DNA of 64,000 nt from Ignavibacteria bacterium (GCA_031261605.1 JAISJI010000064.1:209-64208), one strand, 5' to 3'. Positions 1 to 64,000 are shown, numbered from the stretch's first letter. Numbers and translations are program-made. The notes: generated by a model not told the origin, from the letters alone.

Positions 1-1158
1 TCTTTGCGATACGCATCAGATGCAGTCATCGTATCAAAACACTTCAATCTCGGATACATACTATCTTCATATACCCAATCGTCAGTGCCCAAAATGCTCT
101 GTAAGGCAGTGCCTGTAAGGGTGCCGTTGGTCGTTAGTTTGCCCTCCGCCTGCCCTGCTACATCTACGCCGTTGATGCCACCATAAGGACACATCTGGCG
201 GTCGTAATAGTTGGAGGTGGTGGAAACTTCTGCTTGTCTCGATATTCCAGAAGCACGACTGGGGCTATTGGCGAGGCAAACGCCAATGGTTAAACATTTT
301 TGGACTGTTCCGCCATTTACAATCCCCATTAGTTGTCCACTTGTTGCATTATTAGTAAATCCAGCATTAATGCAATTAATCGTTTTTGCAAGATATGTCG
401 TACCATCTGATATACCATGTACCGGTCTACCATAAGGACTATTATTAGAAAGATTTCCAAGATTTAAACAATTAAATATTTTTGCAGGTTGAGACAATAC
501 ACTTAGCCCTGAAACTTGTGATGCGTCACTAACAACTATATTTCCAGCATTAATACAATTTTTCATATTAGTATCGGGATTAGATGAAGGAACGCTAATA
601 CGAGGAAATATCATTCCTGAAATAGAAGCAGCACGGCTATTGATAGTAATATTAACGAAACTTATACAATTTATCGGAACTGCGAAAGAGCGGGAGCATA
701 ATGGAGAAAAACTGTGGTAGTAACCATTAAGCAATGTATCAATTTTAATGTATCCATCTATAACTAAATTTTTAACTACGGAATTTTCGGACAAAAAAAA
801 ACAGACCAATATACCCAGAACTATCAATAATAGAATTATCAAATGCTATTGTTATCTTGTGATAATTGCCATCAAATATACCCCTAAATGGTTTGGCAAG
901 ATAATTTACACTTGAATTATTTTCAAAGCCAATTCCTATTCGTAATGTATCAATATCATTTACAAGTATGAAATATTTGCCTGTCATTGGCTTATTATGT
1001 ATGACTGAATCGTTTAATTCTAACATATCGTCTACGGAAGTAATTTGATATGGATTGCCAGCAGTGCCATTACCACCAGAGAATCCATAAACTGGAGCGA
1101 ATGCACAAACACAAACACAAAATAAAACTATTAAATTACAAAAATATTTGCTTGTCAT
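1..1158 (-). pseudogene. GLUG/beta-helix-like secreted surface protein, frameshifted at a T9 tract; 3' end runs off the window
   Basis: Signal peptide followed by FSGGNGTAGNPYQITS...FRGIFDGNYHKI. The listed ORF stops at 772. Removing one base from the A9 run (793-801) gives GLFFLSENSVVKNLVIDG... with NCxNxG repeats, open to position 1. Confidence 0.75.
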
Positions 1159-1249
1159 TATAGTAACCTCTATATAATTAATTTATAATATTACCACAGT
1201 ATACATATAATTTGGGAATAAAAAATAATGAGAGGAAATATTTTTATCT

Positions 1250-1984
1250 TTACACTTTACCGAACTTACGCTCCCGTTCGCTATACCAAAGAATTGCTTC
1301 ATAGAGCGCCTCTTTTGTGAAAGCGGGCCAATATTTTTCTGTGAAATACAACTCAGCGTATGCACCTTCCCATAGTAAAAAGTTGCTGAGCCGCTGTTCG
1401 CCACTGGTGCGTATGATTAAATCAACATCGGGCAGAGCATTTGTGGTAAGGAGTGAAGCGAAAAAGTCCTCGTCCGCTTCGTTAATTTGAGTGAGCGAAT
1501 GCTTTGACAACTCTTTCGCAGCATTGAGGATATCAGCACGACCTCCATAGTTTAACGCAAGGACAAGATTAAGTCCAGTGTTATGCTGTGTCACTTGTGA
1601 GCAGCGTTGAATCTGGTTAAGACAGCCATTTGGGAGTTTAGTAAGGTCTCCAATGAATTGCATACGGACATTATTTTGATGCAACTCATCCAATTCGGAT
1701 GCTAGGTAGAGTTCTAGGAGTGTCATTAAGCCATTAATTTCATCCGTGCTACGCTTCCAGTTTTCCGAACTAAAAGCGTAGAGTGTAATGCAAGGGATTT
1801 GGAGTTGCGAGCATGCTTTTACGACTTCTTTAACGACCAAAATGCCTGCTGAATGCCCTTGTAATCGTGGTAATCGGTAGTGTTGTGCCCATCTTCCATT
1901 ACCATCCATAATAAAGCCGATGTGTTTAGGTATAGAGCAATTGAGTGAAGTGAGGTATTCGGAGTAATTTTTCCAATGTTCCAT
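1250..1984 (-). CDS. uppS: undecaprenyl diphosphate synthase (cis-prenyltransferase)
   Basis: [44 protein letters not shown] motifs. Confidence 0.97.
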
Positions 1985-2040
1985 AGTATATTTGTATTGT
2001 TCATAAGTTATGAGTGGGGGAGTTTATGTATAGTTCAACT

Positions 2041-3195
2041 TTACATAATGTGGGTTATATTGAATTTTGAATTTGTTATTCTATGTGATTCATATATGAA
2101 CTCTCGATTCACTCGCTGCGAAATTGCCGCAGTCCTCTCATATGGAATGGAATATGATAATTCCGCAAGTTCATATACATCAATTTCTTCATTGCCTTGC
2201 TTCCCAAATATTACAACTTCATCACCACGCTTTACATCGCTATCAGTAATATCTACCATAAACTCGTCCATACAGATAGAACCTACTGAATTATAGCGAG
2301 TTCCATTGATTAGAACTTGAAAACGATTACTCAAATTACGTGGTAAGCCATCTGCATAACCCATTGGCACAACAGCAATTACCATATCTCGTTGTGCAGT
2401 ATAGGTTTGGCTATAGCCAATAAAATCGCCTTTTGGGACATTTAGCACTAACATTACACGAGATTTAAGTGTCATTACTGGTTTTAGGTTTAATTTATTG
2501 GCGAGTTGCTTAGTTGGCATCATCCCATAGAGAGAAATACCCGGACGCACCATAGAGTAGTGTGCTTTTGGATAATTTGCTATACCGGCACTATTTGCAG
2601 CGTGTATGTATTTGAAGTGGAAGCCAGCATTTTCCAAACTACTGCGAACTTTCTCAAATGCAGAAAGTTGCTTATCAGCGAAGTCAATTTCTGGCGAGTC
2701 AGACGTTGCAAGGTGTGTCATAAGTCCAACAACATTAATATTGGGCTTATCTTTTACATAATCCATCACCGCAAGAGCATCTTTTGGTGGAAAACCATCG
2801 CGGTGCATACCAGTATCTACATATAGATGTCCTGTAATTACTGCATCACGCTCTCTGGCACGTTGCTCAAATGCTTGCACAATATCAAAAGAGGAAAATG
2901 CTGTCTCTATATTGGAATCTATAAATGTGTCTGCATCGGTTGGTTCTGGCGATACCATTACAAGTATTTTGCCATTATCCCCGTTATCACGCAAGAGTTT
3001 TGCTTCCGTGATAAGTGCTACTCCCAGGTACTCCACCTTTTCTGTGCGAAATATGCGCGAGACATCAATGACACTATGACCATAGCCATTTGCTTTAACC
3101 ATTGCAAGAATGGGGATATTTCCTACTTGCTGGCGAACCATCTGTAAGTTATGTCGTAAATTTCTTGTATTTATTTCTGCTATTGTTATTGCCAT
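2041..3195 (-). CDS. alr: alanine racemase
   Basis: AMVKANGYGH (PLP lysine), VDTGMHRDG, HAANSA, VRPGISLYG, GYADG, VGSICMD. Confidence 0.97.
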   Translation of the reverse strand: MAITIAEINTRNLRHNLQMVRQQVGNIPILAMVKANGYGHSVIDVSRIFRTEKVEYLGVALITEAKLLRDNGDNGKILVMVSPEPTDADTFIDSNIETAFSSFDIVQAFEQRARERDAVITGHLYVDTGMHRDGFPPKDALAVMDYVKDKPNINVVGLMTHLATSDSPEIDFADKQLSAFEKVRSSLENAGFHFKYIHAANSAGIANYPKAHYSMVRPGISLYGMMPTKQLANKLNLKPVMTLKSRVMLVLNVPKGDFIGYSQTYTAQRDMVIAVVPMGYADGLPRNLSNRFQVLINGTRYNSVGSICMDEFMVDITDSDVKRGDEVVIFGKQGNEEIDVYELAELSYSIPYERTAAISQRVNREFIYESHRITNSKFNITHIM

Positions 3196-3218
3196 AATTA
3201 GATTAAGTTAATGAATTG

Positions 3219-5474
3219 CTATTCTCTAATGATATTTTTTGTCAAATTTCCTTCTGCTGTTTCAATGCAAATGGAATACGCACCAATAGGTAAAAATATA
3301 TTGGTAATAGAAAATAAATCTGATACCATATTGTATGTTTTTGAAAAAACTACTTCGCCTATAGCATTGTATATTAACACTTTATTGATTGTTTTTACTG
3401 TATTAAATGAAATATACAATGAGTTGGTAAATGGATTGGGATATACACTAAAATCGGAATGTTCCTTGTCAAAAGGTATTGCCAGAATAGTTAGCGAATG
3501 CTTTGGAAATTGATATGTGAAATCATTCCAGTTATTATTTGGCAATACTTCCAAATCCAAATTCTTCTCTATTGGACGAACTTTATCGGGCTCATCTGCC
3601 GTGTTATAATCCAAATAATTATTACTCGTAAGTTCGTATATCTTCCCTATCGGGCGAATAAATTTTGTATCAATTTTTACTTCCGTTGTCATCGCATAAT
3701 TTGGGTTGCGGTTTACAACGGCAATGAATAGTGTATCATCTGTAATTGTGGTAGTTGCATCAATCCAAGGAGTTTCATATGCCCAGTAAATAGGTGGCTC
3801 AACACACGTATAAGTTCCGCATTCAACAGCATTATCCACTACATAATCGCCTCTATGCCTGTCTAGCATAACGAGTGAATGAAATGAAGGAGTTGGGTAG
3901 ATTACTTTTTTACCTTTTGCGTCTAATTCATAATTTATCATACCAAGTTTAAAGCATCTGGCTGCAAATAAAACTGCTTGTGGATATTTCAATAAGTTAT
4001 TGTAAAACAATGAATTCCAAAGACCTGCTTCGAGAGAAATGTTACGCTTGACTGTATTATCTAAATCCCAATCATCATTAATGCCATAAGTAGCACCCCA
4101 TTCGGTAACTGCCAATTTCACATTAGGATATTTATCCGCAATTTTCTGTGAGTGTTCTTTCACAGTATTACCATAAGTAGCATACATTTCGTATAAAAAT
4201 ACTTTTTCGTCATCATAAGTATCGTTAACATAACCATTCCATCCCCCATAGACGTGGTAGCCATAGCCATTTGTAATTCCATTTAATCCGGTTAGCAATG
4301 AATCCATAGTTACCAAATCGCCAGCATTTCCATTTACAATAGAAAAGAAAGAATTGTCAACTGCCCTCATTGCAGCATCATATCTCTTGCAATTTTTAAT
4401 TATTCTATCCATACTCCAATAAAAATATCGTTCATTCTCTAATTCCCAATATTTTACATTATACGGCATTGGGTGACCATTTGCTTTTCGGATTTTACCC
4501 CAAGTTGTATTCGTATCTCCATTGCAATACTCTATGTAGTTTGCCGACTCATCTTCAGTTCGGCAGGGATTTATCACCAATAGCGGCTCCATATCAAGCA
4601 TTTCGCATAGTTTCATATATTCATCCGTGCCAAAATCATAGCGTTGCGTATAAACAGTATGCTCCAATGGTAAGAATAGCAATGTCTTTCGCTGGTCAAT
4701 ATCATATATGCTTCCATACCAATCATTCTCCAATATCTCTGCAAAAAATCCACCAGGATAACGCATTATCGTCGGCTTCCAAATACGTAGCAATTCTATC
4801 CATTCCTTGCGTATACCATTTTCATTATCCGTTGGCATAAGCGACACTTCGTCAAAATACACAGTTCCAGAACCTTTGTATGTGATAGCAAAATTAAGTG
4901 TATATTGATTTTGTATTGCTGGAATTTCAAATTCTATTTTTGTCCAAGCATCGCTATTTATCGGCAACTCTTTTTCAAAAAAGCGTTGCTGGTTCAGAGT
5001 ATCAAATAGGACGATTTTTGCAACGCCATTGGCATTTTCGCTACGAGCGTAGATGTAACAGTTATGTGAAATCTCGTCATTAATGCGAATCAATTGATAT
5101 ATTCCACTCTCTACATATTCAGCATTTTCAATACGTAATTGATTATTGTCTGTCCTATTGTAACCGCCTTCAACTATTGTAACATTATCCTTATTAGCAA
5201 CGGTGTCTCTATCGTTGAAGTATCTACTCCAATGCTGGTAAGTTTCTCTCTCATTATAAACTTCCTCAAATCCCCTATCCATAATCTCTTGCGCCCACAG
5301 ACCGCAGTATCCATTAACGAAATCATTAGCCAATTCTATGAAACCACCATTAATCAATTTAGAAATTTTATTAGAATTTACATTTTTTGTATTGATTGTT
5401 ATTTTTGCAGTATTGTCTGCGTGTAAAGAAATTGAAATGGCAAAAAGCAATAGTAGCGGAATTATTTTTATCAT
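3219..5474 (-). CDS. GH51 alpha-L-arabinofuranosidase-like glycoside hydrolase with T9SS C-terminal domain
   Basis: Signal peptide; RYPGG, FGTDEY, YNVKYWELENE, AVTEWG motifs; C-terminal VYPNP...KNIIRE sorting domain. Confidence 0.85.
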   Translation of the reverse strand: MIKIIPLLLLFAISISLHADNTAKITINTKNVNSNKISKLINGGFIELANDFVNGYCGLWAQEIMDRGFEEVYNERETYQHWSRYFNDRDTVANKDNVTIVEGGYNRTDNNQLRIENAEYVESGIYQLIRINDEISHNCYIYARSENANGVAKIVLFDTLNQQRFFEKELPINSDAWTKIEFEIPAIQNQYTLNFAITYKGSGTVYFDEVSLMPTDNENGIRKEWIELLRIWKPTIMRYPGGFFAEILENDWYGSIYDIDQRKTLLFLPLEHTVYTQRYDFGTDEYMKLCEMLDMEPLLVINPCRTEDESANYIEYCNGDTNTTWGKIRKANGHPMPYNVKYWELENERYFYWSMDRIIKNCKRYDAAMRAVDNSFFSIVNGNAGDLVTMDSLLTGLNGITNGYGYHVYGGWNGYVNDTYDDEKVFLYEMYATYGNTVKEHSQKIADKYPNVKLAVTEWGATYGINDDWDLDNTVKRNISLEAGLWNSLFYNNLLKYPQAVLFAARCFKLGMINYELDAKGKKVIYPTPSFHSLVMLDRHRGDYVVDNAVECGTYTCVEPPIYWAYETPWIDATTTITDDTLFIAVVNRNPNYAMTTEVKIDTKFIRPIGKIYELTSNNYLDYNTADEPDKVRPIEKNLDLEVLPNNNWNDFTYQFPKHSLTILAIPFDKEHSDFSVYPNPFTNSLYISFNTVKTINKVLIYNAIGEVVFSKTYNMVSDLFSITNIFLPIGAYSICIETAEGNLTKNIIRE

Positions 5475-5565
5475 ATTTTTTTGTAACTAAGCAAGAATTA
5501 TCTATTTTTACCCCACAATTTAATCATTTTTATCCAATTTTGAATTATATATCGTTATTTTTAAC

Positions 5566-5573
5566 TATATTTG
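5566..5573 (+). promoter_or_regulatory. FCB-type primary-sigma -7 element TATATTTG
   Basis: Matches TAnnTTTG about 30 bp upstream of the 5603 start. Confidence 0.5.
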
Positions 5574-5602
5574 AACTCGTTTAACTAACATATAAAATAA
5601 AT

Positions 5603-6301
5603 ATGCAAAAAACTTTACTATTATTAACCCTATTTCTATCTGCCATCGCTCTTAATGCACAAGATGTTATGCTACTATACGATTTCGGCAGAGCCGGACA
5701 TCACAGCTACGAGGATGGACCGCATACCACCACTACTGTAGAAAACTTCTCTGCTGATAAGTGGGGCTCATCCTATTACTTTGTTGATATGTATTACAAA
5801 AGCAACGGAGTAAATGGTGCTTACTGGGAAATCTCCCGAGAACTAAAATTTTGGGATGCTCCCATATCCGCTCATATTGAATATAATGGTGGATTAAATC
5901 TCGGATTCCCATTTAACCACGCATATTTGGCGGGTGCTACCTATTCACTAAATAGCGATGATTTCAAACGTGGCATCTCTTTTACTGCAATGTATAAGTA
6001 TATCTACAAACAAGAGGAGCCACACAACTTCCAACTCACTGCGGTATGGCATTGGAACTTTGCTGATGGTCTATGTGATTTCTCCGGCTTTATAGATTTT
6101 TGGAAAGAAAAGCAACCGGGCATAGATGCCGATTTTGTTTTCTTATCCCAGCCGGAATTATGGCTAAATCTAAATCATATTTCCGGTGTTCCAAAGGAGT
6201 TCAATCTGAGTGTAGGAACGGAAGTAGAATTCAACTATAACTTCGCTTATGTTAAAGGATTCCACTGTTTGCCTGCATTAGGAGTTAAATGGACATTTTA
6301 A
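5603..6301 (+). CDS. DUF5020 / Tsx-like outer-membrane channel
   Basis: Signal peptide; YDFGR, TTTVE..DKWGS.Y.FVD, AYWEISREL, HIEYNGG; C-terminal KWTF beta-barrel signal. Confidence 0.8.
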   Translation: MQKTLLLLTLFLSAIALNAQDVMLLYDFGRAGHHSYEDGPHTTTTVENFSADKWGSSYYFVDMYYKSNGVNGAYWEISRELKFWDAPISAHIEYNGGLNLGFPFNHAYLAGATYSLNSDDFKRGISFTAMYKYIYKQEEPHNFQLTAVWHWNFADGLCDFSGFIDFWKEKQPGIDADFVFLSQPELWLNLNHISGVPKEFNLSVGTEVEFNYNFAYVKGFHCLPALGVKWTF

Positions 6302-6329
6302 TAAATAATAATATGTAAAGGAGAAAAAT

Positions 6330-6707
6330 ATGCCACTTGCAGATGATTTGATTTTGAAAAATAACGAGCTGCAAAACCAAAATGAATTATTGAATAATGA
6401 AAATGAAAAGTTGCGCAAGCAAATTGAAGAGTTGAAAAAAACAAACGAAAGGTTGAATAAAAAACTTCAAGATATGACCAATAAATGCAATATCGTAAAA
6501 GCAAAAAATAAAGATGCTTCCAAAGAGATTGAGAAGTTAATTGTGGAAAAATCAGCTTTGTTTATTTCAAATGATAAACTGAAGGATGAATTAAAAGTTT
6601 TGAACGAAAAGTATATTGCGTTGGGCGAAGAAAGCGCTCTAATGTTTATTGAATTAAAGAAGCTGAATGAAATAGAAAATGAAGAATACAATATATTCAA
6701 ACTATAA
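6330..6707 (+). CDS. hypothetical coiled-coil protein
   Basis: 125 aa, heptad pattern rich in L/E/K/N; AAGGAG Shine-Dalgarno upstream. Confidence 0.6.
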   Translation: MPLADDLILKNNELQNQNELLNNENEKLRKQIEELKKTNERLNKKLQDMTNKCNIVKAKNKDASKEIEKLIVEKSALFISNDKLKDELKVLNEKYIALGEESALMFIELKKLNEIENEEYNIFKL

Positions 6708-6715
6708 TCTGAACT

Positions 6716-6755
6716 AAAAAAATCCCTGCAATGTTGTAATTACAGGGATTTCTTT
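6716..6755. terminator. bidirectional intrinsic terminator
   Basis: A-tract, AATCCCTG...CAGGGATT inverted repeat and T-tract between the convergent CDS and tRNA. Confidence 0.7.
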
Positions 6756-6759
6756 GATG

Positions 6760-6833
<74 letters not shown>

Positions 6834-6856
6834 ATCCTAACTAATAAAAGCGAACA

Positions 6857-6864
6857 CAAAATTA
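6857..6864 (-). promoter_or_regulatory. -7 promoter element TAATTTTG for tRNA-Arg
   Basis: TAnnTTTG match 24 bp upstream of the tRNA, preceded by an A-tract. Confidence 0.55.
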
Positions 6865-6894
6865 ACACTTTTTTCCCAATTTACAAAACTTTTT

Positions 6895-7863
6895 CTATTT
6901 TTGCTCTATTTTTCTCTTATGCACTAGCAAACATCTATTGACAATGTTCTCTGCTGTAAAGCCAAAATGCCTCATTAATTCATCTGGCTCGCCACTTTCT
7001 CCAAATCTGTCTTGCATTGCAATCATCTCCATAGGAACAGGATACTTCCCTACCACAACCTCTGCAACTGCACTTCCTAATCCACCATAGATTTGATGTT
7101 CCTCTGCGGTAACTATCGCTCCACATTTCTTAGCATAAGCACTGATAGTATCCGCATCTATCGGCTTTATTGTATGGCAATTTATTACAGCAACATTGAG
7201 ATTATATTTTGTTTCCAACTCCCCTGCTGCCTGCAATGCTTCCCATACCAATGCACCACAAGCAACAATACAAACATCAGTTCCATCACGTAAAACATCC
7301 GCCTTGCCAATTTGAAAATCATCATCCGCATTAGTGAATATTGCTGTTTTCGCTCTACTTAGTCGTATGTATGCTGGACCTATATGCTCTGCAACTGCTA
7401 TTGTTGCCTTCTTTGCTTGCTCGTAATCGCACGGCACAACTATTGTCATATTGGGCAAAGTCCGCAGTAGTCCTATATCCTCAAGACATTGATGAGTAGC
7501 GCCATCGGGACCAACAGTAACACCAGAATGACCGCCTGCTATCTTAACATTAGCATTATTGTAGCAAACGGAAACGCGTAATTGGTCGGCATTACGAAAT
7601 GTGGCAAACGCTGCATAAGCAGAAAAGAAAGCAACTTTACCCGATAATGCAAGCCCTACCGCTATTGTGGTAGCGTTCTGCTCTGCTATACCAACCGATA
7701 TAAAGCGTTCCGGATGCTTCTCCGCAAAGAAAGAAGTCAATACTGAACCTGTAACATCAGCACCAATAACTACTATACGACTATCTTTATCGCCTTGTTC
7801 AGCCAATGCTTCGCCAAATCCTTGACGTGTAGGTTTTGTTCCTTTTGATATATATTTATTCAT
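6895..7863 (-). CDS. transketolase, C-terminal (pyrimidine-binding) subunit
   Basis: TRQGFGEAL, GIAEQN, GPDGATHQ, EEHQIYGGLGSAVAE. Confidence 0.93.
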   Translation of the reverse strand: MNKYISKGTKPTRQGFGEALAEQGDKDSRIVVIGADVTGSVLTSFFAEKHPERFISVGIAEQNATTIAVGLALSGKVAFFSAYAAFATFRNADQLRVSVCYNNANVKIAGGHSGVTVGPDGATHQCLEDIGLLRTLPNMTIVVPCDYEQAKKATIAVAEHIGPAYIRLSRAKTAIFTNADDDFQIGKADVLRDGTDVCIVACGALVWEALQAAGELETKYNLNVAVINCHTIKPIDADTISAYAKKCGAIVTAEEHQIYGGLGSAVAEVVVGKYPVPMEMIAMQDRFGESGEPDELMRHFGFTAENIVNRCLLVHKRKIEQK

Positions 7864-8743
7864 TGTTTGTATCCTCCAATTCTTTTAATGCTTCCTCTGC
7901 TTGCGCTATTGTAGGTGGATTGCCGTGCCATTGATATTTATCGTGCATTAGCGAAATTTCATTACCCATAATAGTTTTGGCGATTATGCAAGTCGGTTTG
8001 TTGATTTTATTTTTATGATTTGCATTAAACTGCTCATAACCCGATATTACTTGCTCTACGTCATTTCCATTAAGTTCAATAACAGCAAAACCAAAGCTTT
8101 CAAACTTCTCTTTCAGCGGGTATATGGACATCACCTCCTTTACCCTGCCATCTATCTGGCAATCATTGTTATCTACAATCCAGCAAAGGTTATCTAAATG
8201 ATGCATACTTGCAGACATTGCCGCTTCCCAGCAACTTCCCTCTTGCAACTCGCCATCACCAGATAAACAGAATACCTTATGCGAATTTTTATCTATCAAT
8301 TTATCGCTCATAGCCATTCCAACGGCTATTGATACGCCTTGACCAAGTGAGCCGGTTGTGGTCTCAATACCAGGAGTAAAGCCAAATCCAGCAGGATGCC
8401 CTTGCAGGCGTGTTCCCAATTTACGCAAAGTCGCAAGTTCGGACGTAGGAAAATATCCGCAATGTGCTAAGCAAGAATATAAGACAGGGACGTAATGTCC
8501 GGGACTTAATATAAACCTATCTCGCTCCTTCCAAGTAGGATTAGTAGCGTCATAACGCATAACTCCACCAAAGTGCAGAACAGCCATTAACTCCGCTATA
8601 CCTAGTGCACCGCCGGGATGACCCGAACCTGCAAGTGCCAGCGACTTCAATATATCCCGCTTCAACTCTTTGGTTATTGCTGCATAGTCATCCGGCTTGC
8701 GTTGCTCGTTTGAAAAAATAATATCGTTAAACGAAAAACTCAT
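7856..8743 (-). CDS. transketolase, N-terminal (TPP-binding) subunit
   Basis: SGHPGGAL, RDRFILS.GH, LQGHP, TGSLGQG, GDGELQEG..WEAAM. Confidence 0.93.
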   Translation of the reverse strand: MSFSFNDIIFSNEQRKPDDYAAITKELKRDILKSLALAGSGHPGGALGIAELMAVLHFGGVMRYDATNPTWKERDRFILSPGHYVPVLYSCLAHCGYFPTSELATLRKLGTRLQGHPAGFGFTPGIETTTGSLGQGVSIAVGMAMSDKLIDKNSHKVFCLSGDGELQEGSCWEAAMSASMHHLDNLCWIVDNNDCQIDGRVKEVMSIYPLKEKFESFGFAVIELNGNDVEQVISGYEQFNANHKNKINKPTCIIAKTIMGNEISLMHDKYQWHGNPPTIAQAEEALKELEDTNNE

Positions 8744-8858
8744 TTGCTCATAATTTTGTGATTAATAAAGCCCTAAAATTACGACTTTTTTATGAATATA
8801 TTGTCTATCGAAGGACATTTTGTGGAAAAAAGTAGAATGCCGAATTTTGATGTTCAGT

Positions 8859-10811
8859 TTATTTTGATTTGGAAATGCGATTAGCAATTTGCTCAGTATC
8901 CAAAATAAGGACAGTTTTATCTCCATACTGTGCTGCTCCCAACGAATATGGAACTTTGGATAATACACCGGTAAGCCGTTTTGGCGAAAGCATTGCATTC
9001 CCCACTACATCATCGCAATACAATTTATATACTTTTTTTTGCAATGAAAAAAGCACATATTTACTATTATGATTTTTTTTATTAGAAACTGGCAACTTGC
9101 TATTGAAAAGGTGTGCTAAATTTGCTGATGGGCAATATTTATTAATGTTTTTAGTTGTAATCTGCTCAGAAGAATCAGGCAAAATGGCGTAATAATTAGT
9201 ATCTGCTTTCAAAACCAAATAGTTACACAAACAATTCTCCATCTGAAATCTAAACTTTATTACGTTTTCCTTAGCATTATTGAGGAATACACGACCACCA
9301 GCCGACTGTGCAAATTTAATTGTATCTTTTAATAATTTTATCTGCTGATTAACCAATGACTTACGTCCATTATCAGTAAAAATTAATTCAAAAATACCGG
9401 AATGCGAACTTATATAAATATTTATAGATTGTTGCACTATCTTGTTGTTTTTCATATCGTTATCGCTATATATATTACAAACTATAATATGCCGTAAAAC
9501 CGTAGGTATTATCGTTTCAAAAAGCGACCATAAATCAGCAGTCACCATTACGTTAATGCCTGATATTTTTAGGGTTACAGATTTATTAACCGAATCAGCA
9601 ATTGCTTCTACATACTCCTTAATGCCAATAGTAAAATTAGAAAATGGCTTAGACCTCAACTCATCAATTTTTTCATAAATATTTTTTGAGAGCATAGAAG
9701 CATTAGCAATAGTATCAGATATTTGATTAGATAAAGATTGCAATAACTCCTTATTTTTATCAATATTAGCAACAATATTTTCAAGAATTTTAGACGGCAA
9801 ATTGGTAGAAATATTTTTAATTAAGTCATTTAATTGCAGTGGAATAGCATTAATATCACGATAAATATTATTTGAAGACAGAAGTAACTCATTTAATTTT
9901 TGTGATTTAAATAAAAGAAACGATATATCATTGTAATTTATAGTTTTATTAATTGAAATTGCTCTATCAGCTTCATTTGATTGTAAATTAGATATATTTT
10001 TAATAGAATTATTATCTGTAAAACTATTTAACATATTAATATAATTGTCTATTACATCAAATTGATTTACTGCTCCATCAAATACTTTCACCGAACTATC
10101 ATTAGCAATTTGCTTTAAATCATTTGCGGTTTTCTTTATGCTATTAATCTGCTCATTTGATAAAGTAACAGTGTTATTTCTTGATAACTTAACGGAATTT
10201 TCGAGCATTGTTATTAGTTGCGAAACCTCTTTTAAGTCAAATTTTTGCGTTTCATTATTATTATCAATTTTTACTTCACGCTCGGATGGAATAAAAGTAT
10301 TGATTTGATTGATATTATTAGAATTAACACCTATTTGATTAGAAATATTCTCATTATTTTTATCTATAACATTGTATTTATTAGTATTTATATCATCAAA
10401 CTTGAGATATGATGTTCTCTTTAACAGAGACAAATTTCTAGTAATTTGCTTACTTAATTCAATATAAATGTTTGCAATATCATTAGTTAGAAACGATAAT
10501 TCAGAAATATTATTGTAATTTATAGTACAAGTATTTGATAATAAGTCAGTTATATTAAGCAGCAAATCAATATCATTAACATTTAAAATTATTTCTCTCT
10601 CAATAGCAGCAGATATTATAATTATCAATTCATTAGTAACTCCCAATATATTCTTTAATTGAAAATATTTCCGCAATTTTTCTATAACAATACGCAACTG
10701 CATACGCACAGATTGTAATAATTCGGTCTGCGGAAATGCTTCAAAATCAAGAATAAGCATCTCAATTTTGCTCAAAATTGGAATAATATTAGTTGTGCTA
10801 TCTATTGTCAT
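8859..10811 (-). CDS. degenerate CheA/WspE-like protein (Hpt-like, HATPase-like, CheW-like P5), catalytic motifs apparently lost
   Basis: IISAAIEREIILNVNDIDLLLNITDLL (Hpt helix), RSKPFSNF..KSVTLKISG (P3/P4 junction), FTDNGR (G1-like), LGAAQYGDKTVLILD (P5). Confidence 0.65.
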   Translation of the reverse strand: MTIDSTTNIIPILSKIEMLILDFEAFPQTELLQSVRMQLRIVIEKLRKYFQLKNILGVTNELIIIISAAIEREIILNVNDIDLLLNITDLLSNTCTINYNNISELSFLTNDIANIYIELSKQITRNLSLLKRTSYLKFDDINTNKYNVIDKNNENISNQIGVNSNNINQINTFIPSEREVKIDNNNETQKFDLKEVSQLITMLENSVKLSRNNTVTLSNEQINSIKKTANDLKQIANDSSVKVFDGAVNQFDVIDNYINMLNSFTDNNSIKNISNLQSNEADRAISINKTINYNDISFLLFKSQKLNELLLSSNNIYRDINAIPLQLNDLIKNISTNLPSKILENIVANIDKNKELLQSLSNQISDTIANASMLSKNIYEKIDELRSKPFSNFTIGIKEYVEAIADSVNKSVTLKISGINVMVTADLWSLFETIIPTVLRHIIVCNIYSDNDMKNNKIVQQSINIYISSHSGIFELIFTDNGRKSLVNQQIKLLKDTIKFAQSAGGRVFLNNAKENVIKFRFQMENCLCNYLVLKADTNYYAILPDSSEQITTKNINKYCPSANLAHLFNSKLPVSNKKNHNSKYVLFSLQKKVYKLYCDDVVGNAMLSPKRLTGVLSKVPYSLGAAQYGDKTVLILDTEQIANRISKSK

Positions 10812-10812
10812 A

Positions 10813-11319
10813 CTATTTTATATTTAGCTCTATTTCATTGAAAATACTAATTTCATTTATTAAATATATTGATTGGGAATCATAATTAATTACTTTAGAA
10901 ATATGATTAAATTCTTTTTTTTCATAATTTTCGAAAGGAAGTTTAATTTTTGAATATTTAAATTTATTATCATCAATTAATATTAATGCTTTCTGATTTC
11001 CTTTTAATATTTCCAAAAGTATTTTATTTTTATGTCTGTTAGGTATATTTATGATAGAATTAATATCTATAATATTAGCTAACTCATTGTCAAATAATAT
11101 AAAACCAAATAATGAATTGCCAGCATCAAAATATTGAAATATTGATGGATAATTATTTCTAACTGCGCCTACATTTGTCAATTTAATGGCAAAATCAATC
11201 CCATCAATACTAAAAATTAATACATCTAAATATAATATATTATTAGTAGTTACTTCTGATTTTTTTGCAGCAACAGATAGCTTGGTTGGGGCATTTTCTA
11301 TAAATGATATAATTTTCAT
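10813..11319 (-). CDS. degenerate CheW-like protein
   Basis: LIFSIDGIDFAIKLTNVGAV...GFILFDNELANIIDINSII CheW pattern; lies between the MCP-like and CheA-like genes. Confidence 0.6.
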   Translation of the reverse strand: MKIISFIENAPTKLSVAAKKSEVTTNNILYLDVLIFSIDGIDFAIKLTNVGAVRNNYPSIFQYFDAGNSLFGFILFDNELANIIDINSIINIPNRHKNKILLEILKGNQKALILIDDNKFKYSKIKLPFENYEKKEFNHISKVINYDSQSIYLINEISIFNEIELNIK

Positions 11320-11329
11320 AACTTTATAT

Positions 11330-12934
11330 TTATATATTATTAGTAGTATTTAACAATAATTGTTGTTGTAAACTTATTGTAATTTTAATATTATCAATTA
11401 CTTTTACAATATTAATATCATTATTATCTATTTTATTTTTATCTATTATAGAATTAATAAATCTATATTGCTCAATCATATTTACAGTTTTATTATTTAA
11501 TGAATTGACCAATAGCAGCAATTCATTTAATCTGTTGTCATTCAATTGGTTACACAATATTGCAACATTAATATTAATTATATTTATAAGTATTTCAATC
11601 CCATTTATACTATCTTCTAACTTACTTATTCTATTGATGTTAGAATAAATAAGTTGATTATTATTTTCTAACTCTATAATAGCAGAATTAATTTTTTCGA
11701 AATCATTTATGTCAATTTTATTTGATAATTTCATTAATTCCGTAATCGTATCAGTCGCATCTTTATTTTTATTTCTATAATTTTTTTCTTTAGTTTCTCC
11801 CGCTCTATGAACTATGTAACTTTCAATATTATATATAAATTTCTCGAAGGTATTTATATTCCGCCACATAAATATATTAGGACGAGATTTAATATTAAAT
11901 ATTATTTTTAAGTTATTGCCATTATTATTAGTAACTAAATTATTTTCTATTCTTAATAAATTATTTATAACGTTGTTAGACCTTGAAATAAATAGTTTTA
12001 CTATTAATAGTGCGATAATTATTATCACTATAATTGTGCAACTTATTGAAATTATTGTTTTTATATCGTAATTAGCAAATAAATAATCTGATTTATATTT
12101 TTCACTTTTTGCAATTATTAGCAAATCCAATCCTTCATAATATATTTTCCCTATGCAAACAGATGAATCTTTTTCTATGTTTATATGTCCATTTATCATT
12201 ATTTTTGTATTTTCTAATAACTGGTTGATTCCATTATATTTATTTTTAGAATTAAATACATATTGCTTATTTGTATAATCCAAAATTGAAACTTCTCTAA
12301 CTCCTTCTATATAGTCAGTTATCTTTATAAATTGGTTCATTGGTATTAAAATTACGGTTACTCCATTTAACTCGCCATTTGCATTGTGATTGCCACTATA
12401 TGATATTATATATAGGATATCTTTAAATTTAACTAATCTATTAACTATTTGATTATACTTGAGTTGCGATGAAATTTTGTAATTATTCTCAAATATTTCA
12501 TCTATATATTGGGAAATCATATCTTTAAGAGAATTGTTATTGATTGATGTAGTAATTAAATTGCTTTTATTGAGTATATTTTCTATTGAAAACAGTGCAT
12601 AATGATAAGCATATCCATCATAATTTGCAGCATTATTTCCGTAAAAATTATCTGTTATCTCTTTATTTTTTAATATATTATATGAATTTTGCGATATTTC
12701 TTTGTGTATTTTTACCGTAAGTGCATTAATTGTGAATTGGATGGTCTTAAATGTATTATTTAATATTTTTATATCATTGCGGACTCCAATCTCTGAATCT
12801 GCAATTTCTTTTTCCTTTACGGCTTTTTCTATACTATCAATTTTTCCTGAATACGATAATTCAAATCCAATGAAAGCCAGAATGATTATTACGACTGTAA
12901 CGGGGATAAATATTTTTTCTAATTTTACTTCCAT
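11330..12934 (-). CDS. degenerate methyl-accepting chemoreceptor-like membrane protein
   Basis: N-terminal TM, about 260 aa extracytoplasmic domain, second TM, coiled-coil tail with IEILININIINVAILCNQL resembling the TNLLxLNAAIEA hairpin. Confidence 0.55.
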   Translation of the reverse strand: MEVKLEKIFIPVTVVIIILAFIGFELSYSGKIDSIEKAVKEKEIADSEIGVRNDIKILNNTFKTIQFTINALTVKIHKEISQNSYNILKNKEITDNFYGNNAANYDGYAYHYALFSIENILNKSNLITTSINNNSLKDMISQYIDEIFENNYKISSQLKYNQIVNRLVKFKDILYIISYSGNHNANGELNGVTVILIPMNQFIKITDYIEGVREVSILDYTNKQYVFNSKNKYNGINQLLENTKIMINGHINIEKDSSVCIGKIYYEGLDLLIIAKSEKYKSDYLFANYDIKTIISISCTIIVIIIIALLIVKLFISRSNNVINNLLRIENNLVTNNNGNNLKIIFNIKSRPNIFMWRNINTFEKFIYNIESYIVHRAGETKEKNYRNKNKDATDTITELMKLSNKIDINDFEKINSAIIELENNNQLIYSNINRISKLEDSINGIEILINIININVAILCNQLNDNRLNELLLLVNSLNNKTVNMIEQYRFINSIIDKNKIDNNDINIVKVIDNIKITISLQQQLLLNTTNNI

Positions 12935-12982
12935 ATCTAACTCTCTGAAATATAATTTGTTATACTAATTTATGTTATTACT

Positions 12983-13000
12983 ATGCAAATATCGTGCCAA
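12983..13000 (-). promoter_or_regulatory. sigma-54 (RpoN) -24/-12 promoter TTGGCACGATATTTGCAT
   Basis: Matches YTGGCACG-N4-TTGCW with GG-N10-GC spacing, about 50 bp upstream of the 12934 start. Confidence 0.8.
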
Positions 13001-13116
13001 GTTCTTACAAATTTTATGTGGAAAAATTTATTGTTATATTTAAATTTTGAAATGTTTTTTATTTGCAAATTATTAGTATATTGCGTTTCTTAATTACGCT
13101 TTATAATTAAATTTTT

Positions 13117-13470
13117 ATGAAAAAAGAGCACAAAAAAGCAAATTTATTAGAACTTACCCCTATACACTTACTTACGCATGAATATAGAGCCGATGGCGAA
13201 ATTGATGTCCTCGTTCCTCGCTTTAAGCATTCTGTGTTTCAAAAAATATTGCCAAAGCATCGCAGCCCATATATAAAGGCGAATTTGGATGAACTTGGCA
13301 CTGCTACTTGGGAACTCATTGATGGAAAGCGGAATGTTACGGAAATTGCAGAGATGATGGTAGAGAAATATGGTGAGCGTATAGAACCTGTGCATCAGCG
13401 AGTTTCGGCGTTTATGCAGCAAATGTATCGGAATAAATTTATTTCATTTGTGGAATTTTCGGAAGATTAG
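13117..13470 (+). CDS. PqqD-family (RRE-like) protein
   Basis: LDELGTATWELIDGKRNVTEIAE...RVSAFMQQMYRNKFI. Confidence 0.8.
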   Translation: MKKEHKKANLLELTPIHLLTHEYRADGEIDVLVPRFKHSVFQKILPKHRSPYIKANLDELGTATWELIDGKRNVTEIAEMMVEKYGERIEPVHQRVSAFMQQMYRNKFISFVEFSED

Positions 13471-13485
13471 AAATGCTATTTTCAA

Positions 13486-16400
13486 CTACTCAACTATTAC
13501 GAACTTGCAATAGGTAACATCTCCCCCGCCATTTGTGTTGTTGGTAGCGCGAATAATATATATTCCGATACCACAAATATTGCCATTATTATCACGCAAA
13601 TCCCATTCCGTTCCTCCATTGCCATCGTATTCATCCAATGTGCGAAGCAATTTTCCTGCAATACTCTGTATTTCAATTTTTGCATTATGCGTAAGATGCC
13701 CAATGTATGCGGTGCTATGCGTAGAGAGGCGTATAGGACTTGGATAGACGTAGATTTTGGATAGCGAATTTGTGGCTAATGTAAAGCCGAGAGTATTGCC
13801 AGCACCAGCGGTCATCTTACGACCGGAGAGAGCCATTATATCTATATTTGCGGTTATTAGATAGTCCTTGCCTCGTGCCTCCAATTTTAGATTACCAGAT
13901 AAATCTATACGCAATTTATCCGTTGCAAGTATTGATATATCTGCTATTTCGCCATAAGGAGCAAGTTTATAATTAGCAATATGCGTTGCTGTGTATGTGT
14001 CTACCGCTTCGGAAAATGTGATGTATAATGTTGCTGGCGGTGCATATATTAGCGAAGTGAGGTATAGTTCATCGCTATGGACATTGCTTACAATTACTTG
14101 TAAAGTATCGGAAATAGTAGGATTGCCGTAGTAATCTGTAATTGAACTTGCGAGCAAATAGTATGTTCCATCTTCCAAATCCTCAGCGAATACAAGTGCT
14201 ACGGAGGAATCTGTAATTAGTGAGAGGCAACTAATTGGAGAAATATTCCGCTCCAATTTTTTAAGTAAAAAACTTCCTGCTTCAATATTCATCTGCAAAC
14301 GCTCGCTATACTTGACTTTCAGCAGATTGGTATTTAGCATTGTCGCTATAAGTGGCTTTGTAATTGGCTTTGTGGTTATAGTAACTATCTCGGAGAAGTA
14401 GTTTGTTGTTTGTAATTTCACATAAGAGGTGTAATTGGTATTCGGCTGTAAATCGTTGATGTCAGCGGTGTTGTTGGCTGTTTTGTATATTGTGAAAACG
14501 GAACTTGGATTGGATAACTCGCTTGTTTCTATTATCCACAATTCGTATTCTGAGTTCTCCACTTGCCTCCATTCAAAATGTGCAGCAGTGCTAGAAATAG
14601 CGTATCCCTTGAAGTATGCGACTTCTGAACCAATTTTGTAGTCAGGAACAAACTCGTAAAACTCGGTTTCCCCGAATGTTGTAAAGCAAATTTCATTATC
14701 TCCATTCTTATCAAAATCGGCAATAACCACAGCGTTTGTATTATTCGCAGGATACGACCACATAGGCGAAAGTTGCTTGGTATCAGCATCCCACTTCAAT
14801 ACATACAAATTTGGGAATGTTGCAATTACTACTTCATCGCCAGCAATTCCATCTATATTACCAGTATGAACAGCGTTTCTCATAGGTGAATAATTTCGGA
14901 CCCCCCAAATATCATCTTCAAATAATTTTGTGATGCCATTGTTATTGGCAGAGAAAACTTGGTATGTCCATAGTTCTGTTTTTCCAAGTATGCCCGATAC
15001 ATCATTGATTTTACCATAAGATAGATATATTATTTCATCCCTTCCATCATTATCAATATCTCCGGCTGTGATTGGTATTTGCGTAAATGTCTCTCTGTAA
15101 TATGGATAATCCAACTTGTAGTAATCCTTTACAACGGCTTGGAATCCGCTAACATCAACGATGAGCAGATAATTATTTTGAGCGGTAGTTAGAGCAAGAT
15201 AGTTTTTCCCATCGCTATAAAAATTTCCAACTGCAACACCATTTCGCAGTGCATATTTGCCGGTATCAATGCCATACATAAGGTCATTAATATTTGCTTG
15301 CAGGAGTAATTGATACTTATCAGCAACGTAAGAATAGATGTAGAACGAGTTCCAGTTGTCGCAAAATAGAATCTCGTCTTTGCCGTCTCCATCAAAATCA
15401 AATAGCCCTTCGCAATACATTGCATCGTAGTTGGAGGTAGAAAATATTTGGTTGCTAAACTGGGACTCCCCCGCTGCTTGCGGTTGATAAAGAGCACTGT
15501 TGCCATAGTATCCAGTCATTATTTCTAATATGCCATCTCCATTGGAATCGCCAATGCCTTGTGCGTATCCGTTAGATTGGCTGCTATCTACTGCTACTAT
15601 TGCTGTATCATCTAATTTGTAAATGTATAACTTGCCTACATCATCAATACTAAATGGGCTTGCAAGTATTTCATTATCACCGAAAGTGGATTTGTATAAA
15701 TAAGATGATGCAAATGAGTATGGCTTTTTAGTAAAGGTGTAGGAATCAAAATGGTCGGAGCGTCTTCTAAATTCAAATGGCTGGCGCGCTACCAATTCTG
15801 TAGTTGGCACGTATGCTTCTACATATCCTTCTATATCCGTATCTATGGGAATATTCTCAACGGCGAGTGAATGATTATCGGTTATGTATTCATTAGATAT
15901 AACTGCGTGATAGTTTGTGTCAGCGGAATTTTTATCTTTGTAATATATTGTTGCGATGGTTGGAATATTTGTTTTTATATTGAACAAGGGAATACGATTG
16001 TCGTAATAATATGGCTGGTAAATTTCAAAATCTGTAATTTTAAGTAAAGTGGAATCCGTGCATAAGCCAATGTGAATTCGGTCTTCAAAGGTATTTCCAT
16101 TTTTCAAATTAAGTGTTAAACTAATGGTGTATGTTTCAATTTTGTCTTTGAGTTGCTTATCAAACAATGCCGTAGCAAGATTACATAGATGTCCGTCAAT
16201 GACTACCATTGACGATGGTGCAGAGATTGTATCCCAAGTTTTTCCATTTGCAGAAATTCGCACAAGCCACGTATCTATCAATGGAGTAGCCGTAGAGCCG
16301 GTAATAGTAATGGTATCGGTATGTGATAAATTTATGATGCTGTTGTGAAATGGTGTAGCGATTTCTATTTTTGTCTTTGCAATGTTCTGCAAAGCAGCAT

Positions 16401-17598
16401 AAGCATTCACTATTCCGGCACCATATTCAGGTGTCCAACCGTTAGCAACTTGCGTTGCGGTATTTTGGATTATCCCTTTTATATCAGTTGGTGTGAGTGT
16501 TACATCTTTCTCTAAAAGCATTGCTACAACAGCGGAAACAATAGGAGCGGAAAAAGAAGTGCCATTGTTATATGTCCATTCATTGTTCAATGTGGCGACG
16601 TAGATATTTGCACCGGGGGCAGTTATTGTTAATCTATCGCCATAGTTAAAAATACGGCGTTGTTGTTGGTCGCATCCGCCAACGGAAATTACTTCTGGAT
16701 AGTCGGATGGAAAGTGTGGCGTTGTCTTACCTTCATTGCCAGCAGAAGCAACAACAACGCAGTTCATAGCAAAAGCAAATTTAATTGCCGTATGCAAAAG
16801 CGGTGAGTCGTCATACTCGCCACTACTAAGATTTATTACATTTGCACCATTCAGAACAGCATATACAATAGCATTTGCTATATCTTTGCATTCGGAATTT
16901 CCAGATACATCGTGCGTCCGTAATGCCATAATTTTTGTATTTGGAGCAACACTTAGAACAACGCTTGCGACTTGTGTTCCGTGTCTATGCTCATCGTATG
17001 GGTCTGGGTCAGGAGTGCGAGTATCTCCTTGTATGATAACTGCTTTATTTATGAAATCATATCCAATTACATCATCTATATAGCCATTGCCATCATCGTC
17101 AATACCATTAATATCACCAAAGTCAAATATGCCATTGCCATTCAAATCTTCTAGTGGATTAACCCATAACTTGTTAGTAAATACGGAGTCGTTGTAATCA
17201 ATACCGGTATCCAACACAGCAACGACAATACCATTTCCGGTTGCTAACTTCCAAGCATCCATTGCTTTAATTGTAGTGAGATACCAGCGTTTTGTATCAA
17301 CTTGCGAAGTGGTCTTAGCTGTATCTATACTTAATATTGATGTCGGGATAGTGTGCTTGTGGTGTATGTGGGCTGGAACAATGTAATAGGATTGCAATTC
17401 GGAAAGCAGAAGTTGTGCTTGCGTAGGAATGTTTAGTTTGTCTAATTTTCTTGCATCAATTTTAACTACGGGTTCATAATTATCGCTAATATGCTCATTT
17501 GGGCTTAACTTAACAATGCAAACATCTGGTTTAGCAGATGCAGATAACATTGCAAGGAATAATAAAATTGAGAATATATGTGTAAGTATTTTTAGCAT
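13486..17598 (-). CDS. S8 subtilisin-family protease with FG-GAP/VCBS repeats, FN3/Ig-like domains and T9SS-like C-terminus
   Basis: VAVLDTGID, HGTQVAS, SAGNEG, GTSFSAP catalytic triad; DxDGDGxDEI repeats; VYPSP C-terminal domain. Confidence 0.9.
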   Translation of the reverse strand: MLKILTHIFSILLFLAMLSASAKPDVCIVKLSPNEHISDNYEPVVKIDARKLDKLNIPTQAQLLLSELQSYYIVPAHIHHKHTIPTSILSIDTAKTTSQVDTKRWYLTTIKAMDAWKLATGNGIVVAVLDTGIDYNDSVFTNKLWVNPLEDLNGNGIFDFGDINGIDDDGNGYIDDVIGYDFINKAVIIQGDTRTPDPDPYDEHRHGTQVASVVLSVAPNTKIMALRTHDVSGNSECKDIANAIVYAVLNGANVINLSSGEYDDSPLLHTAIKFAFAMNCVVVASAGNEGKTTPHFPSDYPEVISVGGCDQQQRRIFNYGDRLTITAPGANIYVATLNNEWTYNNGTSFSAPIVSAVVAMLLEKDVTLTPTDIKGIIQNTATQVANGWTPEYGAGIVNAYAALQNIAKTKIEIATPFHNSIINLSHTDTITITGSTATPLIDTWLVRISANGKTWDTISAPSSMVVIDGHLCNLATALFDKQLKDKIETYTISLTLNLKNGNTFEDRIHIGLCTDSTLLKITDFEIYQPYYYDNRIPLFNIKTNIPTIATIYYKDKNSADTNYHAVISNEYITDNHSLAVENIPIDTDIEGYVEAYVPTTELVARQPFEFRRRSDHFDSYTFTKKPYSFASSYLYKSTFGDNEILASPFSIDDVGKLYIYKLDDTAIVAVDSSQSNGYAQGIGDSNGDGILEIMTGYYGNSALYQPQAAGESQFSNQIFSTSNYDAMYCEGLFDFDGDGKDEILFCDNWNSFYIYSYVADKYQLLLQANINDLMYGIDTGKYALRNGVAVGNFYSDGKNYLALTTAQNNYLLIVDVSGFQAVVKDYYKLDYPYYRETFTQIPITAGDIDNDGRDEIIYLSYGKINDVSGILGKTELWTYQVFSANNNGITKLFEDDIWGVRNYSPMRNAVHTGNIDGIAGDEVVIATFPNLYVLKWDADTKQLSPMWSYPANNTNAVVIADFDKNGDNEICFTTFGETEFYEFVPDYKIGSEVAYFKGYAISSTAAHFEWRQVENSEYELWIIETSELSNPSSVFTIYKTANNTADINDLQPNTNYTSYVKLQTTNYFSEIVTITTKPITKPLIATMLNTNLLKVKYSERLQMNIEAGSFLLKKLERNISPISCLSLITDSSVALVFAEDLEDGTYYLLASSITDYYGNPTISDTLQVIVSNVHSDELYLTSLIYAPPATLYITFSEAVDTYTATHIANYKLAPYGEIADISILATDKLRIDLSGNLKLEARGKDYLITANIDIMALSGRKMTAGAGNTLGFTLATNSLSKIYVYPSPIRLSTHSTAYIGHLTHNAKIEIQSIAGKLLRTLDEYDGNGGTEWDLRDNNGNICGIGIYIIRATNNTNGGGDVTYCKFVIVE

Positions 17599-17731
17599 AA
17601 TTGAAGTAAATATGTAAAAGCATTAAACCCCAAATATACAAAAATTGACATATAATATAGTTATAGATTTATAATTATGTGGTATATTACCAATCTTTAA
17701 ATTTACATTTGTCGAACTAATTGGTGAATTA

Positions 17732-19108
17732 ATGCCTGAGGTAGATAGCCGAGAGCATCTTGGAGTTGCTCCCATACCCAAACTATTACGTGAATTTTCT
17801 ATACCTGCCGTTGTTGGATTGCTCGTCAATGGTATGTATAATATTGTGGATAGGATATTTGTAGGACAGGGAGTAGGCACATTAGGAATAGCTGGAATGA
17901 CAGTTGGCTTTCCAATTATATTAATGACATTAGGACTTACTCTGCTAATAAGTGTAGGAGCAAATGTTACATTCGGTATTCGTCTTGGCGAGCGTAAATA
18001 TGATGAAGCAGAAGAAATATTGGGCAATTCATTTGTAATGATGTTCATCGTTGCGGTGGTGGTTTCAATAATATGTCTCGTGTTCTTACATCCCATACTA
18101 TCTATATTTGGAGCAAGTCCGGAGGTATTGCCTTACGCAGCGGATTATCTAAAAGTGATAATGATAGGTAATGTGTTTGGGACAATGGCACTCGGATTAA
18201 ATAACTTAATGCGAACAGCAGGAGCGCCCAAGTTATCAATGCTCACACAGATAATAGGAAGTATAGTCAATGCAGGATTAGCCCCATTATTTATTTTCCA
18301 ATTTAATATGGGCATAAAGGGGGCTGCTTATGCAACGATTATAGCACAGGGAATATCGGCAATTTGGTGCTTTGCGTATTTTGTGCTCAAGTCCAGTCCA
18401 TACAGAATTAGACCAAAATATTTCAAACTCAAAGCAAAGTTAATCTCTGGAATGTGCAAATTAGGAATGGCACCATTCTCGATGCAAATATGTTCAAGTA
18501 TAGTAAATGTAATATTGATAAAGATGCTGGCGTCTTATGGCGGAGATACTGCTATTTCTGTCATTGGCTTGCTCATTAGCATCAATTCCGTAGTTCTGTT
18601 TCCTATTATGGGAATCAGTCAAGGAATGCAACCGATAATAAGTTATAATTATGGCGCAAGGAATTTGGTGCGAATACTTAGAGCGTATAGGTTGGCATTA
18701 TTAGTATCAACTATATATGTAACGCTGGGATTTTTGCTACTACAAATATTCCCGGCACAAGTAATTTCAGTATTTAATAGCAATGATGCTGAGTTGGTAA
18801 AGATGGGCGTGCATAGCATTAGAATATTCTCATTGTTCTTTCCAACAGTTGGCTTCCAAATTATGACTTCCATATTCTTTCAAGCAACAAATAGACCAAC
18901 GCAATCAATCGTATTGGGTTTGTCGCGTCAGATAATATTTTTGCTACCACTTATATCAACTCTTCCATTCATATTTGGATTTGATGGCATCATATATTCA
19001 TTTCCAATAGCGGATGTCCTGTCCACCGTTCTTACATTTATATTCATATCAAAGGAGATGAAAATATACAAAAGGCAGTTGCGTCCGTATAAGAGGTTTA
19101 TTTATTAG
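17732..19108 (+). CDS. MATE family efflux transporter (MepA-like)
   Basis: YNIVDRIFVG, GIKGAAYAT, GMQPIISYNYGA; multiple TM segments. Confidence 0.92.
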   Translation: MPEVDSREHLGVAPIPKLLREFSIPAVVGLLVNGMYNIVDRIFVGQGVGTLGIAGMTVGFPIILMTLGLTLLISVGANVTFGIRLGERKYDEAEEILGNSFVMMFIVAVVVSIICLVFLHPILSIFGASPEVLPYAADYLKVIMIGNVFGTMALGLNNLMRTAGAPKLSMLTQIIGSIVNAGLAPLFIFQFNMGIKGAAYATIIAQGISAIWCFAYFVLKSSPYRIRPKYFKLKAKLISGMCKLGMAPFSMQICSSIVNVILIKMLASYGGDTAISVIGLLISINSVVLFPIMGISQGMQPIISYNYGARNLVRILRAYRLALLVSTIYVTLGFLLLQIFPAQVISVFNSNDAELVKMGVHSIRIFSLFFPTVGFQIMTSIFFQATNRPTQSIVLGLSRQIIFLLPLISTLPFIFGFDGIIYSFPIADVLSTVLTFIFISKEMKIYKRQLRPYKRFIY

Positions 19109-19129
19109 GATTGGAATACGACCTACATC

Positions 19130-19161
19130 ACTCTTCCTACAAGGAATGAGTAATTTTTTTT
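19130..19161 (+). terminator. probable intrinsic terminator
   Basis: ACTCTTCCT/AGGAATGAGT imperfect hairpin followed by a T-run after the MATE stop. Confidence 0.5.
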
Positions 19162-19167
19162 GAGCGA

Positions 19168-20295
19168 TTAGTATTTCAGATGTATTTTAATTAGTTCGGA
19201 TTGAGAAGCAGTTCTGACAGGTGGTCCCCAGCCACCAATACCGGATGATACAAAGAAATGCGTCATTGTTTTTTGCAGGTATCCGTGTGAAACTTCGTAT
19301 ATTTTGGCTGTGATGAGGTTTATCGGAAAGAATTGTCCGTTGTGCGTATGTCCGGATAATTGTAGTGATACACCGGCATCGACAGCGTTTTGCAAATCAA
19401 ACGGTTGATGGTCTAATAGAATGATTGTCTTGGATTTGTCTAGCATTGATACAACATCTGCAAGTTCCTTTCTATTCTTATCGGTTCTGTCTTTTCTGCC
19501 AGCAACATAGAATTCGCCATTCACCAATATAGAAGAATCTTCTAATACATTGAAACCACATTGGCGATAGTATTCCATTGCTTCGTCCTTTTCTCCACCA
19601 ATATACTCGTGGTTGCCAGATATAACGAATACACCGTATTTTGCTTTTATTTGTCTCAACTCTTCATCCATTTTTTGCTCCTTAATTGGATACATAGACA
19701 TATCTTTAATATCTCCACATAGGCATACAATATCGGGCTCTTCGGCATTGATTGCATTCACAAACTTAGCGAGCGTCTGCTTATCAACCGTGTAGCCCAA
19801 GTGTAAATCACTAACTTGGACGATGTTAAGTTGTTTGGTCGGTTGCGAATTTAGCGAAATAGTTAGTTCCCTTACTTCTGTATTAAAGAAATTATATTGT
19901 CCGATACAATAGAGAATAGTGATGATGGCGAACATAGAGACGCACACAACAAATTTCACAAATTTGTAATTATCGGCAATTACTTGCGGTTGCCAATGAA
20001 ATAGGTAGTCGGATAGGTGAACAATATCTATGAGGATAACTGCGAGCAAGGACATTACCAAATAGAATACCCAACTCGCACCAATATAATGGATTACAGA
20101 GGTCAGTTGGAATGGTAAATTTTGTCCGAATAATTGGCTAGCGATGTAGGACAAACTGAGTAGGATTAGTATAACTAAGACGGGGATTTTTGTAGTTGGA
20201 AAAATTTCTAATGCTCGCCATATATGTGAATAGACATAGTAGTGCAGCAATATATAGACAATGAAGATAAAAACGAATGGCATAATTGATTTCAT
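19168..20295 (-). CDS. membrane-anchored metallophosphoesterase (YkuE/YaeI-like)
   Basis: SDLHLG, GDIKD, GNHE, LDHQP, SGHTHNGQ; N-terminal TMs; ATG 20295 chosen as start. Confidence 0.9.
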   Translation of the reverse strand: MKSIMPFVFIFIVYILLHYYVYSHIWRALEIFPTTKIPVLVILILLSLSYIASQLFGQNLPFQLTSVIHYIGASWVFYLVMSLLAVILIDIVHLSDYLFHWQPQVIADNYKFVKFVVCVSMFAIITILYCIGQYNFFNTEVRELTISLNSQPTKQLNIVQVSDLHLGYTVDKQTLAKFVNAINAEEPDIVCLCGDIKDMSMYPIKEQKMDEELRQIKAKYGVFVISGNHEYIGGEKDEAMEYYRQCGFNVLEDSSILVNGEFYVAGRKDRTDKNRKELADVVSMLDKSKTIILLDHQPFDLQNAVDAGVSLQLSGHTHNGQFFPINLITAKIYEVSHGYLQKTMTHFFVSSGIGGWGPPVRTASQSELIKIHLKY

Positions 20296-20386
20296 ATAAA
20301 ATAGATTAATATATCGCAAAAATAATGAATATTTATTATATTTGATACCACTAACAATAATTTATACAATTTAATTGGAGAAAATA

Positions 20387-21154
20387 ATGAAAATTTCAGG
20401 AAAAAACATATTGATTACAGGGGCATCATCAGGTATTGGCGAGGCGTGTGCTATTGCATTTGCGGAAGCGGGATGTAACCTCATTCTCACTGCTCGCCGT
20501 AAGAGCAGATTAGATGCTCTTGCAAAAGAACTAGCTGTTAAGCATTCTATACAGGTTCATACTATTGGACTTGATGTGCGTAATTATGCAGAAGTAGAGA
20601 ATTCTCTCAACCACCTTCCATCTAATTTTCAAACAATAGACATACTTATCAATAATGCCGGAAAAGCACTCGGAGTAGAAAAACTGCAAGATGGTCTTTT
20701 GGAAAATTGGGAAGAGATGATAGATACCAATGTGAAAGGATTGCTTTATGTATCGCGAGTTGTGTTGCCGAAAATGCTTGAACGCAATGAAGGTATGGTT
20801 ATCAACATTGGCTCTATTGCTGGTCACGAAGTGTATCCCGGTGGGAATGTATATTGTGCTACAAAGCACGCTGTAAAGGCGATTTCAAAGGGAATGATGA
20901 TGGATGTAAATGGAACGAATATACGCATTACATCTATTGACCCAGGAATGGTGAATACCGAGTTTTCGTTAGTTCGCTACAAAGGCGATAATGAAAAGGC
21001 AAATGTAGTTTATAATGGTCTTGCTCCCCTACTTGGAGCGGATATAGCAGAGATAGCGCTCTTTGCAGCAACACGTCCAGCGAATGTAGATTTGCAGACG
21101 ATAGTTGTTACTCCAACAGCACAAGCATCAGCATCTATCGTTAGTCGAAAGTAA
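20387..21154 (+). CDS. short-chain dehydrogenase (YdfG-like, NADP-dependent)
   Basis: TGASSGIG, NNAG, YCATK. Confidence 0.92.
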   Translation: MKISGKNILITGASSGIGEACAIAFAEAGCNLILTARRKSRLDALAKELAVKHSIQVHTIGLDVRNYAEVENSLNHLPSNFQTIDILINNAGKALGVEKLQDGLLENWEEMIDTNVKGLLYVSRVVLPKMLERNEGMVINIGSIAGHEVYPGGNVYCATKHAVKAISKGMMMDVNGTNIRITSIDPGMVNTEFSLVRYKGDNEKANVVYNGLAPLLGADIAEIALFAATRPANVDLQTIVVTPTAQASASIVSRK

Positions 21155-21167
21155 GATGGAGAGCGAG

Positions 21168-22523
21168 TTAGGTGTTTGCTGCTTCAATTTCGTATGGGAA
21201 GCCATTTTTCTTGAGCCACGATTTAATTTGGTTGATATATTTATTTGGAGGTGGAGAGATAATTAAGAAATCTATGAAGTCCTTAGCCGCCTCTTCAAAT
21301 TTATTTAGCGAGCGATATGCTAATGCCCTATTTAAGTATGCTTGTTGCAACTCTGGTTTAATTTCTAAAGCGGCTGTAAAGTCCTCAATCGCTTTATTTG
21401 TATATTTCATTTTCATAAACGCAATGCCACGCGAAATGTATGCTTGGTAGTACTTTGGATTAACCCCAATAGTTCGCGAGAAATATTTTATGGCTTCTTT
21501 GTAGTCCTCTAAGTTGGTGTAGCAAGCAGCAATAGAGAAATATACTGATTGGAATTTTGGGTCAATTTCAATGGCTTTCTGGTAATCCAGTATTGCTTCG
21601 TCATACTTACCAATATTGAATTCGGAGTTTGCTCTATTTAAGTATAAGCCGGCATCATCAGGGTCTAATGAAATTGCTTTAGAGTAATCTGCGATAGCAG
21701 CTTCAAAATTTTTTAATTGGAAATTGCAGTATGCCCTACTTACGTAACTTTTTTTATCCTCAATTTTCAGTTTAATCAATCTATCAATATCGTCGATGGC
21801 TTTTTCAAAATGCTTGAGTCGTATATCTAATATGGCTCGGTATTGGTATGCAAGTTTATTGGTTGGGTTGAGAGTTATTGTTCTATCAAAATCTAAGAGT
21901 GCTTCTTCCGTGTTTCCGGTGTTAGTTAGACATATTGCACGCGACAAGAATGCTCGCTCATTGTCAGGGTCAATGTTAATTGCTTTTCCAAAATCCACAA
22001 TAGCATTTCCAAAATCCTTTTTCATAAAATGGGCATTTGCTCTATAGAAGTATGCAGATGCAGGAATATCCTCAAAGCCGATAGCGTAGGTTAAATCAGA
22101 TATGGCATTGTCGTATTCTTTAAGTATGGAATAGCAATATCCACGCTTAGAGTAGATGTGTTTCAAATCAGGGTTAAGAATAATTGCCTTAGTTAAGTCC
22201 TCAATGGCAACTCTGTATTGTTTAAGTTCAAGATATGATAATCCGCGTTTGTAGTATGCAAATGAGAACTCAGGGGACAATGATATGGAACTATTGAAGT
22301 CGGCAATAGCATCACTAATTTTGTCCGTTTGCATATATACTTGTCCGCGTTTGAAATATGCGAAGCTTGCTTTAGTGTCTGCTTTAATGGCAGCAGAGTA
22401 GCATTCTAATGCTTTTTCGTAATTTCCATTTTTCTTAAATTCATCACCTTTGGACATTAAGGTTTTTGCTTCTTTTAATTTATCTGGTAATTGCATTGTT
22501 ATTTGGTGTATAGTTTCATACAT
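21168..22523 (-). CDS. tetratricopeptide-repeat protein
   Basis: About 12 tandem 34-aa AY..RG...AI.DF.KAI.L.P repeats. Confidence 0.9.
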   Translation of the reverse strand: MYETIHQITMQLPDKLKEAKTLMSKGDEFKKNGNYEKALECYSAAIKADTKASFAYFKRGQVYMQTDKISDAIADFNSSISLSPEFSFAYYKRGLSYLELKQYRVAIEDLTKAIILNPDLKHIYSKRGYCYSILKEYDNAISDLTYAIGFEDIPASAYFYRANAHFMKKDFGNAIVDFGKAINIDPDNERAFLSRAICLTNTGNTEEALLDFDRTITLNPTNKLAYQYRAILDIRLKHFEKAIDDIDRLIKLKIEDKKSYVSRAYCNFQLKNFEAAIADYSKAISLDPDDAGLYLNRANSEFNIGKYDEAILDYQKAIEIDPKFQSVYFSIAACYTNLEDYKEAIKYFSRTIGVNPKYYQAYISRGIAFMKMKYTNKAIEDFTAALEIKPELQQAYLNRALAYRSLNKFEEAAKDFIDFLIISPPPNKYINQIKSWLKKNGFPYEIEAANT

Positions 22524-22614
22524 ATAATTATCGGCAAATTACATTTTTTATGCAACTTATTTCCTACATTTTAGTATATTGTCAATAATTAGTAATACAA
22601 ATATAGAAAAAAAA

Positions 22615-23802
22615 ATGGACTTAACCGCAATACAGACAGCATTAACAAAAGAAGGAATAGATGGCTGGCTATTCTATGATTTTCATAATCGCGATGCTAT
22701 CGCAGCACGGATATTGAATATGGATACGAAACGTTTTGCTTCACGTCGTTGGTTCTACTATATTCCTGCAAAGGGCGAGCCACAGAAACTCGTGCATAGT
22801 ATTGAGCCGTGGCGTTGCGACCACTTACCGGGTAAGAAGAACATTTACTTACCTTGGCAACAGCAGCAGCAATCACTAAAAGACATTCTTTGTAATGCAA
22901 AAAAGGTTGCTATGCAATACTCCCCAAACAACGCAATACCTTATGTGTCTATCGTAGATGGTGGCACAATAGATTTGGTTAGAAGTTTTGGAGTGGAAGT
23001 TGTTACGAGTGCCAATCTTGTTAGCGTATTTGAATCGCATCTCTCTATGGATGACTATAAGAGCCATTGTAGAGCCGGTGAATCTATGCAATACATTAAG
23101 GATTCTGCCTTTGAGGAAATTGCACGCCGTATCAAATCGGGTAATAATCCTACAGAATATGAGATATATGAGTATATGATTGGCTTATACAAAGAGCAAA
23201 ATATGGTATGCGAGGATGGTCCTATTGTTGCTGTAAATGAGCACGCTGCAGACCCACATTTCGAGCCGCAACAGAGTGATACTCGCAAAATACAAGAAGG
23301 CGATTTAGTGCTTATAGACCTTTGGGCGAAGAAAAATGAACCAGGTTCTATCTATTATGACATTACTTGGATGGGCTATGTTGGAACATCTATACCAGAA
23401 AAAATAGATGCAATTTTCCAAATAGCGCGCAGTGGTAGAGAGGCAGCCGTTGCATTGGTTAGAGAGCGTTTTGCAAAGAAGCAGGAAGTATGCGGTATGG
23501 AAGTTGATGATGCTTGTCGTAAGGTCATTACTGATGCTGGCTATGGTCAATATTTCATACATAGGACGGGGCATAATATTGGTGAGGAAGTTCATGGAAA
23601 TGGTTGTCATATTGATAATTTGGAGACGAAGGATGAGCGTGTAATTATTCCAGGAACTTGCTTTTCAATAGAGCCGGGGATATATATGCCTGAGCAAAAA
23701 ATTGGTTTTAGAACAGAAATAGATGTCTTTGTGACTGACGAATGCAAAGTAGAAATCTTTGGCAAGCAACAAGAGCAGATAATACCAATAATGAACTTAT
23801 AG
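22615..23802 (+). CDS. M24 family (Xaa-Pro) peptidase
   Basis: LIDLWAK, YYDITW, HRTGHNIG, FSIEPGIY, GFRTEID. Confidence 0.9.
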   Translation: MDLTAIQTALTKEGIDGWLFYDFHNRDAIAARILNMDTKRFASRRWFYYIPAKGEPQKLVHSIEPWRCDHLPGKKNIYLPWQQQQQSLKDILCNAKKVAMQYSPNNAIPYVSIVDGGTIDLVRSFGVEVVTSANLVSVFESHLSMDDYKSHCRAGESMQYIKDSAFEEIARRIKSGNNPTEYEIYEYMIGLYKEQNMVCEDGPIVAVNEHAADPHFEPQQSDTRKIQEGDLVLIDLWAKKNEPGSIYYDITWMGYVGTSIPEKIDAIFQIARSGREAAVALVRERFAKKQEVCGMEVDDACRKVITDAGYGQYFIHRTGHNIGEEVHGNGCHIDNLETKDERVIIPGTCFSIEPGIYMPEQKIGFRTEIDVFVTDECKVEIFGKQQEQIIPIMNL

Positions 23803-23810
23803 CAGATAAA

Positions 23811-24833
23811 GTGAGAGTTATCAATAAGTTAATAATATCACGGACGGATGGAATTGGCGATGTTGTTTTGACATTGCCTTTGCTGGGTGCAATCAAAAAG
23901 TTGCATCCATCTGTGCATATAGTTTTTCTTGGACGCAAATATACTTCGGATGTTATAAAAAAATGCGAATATGTGGATGAATTTATTGATTTTAATGAAA
24001 TCGAGCGAGAAGTTTTATCTCAACAAATAGATAGTATTAAATCAATTCAAGCAGATGCGATATTTCATATATTTCCAAATAAGGATATAGCCCGTATTGC
24101 TAAGTATGCAGGAATGCCGCTGCGTGTAGGAACGAAAAGTCGTTGGTATCATTGGCTTTATTGCAATAAGTTGCTAAATATATCTCGTAAAAATTCTGTT
24201 TTGCACGAGGCGCAACTGAATTTGCTATTTACACAGGTATTTGAGAATCGTAAAGTGTATGAACTAATTGATATTCCATCATATTACGGATTTTCAAGAA
24301 TAAATATTCACGCAAATTTACTCCAATATATTGATAATTCTAAATTTAATTTAATTATACATCCGAAATCAAAAGGTAGTAGCAGAGAATGGAATTTGGA
24401 TAACTATAATGAATTGATACACTTACTTCCACAGGATAGATATAAAATATTCATTACTGGAACGGCAGCAGAAAAATCTATTATACAAAGTAAAGTTGCG
24501 ATAAATCAGCCGAATGTTGTTGATTTAGTTGGAGATACTACACTTTCGGAATTGATTGAATTTATTAGTCATTGCGATGGGCTTGTTGCTACGAGCACTG
24601 GAACGCTACATATTGCGGCGATGGCTGGTATTCATACTATTGGGCTGTATCCGCCGATACGTCCTCTTTTTCCGCAACGCTGGGCTCCAATTGGAGTAAA
24701 TGCAAGGTATTTGGTTAATGGTTCCGAAAAGTGTAACCTCTGCAAAAACAATAAGATATGCCATTGTATTAATTCAATTACTCCGACTGAGATAGCAAAT
24801 GTATTGAATAATTTGAAAATAATACATAAATAA
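23811..24833 (+). CDS. GT9 LPS heptosyltransferase-like glycosyltransferase
   Basis: RTDGIGDVVLTLP, IHP..KGSSREW, STGTLHIAA; GTG start inferred. Confidence 0.85.
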   Translation: MRVINKLIISRTDGIGDVVLTLPLLGAIKKLHPSVHIVFLGRKYTSDVIKKCEYVDEFIDFNEIEREVLSQQIDSIKSIQADAIFHIFPNKDIARIAKYAGMPLRVGTKSRWYHWLYCNKLLNISRKNSVLHEAQLNLLFTQVFENRKVYELIDIPSYYGFSRINIHANLLQYIDNSKFNLIIHPKSKGSSREWNLDNYNELIHLLPQDRYKIFITGTAAEKSIIQSKVAINQPNVVDLVGDTTLSELIEFISHCDGLVATSTGTLHIAAMAGIHTIGLYPPIRPLFPQRWAPIGVNARYLVNGSEKCNLCKNNKICHCINSITPTEIANVLNNLKIIHK

Positions 24834-24843
24834 CTATAAGTAT

Positions 24844-25602
24844 ATGAAATTACTATCGGTTGCGATAATTACTCTGAATGAGGAGAAGAATTTGGATAGG
24901 ACGCTGGCATCTATTCATTCGCTTGCTGATGAGATAATTATTGTGGATAGCGGTTCTACAGATAAAACGCAAGAAGTCGCTGAAAAATATGGTGCTACGT
25001 TCATTAAGCAAGAATGGCTTGGTTATGGGAAACAACGAAATCTCGCATTTTCACACTGCACGGGTAAATGGATACTGTGTATAGATGCAGACGAAGTTGT
25101 TTCTGAAACGTTATATAACAATATAAATCAAATAATTAATTCTGATTTAGAAGAAAAAATATTTGAAATAAATCGTAAGGCATTTTGCTTCAACAAATTA
25201 ATTAAATACGGCGATTGGGCAAATTCTTATGCAATACGCTTATTTCAAAGGGGATGCGGTTTATTTGATGAGAAAGAGGTTCACGAATCGTTTATAACTG
25301 ATTGTAATATCCGTAAGTTAGACAAGAACTCATATTTATTACACTATTCATACAATAGTGTATTTGACTATTTGGAGCGATTTAACAAATATACTACTCT
25401 TAGTGCGAACGAGTTAGCAAAAAGTGGCAAGAATGCAAAAAATTCTAAAATGGTTTTTTCGCCCATATTTTCTTTTCTCAAGAGCTACATTTTCAAATTG
25501 GGCTTTTTGGATGGAGTTGTTGGCTTTGTGATTTCCGTTTTGAGTGCTATTTATCCGTTGGTGAAATATTTCAAATTGAGAGAAATACGACAGCAGAATT
25601 AG
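24844..25602 (+). CDS. GT2 glycosyltransferase (WaaE/KdtX-like)
   Basis: IITLNEE, VDSGSTD, WLGYGKQRN, IDADE, KLGFLDG. Confidence 0.9.
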   Translation: MKLLSVAIITLNEEKNLDRTLASIHSLADEIIIVDSGSTDKTQEVAEKYGATFIKQEWLGYGKQRNLAFSHCTGKWILCIDADEVVSETLYNNINQIINSDLEEKIFEINRKAFCFNKLIKYGDWANSYAIRLFQRGCGLFDEKEVHESFITDCNIRKLDKNSYLLHYSYNSVFDYLERFNKYTTLSANELAKSGKNAKNSKMVFSPIFSFLKSYIFKLGFLDGVVGFVISVLSAIYPLVKYFKLREIRQQN

Positions 25603-25692
25603 CAAAATTTTTCCACAACAGCCACAAAACACATAAAAATTGGTAATAATTAGTTATATTTAAAGTTCTTTTATTAAAATTATATTGATACA

Positions 25693-28383
25693 ATGTCAAA
25701 AGATAATAAACATACCACCCAACGTAATGTTCCAAAACCGGTAGCGTCTCCTGCGGGCAAGCCACTGATACCAGAGAAATATCAAAATCCATTAGCAGTG
25801 CTATTGCTGGGTTTGCTGTTACTAATATTTTTTAGTTCGGCAATATTCAATGGAAGTTTCTATGGTTCGAGTGATGCTATAAGTGGTGCGAGCTTTGAGA
25901 AATATCTTGATGCACCGGGAGAATTTCCATTGTGGCAGCCGTATATTTTTGGTGGAATGCCAGGGTTTGGAGCGATGATGGGAGCAGCCGAACGTCATTG
26001 GGATATTACGGTTACGATTGTGCATTATGGTGGGCTGTTTTTGAAGACGATATTTAATAGCCAGACAGCCAATATGCTAATATGGTATATCATACTTGCG
26101 GCTGGAATGTATTATTTGATGCGGCAACACAAGCAAGGTAAATTGATTTCGTTCTTTGTGGCGGCTGCGATGGTGCTGGGAACAGGAGTTGCGATTTGGG
26201 TAATGATAGGACATAATTCTAAGCCGATGACCTTTGCAACGGTGCCGTGGATATTCTTTATGATGGAGAAAATTAAGGAACGTTGTTCGCTATTAAATAT
26301 AGTGGTGCTTGCTATATTGATGCACATAATGCTTGCCGGTGGACACGTGCAAATGGAATTTTATGCAGGGTGCGCTGTTGCTATTTATTTAATTGTGGAT
26401 TTGCTGACGTTGCTTGCAAAGAAGGAAAATTGGATGTCTGTGATTAAGTTAGTTGGCGTATTTGTTATTGCTACTGGTTTTGCTTTTCTGATGTCTGCGG
26501 ATAGATATTTATCGGTATTGGAGTATAATACTTATTCTACACGCGGCTCAGCACCAATAACGGAGCGAGTTCATTCGGATAATAACGAGAAGTCAGTTAG
26601 CGGAAAACTAACGCAGAAAGATTACGAATATGCTACAATGTGGTCTAACTCGCCAGATGAGATGATAGATATGTTTAATCCATCGTATCATGGCTTTGGT
26701 AGAGTAAAGTATTCAGGGCAATTAACTGGGAATCAAGAGACACGCATTTCTACATATTGGGGGCAAAAGCCATTTGAAGATGCAACTCCGTATATGGGAG
26801 CAACGGTTCTCTTCCTTGCGTTAATTGGTATTGTTCGCTACTTTAAGAGTAATAGTTTTGTGATGGCGATGACCATTACAGCAGCATTTGGTTTGTTAAT
26901 TTCCTTTGGATATACTTTTCCAATTTTGTATGATGTGTTTTTCTATCATTTCCCTAAGTTCAGCAGTTTTAGAGCGCCGTCAATGTCGCTTGTTCTATTG
27001 CACTTTACAATGCCAATATTAGCGGCATTTGGCTTATCTGCGTTGTGCGAAATGCGAGAGAAGTTTGGTAGTTATAAGCAGTTGCAGAAAGAAGATAAGT
27101 TGTCGGTAAATGTGTTCTTTATAGCGGTTGGTTTGTTCTTTATATGTGGATTAATCTTCGCAGCCGGATTTGAGAGTTCTTATATAAGCGATGTATCCAA
27201 TTCACCATTACGTCAATATGGTGAGCAAGTGCTTCCAATGCTTACTCCTGTTATATATGACAATGCTGTAAGCGATTGGATGTTTATAGGTTTGCTTTGC
27301 TTGATAGTGGCAGGTCTTACTTACTTCTTCATAAATAGGAAGTTAACTTCGCAAAGTTTTATAATATGTGTAATATTGCTTATGGTGATAGATTTATGGC
27401 GAGTGTCAAATAGAGCAATGGACCCAGTAGATAAGCAGATGGAAGCAACACCATTTCCACGGACAGATATAATAGATTATATACAACAGGAGCAGAGAGA
27501 AACCGGCGAAAGATATAGAATTTGCGATATGTCATCACAAGTGGCGAATTCAGATGCATACTATTTCATAGAGAATGTGAATGGATATTTCCCAGCTAAG
27601 TTACGAGTATTCCAAGATATGATGGATGTATTGTGTGATGGCTCTACTTCAACAGTGACTAATCCTTTTATGTGGAATTTGATGAATGCTAAGTATATTA
27701 TTACTTCGCAAAAACTAAGCGGTGGTATTGAGCCAATGTTCCAGTCGCAACAAAGCGGTGCATACGTGTATTATAATCCGTCTTACTGCAAGCGCGCATA
27801 TTTTATTGATAGCGTGAAGGTTGCCGATGATTGGACTATATTGCAGAATATTAAGAAAAATGCGTATAATCCGAAGGTGGTAGCGTATGTTGAGAAGGAA
27901 TTAGCAGCACAAGTTGTCCCAAGCCATAGTTATAGTGCGGAGATGCTGGAGATACAAAAATTGATACGCGAACGCGATTCCACAGTTGAATTTGATGATT
28001 CACTTAATGCTATACTAGGTGGCGATGCTAATGAATTTGCGCCAACGGTTAAGGTATCTGAATATAAGAATGAATATATAAAGATAGAAACAGAAAGCAA
28101 TGCACAGCATTTGCTTGTGGTATCAGAAATGTATTATCCGATTGGCTGGAAAGCGTATATAGATGGGACAGAGACAGAAATCTATAAGACAAATTTCGCG
28201 TTCCGCTCTATTGTAGTTCCATCTGGCGAGCATAAAATAGAATTCAAATTCACTTCGGACAAATTTGAGTTGGGCAGAACTTTGAGTGCAGCGTTCAATA
28301 TTGTTGTGATATTGGCACTTATTGTTGGAATATTGTTAGAACGCAAAAAGAAAAAAACAATAACGAATAATCAAACTAATTAA
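25693..28383 (+). CDS. YfhO-family membrane protein (GT-C fold)
   Basis: PLWQPYIFGGMP, YWGQKPF, SEMYYP.GWKAYIDG; many TMs. Confidence 0.88.
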   Translation: MSKDNKHTTQRNVPKPVASPAGKPLIPEKYQNPLAVLLLGLLLLIFFSSAIFNGSFYGSSDAISGASFEKYLDAPGEFPLWQPYIFGGMPGFGAMMGAAERHWDITVTIVHYGGLFLKTIFNSQTANMLIWYIILAAGMYYLMRQHKQGKLISFFVAAAMVLGTGVAIWVMIGHNSKPMTFATVPWIFFMMEKIKERCSLLNIVVLAILMHIMLAGGHVQMEFYAGCAVAIYLIVDLLTLLAKKENWMSVIKLVGVFVIATGFAFLMSADRYLSVLEYNTYSTRGSAPITERVHSDNNEKSVSGKLTQKDYEYATMWSNSPDEMIDMFNPSYHGFGRVKYSGQLTGNQETRISTYWGQKPFEDATPYMGATVLFLALIGIVRYFKSNSFVMAMTITAAFGLLISFGYTFPILYDVFFYHFPKFSSFRAPSMSLVLLHFTMPILAAFGLSALCEMREKFGSYKQLQKEDKLSVNVFFIAVGLFFICGLIFAAGFESSYISDVSNSPLRQYGEQVLPMLTPVIYDNAVSDWMFIGLLCLIVAGLTYFFINRKLTSQSFIICVILLMVIDLWRVSNRAMDPVDKQMEATPFPRTDIIDYIQQEQRETGERYRICDMSSQVANSDAYYFIENVNGYFPAKLRVFQDMMDVLCDGSTSTVTNPFMWNLMNAKYIITSQKLSGGIEPMFQSQQSGAYVYYNPSYCKRAYFIDSVKVADDWTILQNIKKNAYNPKVVAYVEKELAAQVVPSHSYSAEMLEIQKLIRERDSTVEFDDSLNAILGGDANEFAPTVKVSEYKNEYIKIETESNAQHLLVVSEMYYPIGWKAYIDGTETEIYKTNFAFRSIVVPSGEHKIEFKFTSDKFELGRTLSAAFNIVVILALIVGILLERKKKKTITNNQTN

Positions 28384-28418
28384 ATATTAATTTAACTAAA
28401 CAAAATAGGCGTATTTTT

Positions 28419-29564
28419 ATGCAATCTAAAGATATAATATCAAATTTTCCGAATAATTTAGGAAAAACAAATTTTATCGGTAACCTAACATTGGAAACAA
28501 TAAAAAATATTGATTCTGATTATATGTATTCTCAACTTACGGAATATTGGGATAACTTTTCAAGTGCAATCAATGAAGCCAATGCAATACGAGAGGATGC
28601 TGTGTTCTTTGATGCAGATACCGATATTCAACCCGATAAAATTCTTATTTTTGGGATTGGTGGTTCTGCTGTAAGTGGCGAAATTTATCGCTCTTATCTT
28701 AAGTATATATTAGCAGACAAATGCCCCATTATAGAAATATGCAGAGGCACTGAAATGCCGAATCGTATCACGCAGAACACACACGTCTATATTTGTTCAT
28801 ATTCTGGAAATACAGAAGAGACGTTGTCGGCTATGAGTAAGGTGGAGAAATTCACTACTAATATAATGGCAATTACCTCTGGGGGAACGCTTGCAGATAT
28901 TTGCGAAGAAAGAAATTATCCGGTTCTGTTTATGCCAACGGATATGATGCCGAGATGTGCAATATACTATTCCCTATTTCGTTTAATTATCTCTACACTT
29001 AGAAAGTTCAATATTGATTGGCATACACATAGTTACATAACCAATTCCATAGAACACATATTGAAGGATAATGATAGGACCTTATGCGACTATTCCATAT
29101 TGGACGATAACAATATGGCGATAGCAATAGCTCGCATATTGCACAACAAAATTCCATTAATCTATACAGCGCAATGTAGATTAGAAGCGGTTAATTTACG
29201 TTGGAAGGCACAGATACAAGAAAACGCTAACCAATTATGCTTCGGCAACTTCTTCCCAGAGTTAAACCATAATGAAATCAATAGTTGGTGCTTTCCTGCC
29301 AATATGATTGATAAATTTGTTGTTGTTGTGATGAAAGACCCTGAGGATGATAAGGAATTGAATAATAGAATTGACAATAGTATGAAATTTCTGAAAGAAA
29401 AGGGAATAAGTGTGATTGAGATTCCGGCTCCGACAGGTGATTTATTTGAACGCATTATTAGGTTAATTTGTTTGGGCGATTGGGTAAGTTTCTATCTTGC
29501 AATAATGAATAACGTAGACCCAACTCCGATACCACTTATATCAGAATTAAAAAATAGGAAATAG
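28419..29564 (+). CDS. bifunctional phosphoglucose/phosphomannose isomerase (SIS domain)
   Basis: GIGGSA, SYSGNTEET, RWKAQIQENA, PELNHNE, DPTPI. Confidence 0.9.
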   Translation: MQSKDIISNFPNNLGKTNFIGNLTLETIKNIDSDYMYSQLTEYWDNFSSAINEANAIREDAVFFDADTDIQPDKILIFGIGGSAVSGEIYRSYLKYILADKCPIIEICRGTEMPNRITQNTHVYICSYSGNTEETLSAMSKVEKFTTNIMAITSGGTLADICEERNYPVLFMPTDMMPRCAIYYSLFRLIISTLRKFNIDWHTHSYITNSIEHILKDNDRTLCDYSILDDNNMAIAIARILHNKIPLIYTAQCRLEAVNLRWKAQIQENANQLCFGNFFPELNHNEINSWCFPANMIDKFVVVVMKDPEDDKELNNRIDNSMKFLKEKGISVIEIPAPTGDLFERIIRLICLGDWVSFYLAIMNNVDPTPIPLISELKNRK

Positions 29565-29573
29565 CGTAAAAAT

Positions 29574-29840
29574 ATGAAATATATAATAACTACTATACTA
29601 TTTATATGTATTAGCACTGCTCCGTTGTGCAATGTTGCGTTTTGCGAAAGTGGGCAAATGACAGATTCTATCGCAATACATAGCATAGATACGCTTAATA
29701 GAGATAGTGTTATTTATCAAATGGATACGCTACAACAAACTAAGTCGCTGTCTACTTGGGAGAAATACATAGAGCCAGCAATAGCAGTAGTATCAGCAGC
29801 ATTAGTAACAATTCTATTTTTCACAGTAAGAAGTAAATAA
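29574..29840 (+). CDS. hypothetical small membrane protein
   Basis: Signal-like N-terminus and C-terminal TM IEPAIAVVSAALVTILFFTVRSK; stop overlaps the holB start. Confidence 0.7.
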   Translation: MKYIITTILFICISTAPLCNVAFCESGQMTDSIAIHSIDTLNRDSVIYQMDTLQQTKSLSTWEKYIEPAIAVVSAALVTILFFTVRSK

Positions 29841-30982
29841 TGAACAATATCATCGGATTATATCACGAAAGACGCTTATTAGAGAAGGCAATATTAGATA
29901 ATCGGCTTGCTGGAGCGTATTGCTTCCTTGGCATAGAAGGAGTTGGTAAAGACGCTATGGCTATTGAGGTAGCGAAGGTAACGAATTGCTATGAGCCAAT
30001 AATTACTACCGAAGTAGATGAGCAGAATAATGAATACCAGAGTATAGCCGCTTGCGAGCATTGCAAAAGTTGCAAAATGGCAAATTCACTCTCACATCCA
30101 AATATCCAATTCATATACTCCATACCCGGTGGCGATAAACTTTCCGATGAGCAGCATAGTGCAATAAAAGAAGAGATAAAGTTAAAAGTGGAAGACAAAT
30201 ACCATAAAATGGTAATTCCCAATGCGAAATATATAAATATCCAGCAGATACGAGATATAAAAAAGCGTGCATCACTCAGCACAGTATCTTATGGAAGGCG
30301 TTTTATCATTATCTCTAATGGCGAGCAGATGAATACAGAGGCAGCCAATGCTTTTCTAAAAACATTGGAAGAGCCACAGCCAGACACTACCATTATCATT
30401 ACCTCATCCAAGAAGGAACAACTTCTCCAAACCATACTATCGCGTTGCCAGCAGATATATTTTAGTCCAATTCCATTTGACGATATGGTTACCTATCTTT
30501 CGTCTAAGCATAACAAATCCAATGTAGAAGCACGTTTGATAGCAACTTTTGCACAGGGTTCAATTTCCAATGCACTAAATTTTTTTGATGATAGCATTAA
30601 CTCAATGCGTTCGCAAGCAGTGGATACTCTTCGCTCTGCATTGCATCGGAAGGAATATAGAATTGAACTAACAAATGCCATAGATAACATATTGAAATCT
30701 AAGGATAAAAAGATGTTTGGGCTGTTTCTCAATCTGCTACTAATTTGGGTTAGGGATGTTTATTCAATAGCGGTTTTACGAAATACTGAACTTGTGATAA
30801 ATTTGGATTTGGCTGAGCGTATGGTGAAGTTCCACAATGGTTATCCCGATGCGAATTTACTAAATGCTATTTCTAAGATAGAGCAAGCAATTGGTAGAAT
30901 TGAGCGAAATGTAGACCCAAAGATGACATTTACTGCATTATTCATAGAATTACGACGTATTTTTTTGCAAATTGACTATTAA
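29840..30982 (+). CDS. holB: DNA polymerase III subunit delta-prime
   Basis: G.EGVGK, CEHCKSC, HPN, EAANAFLKTLEEP, TILSRCQ. Confidence 0.9.
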   Translation: MNNIIGLYHERRLLEKAILDNRLAGAYCFLGIEGVGKDAMAIEVAKVTNCYEPIITTEVDEQNNEYQSIAACEHCKSCKMANSLSHPNIQFIYSIPGGDKLSDEQHSAIKEEIKLKVEDKYHKMVIPNAKYINIQQIRDIKKRASLSTVSYGRRFIIISNGEQMNTEAANAFLKTLEEPQPDTTIIITSSKKEQLLQTILSRCQQIYFSPIPFDDMVTYLSSKHNKSNVEARLIATFAQGSISNALNFFDDSINSMRSQAVDTLRSALHRKEYRIELTNAIDNILKSKDKKMFGLFLNLLLIWVRDVYSIAVLRNTELVINLDLAERMVKFHNGYPDANLLNAISKIEQAIGRIERNVDPKMTFTALFIELRRIFLQIDY

Positions 30983-30995
30983 AATATGTGAGTAG

Positions 30996-31037
30996 AATAA
31001 AAAAGGAACAAGCGAAAAACTTGTTCCTTTTTTTATT
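30996..31037. terminator. bidirectional intrinsic terminator
   Basis: AATAAAAAAGGAACAAG...CTTGTTCCTTTTTTTATT between convergent genes. Confidence 0.85.
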
Positions 31038-31052
31038 GGATTATAGTTAATC

Positions 31053-33986
31053 TTAACGAATAACGGTTAATTTAGTATTATAGATACGCCCTTGTGCTTC
31101 AATTCTGACATAATACACGCCATTTGCTAACTCATTGGTATTAATAAGAATATTGTCATACTCGCCTTGCAATGATATGTGCATAACTTCGTTACCCATA
31201 GGATTAGTAACGCTAAGTTGTGGATTTACAAGCATTTCGCTAAATTTCACGGTTGCCTCATTAGTTGCTGGATTAGGCAATAGAAGTGGCTCGTTATTAG
31301 AATATAAGTCATTAATATCATTAGGGTTACTTGTATTTAGTAATTCTACATCATCAATGATAGCAGTAACGCCGTTGCTTGTGTTATTTGAATTGCATAC
31401 GAAGCGTATTTTTAGATTGCTAAAATCCTCGCCAGATTGTTTAAGAGCGGTAAGATTAACGTATTCTCTTTCGTAAGTCCAGTTTTTAGGTTGTGTTCTC
31501 CCTCTGAAAGATTGTGCAAGTCGCCAAGTGCCTCCGCCATCAAAACTTACTTCTATACTTAAGCCATTGTAATTGGTATTGATTCTATTAACAAGGTATT
31601 TGTAGTAAGTAAGGAAAAGATGTTCAGCATTAGGAAATGACATAATGTGGCTCTCTAATTTAGAAGTATCTACTAAACCATTTGGCATAATATTAGTGCC
31701 TTGCAGAGCAGCGGAAGTTTGTGTTGTCCAGCATTTTTGTCCCTTGTAGGTGTAGTTGTATCCCGGAGAATATAGCACAGCCCCCCACGGCTTTTGGTCT
31801 TGTATTGATACTAAGTCAGGGGCTTGTAACGACCAACCATTTTCTGCTTTTTGTGAATTTACAACACTCCAGCCATCAGCAGTTTCGCAAGTGTTTTTGT
31901 ATAGTGAGGTATAGCCGACAAAGCAGAAATAATCTCTATTTATACGAATTAATTCACCGGAGAATGGATTTTTGCAAGTAAAGTAGTAGAATAGGCGTGT
32001 AGCATCGCTCTGTGCAGGTATGGAACCGGTGTATGTGATGCCTGTTGAGCCAACTTGCTTCGTTAGCAATACTCTTTGTGGCTCCCAACTCCAGTTGGTA
32101 TAATAGTTTATGTAAAATTCTTCTATATCTTTTGGAGCAGCTATATCTTCCAAAGTGCAAGAGATAGCAATAGGTTCTGTAGTGCTTGGTTGGTCTTCTA
32201 CATTGGTATGACGGAAGCGATTTTGTATTACTAAATCGTAGCCAATCTTATGTTTAGTGAAAGCAGCATTGATAGCGTCAAAATTATGTTCAAACTCTTT
32301 TTCAGTATCTGTGTCTCTCCAATCCTCATTTGCTTTAACTAATGCTTCGAACCAATTAGCAAATACTTCATCTAAAGTATTTCCATCTGGTGTCCAACTT
32401 TTAGCAAAATGGACAGTGGATTTGGCTTCATCAAAATCTACAAGTTTGCGGTAATCCCAGAATGCTCCGGATAGGATACGGGAATCATCATGGACTTCTC
32501 CATTTAAGCTATCGGGAAATACGACCTTATTGTCCAGATTGCGTGGTAAGCCCATATTTATTGAATATCCGGTTCTAAAATCAGGTTTAAATATATCAGG
32601 GTCATCTATAATGTAGCCAGCTGTAATATCAGCATTTGCTTCATTTGCTGTTCCATTTTGCATTCCGCTTGGTTTGCCGCAAGCCCTATATTTTGCATAT
32701 ACCATAGAATGTCCATATTCATGGTATGCAGTCGGTGCAGATTTTGCAAAGAAGACATTAATGTGGTTTGCAAATAAGAATGTAAGTTTAGATTCACCAG
32801 AAGCATACGCATTAAATGGATAGGCCATTGAAGTAAGCGATGCTGCGGCTGGGAGCAATTGCACATAGACACTGAACATACCATTTACATCACCGGCAAC
32901 TCCACCAAATGCAGGGTCTATGATTTTGTAATAGTTATTTACGATAGATACAGAATTATATATGGTTCTGAATACTTCATCATAATTATTGCTATCCAAC
33001 ATATCAATGCCATCGGAAGAAATTGTGCCCGTATATGAATATTCATTTGTAGAAGAAGTAGCGGGATAGTTTACACTATACATACGCATATTGTATCCAC
33101 GTAAGTTAGTTGTAAATGAGCCACCTACAGCGTCATCAGGAAAATTGTTGATAGTGCCAGAGTTATTTGCTTGGTAGTCCTTGCCATTATAAGTAATGCT
33201 GATATTGCGTAAAGGTGCTACAATTAATGGGTTATTTGCATCTCCATCATATTGTTTAGCATTGATTTTAGCGGCAACATTACTAACTAAATTACGTCTT
33301 TCCAATAACTTGCCATTTGAGGCATCCACAACGGCTGAATAATATTTATCCAATTGCGAGGTAAAAGTGCATTCGTAAGCAGGGGTATAGTTGTATTTAC
33401 CATTTTCGAAATAAGGGAATATGAACGGCTGTTCCTTGGTGACGATGTCATATTCCCCAGTTAAACCATAAGTAGCAGCATTTTCAATGGCTTGGAGTGA
33501 TACTTGTGGCTTAGAGTGATTTAATTCAATGTCATCGTAATAAGTTGAATTGAATGAATATAGCGTGCCATCTGGCTTAACATACATCTGCACCAAACTA
33601 TTCCTAACTTCATAATTATCATACTTTTGCATAAAAACAACTAGTATGGACTTTGATAACGGAACTACGTTGTATAGATATAGGTTATCTGTATTAATAC
33701 CAAGTAGTTGGGTATTTTTTTTGAGAAAAGCGAGGCATTCATCAGCGGCATTTTCCGTAGTGATGTTTCGGCTATTCAGATATGCACACCGCTCATTATT
33801 TGTCGCAAGTGCATAAATATTGCGTGTATAGCGGGCATTCAGTTCGGCAATTGCAGGATTTCCAGCGGAACTTAGTATGTCACTATTGCTCAGCACAACG
33901 CCATCCGATTGGATGCTTGGTGCTGCAACACCGACATAGAATGCAGTAAATAGTAGTAATGTGGTAATTGTTTTTTGAAATTTCAT
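31053..33986 (-). CDS. M4/M36-like (thermolysin/fungalysin) metalloprotease with propeptide and T9SS C-terminal domain
   Basis: YHEYGH followed by NEANAD, GEVHDDS; FTP/PepSY-like N-terminus; PNPAT...GVYYVRI...KLTVIR. Confidence 0.82.
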   Translation of the reverse strand: MKFQKTITTLLLFTAFYVGVAAPSIQSDGVVLSNSDILSSAGNPAIAELNARYTRNIYALATNNERCAYLNSRNITTENAADECLAFLKKNTQLLGINTDNLYLYNVVPLSKSILVVFMQKYDNYEVRNSLVQMYVKPDGTLYSFNSTYYDDIELNHSKPQVSLQAIENAATYGLTGEYDIVTKEQPFIFPYFENGKYNYTPAYECTFTSQLDKYYSAVVDASNGKLLERRNLVSNVAAKINAKQYDGDANNPLIVAPLRNISITYNGKDYQANNSGTINNFPDDAVGGSFTTNLRGYNMRMYSVNYPATSSTNEYSYTGTISSDGIDMLDSNNYDEVFRTIYNSVSIVNNYYKIIDPAFGGVAGDVNGMFSVYVQLLPAAASLTSMAYPFNAYASGESKLTFLFANHINVFFAKSAPTAYHEYGHSMVYAKYRACGKPSGMQNGTANEANADITAGYIIDDPDIFKPDFRTGYSINMGLPRNLDNKVVFPDSLNGEVHDDSRILSGAFWDYRKLVDFDEAKSTVHFAKSWTPDGNTLDEVFANWFEALVKANEDWRDTDTEKEFEHNFDAINAAFTKHKIGYDLVIQNRFRHTNVEDQPSTTEPIAISCTLEDIAAPKDIEEFYINYYTNWSWEPQRVLLTKQVGSTGITYTGSIPAQSDATRLFYYFTCKNPFSGELIRINRDYFCFVGYTSLYKNTCETADGWSVVNSQKAENGWSLQAPDLVSIQDQKPWGAVLYSPGYNYTYKGQKCWTTQTSAALQGTNIMPNGLVDTSKLESHIMSFPNAEHLFLTYYKYLVNRINTNYNGLSIEVSFDGGGTWRLAQSFRGRTQPKNWTYEREYVNLTALKQSGEDFSNLKIRFVCNSNNTSNGVTAIIDDVELLNTSNPNDINDLYSNNEPLLLPNPATNEATVKFSEMLVNPQLSVTNPMGNEVMHISLQGEYDNILINTNELANGVYYVRIEAQGRIYNTKLTVIR

Positions 33987-34015
33987 TACATTTCCTTTTT
34001 TTATTTAGACAAGTA

Positions 34016-36442
34016 TTAGTTTCTATTTATAAGCAACTTAGTTGCTATTTTATTTTCTGATGTTTCTAAATTTATGAAATACACGCCAAGAGGTAATTTA
34101 TCTGTTGATATGCCAATTTCGTAGTTTCCGGATTGCAGATAACCGTTGTGTAAAGTGCCTATTAGAGTGCCGATTTCGCTATATAGTTTAATTGCGACTA
34201 ATGAATTTTCATTAATATTAAACTTATATACAACATTTTCACTTACTGGATTTGGCGTTACTATTGGTGAGAACCAACCGCCATTTGTGGAGTCAGCAAT
34301 TGCTCTGATTGGAGTATTGCATAAGCCAGTGAAATCTAAAGTATCTGCTGTGGGTTCGGCATTCAATATTAGCGTATAATTATAGCAACTATTACTTACG
34401 AATAATGTATCGGTATCAAATATTGCTTTCTTATGCTTTGCGTGTGGTGTATATGCTATTTTTATATACGCGGAATCCGCCACTGGTATTTTAATAGGAA
34501 ACTGGGATTTAGGTATAGTAAAGAGTATATTTTGCGATAGAAGGAAGTTATCGTTAGTTATGTTTAGTGGCACATCGCCAGTATTCACTATGTTTAGCAA
34601 TGCGGTATGTTGTTTAGCAATATTGCATTGTCCGAAATCTATTATATTTTCCTCATTTACATTAGAAAAATCAAATGCAAGGGTGTGTATTGTATCGGAC
34701 AAGACGGTTGTATCTCCATATAAATCTATGATTTGCACAGTAAAATATGCTAATAGAGGATATTCTTTCTTTGTGATATTAAGGCGAAGTTTCAAATTAG
34801 TAATTGTGTCTTCGGTTATGATGCAATTTACACTTTCCAATATTTCATAACTTACAATGCCGGAGTTGTATGTTTGGTTATATGCGAAAGTCGCTTGTCT
34901 ATAGCAACTATCCACATTAAGCGTTATTCTGCCGTGTTCTAAGTCCCTGAAACTCATACCCCCAAGATAAGCGTATGATACAGCGGAGCCGTAGCCATAT
35001 ATTTGGACGGATATTGGGTCTTTGCAAGATATATTATGACCTCCCCAAGTTGATTTTAGTTCTATGTAGGAGCATCCGCTATTGGGAATAGGAATAAATT
35101 TTGAGGCATCCAGCAATTTACCATCTACATACACTTCTCCTATATCTTCATCTGGTGCAATTATTGTAAGGAATTGGTCTACTAAATGGTTGGATCCGTT
35201 TATAAGAATTTGTGGATTGACTACGTTGTAATCAGTTTTGTATTGTTCTATTGGTGGCACGATTATCATAGATGGGTCACCATATCCATATGCAGCAGAG
35301 GAAGTTGAAGTTGGCTGTTCTGTCCTAATATATTGTGCGACTAATATTGGATTGTTGGATGATACAATACCTGCTTTTAACTTTCCAGCATAGAACTTTC
35401 CTTTCTGCAATGTATCTACCGGGATGCGATTTATCATTACGATTGTGCTGTCCTTGCACGCTAACACTCTAAATTCATCATCAAGGTCGTTGTATTCATT
35501 ATAATAGGTGGAACGAGCGAATGGCGTTAGTATAGCGTTCTTTCCCCAAGCGTGAACAGGAATAATCTGCTCTATAAGGCAGTCGCGAGAGCCATAAGGA
35601 TAAATAGCATTTTCTATTGGGATTTCGGTTCGCTGGTGTCCCCCAAATACAGCAATTTCCTTATCTGCAATGATGTGGCTACCGGATAAATCGCCATTTC
35701 TATTGGATTTTAGGTCCATATCTGCTTGCACTAAATATGCTTCGCCTTTGTTTAGCGTTATGGTTTTCTCTACTATGCCGTATCGTCTTGTAGGGCAAGA
35801 TGGTGTCACCCTTACCGTTGTTCCATCATTTACCGCTACAATAGCAAATTGAGATGGTGTAGAGTTAATTCCTAATGAATCAGGTGCAAATTGGTAATTA
35901 GGATAAGCATTAGACGGATAAGATAGCGCATAATATTCCAAACCCAGCGCTGGCGTAGGTAGGACGATAAAAGCATCCGCTGACTTCTCGGCATAATCAA
36001 AAGCATACACGGTGGATTTCTCATCTGTAACGATATGTATTACCTTCTTTGATGCAACTTCACAATCGGAATTTGTTAGTGAGAAATTAGAATGCCCGGC
36101 TGCCATTTGGTTGTAGCCCTGCAATGCTACTCTATAATACCATAAAGATTTCTTATATATTTGATTTGGTTGTGTTATCTCAAAATTTATAGTTTTCGGA
36201 GTTATGGAGGTTGGCGAAATTTCGTAATAGTAGATTACACCTTTAGTTGGATATTTAGATGTAACGAATATATACAATGAATCTCTATAATAGGGATTAT
36301 TCTGATGGAAGTTCGGCATAAATGTAAACCAGAAATCCGTTCCTTCGCTTTCGTATTGCGTTGGCTCGTCTGCATATATGAAGTATGTGTCAAACACAAA
36401 CGCACTAACAGAGAATAGCAATATTATTAGCAACTTTTTCAT
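34016..36442 (-). CDS. IgGFc-binding-protein-domain protein with T9SS C-terminal domain
   Basis: EGTDFWFTF, DAFIVLPT.ALG..Y, DLSGS.I.ADK.IAVFGGH, GDPSM, YGY...SYAY.GG; PNPV C-terminal domain. Confidence 0.85.
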   Translation of the reverse strand: MKKLLIILLFSVSAFVFDTYFIYADEPTQYESEGTDFWFTFMPNFHQNNPYYRDSLYIFVTSKYPTKGVIYYYEISPTSITPKTINFEITQPNQIYKKSLWYYRVALQGYNQMAAGHSNFSLTNSDCEVASKKVIHIVTDEKSTVYAFDYAEKSADAFIVLPTPALGLEYYALSYPSNAYPNYQFAPDSLGINSTPSQFAIVAVNDGTTVRVTPSCPTRRYGIVEKTITLNKGEAYLVQADMDLKSNRNGDLSGSHIIADKEIAVFGGHQRTEIPIENAIYPYGSRDCLIEQIIPVHAWGKNAILTPFARSTYYNEYNDLDDEFRVLACKDSTIVMINRIPVDTLQKGKFYAGKLKAGIVSSNNPILVAQYIRTEQPTSTSSAAYGYGDPSMIIVPPIEQYKTDYNVVNPQILINGSNHLVDQFLTIIAPDEDIGEVYVDGKLLDASKFIPIPNSGCSYIELKSTWGGHNISCKDPISVQIYGYGSAVSYAYLGGMSFRDLEHGRITLNVDSCYRQATFAYNQTYNSGIVSYEILESVNCIITEDTITNLKLRLNITKKEYPLLAYFTVQIIDLYGDTTVLSDTIHTLAFDFSNVNEENIIDFGQCNIAKQHTALLNIVNTGDVPLNITNDNFLLSQNILFTIPKSQFPIKIPVADSAYIKIAYTPHAKHKKAIFDTDTLFVSNSCYNYTLILNAEPTADTLDFTGLCNTPIRAIADSTNGGWFSPIVTPNPVSENVVYKFNINENSLVAIKLYSEIGTLIGTLHNGYLQSGNYEIGISTDKLPLGVYFINLETSENKIATKLLINRN

Positions 36443-36645
36443 AATTTACTCCCAATACTATTTTATAATTACATAATATAAGAAAATTTTTGTAATAAAA
36501 TACTATAATGCTTTTTATTTTTATTTAAATTACAAATATTTTGTTAAGTTATACAATAATATCAATATTTTTTTGTAAATTGAGAGCGAGTATATACAAA
36601 AAAAATTATATAAACAATATATTAATCATAATTTTGGAGAATTAA

Positions 36646-38115
36646 ATGTCAAATCCATTATCAAACTTAGAACCTAAATCTGTATTTCATTGGTTTGGGG
36701 AATTAGAAAAGTATCCACGCCCCAGTAAGAAAGAAACCAAAGCCGTTGCTTTCATTGAGAAATGGGCATCGGAACACCACATCGCCTTACGTAAAGATAA
36801 GCGTGGTAACCTATTACTTAGCAAACCTGCGACGCAAGGAATGCAAAACAAGCAGTCCGTTTGCTTGCAAGGGCACATAGATATGGTTTGTGTTGCCGAA
36901 AAAGGTCATAAAATAGATTTTGATAAAGACCCAATTGATGTATATGTAGATGGCGACTGGATTAAGGCACGCGGCACTACTCTCGGTGGAGATGATGGCA
37001 TCGCTGTCGCTATGGGAATGGCTTTATTAGCATCAACCGATATAGCACATCCAGACCTTGAACTACTACTTACATTGGATGAAGAGACCGGTCTAACTGG
37101 TGCATCCGGCTTGGGAACTGATTTAATTAAATCTAAGCTACTCATCAACATAGATTCAGAGGATGAGGGCATCTTTACTATCGGCTGTGCTGGTGGTATG
37201 AATACGATAGCACACTATCCCTATGAACGCAGAATTGTTCCGCAAAACAATGTCGGCTTCATACTTGAAGTGACTGGCTTAAAAGGAGGCCACTCCGGTA
37301 TTGAAATCAATGCTGGTAGAGCCAATGCCAACAAGATACTTACGCGATTACTCTGGGTCGCAACAGAGAAGTTCAAAGTATTTCTTCAATCTTTTGATGG
37401 TGGCTCAAAGCACAACGCCATCCCATCCGAAGCACGTGCAATACTCGCCGTTCCTACTCGCAAAGTAGATGGATTAAAGAAGTATGTTGAGACAATGAAT
37501 GATATTATAAAGAAAGAGTATGCAGTTGTTGAACCTGACCTACGCATTCATCTTACCACAACTGCTGTTCCTAAATACGCATTGTCAAAGACCATCCAAA
37601 AGAAGATGCTTGCATCATTCTGCGTAGTGCCACACGGCGTTTTGCGTATGAGCGCAAATCCAGATACAAAGGAACTTGTGCAATCTTCCACTAATTTTGC
37701 TATTGTTGAAACAATCAGCGACAAAGAGATTATGGTTCTCACAAGCCAGCGTAGTAGCGTTGGAACAGAGAAGTTGGATATTGTTGAAATGGTTAAGACA
37801 GCGTTCTTACTCGGAGGAGCAAAAGTTGAAACTACCGATGGCTATCCTGCTTGGGAGCCACGCGATAAATCTCCTTTGCAAGACCTTGTTAAATCGGTAT
37901 ACAAAAAAGTATCAGGCAAGGAAGCCATTATTGATACGATTCACGCTGGCTTAGAATGCGGACTTATCGGAGATAAATATGAAGGAATGGATATGATTTC
38001 TATCGGACCGGATTTAAAAGATGTCCATTCTCCAGACGAAAAATTGTCTATCAGTTCCACAAAACGCACTTGGGAATTCTTAGTGGAATTGTTAAAGCAT
38101 ATTCCGAACAAATAA
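36646..38115 (+). CDS. pepD: aminoacyl-histidine dipeptidase (M20C)
   Basis: LQGHIDMV, GTTLGGDDGI, DEETGL.GA, GGHSG, IHAGLECG, VHSPDE. Confidence 0.95.
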   Translation: MSNPLSNLEPKSVFHWFGELEKYPRPSKKETKAVAFIEKWASEHHIALRKDKRGNLLLSKPATQGMQNKQSVCLQGHIDMVCVAEKGHKIDFDKDPIDVYVDGDWIKARGTTLGGDDGIAVAMGMALLASTDIAHPDLELLLTLDEETGLTGASGLGTDLIKSKLLINIDSEDEGIFTIGCAGGMNTIAHYPYERRIVPQNNVGFILEVTGLKGGHSGIEINAGRANANKILTRLLWVATEKFKVFLQSFDGGSKHNAIPSEARAILAVPTRKVDGLKKYVETMNDIIKKEYAVVEPDLRIHLTTTAVPKYALSKTIQKKMLASFCVVPHGVLRMSANPDTKELVQSSTNFAIVETISDKEIMVLTSQRSSVGTEKLDIVEMVKTAFLLGGAKVETTDGYPAWEPRDKSPLQDLVKSVYKKVSGKEAIIDTIHAGLECGLIGDKYEGMDMISIGPDLKDVHSPDEKLSISSTKRTWEFLVELLKHIPNK

Positions 38116-38142
38116 AGAATTGCATTTATGCAATGCAAGAAT

Positions 38143-38173
38143 CATAGGGGCAGGTTTTAGACCTGCCTTTATG
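38143..38173. repeat. 13-bp stem-loop (REP-like or terminator-like)
   Basis: CATAGGGGCAGGT-TTTAG-ACCTGCCTTTATG with two G-U pairs; no long U tail. Confidence 0.55.
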
Positions 38174-38223
38174 GTGTTGTGCCACTCTCCATTTTATTTT
38201 ATCAATTATTGTATTAACCAATT

Positions 38224-38931
38224 ATGCCAAAATTTTTAAGAACGGATGATTTGAATTTAGAAATTAGAAATATTATAGAAAATGCCAATAATGAAATAAT
38301 TCTAATTTCTCCATACATAAGTTTGAGCGAACGCCTCAAACTTGCACTAAAAAAGCAAATCACAAATGAAAAGCTCAAAATAATATTAGTGTATGGTAAA
38401 AATCCGTATAACCAAGAAAGAAGTTTTAATAATGATGATTATGATTTTCTACAGAATTTTCCAAATATTGAAATTAGATACTTAAAGAACTTGCACGCTA
38501 AATACTATGCAAATGAACAGCGTTCTATTATTACTTCTATGAATCTATATGAATATTCGCAAGCATTTAATTTTGAGGCGGGAATACTAATTGATAATAC
38601 TGCGGCGGATGGTTTTACAAATGATGTCCGTTCGTTTTTCACAAGAATCATTGATACATCGGAAGTTGAGATTTGCAATACTATCAATATCGTCAATACG
38701 ACTATAGAGGCAACAATTGGATATTGCATTAGCACTAGACAACCAATTCCTTTCAATATAGATATGCCATTCTCTGACGAAGCATATAAAAAGTGGTTGG
38801 AATTAGAAGAGGTAGACCACCCAGAAAATTTTTGTCATTTTACTGGCGAACAATCCAACGGCGAAACATCAATGCGCAGACCGATATTAAACAAATACTA
38901 CTATAAAGCAAAGAAAAAGTATAATTTATGA
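38224..38931 (+). CDS. phospholipase-D-superfamily (single HKD-type) putative nuclease with C-terminal Cys/His domain
   Basis: LISPY, LHAKYYANE...ITSMNLY..S...N.E.GIL; C-terminal GYCI..IPFN..P...FCHFTGE. Confidence 0.8.
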   Translation: MPKFLRTDDLNLEIRNIIENANNEIILISPYISLSERLKLALKKQITNEKLKIILVYGKNPYNQERSFNNDDYDFLQNFPNIEIRYLKNLHAKYYANEQRSIITSMNLYEYSQAFNFEAGILIDNTAADGFTNDVRSFFTRIIDTSEVEICNTINIVNTTIEATIGYCISTRQPIPFNIDMPFSDEAYKKWLELEEVDHPENFCHFTGEQSNGETSMRRPILNKYYYKAKKKYNL

Positions 38932-38940
38932 ATTAATTTT

Positions 38941-39624
38941 ATGGAATGTATTTATATACCAATGCTGTCTTTTCAAACACAGCACTACCCTATTCCTCCT
39001 GCTGAGTGTCAGCATCTTAAAGCATTGAGAATACAAACAGGAACGCAGATGCAAATAACTAATGGGAATGGACTTTCGGCTATTGCTGTGATAGAGCGTA
39101 TCTCTAAAACGGAGTATAATGCTGATGTTATTGAGTTTATGCGTAATTTTGGCGAGTTGGATTGTAAAATTGGGCTTGCTATTGGTATTTTGGATAACAA
39201 AGATAGGTTGGAATTTGCCGTTGAGAAGAGTGTGGAACTCGGTGTTAGTGAAATATTTCTGCTCACTACTGATTACACGCAACAGATGCATATTAATTTA
39301 GAGCGGTTAGTTGGAAAAGCGATTGCTGCGGTAAAGCAATGCAAGCGTTCGGTGCTTCCGATTATCCATCCACCGATTAAATTGTCAGAATTGCTAAATG
39401 CGAATGATTACGAGAGTATTGTTTTATGTGATGAAAAAGGCGTCCGACCTGCGAAAGTAGAGAATAGCAGTAGTATATTAGTATTTATTGGTGCAGAAGG
39501 CGGATTTAGCAATGCAGAACTGGATTTATTTCCAGCAAACACGCTCAAATGGAATCTCGGCAATCGGCGGTTGCGTGCAGAGACCGCTGCGATAGTCGCA
39601 TTAGGTTATTTAAGCGGTCTATAA
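38941..39624 (+). CDS. rsmE: 16S rRNA m3U1498 methyltransferase
   Basis: HLKALR, EKSVELGV, KQCKR, IGAEGGF, LG.RRLRAETA. Confidence 0.92.
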   Translation: MECIYIPMLSFQTQHYPIPPAECQHLKALRIQTGTQMQITNGNGLSAIAVIERISKTEYNADVIEFMRNFGELDCKIGLAIGILDNKDRLEFAVEKSVELGVSEIFLLTTDYTQQMHINLERLVGKAIAAVKQCKRSVLPIIHPPIKLSELLNANDYESIVLCDEKGVRPAKVENSSSILVFIGAEGGFSNAELDLFPANTLKWNLGNRRLRAETAAIVALGYLSGL

Positions 39625-39626
39625 TT

Positions 39627-40031
39627 CTATTTAACAATGATTTTACCAGCGGCGGCTTTGATTTTCGTCATTTTTATATCTGCTTTCATTGGCTCTTTCG
39701 TGATTAGCGTAACGCTTTCCATATAATTCACTTCCTTTTGTAATATTCTATTTCGTAAGTCAATACCTACTTTATTATTAGCAAACAAATCGCCTTCCCC
39801 AGATATAATATACACTGGATTAGCACCTCTTTTGTATAATTTAAGCAAGACCGATACCGGCAAATTGCTTCTGCCATTTTCATAATTACCTAATTGCTCG
39901 CGTGTAATATCAAGCAGATGCGAAAATTGCTCTGACGTGAGTTTCATTCCTTCATTAAACACACATCTGAATGCCTTAACACGTAACCCAATTAAGCTAT
40001 TTAAGTCATTATTGTCATCTATTGGATACAT
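39627..40031 (-). CDS. XRE-family helix-turn-helix protein
   Basis: LTSEQFSHLLDITREQLGNYENGRS...NPVYIISGEG. Confidence 0.8.
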   Translation of the reverse strand: MYPIDDNNDLNSLIGLRVKAFRCVFNEGMKLTSEQFSHLLDITREQLGNYENGRSNLPVSVLLKLYKRGANPVYIISGEGDLFANNKVGIDLRNRILQKEVNYMESVTLITKEPMKADIKMTKIKAAAGKIIVK

Positions 40032-40037
40032 ATTTAT

Positions 40038-41291
40038 TTACTCCAAATTATTTAATAAATCATTGATTTGGATAAGTTTCTGCTCTTTTTCCTCTGCCAT
40101 ATATTTAATCGTAACAGCATTTTTATTCGCTTCATCATCTCCAATAATCAACGCATAACGAACACCAAGTTTATTTGCTTCTCGGAGTTGTGCTTTTAGC
40201 GAGCGTCTATTTAGTTCTACAATGCAAGTGTGGCTATCTACAAGTAAATTATGCACTTGCATCGCCAATTCAATATGTTTAGCATCCGTTGGGATAACCA
40301 TTGCATCCACTTGATATTGCTTATTCATATCGCCATTTAATTGCTCTAATATAAGCAACAAGCGTTCCATTCCCATTGCAAAGCCAACGGCTGGCGTATC
40401 TTTTCCGCCGAGTTCTGTAAATAACCCATTGTATCTACCACCTCCGCCGAAAGCATCTTGCGAGCCAAGATGTGTGCTTTGGAATTCAAAAACGGTGTGT
40501 GAATAATAATCTAAACCACGCACAAGTAGCGGATTTATATCATACTTAATGCCAACGGAATCAAGCAATGATTTAACAGTATTGAAATGTAATTGGCTCT
40601 CTTCATCAAGAAAATCAAGAATAATTGGAGCGTTCTTAACGATGTCTATATCATTCGTTGCTTTGCTATCAAGAATACGTAATGGGTTTATATCCAATCT
40701 GTTACGGCTATCTTCCGATAAACCATCTTTATTCGCAGTAAGGAAAGCGACAAGTGCCGTTTTATAATTCTTACGCGATTCCTCATTCCCAATTGAATTA
40801 AGAAGCAAGCGGTAATCATTGATTTTCAGACGCTTAATAAAATTTATCGCAAGCATAATTACTTCGGCATCGCTCTCCGGATATGGAGAATTAATACATT
40901 CAATACCAAATTGATGGAATTGGCGTAATCTTCCCTTTTGGGGACGCTCATATCGGAAATATTGACCAATGTAATAGAGACGAGTAACCGGATTTTCTTG
41001 CAGCAAATTGTTCTGTATTACTGAACGAACAAGCGCCGCGGTTTGCTCTGGACGTAGCGTAAGTGATTCATTACCCTTATCGTTGAAGGTATACATTTCC
41101 TTATTAACGATGTCTGTTCCATCGCCAACACCACGTGAAAAGACCTCTGTTTTCTCAAAAATTGGCGTTCGTAATTCACGATAGCCAAAGGAGCTAGAGA
41201 TTTCTCTCGCAGTGGCTTCTAAAATCTGCCATTTATGCGATTCATTTGGTAGAATATCTTTTGTTCCGCGTATTGATTGTATTGCATTCAT
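40038..41291 (-). CDS. hisS: histidyl-tRNA synthetase
   Basis: RGTKD, FRYERPQKGRLRQFHQ, LVRGLDYY, GGGRY. Confidence 0.98.
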   Translation of the reverse strand: MNAIQSIRGTKDILPNESHKWQILEATAREISSSFGYRELRTPIFEKTEVFSRGVGDGTDIVNKEMYTFNDKGNESLTLRPEQTAALVRSVIQNNLLQENPVTRLYYIGQYFRYERPQKGRLRQFHQFGIECINSPYPESDAEVIMLAINFIKRLKINDYRLLLNSIGNEESRKNYKTALVAFLTANKDGLSEDSRNRLDINPLRILDSKATNDIDIVKNAPIILDFLDEESQLHFNTVKSLLDSVGIKYDINPLLVRGLDYYSHTVFEFQSTHLGSQDAFGGGGRYNGLFTELGGKDTPAVGFAMGMERLLLILEQLNGDMNKQYQVDAMVIPTDAKHIELAMQVHNLLVDSHTCIVELNRRSLKAQLREANKLGVRYALIIGDDEANKNAVTIKYMAEEKEQKLIQINDLLNNLE

Positions 41292-41324
41292 AATTTATTT
41301 CCTTTATATCGTATTAATTTATTC

Positions 41325-41332
41325 CAAATATA
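41325..41332 (-). promoter_or_regulatory. -7 promoter element TATATTTG for hisS
   Basis: TAnnTTTG match 34 bp upstream of the hisS start. Confidence 0.5.
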
Positions 41333-41349
41333 ATCATTTTTATCCACAT

Positions 41350-41386
41350 AAAAAAATAGGGAATAACTTAACGCTATTCCCTATTT
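41350..41386 (-). terminator. intrinsic terminator of the M16 peptidase gene
   Basis: AAATAGGGAATA...TATTCCCTATTT inverted repeat with T-tract on the minus strand. Confidence 0.75.
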
Positions 41387-41408
41387 CTTAATTAACACCA
41401 ATTAATGA

Positions 41409-44249
41409 CTATTCGTCATCGTCTTCTGGCATTTGGATTACTGTAATGAAGTTTGTATTATAGTTCAAATACTTCTTTGCTGTTTCTACCATATCCTTAG
41501 TAGTGAGTTTATCTACTTTGGATTTATAATCCTTTAGGAATGCGAGGTCGCGTCCTGTTTGGTCAAAATTGGTAATTGTGCCAAGCCAATAGCTATTATC
41601 CTGTGAATTTACTTCGTCGTCTTTCTTCATCATTTCCTTTGCTTTTGTTAGGTCTTCGGCAGTTATATTCTTTTGGAGTTCTGCAAATACTTCCTTTGTT
41701 GCTTCTATTAATTCTTGTGCTCTTGCTGGGTCGCAGGAATATGTAACGAATGCTCTAACATATTTACGCGGGAAGTAGCCGGTTGTAAGACGTCCGTATG
41801 GTGAATAAACACCACCTTTATCCTCGCGTAATGACTCTCTAATTTTAATAGTTGCAATTTCACTAAGTGCATTAATTTTCAACTTCTCTTCTGATGAGAA
41901 TGTTGGGAAATCATTATCTATATAGATGCCTACTTGTGCCTTTGGCTCAATACCACGTTTTACAATCTTATTTACGACACCTGGCATTGGTTTCATACCG
42001 AGGTCTTTTCCCTTTTCCTTCTTGTTAGTAGCAGGAAGTGAAGCGATATATTGCTCTAAATATGCTTTGAATTGAGCGTCAATCTTAAATGCTCCAACAA
42101 ATACAAATGTAAAGTTAGAAGCATCAGCAAAGCGTTCTTTGTAAATAGCGAATGCTCTATCTTGGCTCATTGCATCAACTTCATCTCGTGTAATTGTTTT
42201 AGAGCGAACATTGTAGCCAGAAAGAACTGCATTTAATGTATCTCTATAAGCACTCATTGGGTCATTATCACGACCTCTTAACACTTCTATTGTCTTTGCT
42301 TTCCATGAATCAAAAGCATCATTGTCTTTGCGTGGCTGAGTAAATTGCATATTGAGCAATTGGAAGAATATCTCTGCATCCTTTGGTGTAAGTGAGCCCT
42401 GCATACCTTGCTCGTAAGAAGCAACATAAGGAGATAGACGTATCATCTTGCTTTGTAATAACTTACCTAATTTTATTGCTGAAAATTCGCCAAGTCCATT
42501 GTTATCTACAATTTCATCTGCACTACTTGCAACTTGGTATTCTGCATCTGGATAGAGTGATGAACCACCATCTGCCCAGCATTGGAATAGTATTTGGTCA
42601 TTTTTGAAATCAGTCGGTTTGAGTAAAACTCTTGCACCATTAGATAATTTCATTTCTGTAATGTCAAAGTTTGGCAACTTCTTCTCAGAAGTAATTTTTC
42701 CAGGTTTTGGCAATTCTTTCATTAATTTTGCGTCGCCAAGGTCATCTACGTAAGCATCATATTTTGCTGTTTCTGCTTTCTTAAAGATAGCAAGGATGTC
42801 TGCTTCGGTTGGTTTTTCTGTGCTATTTTCTGGCAATGATACTTGGAATATTACGTTTTCTGGTGTAATATTTTCTGCTACCATCTTATTAACTTCTTCA
42901 ATAGTAATGGTTTGCAGATACTCTTTGGCTATTTCGTATTCTACTTCAATTCCCGGAGCGGACTCTTTACCTTCAAAATATGAAGCCAATTCTCTTACAT
43001 AGCCGTAGTTCTCTGATTTGTCCCTTTCGTTATACGATTTCTCATAAGAAGCGAGAATTGACTCTTTAGCACGTTCTAATTCCGTTGGAGTGAAGCCGTG
43101 TTGGTCTATTCTAAACATTTCTGCTAATCCACGTTCCAAACCCGCTGAAAAGCCATCGTTATTTGGAATAACCGTTAGCATAAAGCAATGCAAATCGCCA
43201 ACGAAATTACCCATTCCACCTTGTGCCATCAAAAATGGTGGCTTTGGCTCTTGAGTTATCTCTTGCAAACGCATAATGAACATTGTTTCAAATAACCTCT
43301 CTTTAAGTCCATCCCTATATGCACCATAAGTGGTTTGGTCTTTCTCGTGATGTTTTATAAACAAAGTTGCATTTGAATAAGGCAACTCTTTGTCATAAGC
43401 TATTGAAATAATTGGCTCTTTATTATCCGGTATTTCCATCTTAACACGTGGCTTAGGACTCCCTTTACCTTGGAATTTGAAGCCATCAAAGTGCTTTTTG
43501 ATAAGTGGTACCATTTCTTTAGCGTTGAAATCACCAACTAAGATAACTGCTGTAAGTTCTGGTCTAAACCAATCTGTGTAATAATCAACAAATGCTTGGC
43601 GTTGCGCTGTTTTAATCACTTCTGTAAGACCAATCGGCATACGAACTGCGTATTGGGAGCCAGCAAGCATACGTGGTAAGTGCTTATTACTCAATCTTCC
43701 TTGTGCATTTGCGTCTCTCATACGCTCTTCTTCTAAGATTACACCACGCTCTTTCTCAATTTCCAAGGAATCAAAAGAAACGTTCATAGCCCAATCTTCA
43801 AGCACTTGGAGACCATTATCCATCATACCGGGAACGTCTGTTGGAAGAGTTAGCGTGTAAGTTATTTCATCAAATGATGTATGAGCATTGATGTCTGCAC
43901 CAAAGCGAACTCCGGTGGATTCAAGGAATTTCAATAGTGAATCCTTTGGGAAATGCTTAGTTCCATTGAAGCACATATGTTCTATAAAATGTGCTAAACC
44001 GCGTTGATACTCTTCTTCCTGAACAGAGCCAACTTTGAATTTGACCCATACTTCGGCGCGATTTTCTGGCTTCTTATTTTCCAGCACATAGTAAGTAAGA
44101 CCATTATCCAATTTTCCGGTTATTACCTTTGGATTTAGTGGGATACGGTCGTTTAAGTTTTTTGACTGAGCATTTACTGCTACACTCATTGTAATGGATG
44201 CACCAATAAATGCACACATTAAGACGGCTAATGACAATAGTTTTTTCAT
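41409..44249 (-). CDS. M16 family zinc protease (PqqL-like)
   Basis: GLAHFIEHMCFNG (HxxEH), NAHTSFDE, KERGVILEE, LREDKGGVY; signal peptide. Confidence 0.93.
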   Translation of the reverse strand: MKKLLSLAVLMCAFIGASITMSVAVNAQSKNLNDRIPLNPKVITGKLDNGLTYYVLENKKPENRAEVWVKFKVGSVQEEEYQRGLAHFIEHMCFNGTKHFPKDSLLKFLESTGVRFGADINAHTSFDEITYTLTLPTDVPGMMDNGLQVLEDWAMNVSFDSLEIEKERGVILEEERMRDANAQGRLSNKHLPRMLAGSQYAVRMPIGLTEVIKTAQRQAFVDYYTDWFRPELTAVILVGDFNAKEMVPLIKKHFDGFKFQGKGSPKPRVKMEIPDNKEPIISIAYDKELPYSNATLFIKHHEKDQTTYGAYRDGLKERLFETMFIMRLQEITQEPKPPFLMAQGGMGNFVGDLHCFMLTVIPNNDGFSAGLERGLAEMFRIDQHGFTPTELERAKESILASYEKSYNERDKSENYGYVRELASYFEGKESAPGIEVEYEIAKEYLQTITIEEVNKMVAENITPENVIFQVSLPENSTEKPTEADILAIFKKAETAKYDAYVDDLGDAKLMKELPKPGKITSEKKLPNFDITEMKLSNGARVLLKPTDFKNDQILFQCWADGGSSLYPDAEYQVASSADEIVDNNGLGEFSAIKLGKLLQSKMIRLSPYVASYEQGMQGSLTPKDAEIFFQLLNMQFTQPRKDNDAFDSWKAKTIEVLRGRDNDPMSAYRDTLNAVLSGYNVRSKTITRDEVDAMSQDRAFAIYKERFADASNFTFVFVGAFKIDAQFKAYLEQYIASLPATNKKEKGKDLGMKPMPGVVNKIVKRGIEPKAQVGIYIDNDFPTFSSEEKLKINALSEIATIKIRESLREDKGGVYSPYGRLTTGYFPRKYVRAFVTYSCDPARAQELIEATKEVFAELQKNITAEDLTKAKEMMKKDDEVNSQDNSYWLGTITNFDQTGRDLAFLKDYKSKVDKLTTKDMVETAKKYLNYNTNFITVIQMPEDDDE

Positions 44250-44334
44250 TATGATACCTATTTTATAATTTAAAAATTAGTTTATGTAAATTAATAACAT
44301 ACAACTTACTACTTTTTATTAATAATTCCAAATT

Positions 44335-44348
44335 TTTATTATGCACAC
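44335..44348 (+). repeat. 14-bp direct repeat copy 1 (TTTATTATGCACAC)
   Basis: Identical to 47416-47429. Confidence 0.6.
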
Positions 44349-44474
44349 ATATTTTTTTATTTCAAATAATTTTGTTTTAGAGAAAAATTTGTATATTTAC
44401 GCTATGTTATGGCAACATTTTTTTTTGAATTACTTCTATGAATAGAAAGTTATCACTACATCATTTCAACCAAC

Positions 44475-44705
44475 ACAGGTGCCGCGATGTCATATATTGC
44501 GGTGCTGTCTGCCGATGGATAGCACTGTAAATACTGCTGTCACAGCGATACTGTGGTTTGTTTGAGTATCATACAGCACCGCCCCACCCCACCAAATGAG
44601 GTCTCGTATAACGCTTCCACTCTTGTAAAAATTGGGCGACTATTGTCGCACTCACACTACATAAGCAAGCGTTTGGCTTTTAATTCAGCCGGCACTCCGT
44701 GCCAA
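44475..44705 (+). ncRNA. candidate structured leader RNA (unassigned)
   Basis: GC-richer than its flanks; several complementary segments, some mutually exclusive; I recognise no known family. Confidence 0.3.
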
Positions 44706-44746
44706 AAATTAAACAAAAATTCTATTAATTAATTAAGGAGTAAATA

Positions 44747-45694
44747 ATGAATCACAAATTCATAACCCCTCTCGCTATCAAAATGATGATAGCTGTCAGC
44801 ATAATAGTGCTGACCTCAAACGTGGCAACTGCATTTGATTGCACCGATTGCCCACCACTCCCAAGTTGTGCACAATGGGACACTTGCGTTAAAGACGCCA
44901 AAATATATTTTATAGGCAATAACTGCTATCTTACTTATAGTTATTGTGCCTATATAGACACTGGCTTCGCAATGCACATCTACATACCAGAAATTGCTGG
45001 TAGTTACAACGACTGCGTAGATACTTTGGACTTGCAGTATAACTATAAATACTACTTCGATAAGTGTATTGAAGATGTTTTATCGCAGATTGACACATCA
45101 GAATCAGGAAGGTTTATAATTCCACCATGCTATTGGGGAAAGAACTACATTGTTCATTGCGGACATCCAAGTTGTATGACTGAACCATACACCGTAGAAA
45201 TACATCCAGAACTAGGGCCATGGGTTGATACGAATGTCGGCACTGGCGAACTAATAATAGACCCATCAGAAACAACACCAATGCCAATAACTACTACTAT
45301 CACAACTACTACAGAAAACGAAAATGCGAATACTGGCGAACTAAATTACGAACAAACAGATGGCGCAGAAGAATTCGGAGATATTCCTATTGGCAACCAG
45401 TGGGATAGCGTTACTACTTGGGAGACGCGCATAAGCCCTTGCGGAACAATAGAACCAGAGGATATTTGCTGGCAAAAGAAATATTATTGCTGGGTACCGG
45501 ACGAATCTGCTCCTGGACCAGACCACCACAGAACAATCATAGAAGACGGACCGATAGAGCAAATAGGCAGGTCATCGTGTCCGCCCGAGGGTGGAAGAAT
45601 GGTATTTACAAAACGTGACGGTGGATTTGGCGGCGGAACATACGCACCGGTATGGGTAGAGTGCCATTATATGTGTATTCAAGGAAACAATTAA
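44747..45694 (+). CDS. secreted cysteine-rich hypothetical protein
   Basis: Signal peptide (VATA-F), 17 Cys, Thr-rich insert; AAGGAG Shine-Dalgarno. Confidence 0.8.
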   Translation: MNHKFITPLAIKMMIAVSIIVLTSNVATAFDCTDCPPLPSCAQWDTCVKDAKIYFIGNNCYLTYSYCAYIDTGFAMHIYIPEIAGSYNDCVDTLDLQYNYKYYFDKCIEDVLSQIDTSESGRFIIPPCYWGKNYIVHCGHPSCMTEPYTVEIHPELGPWVDTNVGTGELIIDPSETTPMPITTTITTTTENENANTGELNYEQTDGAEEFGDIPIGNQWDSVTTWETRISPCGTIEPEDICWQKKYYCWVPDESAPGPDHHRTIIEDGPIEQIGRSSCPPEGGRMVFTKRDGGFGGGTYAPVWVECHYMCIQGNN

Positions 45695-45707
45695 AGGAGA
45701 TACTACA

Positions 45708-47414
45708 ATGACAAAGATAAAAATAAACAACATTTCATTCCTCCTATTACTTTTTGTAATAGGAGGAAGTGCTACAAATATATATGCACAAAACCCAAAT
45801 GCCTTCTATAAATTATTCGGTGATAAAAACGTATATTACTTCAGACAATCTGTAGTGCTATCGCCATCTGCTATGTTAGTATCTGGCAGTGGATTTAGCT
45901 CCGCTCAAATATTAATAAACACCGACCACTCCTATTTAGAACTAAACCCTACAAACACTGATTACAATATTCCAAATTACTACACAATTAATGTCACATC
46001 GGAAAAATACACAAGAAATGATACTATTTACTTTATTGATACTTATGATACTGTTTTAGTAGTACCTACGAGTAACATTATGCGTGATGGGAAAAAATAT
46101 AAAGATAATGAATATGCGATTAACATATATAATGGACTTGCACATATAAATTATGACCAGGAAACTAATAAAATTACATACAATAATTACTTTCCGTATT
46201 CTCGCATTAAAGGCACTAGTTGGTATAGTGCCCCACCTGTTGATAGCATTTTAGAGGGTGCAACACCGACTGTTGCTGGATTTTGTTTTGATAACGAAAG
46301 AGAGTATGTATATGCTTTTTTGGGGTTATGTATATCAAAAATGAAAGCCGACAAGGTGGATTCATTTCTTAAAGTATATTGTCCTCCAGATAATGCTTAC
46401 CTAGGACCCTATTCGACTACATACTGCGATTTTATGGAAGTAGATAATGAAGGAAAAATCTGGTATGCTGCTGGAGCGTGGGGAAATATAATTGCTTACT
46501 TTGATACTAAAACAGAAGAATTTACAACATATATTGATACAGCAATAACTCTTTCAATGCCTGCTGACTCTTTTTCTATGCACGAACTTATAAACTTGCC
46601 AGAGAAATATAACAACGCAAAAATAGCGTGGGGAAATAACTATTATGCCAAAGACCCTGAATATTATGAGCCATTGCTCGATAACTGGCTCCCTTACATA
46701 AGAAACAAGGTTCTGATATATGAAAACGGAAAGTGGGATAGTATTCCACTACCTTACGATTTGATTAGACAAAATATTAATGGGGCAACCATCCAAGTTC
46801 ATTGCTTCGAAAAAATGCACAAATGGAGCGACCACGAAATTGCATTTTCGAGTAGAGATGTGTTTCCACATACTTGGAATCATTCCTATGTAGACCACGG
46901 ACTGCAATATGAAGGTCACAATTACATATTCATATACGATTTGGATACCAAACAATGGCGAAAATTCTTAATACCTAAAGAATATATGATTACTGCGTAT
47001 AGTTCCTCTATTACGAATTGGAATGACAAAATATATATATCTGATAACGCCAAAAATCGCCCCCTCGTAGTATATGACCCCGCTTTGGATATAGATGCTA
47101 TAGATGAGCCAAACATAGATATGTATAGCAGCATTATGATTAGTAAAGTGTATCCTAACCCTGCTACTCACAACCTAAATGTGGAAATATTATATGTCCC
47201 AACTGGTATATATAACAATGACTTAGATGTCGGATTATATAACTTAATGGGACAAAAGATTATTGATATTTCTAATATTGGCAAATACAATGAATACGAC
47301 TACACATACAGAGCAAGGGTCTCCATTCCGGAGAATTTACCTCGTGGTGTGTATTATCTGAATGTTCGCAAGGGCTCTGAAAGACGCACTCAAGCGGTAA
47401 TTATTGGTGAATAA
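45708..47414 (+). CDS. T9SS cargo protein, probable beta-propeller
   Basis: Signal peptide; VDNEGKIWY and IYDLDTKQW blade-like motifs; VYPNPA...YNLMGQ...GVYYLNV C-terminal domain. Confidence 0.82.
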   Translation: MTKIKINNISFLLLLFVIGGSATNIYAQNPNAFYKLFGDKNVYYFRQSVVLSPSAMLVSGSGFSSAQILINTDHSYLELNPTNTDYNIPNYYTINVTSEKYTRNDTIYFIDTYDTVLVVPTSNIMRDGKKYKDNEYAINIYNGLAHINYDQETNKITYNNYFPYSRIKGTSWYSAPPVDSILEGATPTVAGFCFDNEREYVYAFLGLCISKMKADKVDSFLKVYCPPDNAYLGPYSTTYCDFMEVDNEGKIWYAAGAWGNIIAYFDTKTEEFTTYIDTAITLSMPADSFSMHELINLPEKYNNAKIAWGNNYYAKDPEYYEPLLDNWLPYIRNKVLIYENGKWDSIPLPYDLIRQNINGATIQVHCFEKMHKWSDHEIAFSSRDVFPHTWNHSYVDHGLQYEGHNYIFIYDLDTKQWRKFLIPKEYMITAYSSSITNWNDKIYISDNAKNRPLVVYDPALDIDAIDEPNIDMYSSIMISKVYPNPATHNLNVEILYVPTGIYNNDLDVGLYNLMGQKIIDISNIGKYNEYDYTYRARVSIPENLPRGVYYLNVRKGSERRTQAVIIGE

Positions 47415-47415
47415 A

Positions 47416-47429
47416 TTTATTATGCACAC
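47416..47429 (+). repeat. 14-bp direct repeat copy 2 (TTTATTATGCACAC)
   Basis: Identical to 44335-44348; begins 2 bp after the stop codon. Confidence 0.6.
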
Positions 47430-47457
47430 CAAAATAAATTTTACTTTGACGACAATC

Positions 47458-47494
47458 GCAGCGATGTTGCTCCTCTCGCCAGCAACATCGCTGC
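47458..47494. repeat. perfect 14-bp inverted repeat
   Basis: GCAGCGATGTTGCT-N9-AGCAACATCGCTGC. Confidence 0.8.
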
Positions 47495-47587
47495 ACAGAT
47501 AACACCACAAAAACTATAAGTTTGTGGTAGAATAGAAAAAAAATCGCAAAAAAAATGTATCTTTATACTAAAATAAATGTTATGCCT

Positions 47588-48007
47588 ATGAAAAAACTAC
47601 TTATACTATTCGCCCTACTACTCCCACTATCGCAAAGCTGCGAAATCTTTACCATCAAAGGCAATAAAATTGTTGTGGAAGACCAATCCGCTTACTCTCA
47701 GAAAACTCCAATAGGAGTGATTACAATCTTTATGGATGAGTTAGCAAATGACAATACGCTTGCTGCATCCGAATTGCTTGTAAATGCCGATGGCACGCTA
47801 CTTACAGCCAAGCAGAAGTATGATATAAGCCCAGAACTTTCCCGTATGAAACGCTTCTTAGATGGCAAGAAGATAACAAATCAAGCGATTGATACCACAA
47901 CCGGTGTTGTCAATGTTTCACTAGAGTTGGATGGAAAGAGCAAAGCAAGATTTGTCACACAATCTATCAATTCGCTTTTCTACATCGTTAGCTTTGATAA
48001 AGAATAG
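47588..48007 (+). CDS. hypothetical lipoprotein
   Basis: MKKLLILFALLLPLSQSC lipobox-like sequence; the start could instead be 47582. Confidence 0.7.
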   Translation: MKKLLILFALLLPLSQSCEIFTIKGNKIVVEDQSAYSQKTPIGVITIFMDELANDNTLAASELLVNADGTLLTAKQKYDISPELSRMKRFLDGKKITNQAIDTTTGVVNVSLELDGKSKARFVTQSINSLFYIVSFDKE

Positions 48008-48104
48008 ATGTGTATAACATTTTTTTTTGCTTAATGCACCTATATTTATTAAAAAAAGTGGTATATTGCATAAATTTGTTAATCATTAATTGAAAATATT
48101 TTAA

Positions 48105-49178
48105 ATGATTGAAATTGTATTGCCTTCGATAAATATTCCAGAAAGCGTTATCGTCCTATTTGAAGCCCTTATAAAAGCACTTATCTTTGTGATATATTTG
48201 CTTACATCAGCGGCGCTTACTGTATGGTTTGAGAGACGCGTCGCTGGTATTGCTCAAGATAGATTAGGACCTAATAGAACTGGTCCGTTCGGATTGCTAC
48301 AACCTTTCTCGGATGTGTTTAAACTATTCTTTAAGGAAGATTTTGTGCCAGCAAATGCCGATAGATTTACTCACGCTCTCGCTCCGTGTATCTGTGTATT
48401 TGTGGCGACAATGCTATATACCGTTGTTCCATTAGGACACTATGTTACGCTAAATGGACGCGACATTTATCTCGGCGTTGCACCTAATCTTAACATTGGC
48501 ATACTCGTTGTGCTTGCGATGACTTCCTTCGGTGTGTATGGATTTATGCTGGCTGGCTGGTCTTCCGGTAATAAATACTCGCTGCTCGGTGGATTACGTT
48601 CATCGGCACAAATGATTTCTTACGAACTTGCTATGGGTATGTCTGTTGTTGGCGTTGTTATGGTTACTGGCTCAATGGGAACAAACGATATAATACTGCA
48701 TCAGAGCGACTGGCATTGGAACGTAATACTGCAACCACTTGGCTTTCTCATATACTTTATCACTGCACTTGCCGAAATAAACCATACTCCATTTGATTTC
48801 CCCGAAGCAGAGCAAGAACTCGTTGCCGGCTACAATACGGAATATTCAAGTATGCGGTTCGGTATGTTCTACTTGTCGGAGTATGCAAATGTCGCCGCCT
48901 CATCTGTGATTATCGTTATACTATTTTTCGGCGGTTGGCAAATACCATACTTACAGGAATTTACCGGATTAGAAGATGGCTCTGTGTTGCTCGCACTAAT
49001 ACAAATTGGAACAACTATACTTAAAGTAATATTCTTTATATTCCTAATTATATGGATACGCTGGACATTACCACGTTTTAGATACGACCAACTAATGCAC
49101 CTTGGATGGTATGTGCTACTACCATTATCGTTGATTAATTTGGTAGTTACCGCTTGCGTAATTTACTTCTTATTGTAA
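48105..49178 (+). CDS. nuoH: NADH-quinone oxidoreductase subunit H
   Basis: ERRVAG..QDRLGPNR.GPFGLLQ, GGLRSSAQMISYE, PFDFPEAEQEL, RWTLPRFRYDQLM. Confidence 0.97.
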   Translation: MIEIVLPSINIPESVIVLFEALIKALIFVIYLLTSAALTVWFERRVAGIAQDRLGPNRTGPFGLLQPFSDVFKLFFKEDFVPANADRFTHALAPCICVFVATMLYTVVPLGHYVTLNGRDIYLGVAPNLNIGILVVLAMTSFGVYGFMLAGWSSGNKYSLLGGLRSSAQMISYELAMGMSVVGVVMVTGSMGTNDIILHQSDWHWNVILQPLGFLIYFITALAEINHTPFDFPEAEQELVAGYNTEYSSMRFGMFYLSEYANVAASSVIIVILFFGGWQIPYLQEFTGLEDGSVLLALIQIGTTILKVIFFIFLIIWIRWTLPRFRYDQLMHLGWYVLLPLSLINLVVTACVIYFLL

Positions 49179-49234
49179 AACCTATGTTGGCTTTACACTC
49201 TGCTTCCTTTGAAGCTAACCAATTTTCAAAATTT

Positions 49235-49873
49235 ATGACATCTAATGATATAAAGAAACAAATGAGTAGGCAAGAGGACTATGAGGTAATCAGAAATGTC
49301 CTTAATGGTAGTGTCCAACTATTTGATGTATTGCAAAACAAATACAGATATCTAATATATTCCCTAATACACAAAATGGTAAGAGATGAAGACGATGTCC
49401 AAGATTTAGTGCAAGAAACATTCATTAAAGCATATAAATCCCTGAATTCATTTAGTTTCGATTACGCATTCTCTTCTTGGTTATATAAAATTGCTTCTAA
49501 TAGCTGCATAGATTTCATTAGAAAAAAAAGAAACATTGTCTATCTATCACAGATGAACCCTGACCCAGAGAGCAATGAAGATTATGAAATACCTGACGAC
49601 TCATACTTGCCAGATAAGAATATTATAAACAAAGAACGATTTGAAATAATTAAAAATGCCATAGATTCGCTGCCAGATAAATACAAAGCCATTATTAAAC
49701 TACGCCACGATGAAGATTTGGATTACACTGAAATTGCCGATAAATTAAATATGCCACTTGGAACGGTTAAAGTTAATCTGTTCCGTGCTAGAAAAATATT
49801 AGAATTACAACTACGCAAGTATCCAGACGTATTTGACCTTGTCAATAAAATGCACCCTGTTCCTAACGATTAA
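49235..49873 (+). CDS. ECF RNA polymerase sigma factor (RpoE/SigW-like)
   Basis: DLVQETFIKAY, FSSWLYKIA.N.CID, Y.EIA..LNMPLGTVK..LFRAR; start uncertain (49184, 49235 or 49262). Confidence 0.9.
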   Translation: MTSNDIKKQMSRQEDYEVIRNVLNGSVQLFDVLQNKYRYLIYSLIHKMVRDEDDVQDLVQETFIKAYKSLNSFSFDYAFSSWLYKIASNSCIDFIRKKRNIVYLSQMNPDPESNEDYEIPDDSYLPDKNIINKERFEIIKNAIDSLPDKYKAIIKLRHDEDLDYTEIADKLNMPLGTVKVNLFRARKILELQLRKYPDVFDLVNKMHPVPND

Positions 49874-49879
49874 CTTACT

Positions 49880-50179
49880 ATGAACTTAACTAACTTGAAT
49901 CCTCAATTTGAGGAAATACTATTTGAAGATGTAGAAACGATTACAACTAATACCCTACTGCCCCGTGTAATCCTTTTTAATGACCAGTCGCATAATTTTC
50001 ACGATGTTGTAAAGCAAATAATCAAAGCCATTGAATGCGACTTCGACACTGCAAATGATATAGCAGAAGAAGCACATACAGAGGGCAAAGCCGTTGTATT
50101 TGAAGGTGAAATGGTTGAATGCCTCGGCGTTAGTGCCATATTAGAAGAAATTGAATTGCATACTCAAATAGAATGCTAA
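49880..50179 (+). CDS. clpS: ATP-dependent Clp protease adaptor ClpS
   Basis: RVILFNDQSHNF..VV...AH.EGKAVV. Confidence 0.82.
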   Translation: MNLTNLNPQFEEILFEDVETITTNTLLPRVILFNDQSHNFHDVVKQIIKAIECDFDTANDIAEEAHTEGKAVVFEGEMVECLGVSAILEEIELHTQIEC

Positions 50180-50198
50180 CATAACATCACTTTATTAT

Positions 50199-51335
50199 AT
50201 GAACCTAAACAGCAATGTAGATATATCTAAACATATCCTTGCAATTGAGAATAATCCACAATTGCAACGGTTGCTTGTTGCTACCTTTAAGAAACATAAA
50301 ATTGATGTTACCAATGTAGATAATTTCATAGATGCTGAAAATGTTCTAAATGACGATAACAATAACATTGATATTATGATTATTGATGTTTCTAACAACA
50401 TTGATATTGAAGCATTTGAATTCTGTGCCAGTATCCGCCAAAAATTTGCACAACTACAACTTCCTATCCTTATTCTATCCGATGTCTATAATGCTACTGT
50501 TATAGCATCTGCTTACGATGCCGGCTGTAATGAACTACTTGCTGTTCCATACAATAACGTGGAATTCATTAATAAAGTTAATTTCCTGATTGATACCAAA
50601 AAAGTATACGACCAAAAAATGAAATTAATAAGCGTAATGGATATTAGAACGCAGGTATTCAAAATGAATACCCACGATTTGAAAAATCCATTGTCTTCCA
50701 TATTCTCTCTGTCCGGTATTCCTGTTGAGTCATTCAGTGGCAATGAAGAGATTTCACAAACATTTAACGTAATTCATAATGCATCAAAAATTATGATGTC
50801 GCTTGTAAACGAAAATTTAGAGTTCTTATCGCTCAGTTCCTTAGACGTTAAGTTGGAACAATCGCTCATTGATATTGTGTCAGTAATTAACCAAATATAT
50901 GAAATTAACAATCCGCTTGCTAAAGACAAACAACAGCAACTAATAACCAATTTCACTGATGAGGACTGCTTTATTATATCTGATAGTAGAAAAATATACC
51001 AAGCAATTAATAACATTGTATCCAATGCTATTAAGTTCTCTCCACTGGGAAAACGCATCTGGTTGGATGTTGTAAAAGAAGATGATATGATTAAAATTAT
51101 TATCAAAGATGAAGGTCCCGGATTCAAGAAAGAAGAAATGGATGTTGTATTTACAAAATTCGGAAAGCATTCCGCTACTCCTACTGGCGATGAAGTATCT
51201 ACCGGCTTAGGTATGTTGATTACAAAGCAAATCGTAAACCTTGCTAATGGCGATATATTCTTAGAATCCGAAGAGGGCAAGGGCGCTAAATTTACAATAA
51301 TGTTCCAATCTGTTTCGCCAGACGCTATAAAGTAA
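50199..51335 (+). CDS. receiver-domain / histidine kinase hybrid
   Basis: N-terminal REC-like domain; THDLKNPL H-box, NIVSNAIKFS, DEGPG, TGLG. Confidence 0.88.
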   Translation: MNLNSNVDISKHILAIENNPQLQRLLVATFKKHKIDVTNVDNFIDAENVLNDDNNNIDIMIIDVSNNIDIEAFEFCASIRQKFAQLQLPILILSDVYNATVIASAYDAGCNELLAVPYNNVEFINKVNFLIDTKKVYDQKMKLISVMDIRTQVFKMNTHDLKNPLSSIFSLSGIPVESFSGNEEISQTFNVIHNASKIMMSLVNENLEFLSLSSLDVKLEQSLIDIVSVINQIYEINNPLAKDKQQQLITNFTDEDCFIISDSRKIYQAINNIVSNAIKFSPLGKRIWLDVVKEDDMIKIIIKDEGPGFKKEEMDVVFTKFGKHSATPTGDEVSTGLGMLITKQIVNLANGDIFLESEEGKGAKFTIMFQSVSPDAIK

Positions 51336-51388
51336 TTCTTACTATAACATTATAACACTAACTAACAGACAACCACTACACCCAAATA

Positions 51389-52597
51389 ATGAACTATAAT
51401 TCATTTGAACACTCAAACAATATATCACAACAATATCGTGCCTCTTTACAAAATAAGTTTGGTATAGTCGGCGACTCCGCACCTATCCAACGCGCCATAG
51501 ATACACTGATAGAAGTTGCACCGACTGACCTCGCTGTCCTCATTACTGGAGAAACCGGCACTGGTAAAGAGGTCTTTGCTAATGCTGTCCATACTCTCAG
51601 CAATAGAAGTGATAAGCCATTTGTTAGTGTTAATTGTGGTGCTATACCAGAAACATTACTTGAATCCGAACTCTTTGGACACGAAAAAGGTGCTTTCACA
51701 GGTGCAGTTGACCAGCGTATCGGCTTTTTCGAAGCAGCAAACAAAGGAACTATATTCCTCGATGAAATTGGTGAAATGCCAATCGGCACACAAGTAAAAC
51801 TCCTCCGCATCTTAGAAAGCGGTGAATTCTCACGACTCGGCTCATCCTCTATTAGCAAAGTGAATGTGCGACTAATCGCTGCTACAAACCGCAATCTTGA
51901 AGTAGAAGTCCAAAACCGCAACTTCCGGCAAGACCTATACTACCGCCTCAACTCCGTGAATATTGTCCTCCCTGCTTTGCGAAACCATATACAAGATATT
52001 CCATTATATTTCAAACACTTCGCCGAAATGATTTGCACCAAAAATGGCATCCAATACCAAGGAATATCAGATAACGCTCTATCGCTACTTATGGCTCTAC
52101 CGTGGCAAGGTAATATACGCGAATTCAAAAATTTGGTGGATAAAGTAATTACATTGGAACGTGGTGTCCGTATTGATTCCACTATCATCCGCAAATACAT
52201 CACACCAGCATTACCAAATTATGACAATACTACTATGACAAATGCACTCGTTCCTACTTCTAAAAACACTGACTTAATGAGTAACGATACGCTTGTCCTG
52301 CGCACGCTATTGGAAATAAAGCAGGATATTGCAAGTATAAAGCAGATGATGGGTGGACTCGGCTCAGCATTTACTATTCTTAGCGATGAGGTGAATTCCA
52401 TAAAGGACAATATGATTGTTACTTACGATGATAATAATCAAGTTCCAGTCAAATTAACGACATTAGATGAAATGGAACGAAAACTAATAATACAAACGCT
52501 TGAAGCATGCTGGAATAATAGGCATCAAGCAGCGAAATCTCTCGGTATAAGCGAAAGAACTCTATATAGAAAAATCAAAGAATTAGGTATTGAATAA
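51389..52597 (+). CDS. sigma-54-dependent enhancer-binding protein (AAA+ plus Fis HTH) without N-terminal sensor domain
   Basis: GETGTGKE, ESELFGHEKGAFTGA, LDEIGE, FRQDLYYRL, WQGNIRE, LGISERTLYRK. Confidence 0.93.
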   Translation: MNYNSFEHSNNISQQYRASLQNKFGIVGDSAPIQRAIDTLIEVAPTDLAVLITGETGTGKEVFANAVHTLSNRSDKPFVSVNCGAIPETLLESELFGHEKGAFTGAVDQRIGFFEAANKGTIFLDEIGEMPIGTQVKLLRILESGEFSRLGSSSISKVNVRLIAATNRNLEVEVQNRNFRQDLYYRLNSVNIVLPALRNHIQDIPLYFKHFAEMICTKNGIQYQGISDNALSLLMALPWQGNIREFKNLVDKVITLERGVRIDSTIIRKYITPALPNYDNTTMTNALVPTSKNTDLMSNDTLVLRTLLEIKQDIASIKQMMGGLGSAFTILSDEVNSIKDNMIVTYDDNNQVPVKLTTLDEMERKLIIQTLEACWNNRHQAAKSLGISERTLYRKIKELGIE

Positions 52598-52618
52598 TTT
52601 ATACATTACTAAACAAAA

Positions 52619-53317
52619 ATGCTCGGAACACTAATTAATACTGGAACAGTCGTTGCTGGCGCTAGCATCGGACTACTCCTACGAAAGAAACTGCCACAAA
52701 AATACACCACCATATTCTTCCAATGCGTAGGACTATATACACTCGTATTAGGAATACAAATGGCTATAAGTATCGGAAATACAAACACATTAATCGTCAT
52801 ATTTAGCTTAATTGTAGGGGGACTTACAGGAGAATTCTGTAGAATAGACGAAAGAATGAATTCTGCTGGTGAAACGCTAAAGCATAAATTCAAAATCGGA
52901 AATGATAGATTTGCAGAAGGATTTGTTACTGCATTCCTCCTTTTTTGTATGGGAACAATGTCCATATTGGGACCACTTGAAGAAGGCATAACCGGTAACT
53001 ATTCCAAACTCTTAGAAGCAAAATCCATAATGGACGGTTTCTCCTCCTTGCTATTAGCATCCGCAATGGGAATCGGCGTGCTATTTGCAGCACTTCCACT
53101 GCTCATTTACCAAGGTAGCATAACGCTATTAGCGGGAGTTATCGGCGATAAAATACCAGAGGCATACATCAATGGAATTACTGCAATCGGCGGAATTATG
53201 CTCATCGGCTTAGCAATAACCATTCTCAATGTCAAAAAAATATCAGTTATGGATATGATGCCTGCATTGGTATATATCTGTATTTTCTTATGGTTAAGCA
53301 AATTTGTCGGTATGTAA
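52619..53317 (+). CDS. DUF554 (YdfK/YqgA-like) membrane protein
   Basis: GTLIN, GFVTA.LLFC.G.MSILG, KSIMDG, YQGSIT. Confidence 0.88.
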   Translation: MLGTLINTGTVVAGASIGLLLRKKLPQKYTTIFFQCVGLYTLVLGIQMAISIGNTNTLIVIFSLIVGGLTGEFCRIDERMNSAGETLKHKFKIGNDRFAEGFVTAFLLFCMGTMSILGPLEEGITGNYSKLLEAKSIMDGFSSLLLASAMGIGVLFAALPLLIYQGSITLLAGVIGDKIPEAYINGITAIGGIMLIGLAITILNVKKISVMDMMPALVYICIFLWLSKFVGM

Positions 53318-53325
53318 CAAGTGGT

Positions 53326-55245
53326 TTATTTTGGAGTAACTACAATCACTTGCACTGTTCTAGATAGTTGTCTGCCTATTGGCGTGGAATTATCAAATAT
53401 ATCGGTCTGGTCGCCCATTCCATACGTAGTTACACTCACATTCTTATTCTTCGTAAGTATATAGTCCTTCACTGCATTAGCACGTGCCTCCGACAACTTT
53501 TTATTATATTCCGGTTGCCCTATCCTATCGGAATACCCATATATATCAACGGTTGAGCGATATTTTATATTCGGAACAATAAATTTGTCTATCACACGCA
53601 TATTCGCTTCAGTTACTTGCGGACTATCAAAATCAAATAACACCAATGAATACTTGCTGATAACCTTATCCGGATTATCTATCGTTTCCTTACGCTCGCT
53701 CGAAAGATAATCCATCGGTATATGCCCAATATACGAAGCCATTGTATCTGCTGTAAATACCGTAAATCTATATTCTAATGGGACTTGAGATGGATACAAC
53801 TCATTTATTTCTATATCCCAGCGTATCGGCTCATCCAAATTATTTCCCGACAACCTACGAACTATTTTCTCCGCTTGCGAAATCTCTAACTCCCACGAAG
53901 TAATGGGCTTATTGCAAACGACACTCGGAACAAATATAGCATTATTTGGCGTTGCAATCCGTTGCTTATCTCCTTTTGCGAACACCGGCTCAAATAGCAT
54001 TGGCGAATTTGAAGATAACTCAACTCTCCTATTTTCCACAACTCCATCTTTTACCGTTTGTGCTGATGGCTTGCTTGGTGTGTTGCCATATTTTAGCGTA
54101 ATCCTATTAGAATCAATGGAATATTTCTTTTCCAAATAATTCTTTACACCGACTGCTCTATATTGTGAAATCGCCTTATCCGTTTCAAATTTTCCATCTA
54201 TCGTTCCCGTTACGACAAGATTTGCCGTTGGAGTAACACTCATTCTTTTTCCAACAATATCAAGGAGTTGCTCGCTTATTCCAACTGCATCTGTGGCTAT
54301 TAACTCGCCTTCCAATGCTGTTCCAGTCATTGCGTCTGTTGGATTTTTTATAAGCGAATAATTGTTAGCCAACTCCGTTTCATTAACATCGTAGAAAATA
54401 TATGGTATAATAGGAAAATACTCGCCAAATTCCGCTTCTTCCAACATAATATTATTCAGCGGTAATCCGTCATTATTTCTATCTAAGTAGTATACTTCTT
54501 TAATACTTACATCTATTGCATTTTTCTCACTTGCAATCACTTCCTCTTTAACTTTCTGCGGAATGGTATAAACCACTGATATTCCTGCTTTTAACTGGCT
54601 AAACGACCAATTTTGCCATTGCTTATTTGTGCTGACATCGGAAAAATTAATGTTGTATGAAATCTCAGGCAAAATACTTAACTCATTGTTATATTTATAG
54701 ATATAACCAATTCCAAGAGGCAACGACACTCGCAAAGTTGCATCTGCTACATCTCCACTTTCTGGTTTATTATTTGCTTTCTTAAAATCGTAATGATATG
54801 TAATTGGAATGCCGAAATTGACACCTGTGGTAAAATAAACTTCCTCAAAATCGGGTATGATATTGAAAAACTTAATCATAGGCGTAATTTCCAAATAATG
54901 CAAACTTGCATCAAGCGTATTATTTGTATTGCTAATTTTCTTCGTAAGTTCAATTCCTGCAAAGTCATAGGCAATTCTGCCGGTGATAGCAGTAATATTC
55001 GTCATTTGGAAATTGCCTTCAATACCAAAAAAGCCAGATATAGAACTCGCATTATTGGTAAATTTATCCCTATTTTGATTCGGAATAAGGAAGGACGGAG
55101 AGTGAAAATTGAAATTAGCACCACCAAACAAACCAATATTATTGTTTAAAACAATGTTTTGGGCGGTGGTAAGTTGCGGATATGCAACAAGATATATACA
55201 TATTGCTATAAATGCGATATGCAAAGTATTTGGGCAGTGTTTCAT
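53326..55245 (-). CDS. OmpA-family outer-membrane protein (N-terminal barrel and two peptidoglycan-binding domains)
   Basis: SQYRA..VK.YL...ENRRVE and GYSDRIG..YNKKLSEARA..VK...GRQLSRTV. Confidence 0.85.
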   Translation of the reverse strand: MKHCPNTLHIAFIAICIYLVAYPQLTTAQNIVLNNNIGLFGGANFNFHSPSFLIPNQNRDKFTNNASSISGFFGIEGNFQMTNITAITGRIAYDFAGIELTKKISNTNNTLDASLHYLEITPMIKFFNIIPDFEEVYFTTGVNFGIPITYHYDFKKANNKPESGDVADATLRVSLPLGIGYIYKYNNELSILPEISYNINFSDVSTNKQWQNWSFSQLKAGISVVYTIPQKVKEEVIASEKNAIDVSIKEVYYLDRNNDGLPLNNIMLEEAEFGEYFPIIPYIFYDVNETELANNYSLIKNPTDAMTGTALEGELIATDAVGISEQLLDIVGKRMSVTPTANLVVTGTIDGKFETDKAISQYRAVGVKNYLEKKYSIDSNRITLKYGNTPSKPSAQTVKDGVVENRRVELSSNSPMLFEPVFAKGDKQRIATPNNAIFVPSVVCNKPITSWELEISQAEKIVRRLSGNNLDEPIRWDIEINELYPSQVPLEYRFTVFTADTMASYIGHIPMDYLSSERKETIDNPDKVISKYSLVLFDFDSPQVTEANMRVIDKFIVPNIKYRSTVDIYGYSDRIGQPEYNKKLSEARANAVKDYILTKNKNVSVTTYGMGDQTDIFDNSTPIGRQLSRTVQVIVVTPK

Positions 55246-55282
55246 TATTCTTTATGCTGCAAAAATAAATGAATGTATATAA

Positions 55283-55319
55283 ATCGCCCAAGCCACCATT
55301 TTTAATAAACTTGGGCGAT
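55283..55319. terminator. inverted repeat downstream of the S41 peptidase gene (probable terminator)
   Basis: ATCGCCCAAG...CTTGGGCGAT perfect 10-bp arms. Confidence 0.5.
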
Positions 55320-55330
55320 ATTGTTTAATA

Positions 55331-57022
55331 TTATTTTTTCTTACCGCTTGCTTGAATTTTCTCTGCAAGTGGGAACAATTCCAATGCCTTATTGAGTTGT
55401 CTGTCTATTGGAATCATTATTTGAGTTGCTTTATTGGTGTTCCAAATGGAGCGAGCAAGGAAGTATTTCACCCAGCGATTTGCAATATAATCCTTATCCT
55501 TCTTAAATTCTTCATCATTCCACACTATATCCTTTGATTCCGCAAGTTTACGAAGGTCTTTCTCCATTTTATCGGTCATTTTAAATTCTTTATTAAATTT
55601 AGAAAAGTCATTGGAATATTTATCTTTATATTCTTTTAGTATCTGGTCATTGAAAGCAAGGAAAATACCGCTATAATATAATGAAATTGTGAGCGGCTGC
55701 AACTTAGATGTATCATATTTAATGACATAATCCGGCGTAATGCCGCCACCACCTAATACTGGACGACCTGCACGAGTGTAGAATATCTCTATAGAATCCA
55801 TATTGATAATTTTTGCGTTCTTATCCTTTTTCTTTGTTGTATCTTTAGATTTTTTAGTATCTTCTTTCTTTATTTTATCCAAAACGTGCTCCAAATTTGC
55901 CCCTTCCTCAACTTCCAATCTATCCGTCATTAACTTCCAATTTTCCTTATCTTTGAAAGGACGCTGGATACATCTGCCGGATGCAGAATAGAAGCGAGCG
56001 ATTGTAATACGAACGGATGAACCATCGCTATAAATTGGATATTGACGCTGCACAAGTCCTTTACCAAAAGAAGTTACACCAACTACAAGACCTCTATCTA
56101 AATCCTGTATTGCACCAGCGGTAATTTCACTTGCAGAAGCAGAACTACCATCTACCAATACAATAAGCGGTATATCTTCCATTGAACCACCGGGACGAGC
56201 GGTAAATATTTGGTCTTGGTCACTATGCCTGCCGTGAGTATAGACAATGGTATCGCCTCTTAGAAATTCATCGCAAACGGCGTGTGCTTGCTCAAGTATT
56301 CCACCACCATTTCCGCGTAAATCAAGGATAAGCCGTTTCATACCTTCGGCTCTAAGTAATTTACCTGCATTTACCAACTCCTCGTGTGTTGTCTGAGCAA
56401 ACCTATTCATTCTGATATAGCCAATATCTGTGCCTTCTACTACAAAATACACATCTATTGAATATAATGGAATTTTATCTCTGGTAACTGAAAACTCTAA
56501 TCTCTCTTTGGTAGCAGGACGATATACGGATAAACTTACCACTGTGCCTTTGGGACCACGTAGCAACTTCGGAATACTATCTTGCGAAAGCCCTACAATA
56601 GAACTACCATTCACTGCGTAAATTCTATCTCTTGCTTGCATACCTACGCGTTCGCTTGGACCATCTGCAATTACTGCATCTATCAACAAAGTATCGTTAA
56701 GCATCATAAATTGGATGCCTATACCTTCAAAGCTTCCTCCCATATCTTCATTGACATGCTTCATATCCTTTGGAGTTATGTATGTGCTATGTGGGTCTAA
56801 CTCTTGGAGCATTCCGCGAATCGCTCCTTCTGTAAGTTTACTTACATCTGAATCTTCAAAATATTCCTTAATAACTAAACTAAGGACATAATTATATTTT
56901 TCTATTTGGTTATAAATATTATCGCTACTTATTAGTGGAAATACTAATAGCGCTACGAACAATCCAACAGCTATTCCGGCTGTGAATTTCATTATCGGGG
57001 ATTTGAATTTTGGTACTTTCAT
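55331..57022 (-). CDS. S41 C-terminal processing peptidase (PDZ domain)
   Basis: LDPHS, GSFEGIGI, LDLRGNGGG, SASASEI, SFGKGLVQ. Confidence 0.93.
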   Translation of the reverse strand: MKVPKFKSPIMKFTAGIAVGLFVALLVFPLISSDNIYNQIEKYNYVLSLVIKEYFEDSDVSKLTEGAIRGMLQELDPHSTYITPKDMKHVNEDMGGSFEGIGIQFMMLNDTLLIDAVIADGPSERVGMQARDRIYAVNGSSIVGLSQDSIPKLLRGPKGTVVSLSVYRPATKERLEFSVTRDKIPLYSIDVYFVVEGTDIGYIRMNRFAQTTHEELVNAGKLLRAEGMKRLILDLRGNGGGILEQAHAVCDEFLRGDTIVYTHGRHSDQDQIFTARPGGSMEDIPLIVLVDGSSASASEITAGAIQDLDRGLVVGVTSFGKGLVQRQYPIYSDGSSVRITIARFYSASGRCIQRPFKDKENWKLMTDRLEVEEGANLEHVLDKIKKEDTKKSKDTTKKKDKNAKIINMDSIEIFYTRAGRPVLGGGGITPDYVIKYDTSKLQPLTISLYYSGIFLAFNDQILKEYKDKYSNDFSKFNKEFKMTDKMEKDLRKLAESKDIVWNDEEFKKDKDYIANRWVKYFLARSIWNTNKATQIMIPIDRQLNKALELFPLAEKIQASGKKK

Positions 57023-57184
57023 ATTATATTTATTAATTATCTATATTATAATCTATTGTTTATTTATGCAAATTAGTAAAATAGTCCGTGATATAAAAAC
57101 ATTTCTTTTTAACAATGCCCTACACCGCTCCCAAATGTTTGATATATGGGAATAACTTATGTTATATGTAAATATTTATTAACA

Positions 57185-57658
57185 CTATTTCGTATCTATG
57201 AGTTGTTTCCGCATCTCTATAAACCTATCTAATAGTTCGTTATCATTGTTAAAACTGGCTGTCCTTACCAATATGCTTTTCTTTTTGCCTTTAATTTTCA
57301 ACTTAACGAAATGTGCGCTATGCTTAACAACCTTTGTGGGGCTTTTGTTTATATGTATGTGCTTTATCTGGTCAAATTTATACGTCTTATTATAATATCG
57401 GCTATGGAATGTTATACTGTCATCATCTATTGTTATACGCTTACGTTTGATTGTCGCTATTATCAGCATTATCGTTGTTAGCACAATGATAGTTAGCATT
57501 AGTATAATTATAGGACTAAATAGACGCACAGTTATACTTCCTTCTATTACGCTTCCTTTGAAAATGAAAAATACGACTAATACTACTACGTAAGCGGCGA
57601 GCGCTTGTCCGTAGAAATCCACTCGTTGTGAAAAAGTGTTGCTCTGTTTTTTATCCAT
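57185..57658 (-). CDS. hypothetical membrane protein (two TMs and a PH-like tail)
   Basis: Two hydrophobic segments and a basic beta-rich C-terminus. Confidence 0.7.
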   Translation of the reverse strand: MDKKQSNTFSQRVDFYGQALAAYVVVLVVFFIFKGSVIEGSITVRLFSPIIILMLTIIVLTTIMLIIATIKRKRITIDDDSITFHSRYYNKTYKFDQIKHIHINKSPTKVVKHSAHFVKLKIKGKKKSILVRTASFNNDNELLDRFIEMRKQLIDTK

Positions 57659-57684
57659 CGTAACTCCTAAGTAAGTGCTAACAA

Positions 57685-58764
57685 TTACTCTATATTTTGG
57701 TTAAGTATTTCTGTTCTTTCTAATACGTGTAAGTTCTCTATTATGGGCATCAATGTACCATCTACAACTTCCTTTAGGTTGTAATTCTTATTGTCGCCCT
57801 CTAATCTATGGTCGGTAACTCTATTTTGTGGCCAGTTATACGTCCTTATTTTCTCTGACCTATCACCCGTCTTAATCATTGATTTGCGGGTTGATGACAT
57901 TTCTTCTTCGGCTTTCTTGCGTTCTATTTCATACAACCGCGAACGCAGCACTTTCATTGCTTTCTCTTTATTCTTCAGTTGAGAACGCTCGTCTTGGCAA
58001 GAAATAACAATGCCTGTCGGTATATGTGTAATGCGAATGGCTGTCTCCACTTTATTGACATTCTGACCACCTGCACCACCAGAGCGAAATACATCTATGC
58101 GTAAATCGTTCTCCTTTATCTGCACATCCACATCCTCTGCTTCCGGTAGAACCGCTACTGATGCAGCCGACGTATGTAGTCGTCCATTCGCCTCTGTCTC
58201 TGGAACGCGTTGAACTCTATGCACTCCACTTTCAAACTTCATATCACCATATATGTTATCACCCGCCAATGAGAATACTACTTCTTTGAAACCGCCTTTC
58301 TCTGCTTCATTGAAATCTATCAATTCCAATTTATACCCTTGCATATCCGCAAATCGCTGATACATACGATACAAATCACCTGCAAATATTCCTGCTTCAT
58401 CGCCACCAGTTCCTGCTCTTATCTCCACAATACAATTCTTCATATCATTCGGGTCTTTGGGAATAAGCAAAAATTTCAACTCTTCTTCATACTCCAATAT
58501 CTTGGGCTGGAGTTCATTTATTTCTTCGTAAGCCATTTCTTTCAAATCCGGTTCTGTATCCTTTGATTCCACCAACTCCTTTGATGACGCAAGTTCATTG
58601 AGTGATTTTATATACTTCTCGCCTACTTCTACTACTTTGGATAATGACTTTATGTCTTGTGAAATATCTTTATAGCGTTTCAAATCATTGGTGACTTCTG
58701 GGTCATTCAACTTCTCTTTAAGAGATTTAGATTTTTCTATTAGCGCTTGTATCTTTTCTTGCAT
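57685..58764 (-). CDS. prfA: peptide chain release factor 1
   Basis: EIRAGTGGDEA, HRVQRVPETE (PxT), GGQ, IRTYN.PQNRVTDHR. Confidence 0.97.
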   Translation of the reverse strand: MQEKIQALIEKSKSLKEKLNDPEVTNDLKRYKDISQDIKSLSKVVEVGEKYIKSLNELASSKELVESKDTEPDLKEMAYEEINELQPKILEYEEELKFLLIPKDPNDMKNCIVEIRAGTGGDEAGIFAGDLYRMYQRFADMQGYKLELIDFNEAEKGGFKEVVFSLAGDNIYGDMKFESGVHRVQRVPETEANGRLHTSAASVAVLPEAEDVDVQIKENDLRIDVFRSGGAGGQNVNKVETAIRITHIPTGIVISCQDERSQLKNKEKAMKVLRSRLYEIERKKAEEEMSSTRKSMIKTGDRSEKIRTYNWPQNRVTDHRLEGDNKNYNLKEVVDGTLMPIIENLHVLERTEILNQNIE

Positions 58765-58834
58765 TGCATTCTATTACATTTGTTTAGGAACTACAAAAAT
58801 AACAATAATATTGCAAAAATACACTATTACCCAC

Positions 58835-58867
58835 AAAAAAGGTAGACATCACTGCCTACCTTCTTTA
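58835..58867 (-). terminator. intrinsic terminator of the Skp/OmpH gene
   Basis: Minus strand AAGGTAGGCA-GTGA-TGTCTACC-TTTTTT. Confidence 0.75.
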
Positions 58868-58886
58868 TAGATTGGTTTAATGGAAA

Positions 58887-59429
58887 TTAACTTCCGCGCT
58901 TTATGTTGTCTATTACTCTAAAAGTAATATCTAACTTCGGCTCAAAATAGATGACTATTGATTGAGCATCTTTGCTCAATACTAAAGAGAGCTTCTCGTC
59001 CTTTGCAACGGCTTCAATGGCATTTTTTACTTTTGCTCGTATCGGAGTAAGCAACTGCTCTCTGTATTTGTCTATCTCCTGTTGTTTCTCTGTGGCATAT
59101 TGTTGCAAGTCCTGCATCTCTTTGCCATACTTATCTTCCTCGGCTGCTTGCTTATCAGGTGCCATCATTGATTTTTGTTTGGTTGTATAATTTTGGTAGC
59201 GTGTCTCTAAATCTTTACGCTTCGCCAAAATTGAATCCTGATACTTCTTACTCATATCAGATAAATCTTTATCTGCTTGCACTGCCTCAGGAATTTCCTT
59301 CACTATGGCTTCTACATCAACTATACCTATTGAACCGCCGGCTGCAGTTTTGGTCTGTGCTAATAGGATGTTGGTAGATAAAGAAACGATTATAGCAAAT
59401 GTTAGTATTGCTAAAATTGGTTTTTTCAT
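58887..59429 (-). CDS. skp: OmpH/Skp periplasmic chaperone
   Basis: Signal peptide, IGIVDVEAI...PE, AIEAVAK, DIT..V. Confidence 0.85.
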   Translation of the reverse strand: MKKPILAILTFAIIVSLSTNILLAQTKTAAGGSIGIVDVEAIVKEIPEAVQADKDLSDMSKKYQDSILAKRKDLETRYQNYTTKQKSMMAPDKQAAEEDKYGKEMQDLQQYATEKQQEIDKYREQLLTPIRAKVKNAIEAVAKDEKLSLVLSKDAQSIVIYFEPKLDITFRVIDNIKRGS

Positions 59430-59601
59430 TAAAATAATTCTCCAAATATTTTTATAAAGTTAATAATTTCACTTGTGTATGAACAACAAATATAACATTT
59501 TTTTCGCTATATCCAACTATTTAAACGTAAAAACATTGATATTTGAAAAAAAAAGCGTAAATTACATTCTGTAAAATTTGCAATATGCAAATAAGTCAAC
59601 C

Positions 59602-59688
59602 GGAGAAGTGCGAGAGTGGTTGAATCGGACGGTCTCGAAAACCGTTGAAGGATTACTCCTTCCGAGGGTTCGAATCCCTCTTTCTCCG
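59602..59688 (+). tRNA. tRNA-Ser (anticodon CGA), long variable arm, CCA not encoded
   Basis: GGAGAAG/TTTCTCC acceptor stem, ACGGT-CTCGAAA-ACCGT anticodon arm, GGTTCGAATCC T-arm. Confidence 0.95.
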
Positions 59689-59699
59689 CTATAATAAAT

Positions 59700-60798
59700 C
59701 TACTTACCAAGCAGTAAGTTGCTCTTTATTAAATCATCTAAATCGCCATCCACCACATTAAACACATCTGTTCGTTTCATATCCGTCCTATGGTCTGCCA
59801 CCATTGTATATGGATGAAATGTGTAGGTGCGTATTTGACTTCCCCACTCTATTTTCATCTTCTTACCTTCCACTCGCAATTTCTCCGCTTCCTCCTCATC
59901 CAATTTCATTCGCAACAATTTCGCCTTTAGCATCTTCATTGCACGCTCTCTATTCATCAACTGAGAACGCTCCTGCTGACAAGACACAACTATGCCTGTC
60001 GGTATATGTCTTAATCTAACTGCCGTCTCCACTTTGTTGACATTCTGACCACCTGCACCACTTGAGCGATACGTGTCTATCTCTATCTCACTCGCATTTA
60101 CCTCTAAATCCTCTTTACTATTCTCCACTATCGGATACACAAAGACAGAAGCAAAAGATGTATGGCGTTTTCCATCCGAATTGAATGGCGACATACGTAT
60201 CAGACGATGAACACCGTTCTCTCCATTTAAATACCCATATACATACGAGCCGTTAATCTCTAATACACAGGTCTTTATTCCTGCTTCCAATCCACGAACT
60301 TCATCCAACAAAGTTACTTTGAAGTGATGGCGTTCTGCCCAACGAAAATACATTCGGCACAATATCTCCGACCAATCCTGTGCATCTGTTCCACCAGCGC
60401 CAGCATTGATTTCCAATATTGCATCACACTTATCGTTCGCACCTGAAAGCAATCTCGTAAGTTCTAAATCCGATACCAACTTCTCAGCAGTGGCTATATC
60501 AACATTCAATTCCGCTTCATTAGACACATCACCATCTTCGCTAATCAACTCATACAGCGTTACTAAATCATTAACAGCAGCGTCTGCTTGCGAAAATGTA
60601 TCTATCACATCCTTTATCTGCTTAATCTCCTTCATCACTCCATTTGCATTCTCTACATCATCCCAGAATGTCGGGTGTTCTGTCTGCAATGTCTTCTCAG
60701 CCAACATTTGTAGCGAACCGTCTATTTCAAAGATACCTCCGAAGTTCGCTTAATCTATTTTTTAATTCATTTATTTGTGTTTTTTGCGTCTCAAGCAT
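59700..60798 (-). CDS. prfB: peptide chain release factor 2 with programmed +1 frameshift
   Basis: ATG 60798, codon 23 in GGAGGTAT-CTT-TGA-A (60740-60726); +1 frame continues EIDGSLQML... with SPF, GGQ and WGSQIR. Confidence 0.96.
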
Positions 60799-60799
60799 A

Positions 60800-63262
60800 T
60801 TATTTATCCTCTATTTCATTCAATTCTTTTATTGCTTCTGCATAATCTGGGTTGTATTTAATCGCCCATCCAAACATTTTCTTTGCATCCTCCCATAATT
60901 CACCGGCTTTGTAACACATCCCCATTCCATAGCACGCCTCCGGAGAATAGTTGTTCAACTTCAATACCGATTCATACACTTGCACGGAGTTCTCTAAATC
61001 GCCCATAAGGTATAAAACGTCACCCATAAGCAATATATGTTTCTCCAAATCTATACCGCAAGTTGATTCATACTTCAAATCATTCCACTTCTCCACCACC
61101 GGAGATAGCAATTCCAATGCCTCCACATACTTTTCCTCTGCTGCGAGCAATGTCGCTTCCACCAATTTAATATCAGGATTTGCTGGCGTAATTGTTTTTG
61201 CTGCCTCGCAATACTTGTATGCTGCAATATAATCGCTATTGCTTATAGATATTTGGGCGAGCCGATTGAACGAATGAACCAAATACTTATCCAATAGTTT
61301 ATCCGTCTCTATTGCCTTAATATACAACTGCTCTGCCTTCACATAATCATCCTTCACGAATGCAAGTTCTGCTTCTCCCAATATTACCATCTCATCATCC
61401 ACCTCAGCCAAGTTGCTCACTGCACGCTTCGCCATATCTGTTCCATACAAACAATCCAAACGCATTAGTATCTTCATCGTTGCACGCTTCCAAGTCCAGT
61501 ATTTGCGAGCCAAATACGCGCCTATTAAACCCTGACTAAAGTTAATTGTCGGCTTCTTCACTACATACTCGAGCGTCTGCATTAGGTCTTCCAAATTCAC
61601 TTCCAACAAATAGGCATCCTCCGGAAGATTATCCGCCGAATTAACACTAATTTTTTGCGAATCCAAATACCAAGCCGTCTCCTCTGTTGTAAAATCATCT
61701 GTTGAACCACCCTTTGTCACTATCACCGGCAAGCCAGAAGCCATTGCTTCAAGCGTTGGCAATGAAAATCCTTCGCCACGATATGGACTAACAAACGTAT
61801 CGCAAGCACGATAAAGTGATGCCATTTGCTCATCTGTTATCTCATCCATTATGTATTCTATCTCTGGCATTCCTTGCGTTGCCTTTACTTGCATTATTTG
61901 GTCATAACAGCCCTGCCCTTTATATGTAGTATTGCCACCAATTTCTTTCACAACAAGACATACATTATCCGCCGCTTTGAATGTAGATACATAAGCACGC
62001 AATAGCAAATCAAATCCCTTTCTATACGTCGTTCCACCTACATATAGAAACTTAAATTTCTTTTTTGTATTCAATGGATACACTTCACCAATAGGACTAT
62101 ATAACTGCGGATTAATGCCATTAGGTATCACTTGCACTTTATCGCCATCTATACCGGAATTAATGAATGCTTGACGCGAGTAGTTGGATGGTGTCCATAA
62201 CTCTTCCGCTCTATTAAATATCTCTACAAACTCCGGTGGTAACACACCAAATTCCCATGGCTGCATTATTATCCATTTTGAACCTTGTGGTGCTTCTGCT
62301 TTGGGGGGCCAAGTATGGCGTATCCAAGCATAAGGTAAATTCCCTATCTCATCACTTACATCGGGCTTATATCTAATGTCGTTATTATGCAATTTTGTAT
62401 ATTCTGGATTGATAGTATAATCAAATGCGTCCGGCTCATAAGGAACAATAGACAAATTGGCTACATCTGCATCAATTATATTCTTACATACTTCCCTATT
62501 CACAAGTGCAAGTGAATGATACACAAATTGCGAACCCTCCCAAACAATGTTCAATGAACATTTATCTATCGGACTTGCAACATCCACCGGCGGTATAACA
62601 TTAAACACATCTTTAAATGCCTCCTTCATAACCTTAACTGCTTTCACTGTCATATTCAAATTAATAAATCCCTTGTCTTGCGGAGTATCCACTTCGTTAA
62701 ACTCTACAACACTAAAGCCCGTTCTCCCCAAATGATGCCGTATAGATGCTTCATCAAAGCCAACACAATGGTAGTCGCCAACATTGCTCTGTCCGCCAAA
62801 TATCATAAATGATGCAACATCCGCATTCCACTTCTTCTCCGTATATGCCTTTATCTGCAAACGAAGCGACGGACAGCGTATCAGTAGCGTTCCATTTGGC
62901 TTCAACACCCTATTCCATTCACTCAATACTGCGTCCGTCTCGTGGTGCGAAAAATGCTCCAATACATCGCTCGCAAGTATAAAATCCACAGAATTATCTG
63001 CAAACTCCAACTTACGAATATCCATATTCACCACATTGGGATTATCGCTAAACAAATCTATATTGATAAAGCCATCGCGAACATCAAGCCCGCAACCAAG
63101 ATTAACCATTATCGGTCCCGTCTTCGGCATAATATTCACCAACTTACCGGTCGCTGCTCGCATAGAGAAGCCGAAAGTATTATCGCCCACTCTATTCAAT
63201 GGCTGCGTATTAGCGGGGGTTTCAGAGGTATCAAATGTTAATTTGGAGAAATTGTTTAGCAT
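60800..63262 (-). CDS. SAM-methyltransferase / GT4 glycosyltransferase / TPR fusion protein
   Basis: VNLGCG...SDVLEH; VIPNG, RKGFD, YRGEGFSLPTLEAMASGLPVI; C-terminal TPRs; ATG 63262 chosen as start. Confidence 0.88.
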   Translation of the reverse strand: MLNNFSKLTFDTSETPANTQPLNRVGDNTFGFSMRAATGKLVNIMPKTGPIMVNLGCGLDVRDGFINIDLFSDNPNVVNMDIRKLEFADNSVDFILASDVLEHFSHHETDAVLSEWNRVLKPNGTLLIRCPSLRLQIKAYTEKKWNADVASFMIFGGQSNVGDYHCVGFDEASIRHHLGRTGFSVVEFNEVDTPQDKGFINLNMTVKAVKVMKEAFKDVFNVIPPVDVASPIDKCSLNIVWEGSQFVYHSLALVNREVCKNIIDADVANLSIVPYEPDAFDYTINPEYTKLHNNDIRYKPDVSDEIGNLPYAWIRHTWPPKAEAPQGSKWIIMQPWEFGVLPPEFVEIFNRAEELWTPSNYSRQAFINSGIDGDKVQVIPNGINPQLYSPIGEVYPLNTKKKFKFLYVGGTTYRKGFDLLLRAYVSTFKAADNVCLVVKEIGGNTTYKGQGCYDQIMQVKATQGMPEIEYIMDEITDEQMASLYRACDTFVSPYRGEGFSLPTLEAMASGLPVIVTKGGSTDDFTTEETAWYLDSQKISVNSADNLPEDAYLLEVNLEDLMQTLEYVVKKPTINFSQGLIGAYLARKYWTWKRATMKILMRLDCLYGTDMAKRAVSNLAEVDDEMVILGEAELAFVKDDYVKAEQLYIKAIETDKLLDKYLVHSFNRLAQISISNSDYIAAYKYCEAAKTITPANPDIKLVEATLLAAEEKYVEALELLSPVVEKWNDLKYESTCGIDLEKHILLMGDVLYLMGDLENSVQVYESVLKLNNYSPEACYGMGMCYKAGELWEDAKKMFGWAIKYNPDYAEAIKELNEIEDK

Positions 63263-63346
63263 AAAATGCACCTTAATAGTATTAATATTTTCTTCCCTAT
63301 GCAAAAATCATACCAAATTTTTCTTGCGTTATATTACAATATATCA

Positions 63347-63557
63347 AATAAAAATTCTTCTTTTGATTTTGTATTTTCATCTGCTGTTATTGAACACGTT
63401 GGTTCATTTGAAAATCAAATACAATCTGAACCTGCTAACTGCTGCTGATTTGATGAATATCGCTTCACGTATAGATAACATAGATACCATAGAGTTAGTT
63501 AGAGTAAAACTTCTCGGCTGGACATCCAATCTACTACTATTCATAAAAGTAAAATAG
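63347..63557 (+). pseudogene. internally deleted class I SAM-methyltransferase relic
   Basis: SFDFVFSSAVIEHVGSFENQ (63347-63421) fused out of frame to NLNLL...KLLGWTSNLLL* (63423-63557). Confidence 0.6.
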
Positions 63558-63583
63558 GTATCCAAATATCTTGAATACCTATT
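63553..63583 (-). terminator. probable terminator downstream of nuoC
   Basis: AATAGGTAT.CAA...TTG.ATACCTATT inverted repeat, T-tract on the minus strand. Confidence 0.6.
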
Positions 63584-63611
63584 ATAGCAGTAGTGGAGAT
63601 AACCTATTCCC

Positions 63612-64000
63612 CTACTTCATATTGGGCGTTGCATCTATTCCGTGCCACTCCGTTGGTGCGACATAGTCCTTGCGTAAAGGATAACCTACCCAATCCTCCG
63701 GACAAAGTATGCGTTCCAAATCGGGATGTCCCTCGAAGCAAATGCCAAACATATCATACGCTTCTCTTTCATGCCAATTCGCCGTCTTCCATACTCGCTC
63801 TACTGTTGGCATTTCTGGCTTCTCGCGATTCAACTTTACTTTAAGAACGGTATTATGGTTGTGCATTGTGGAGTATAGGTGATAGACCACTCCAAGCGAA
63901 TCCTTATAGTCCATTCCGGTAAGATTACCCATATAATCAAATTTGAGTTCTGGGGTATCTCGCAAATACATACATATATCTTTGATTGCTGATGGCTCTA
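63612..64000 (-). CDS. nuoC: NADH-quinone oxidoreductase subunit C (5' end beyond the window)
   Basis: ANWHEREAYDMFGI.FEGHPDLERIL.PEDWVGYPLRKDY; frame open to the window edge. Confidence 0.95.
   Translation of the reverse strand, partial: EPSAIKDICMYLRDTPELKFDYMGNLTGMDYKDSLGVVYHLYSTMHNHNTVLKVKLNREKPEMPTVERVWKTANWHEREAYDMFGICFEGHPDLERILCPEDWVGYPLRKDYVAPTEWHGIDATPNMK

Follow-up and report, generated by a model that had tools for sequence, protein, structure and literature searches.

Chemosensory systems are defined by the kinase activity of CheA. Passages of a large survey (PMC10782961) report HATPase_c in every CheA homologue, with CheAs identified by HATPase_c plus CheW matches; since such a search requires HATPase_c, the lid-less family that we describe here would be invisible to it. 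The closest precedent for this family is CheA3 of Cereibacter (Rhodobacter) sphaeroides, which, according to parts of the same source, has a degenerate kinase domain with one helix missing and the Mg/ATP residues lost, retains P5, carries extra Hpt-like domains without the His, and belongs to a working chemosensory cluster (PMC10782961); a passage elsewhere describes CheA3 as a His-domain plus a phosphatase domain (PMC6829392). DivL of Caulobacter is termed, in one part of a further source, a pseudokinase modulated by DivK (PMC12471899).

Here we analyse a 64,000-nucleotide stretch of DNA from an Ignavibacteria bacterium (JAISJI010000064.1:209-64208), called the window throughout. We conclude, with a probability of roughly 0.7, that three of its genes constitute a self-contained chemosensory core unit, derived from a Wsp/ACF-type pathway and unable to signal by phosphorylation, in which a transmembrane receptor, its sensor of the Cache type, is joined by a private CheW and by a CheA-derived pseudokinase.

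The locus and its setting

Three intact ORFs lie on the minus strand in receptor-CheW-CheA order (Table 1), with gaps of 10 nt (534/168 aa) and 1 nt (168/650 aa) between them and no internal stops; an earlier note on this DNA had described the same packing, and its span, 8859-12934, was reproduced. At the local composition the probability of a stop is 0.096 per codon, giving a chance of staying open of ~10^-28.6 for 650 codons, ~10^-23.5 for 534 and ~10^-7.4 for 168; the longest observed ORF has 652 aa, and the longest over 300 shuffles 144 aa. The module is flanked by a split transketolase and a PqqD-like gene; as the earlier note had stated, no CheY, CheR, CheB or receiver gene adjoins it by ORF calls and Pfam, and within the operon ORF calls give a single CheA-like gene. 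No output partner was identified, and the genes around the module vary from genome to genome.

The module sits in an AT-rich island with a GC content of 22%, against 38% for the genome. GC3 is 0.12-0.22 in the three module genes and 0.29-0.38 in the adjacent transketolase genes, and Asn, Ile and Lys account for 34-42% of residues across the three module proteins. An assembly chimera does not explain the island: a single contig from one sequencing run (X1) covers 8249-15000 with 0 differences, contigs from another (X2) bridge each island junction, and depth across the junctions is even, either run being possibly the source of the window.

The host is a termite-gut bacterium. It also carries a normal flagellar CheA pathway; the search for other che and flagellar genes that the earlier note had proposed returned a separate canonical set of one CheA, one CheR and two CheBs, with five MCPs and four CheW domains over the Pfam cut-off and six flagellin matches. 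That CheA, full-length and on contig C56, is the only other one in the genome.

Table 1. Features of the module; positions are counted from the first letter of the window, residues within each protein.
Feature	Residues	Position (strand)	Remarks
AT-rich island		8744..13116 (.)	GC about 0.18-0.33; flanks about 0.37-0.49; genome 0.38
Receptor-like ORF	534 aa	11330-12934 (-)	
TM1 of receptor	8-26		
Periplasmic sensor of receptor	~27-293		α/β
TM2 of receptor	294-312		
Cytoplasmic part of receptor	~222 aa		all-helical
Conserved cytoplasmic motif INVAILCNQLNDNRLN	~452-470	11525..11581 (-)	presumed MCP hairpin-tip remnant
CheW-like ORF	168 aa	10813-11319 (-)	
CheA-like ORF	650 aa	8859-10811 (-)	
Hpt1-derived helical bundle	1-135	10407..10811 (-)	pLDDT about 90; phospho-His position is Arg40
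Hpt2 remnant	~191-285	9957..10241 (-)	helix for phospho-His gone
P3-like long helices	~290-385	9657..9944 (-)	presumed dimerisation domain
P4-like domain without ATP lid	386-525	9237..9656 (-)	pLDDT about 90
P5 (CheW-like) domain	526-650, plus stop codon	8859..9236 (-)	

A CheA-derived protein without its catalytic features

The 650-aa protein descends from CheA, as evidenced by profile searches of the PDB, by its predicted fold and by the gradation of its relatives into canonical CheAs. The family profile matches six PDB sequences, every one a CheA, the best being T. maritima CheA P4-P5 (2ch4_A, E 1.2e-4, profile positions 511-648). The AF2 model has a mean pLDDT of 76.1, and in the structural comparison suggested by the earlier note its top Foldseek matches are CheA P3-P4-P5 structures (6s1k, E 1.5e-16; 1b3q, 5.7e-15), with whole-chain alignments of ~400 columns to the P3-P4-P5 chains of 6s1k, 3ja6 and 1b3q; DivL (4q20) is among the weaker matches. 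Among 1.84 billion representatives, searched exhaustively with HMMER, 51 matched at E<=1e-3, including 16 at E<=1e-10, and when Pfam was applied to 22 of the 51, the weakest 10 of the 22 all had HATPase_c, most of them also had Hpt and CheW, and four had a receiver.

Collinear homology to CheA spans Hpt-P3-P4-P5, and the pseudokinase retains two Hpt-derived bundles, P3-like helices, a lid-less P4 and P5. Its Hpt1-like bundle is the best conserved of six segments (mean identity to clade members 44%), followed by the P4-like domain (38%). Profile alignment with hhalign joins Hpt1 of the window's clade to that of the GC-normal clade at E 1.4e-12, and the latter to Wsp-type Hpt1 at E 4.6e-17; the corresponding values for Hpt2 are 8e-10 and 2.5e-15. 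A low-complexity linker (aa 136-190, with pLDDT <50 over residues 139-191) precedes the Hpt2 remnant. The P3-like helices, at 293-385 in the model, align to CheA P3 within the whole-chain Foldseek matches, and Pfam H-kinase_dim has no match in the 650-aa protein. Isolated CheA P4 structures fit the model with a TM of about 0.68-0.70 and an rmsd of 3.3-3.6 Å (Foldseek). The C-terminal P5 domain is present, as judged by profile, fold and family members whose P5 passes the Pfam CheW cut-off (27.9, 35 and 32 bits).

What has become of catalysis? Proper alignment, which the earlier note had named as a check on its reading of a dead kinase, places in the window copy neither an Hpt with a phospho-His nor the full set of N, G1, F and G2 boxes with a lid, so that by its residues this protein would not be a functional CheA. 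In an alignment of 35 sequences (19 family members and 16 canonical CheAs), the ATP lid, a block of ~44 residues with the F and G2 boxes, is absent from 19/19 family members and present in 16/16 canonical CheAs; the deletion point in the window protein falls between Leu493 and Leu494 (nt ~9332/9333). The earlier note had seen no G2 box, and because the entire lid is deleted, the case for catalytic death is stronger than it held. The altered boxes that it had pointed out are also there, reading LRH...CNIY (N box) and DNGRK (G1). The N box, PTVLRHIIVCNIY, pairs on proper alignment with NHLLRNAVDHGIE, and the Mg-ATP Asn is therefore replaced by His441; within the family this Asn is retained only in G100, G101 and P0015. 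In the G1 box, where DNGRK stands opposite DDGRG, a comparison of 26 sequences from the family and from canonical CheAs finds Gly482 in every one and Asp480 in nearly all, and some residual nucleotide or ligand binding may therefore remain.

The phosphorylation sites are lost as well, as had been claimed for both Hpt domains. The Hpt1 site is Arg40 in the window (VRMQLRIVIEK), its His being missing in 19/19 family members, and the window's clade no longer has the helix for the Hpt2 phospho-His (residues about 170-190). The claim had been right about the residues and wrong about one of the two motifs cited for it: IKKTANDLKQIA, taken for the Hpt2 phospho-His helix, aligns instead with a late Hpt2 helix. 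Only P0016, the most distant family member, retains the Hpt2 His (AAHNLKGAA; Pfam Hpt E 3.4e-6), and neither Pfam Hpt nor HATPase_c has a match in the window's 650-aa protein.

Adaptor and receptor

The 168-aa protein is best read as a diverged CheW-like adaptor, the match being weak for the window copy by itself (Pfam CheW E 0.0019 and 18.3 bits, under the 23.5-bit cut-off; hhalign E 1.6e-4 vs canonical CheW). It aligns with the small ORFs of GC-normal modules at E 1.7e-5, and these in turn align with canonical CheW at E 1.4e-10 and score 29, 41.1 and 29.8 bits against Pfam CheW, above the cut-off. In the complex prediction that had been proposed earlier, the CheW-like protein docks on the P5-like domain with a score of 0.67, the best of three controls reaching 0.01; the docking score stands for likeness to a known interface and not for binding because a like complex is already solved (2ch4, 3ur1). 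The docking mark is reached by 58/80 solved complexes and 2/110 mismatched pairs. Contacts agree between runs to 82% or more, and the partner pLDDT does not fall below 69. Since G002 and L006 have no CheW gene, CheW may be dispensable.

Profile comparisons assign the 534-aa ORF to a Cache-type receptor family: its periplasmic part aligns with GC-normal receptors (hhalign E 9.5e-7), and these align with Cache_3-Cache_2 MCP sensors (E 3.4e-7). Pfam gives no family in this ORF, and a word-index search returns only the protein itself. Its cytoplasmic part, about 94 residues shorter than that of the GC-normal clade, has no significant match to MCPs (hhalign E 0.5-0.6) or GC-normal receptors (0.06-0.45), in keeping with the eroded hairpin signature of the earlier note. 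The GC-normal receptors match MCP signalling domains at E 2e-8 with the tip in register, and the G101 receptor gives Pfam MCPsignal E 4.9e-4, under the cut-off. The MCP identity of the window receptor is thus presumed, by transitive homology and gene order rather than a direct match. Additionally, the tip motif is common to the window receptor and the ORF upstream in L006 (BLASTP E 4e-10), and its Asn coincides with Asn456, the sole invariant column among 10 aligned receptors. The best hhalign paths, themselves non-significant, set INVAILCNQLNDNRLN on MCP LSLNAAIEA, and the low-confidence AF2 model (mean pLDDT 50.7, unusable as a structure) breaks the helix at 465-466.

Family and selection

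The lid-less family was detected in 11/130 genomes of one bacterial family, in at least five genera, and is placed by the tree as sister to Wsp-type CheA-REC kinases. In this quick tree (35 rows, 293 columns, lid columns taken out) the family is a single clade (SH-aLRT 100), and together with the Wsp-type CheA-REC kinases it is split from flagellar-class CheAs (SH-aLRT 93), a grouping that bears out the Wsp-like affinity proposed earlier. Wsp-type, lid-bearing relatives in the same bacterial family match the profile at E 1e-50 to 1e-20; one of them, in G089, sits in a full MCP-MCP-CheW-CheR-CheW-CheA-REC-CheB-REC-PP2C cluster, and G016, judged by ORF layout, has a complete Wsp-type cluster too. 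The order receptor-CheW-pseudokinase is conserved in the family, being common to the window and seven other genomes (G077, G084, G085, G087, G088, G101 and G106). The AT-rich clade has eight members with the same domain order, and in G077 all three genes are intact, with sizes similar to those of the window. No member of the family turned up in G001, a genome of the same genus that is 72% complete.

The family is maintained by purifying selection in close GC-normal orthologues. For four genomes (G084, G085, G087 and G088), the receptor has a dN/dS of 0.113-0.155 (6 pairs), CheW one of 0.057-0.179 (5/6 pairs, one saturated) and the pseudokinase one of 0.065-0.123 (6 pairs), with 0.048-0.146, 0.026-0.052, 0.022-0.038 and 0.046-0.074 for control genes; these values are approximate because many pairs have dS near or >1, and they apply to the GC-normal clade only, with the window's AT-rich copy outside. 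The DNA relatives of that copy are G077 and L006 only, both distant, and the case for selection on it is therefore made by open frames and conserved motifs alone.

Mechanism and alternatives

How might a CheA-derived protein of this kind signal? Because its kinase features are lost, yet the genes are selected, the complex would work without phosphorylation. A specific mechanism, which we put forward tentatively and at slightly under even odds, is a receptor array without any phosphotransfer, in which the Cache receptor acts through the private CheW on a lid-less, His-less CheA scaffold whose conserved N-terminal Hpt-derived bundle, on being released or sequestered, binds a target directly; the output of such an array, evolved from a Wsp-type pathway, could, at the same odds, be conformational and not enzymatic. 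In the core unit that we favour, receptor, CheW and P5 would still assemble in the fashion of a chemoreceptor array, with a tip/adaptor interface diverged from that of the host's flagellar chemotaxis array, and a ligand at the sensor would shift the conformation of the pseudokinase. Output would then pass through protein contact. For this the likeliest element is the best-conserved domain, the N-terminal Hpt1-like bundle that has lost its His; it would be either exposed or sequestered, and its binding partner would come from a gene outside the module.

The presence of a canonical CheA in the host raises an alternative that we consider unlikely, namely that the pseudokinase is a CheA3-like accessory that docks in or beside the canonical array and acts on the host phosphorelay; its role, equally unlikely, would be that of a sink, a phosphatase or a binding site, under control of the receptor, for a CheY-like regulator that the contig C56 CheA has phosphorylated. 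CheA3, with its degenerate kinase domain and missing helix, is described in part of its source as partnering CheA4 (PMC10782961), and the Hpt2 His of P0016 suggests that ancestors were once phosphorylated in trans. However, both Hpt sites of the window protein are without a His and therefore cannot accept phosphate, its operon offers no P3-P4-P5 kinase gene of the CheA4 type, and a phosphatase motif was not identified. The module also comes with a receptor and a CheW for itself, the tip motif having diverged, which points to insulation and not mixing.

The earlier note had weighed a kinase-independent module against relaxed selection, and the former is favoured: the family extends over several genera, its frames are too long for chance, and dN/dS, a check that the note had itself named, lies at 0.06-0.18 across close orthologues of each of the three genes and not near 1, which disfavours decay. 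We therefore give still less weight to the idea that the window copy is a remnant, in decay or of recent transfer, that drifts under relaxed selection with stops yet to come, the family perhaps being functional elsewhere. The low GC, the bias towards Asn, Ile and Lys, the lost Hpt2 helix with its disordered linker, the shortened receptor and the result for G001 would suit such a remnant, but with so many stops expected even brief neutrality would break the 534- and 650-codon frames, and the domain order and segment identities kept in the AT-rich clade, the intact genes of G077 and the tip motif common to L006 all argue for maintenance. We hold it most improbable of all that the lid-less P4 is a ligand pocket, in which the G1 Asp and Gly would bind a nucleotide or small molecule as a signal; the likewise improbable consequence would be a module that combines two cues, an external one through the Cache sensor and one from within. 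Gly482 and Asp480 are conserved, as is P4 itself, and the domain is confidently modelled, but the lid and the F and G2 boxes are gone, as is the N-box Asn in most members, and the role of the retained Asp and Gly may be one of structure alone.

We thus prefer a core unit that works without phosphorylation. That a receptor-CheW-CheA unit has been selected without lid and phospho-sites suggests that array architecture is useful apart from phosphorylation, and the module offers a small three-gene system for studying receptor-kinase coupling apart from catalysis. Expression and biochemistry look practical because GC-normal orthologues exist (e.g. in G087 and G002).

Comparison with known systems

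Like CheA3, the window pseudokinase has a degenerate kinase domain and His-less Hpt-like domains and keeps P5. CheA3, however, also keeps an intact N-terminal Hpt with a phospho-His, phosphorylated by CheA4 of the same operon, and the window copy has neither; the window module comprises only its own receptor, CheW and pseudokinase, and by the tree its descent is from a Wsp-type CheA and not a flagellar-class one. The nearest lid-bearing relatives of the pseudokinase are those of Wsp/ACF systems (WspA-F plus WspR; the G089 and G016 clusters with REC-PP2C output), with which the module has in common a pair of Hpt domains at the N-terminus and a receptor whose sensor is of the Cache_3-Cache_2 kind, although it is without CheR, CheB, a second CheW, a receiver domain and an output regulator, and its kinase is without lid and phospho-His. 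DivL offers a likeness of principle as a histidine-kinase homologue that signals via protein contact instead of phosphotransfer, but it is of the classical HisKA type, has an intact ATP-binding fold, is not derived from CheA and has no receptor/CheW module. Finally, in comparison with the canonical core unit (E. coli 6s1k/8c5v; T. maritima 1b3q/2ch4/3ur1), the window module is without the catalytic machinery and adaptation enzymes and its receptor tip is eroded, but it has in common with that unit the P3-P4-P5 fold, the gene order and a P5-CheW interface that, for the window proteins, is a prediction only.

An intact operon in an AT-rich island

The module consists of three minus-strand genes separated by gaps of 10 and 1 nt. 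It lies in an AT-rich island of ~8.7-13.1 kb, where GC content is ~0.18-0.33 against 0.37-0.49 in the flanks and ~0.38 for the assembly of 75 contigs and 2.33 Mb. An earlier note, made by a model from the sequence alone, had described three intact ORFs, and the frames bear this out: with a stop probability of 0.096 per codon at island composition, the chance of open frames is ~10^-28.6 (650 aa), 10^-23.5 (534 aa) and 10^-7.4 (168 aa), so the frames are not open by chance, and the longest ORF reached in 300 shuffles was 144 aa. As that note had also recorded, no che gene (CheY, CheR and CheB included) and no receiver gene adjoins the module, whose neighbours are a split transketolase and a PqqD-like gene.

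Could the island be an assembly chimera? This was ruled out by a single contig of sequencing run X1 that spans 8249-15000 with zero differences from the window, together with contigs of run X2 (labelled termite gut metagenome) that cross both junctions (left, 6789-11093; right, 12226-15000) at even depth; the window may derive from either run. A scan of the locus gave 47 promoter sites against 43 expected and no terminator-like site. In an empty-site comparison, the transketolase and PqqD-like genes lie on separate contigs in genomes G003 and G077, and in the same-genus genome G001 the transketolase gene is flanked by other genes, an arrangement that does not distinguish insertion from deletion of the module.

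The surroundings offer observations of their own. The PqqD-like gene matches NCBIfam lasso/RiPP PqqD models, under their cut-offs, and the 1370-aa ORF beside it resembles, by eye, a subtilisin-type protease that has repeat domains and, at its C terminus, a sorting-type tail; the two may form a RiPP or secreted-protease locus.

Table. Features of the module, its surroundings and related loci (window coordinates unless a genome is named).
Feature	Position	Strand	Remark
Receptor-like ORF, 534 aa	11330-12934	minus	ORF listing
CheW-like ORF, 168 aa	10813-11319	minus	ORF listing
CheA-derived ORF, 650 aa	8859-10811	minus	ORF listing
Split transketolase	6895-8743		neighbour of module
PqqD-like gene	13117-13470	plus	divergent from module; Pfam PqqD E 1.3e-10
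1370-aa ORF	13486-17598	minus	beside PqqD-like gene
DUF5020 protein	5603-6301	plus	E 2.6e-88; past transketolase genes
125-aa ORF	6330-6707	plus	nearly all coiled coil; many weak coiled-coil Pfam matches; past transketolase genes
tRNA gene	6760-6833	minus	~2 kb off island, not directly adjoining
Aldolase-like gene, G002	L012:9818-10399		equivalents in G084/G085/G088
Aldolase-like gene, G087	L033:10473-11054
REC-SpoIIE gene, G089	L034:5860-7056	minus	output of Wsp-type cluster
425-aa ORF, G016	L042:12249-13523	plus	position equivalent to G089 output gene
Wsp-type CheA-REC homologue (L030)	G136:C35:48448-49737		2 in-frame TGA codons inside match

A CheA descendant without its catalytic parts

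Profile matches to solved structures, the gradation of its database matches into CheAs and its predicted fold show that the 650-aa protein descends from CheA; its catalytic parts are gone. Neither Pfam nor NCBIfam detects an Hpt, HATPase_c or CheW domain in it, NCBIfam giving nothing relevant. A Pfam HD_assoc_2 match (E 1.6e-5, residues 125-238) falls in a low-complexity linker and was treated as compositional. A profile built from the protein and two 44%-identical relatives matched only CheA among solved structures (six of the six sequences matched), the best being 2ch4_A (E 1.2e-4, end of P4 plus P5). An exhaustive HMMER search across 1.84 billion representatives gave 51 matches at E<=1e-3, 16 at E<=1e-10 and 11 at E<=1e-30; among the 22 of these 51 scanned with Pfam, the stronger are full-length or fragmentary family members with a weak CheW or Hpt signal at most, and the weaker are ordinary CheAs with Hpt, HATPase_c, CheW and, in some, receiver domains. 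The AF2 model (mean pLDDT 76.1; ~90 in residues 10-135 and 390-550, <50 in 139-191) retrieves CheA P3-P4-P5 chains first (6s1k, 1.5e-16; 3ja6, 2.0e-15; 1b3q, 5.7e-15), in a fold check of the kind that the earlier note had proposed, and isolated P4 domains superpose on it with TM ~0.68-0.70 and rmsd 3.3-3.6 Å.

Alignments of family members with canonical CheAs reveal how much has been lost. The ATP lid, a block of ~44 residues that includes the F and G2 boxes and lies between the G1 box and the strand following G2, is missing from 19 of 19 family members and present in all 16 canonical sequences aligned. The altered N and G1 boxes and missing G2 box that had been seen by eye are thereby borne out, with the entire lid absent. 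The N box NHLLRNAVDHGIE reads PTVLRHIIVCNIY in the window protein, its Asn (kept only in the lineage of genomes G100 and G101 and protein P0015) having become His441, and the G1 box DDGRG reads DNGRK. Like its Wsp-type relatives, the protein has two Hpt-derived domains. In profile comparisons, all of them significant, window clade matches GC-normal clade at E 1.4e-12 for Hpt1 and 8e-10 for Hpt2, and GC-normal clade matches Wsp-type Hpt at E 4.6e-17 and 2.5e-15, respectively. In Hpt1, the His of LMRAAHSIKGAA is replaced by Arg40 in the window, by Asn across the GC-normal clade and by Lys in protein P0016. In Hpt2, Asn takes the place of the His in most GC-normal members (ALNTIKGAA), P0016 alone keeping it, and the Hpt2 phospho-His helix is gone in the window's clade. 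The loss of both phospho-His residues, as claimed earlier, stands, but IKKTANDLKQIA, cited for it, is a later Hpt2 helix and not the phospho-His helix. Going by these alignments, the kinase is unable to work through the standard ATP site and is left with no phospho-acceptor. The best-conserved part of the protein is the Hpt1-like N-terminal bundle, with 44% mean identity within the clade vs 18-38% elsewhere.

The CheW-like and receptor-like genes

The 168-aa ORF is, by sequence comparison, a diverged CheW. A word-index homologue search returned only the protein itself, and its Pfam CheW match (E 0.0019, 18.3 bits) is under the 23.5-bit cut-off; in hhalign it reaches E 1.6e-4 with canonical CheWs and 1.7e-5 with small ORFs from related modules, which themselves match canonical CheW at E 1.4e-10 (hhalign) and exceed the Pfam cut-off in G087 (29 bits), G100 (41.1) and G106 (29.8). 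The predicted complex of the window's P5-like domain with the CheW-like protein scores 0.67, and the best of 3 controls 0.01. Of solved complexes, 58 of 80 attain the mark set by this pair, as do 2 of 110 mismatched pairs; runs have at least 82% of contacts in common, and the partner pLDDT is at least 69. Because CheA-P5/CheW complexes have already been solved, this prediction shows likeness to a known interface, not proof of binding.

The 534-aa ORF is a receptor-like membrane protein, with hydrophobic segments at aa 8-26 and 294-312; its periplasmic part is α/β, and the ~222 residues on the cytoplasmic side are helical. Alone, it has no Pfam match and finds only itself in a word-index search; its AF2 model (mean pLDDT 50.7) was set aside, and no fold search was based on it. 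The periplasmic part matches receptors of GC-normal modules (E 9.5e-7), which match Cache_3-Cache_2 MCP sensors (E 3.4e-7; sub-threshold Pfam scores of 8e-6 to 3.6e-5). Over 187 columns, the cytoplasmic parts of GC-normal receptors align with the signalling domains of canonical MCPs (hhalign E 2.1e-8, probability 95.3%), their tips being in register, ISDHTYLIAVNSSIFAEK against IADQTNLLSLNAAIEAAR, and the G101 receptor has a sub-threshold Pfam MCPsignal match (E 4.9e-4). The window's own cytoplasmic part gives E 0.5-0.6 against MCPs and 0.06-0.45 against GC-normal receptors, neither significant, in keeping with the eroded hairpin noted earlier. Its sole conserved motif, INVAILCNQLNDNRLN, is common to L006, a short contig considered below (E 4e-10), and falls on the tip position in every alignment; Asn456 is the only invariant column among 10 receptors. 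With no significant match for the window's cytoplasmic part, the receptor is a probable MCP by transitive homology and gene order.

Distribution and phylogeny

Among 130 genomes of the window's taxonomic family, ten (G000, G002, G084-G088, G100, G101 and G106) carry a full-length family member at E<=1e-130, and with a short form of 527 aa in G077 the carriers number 11. The other 400 genomes sampled across the phylum gave no match at E<=1e-60, and no family member turned up in same-genus G001 (72% complete). The receptor, CheW and pseudokinase genes travel together: the three-gene order recurs in G077, G084, G085, G087, G088, G101 and G106, the G100 and G086 modules are cut by contig ends, and in G002 and L006 the receptor is followed directly by the pseudokinase, the CheW gene being absent. 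A scan of metagenome contigs found no relative, and one of genome contigs found only L006 (WRMT01000359.1, 2619 nt, 21% GC). On this contig, a receptor-like ORF overlaps a pseudokinase of the same family, which shares 33% identity with the window protein when aligned. The contig has been assigned to a Methanobrevibacter MAG, probably a composition-driven binning artefact, since its chemosensory genes are of bacterial type and its AT content is extreme. A class II aldolase-like gene of 193-194 aa (Pfam Aldolase_II, E ~7e-7), convergent with the module, comes after it in all cases in the GC-normal clade; this gene has dN/dS similar to the module's and is absent beside the window copy. In several genomes the AT content of the module somewhat exceeds that of its flanks, the window and G077 showing this most strongly.

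A quick-method tree of 35 sequences and 293 columns, lid columns removed, places the lid-less family in a single clade (SH-aLRT 100) that joins the Wsp-type CheA-REC kinases (SH-aLRT 93), apart from flagellar-class CheAs, which agrees with the Wsp-like affinity first proposed; the window falls within an 8-member AT-rich subclade (SH-aLRT 100). Wsp-type relatives sit in full clusters, for example, in G089, MCP (Cache_3-Cache_2), MCP, CheW, CheR, CheW, CheA-REC, CheB, REC-PP2C. The output of this cluster is a REC-SpoIIE (PP2C phosphatase) regulator, not a diguanylate cyclase, which suggests a partner-switching output. The TGA codons in the G136 homologue may reflect sequencing error, a disrupted gene or recoding. 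Among the matches listed, a second-tier Wsp-type match occurs in 0 of 11 module-bearing genomes and ~26 of 119 others; the difference is not significant, related genomes are not independent, and it is given no weight as evidence. The module may have replaced a full Wsp-type pathway.

Selection, mechanism and alternatives

Across pairs among four species of one genus, dN/dS was 0.113-0.155 for the receptor, 0.057-0.179 for CheW, 0.065-0.123 for the pseudokinase and 0.022-0.146 for four flanking control genes; no value came from G086 pairs or from one CheW pair, in which dS was saturated. The least diverged pair, G085-G088 (dS 0.28-0.46 by gene), gave 0.155, 0.179, 0.108 and 0.033-0.097, respectively, and values for many other pairs are rough because dS is near 1 or more. 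The three genes are under purifying selection in close orthologues, which answers the dN/dS check that the earlier note had suggested.

That note's observation is confirmed and its interpretation supported: we put at roughly 0.7 the probability that the module is a selected chemosensory unit unable to signal by phosphorylation. The three proteins would still come together as a core unit of receptor, CheW and CheA whose interface has diverged from the host's array, and the sensor would still read ligand. Output would then be protein contact; the candidate surface is the N-terminal Hpt1-like bundle, which might be released or sequestered by the lid-less P4 upon receptor signal. We hold this specific output with considerably less confidence.

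What else might such a module be? The pseudokinase could be a CheA3-like accessory of a host phosphorelay, and the host, its assembly being 88.9% complete, does possess a normal flagellar chemotaxis set: a single CheA (Hpt, dimerisation and CheW domains) on contig C56 and a single CheR not far from it, plus two CheB, five MCPs and four CheW domains over the Pfam cut-offs, and six flagellin matches, a complement for which the earlier note had advised a search. No Wsp-type CheA was seen in this assembly at E<=1e-10. The pseudokinase itself lacks a phospho-acceptor, and we consider an accessory role unlikely. Decay of the window's own AT-rich copy is somewhat less probable still; against it stand the open frames of this copy and the constraint on its orthologues. 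A residual ligand pocket in P4 would be in keeping with G1 residues that persist in the family, Gly482 being invariant and Asp480 nearly so; with the lid gone from every member aligned, we find it very improbable.

Comparison with known systems

A literature search of limited coverage found no CheA family described as lacking both lid and His; on lid-less or His-less CheA, it turned up the CheA3 case and pseudokinases mentioned in general terms, and nothing more. A survey identifies CheAs by HATPase_c plus CheW matches (PMC10782961), and by that criterion the lid-less family would be missed. The closest published case found is CheA3 of C. sphaeroides, in which a hidden, helix-deficient HATPase_c and His-less extra Hpt domains have recently been recognised (PMC10782961). 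CheA3 retains a P1 that can be phosphorylated and acts together with CheA4, encoded in the same operon (PMC10782961), whereas the window pseudokinase has no phospho-acceptor.
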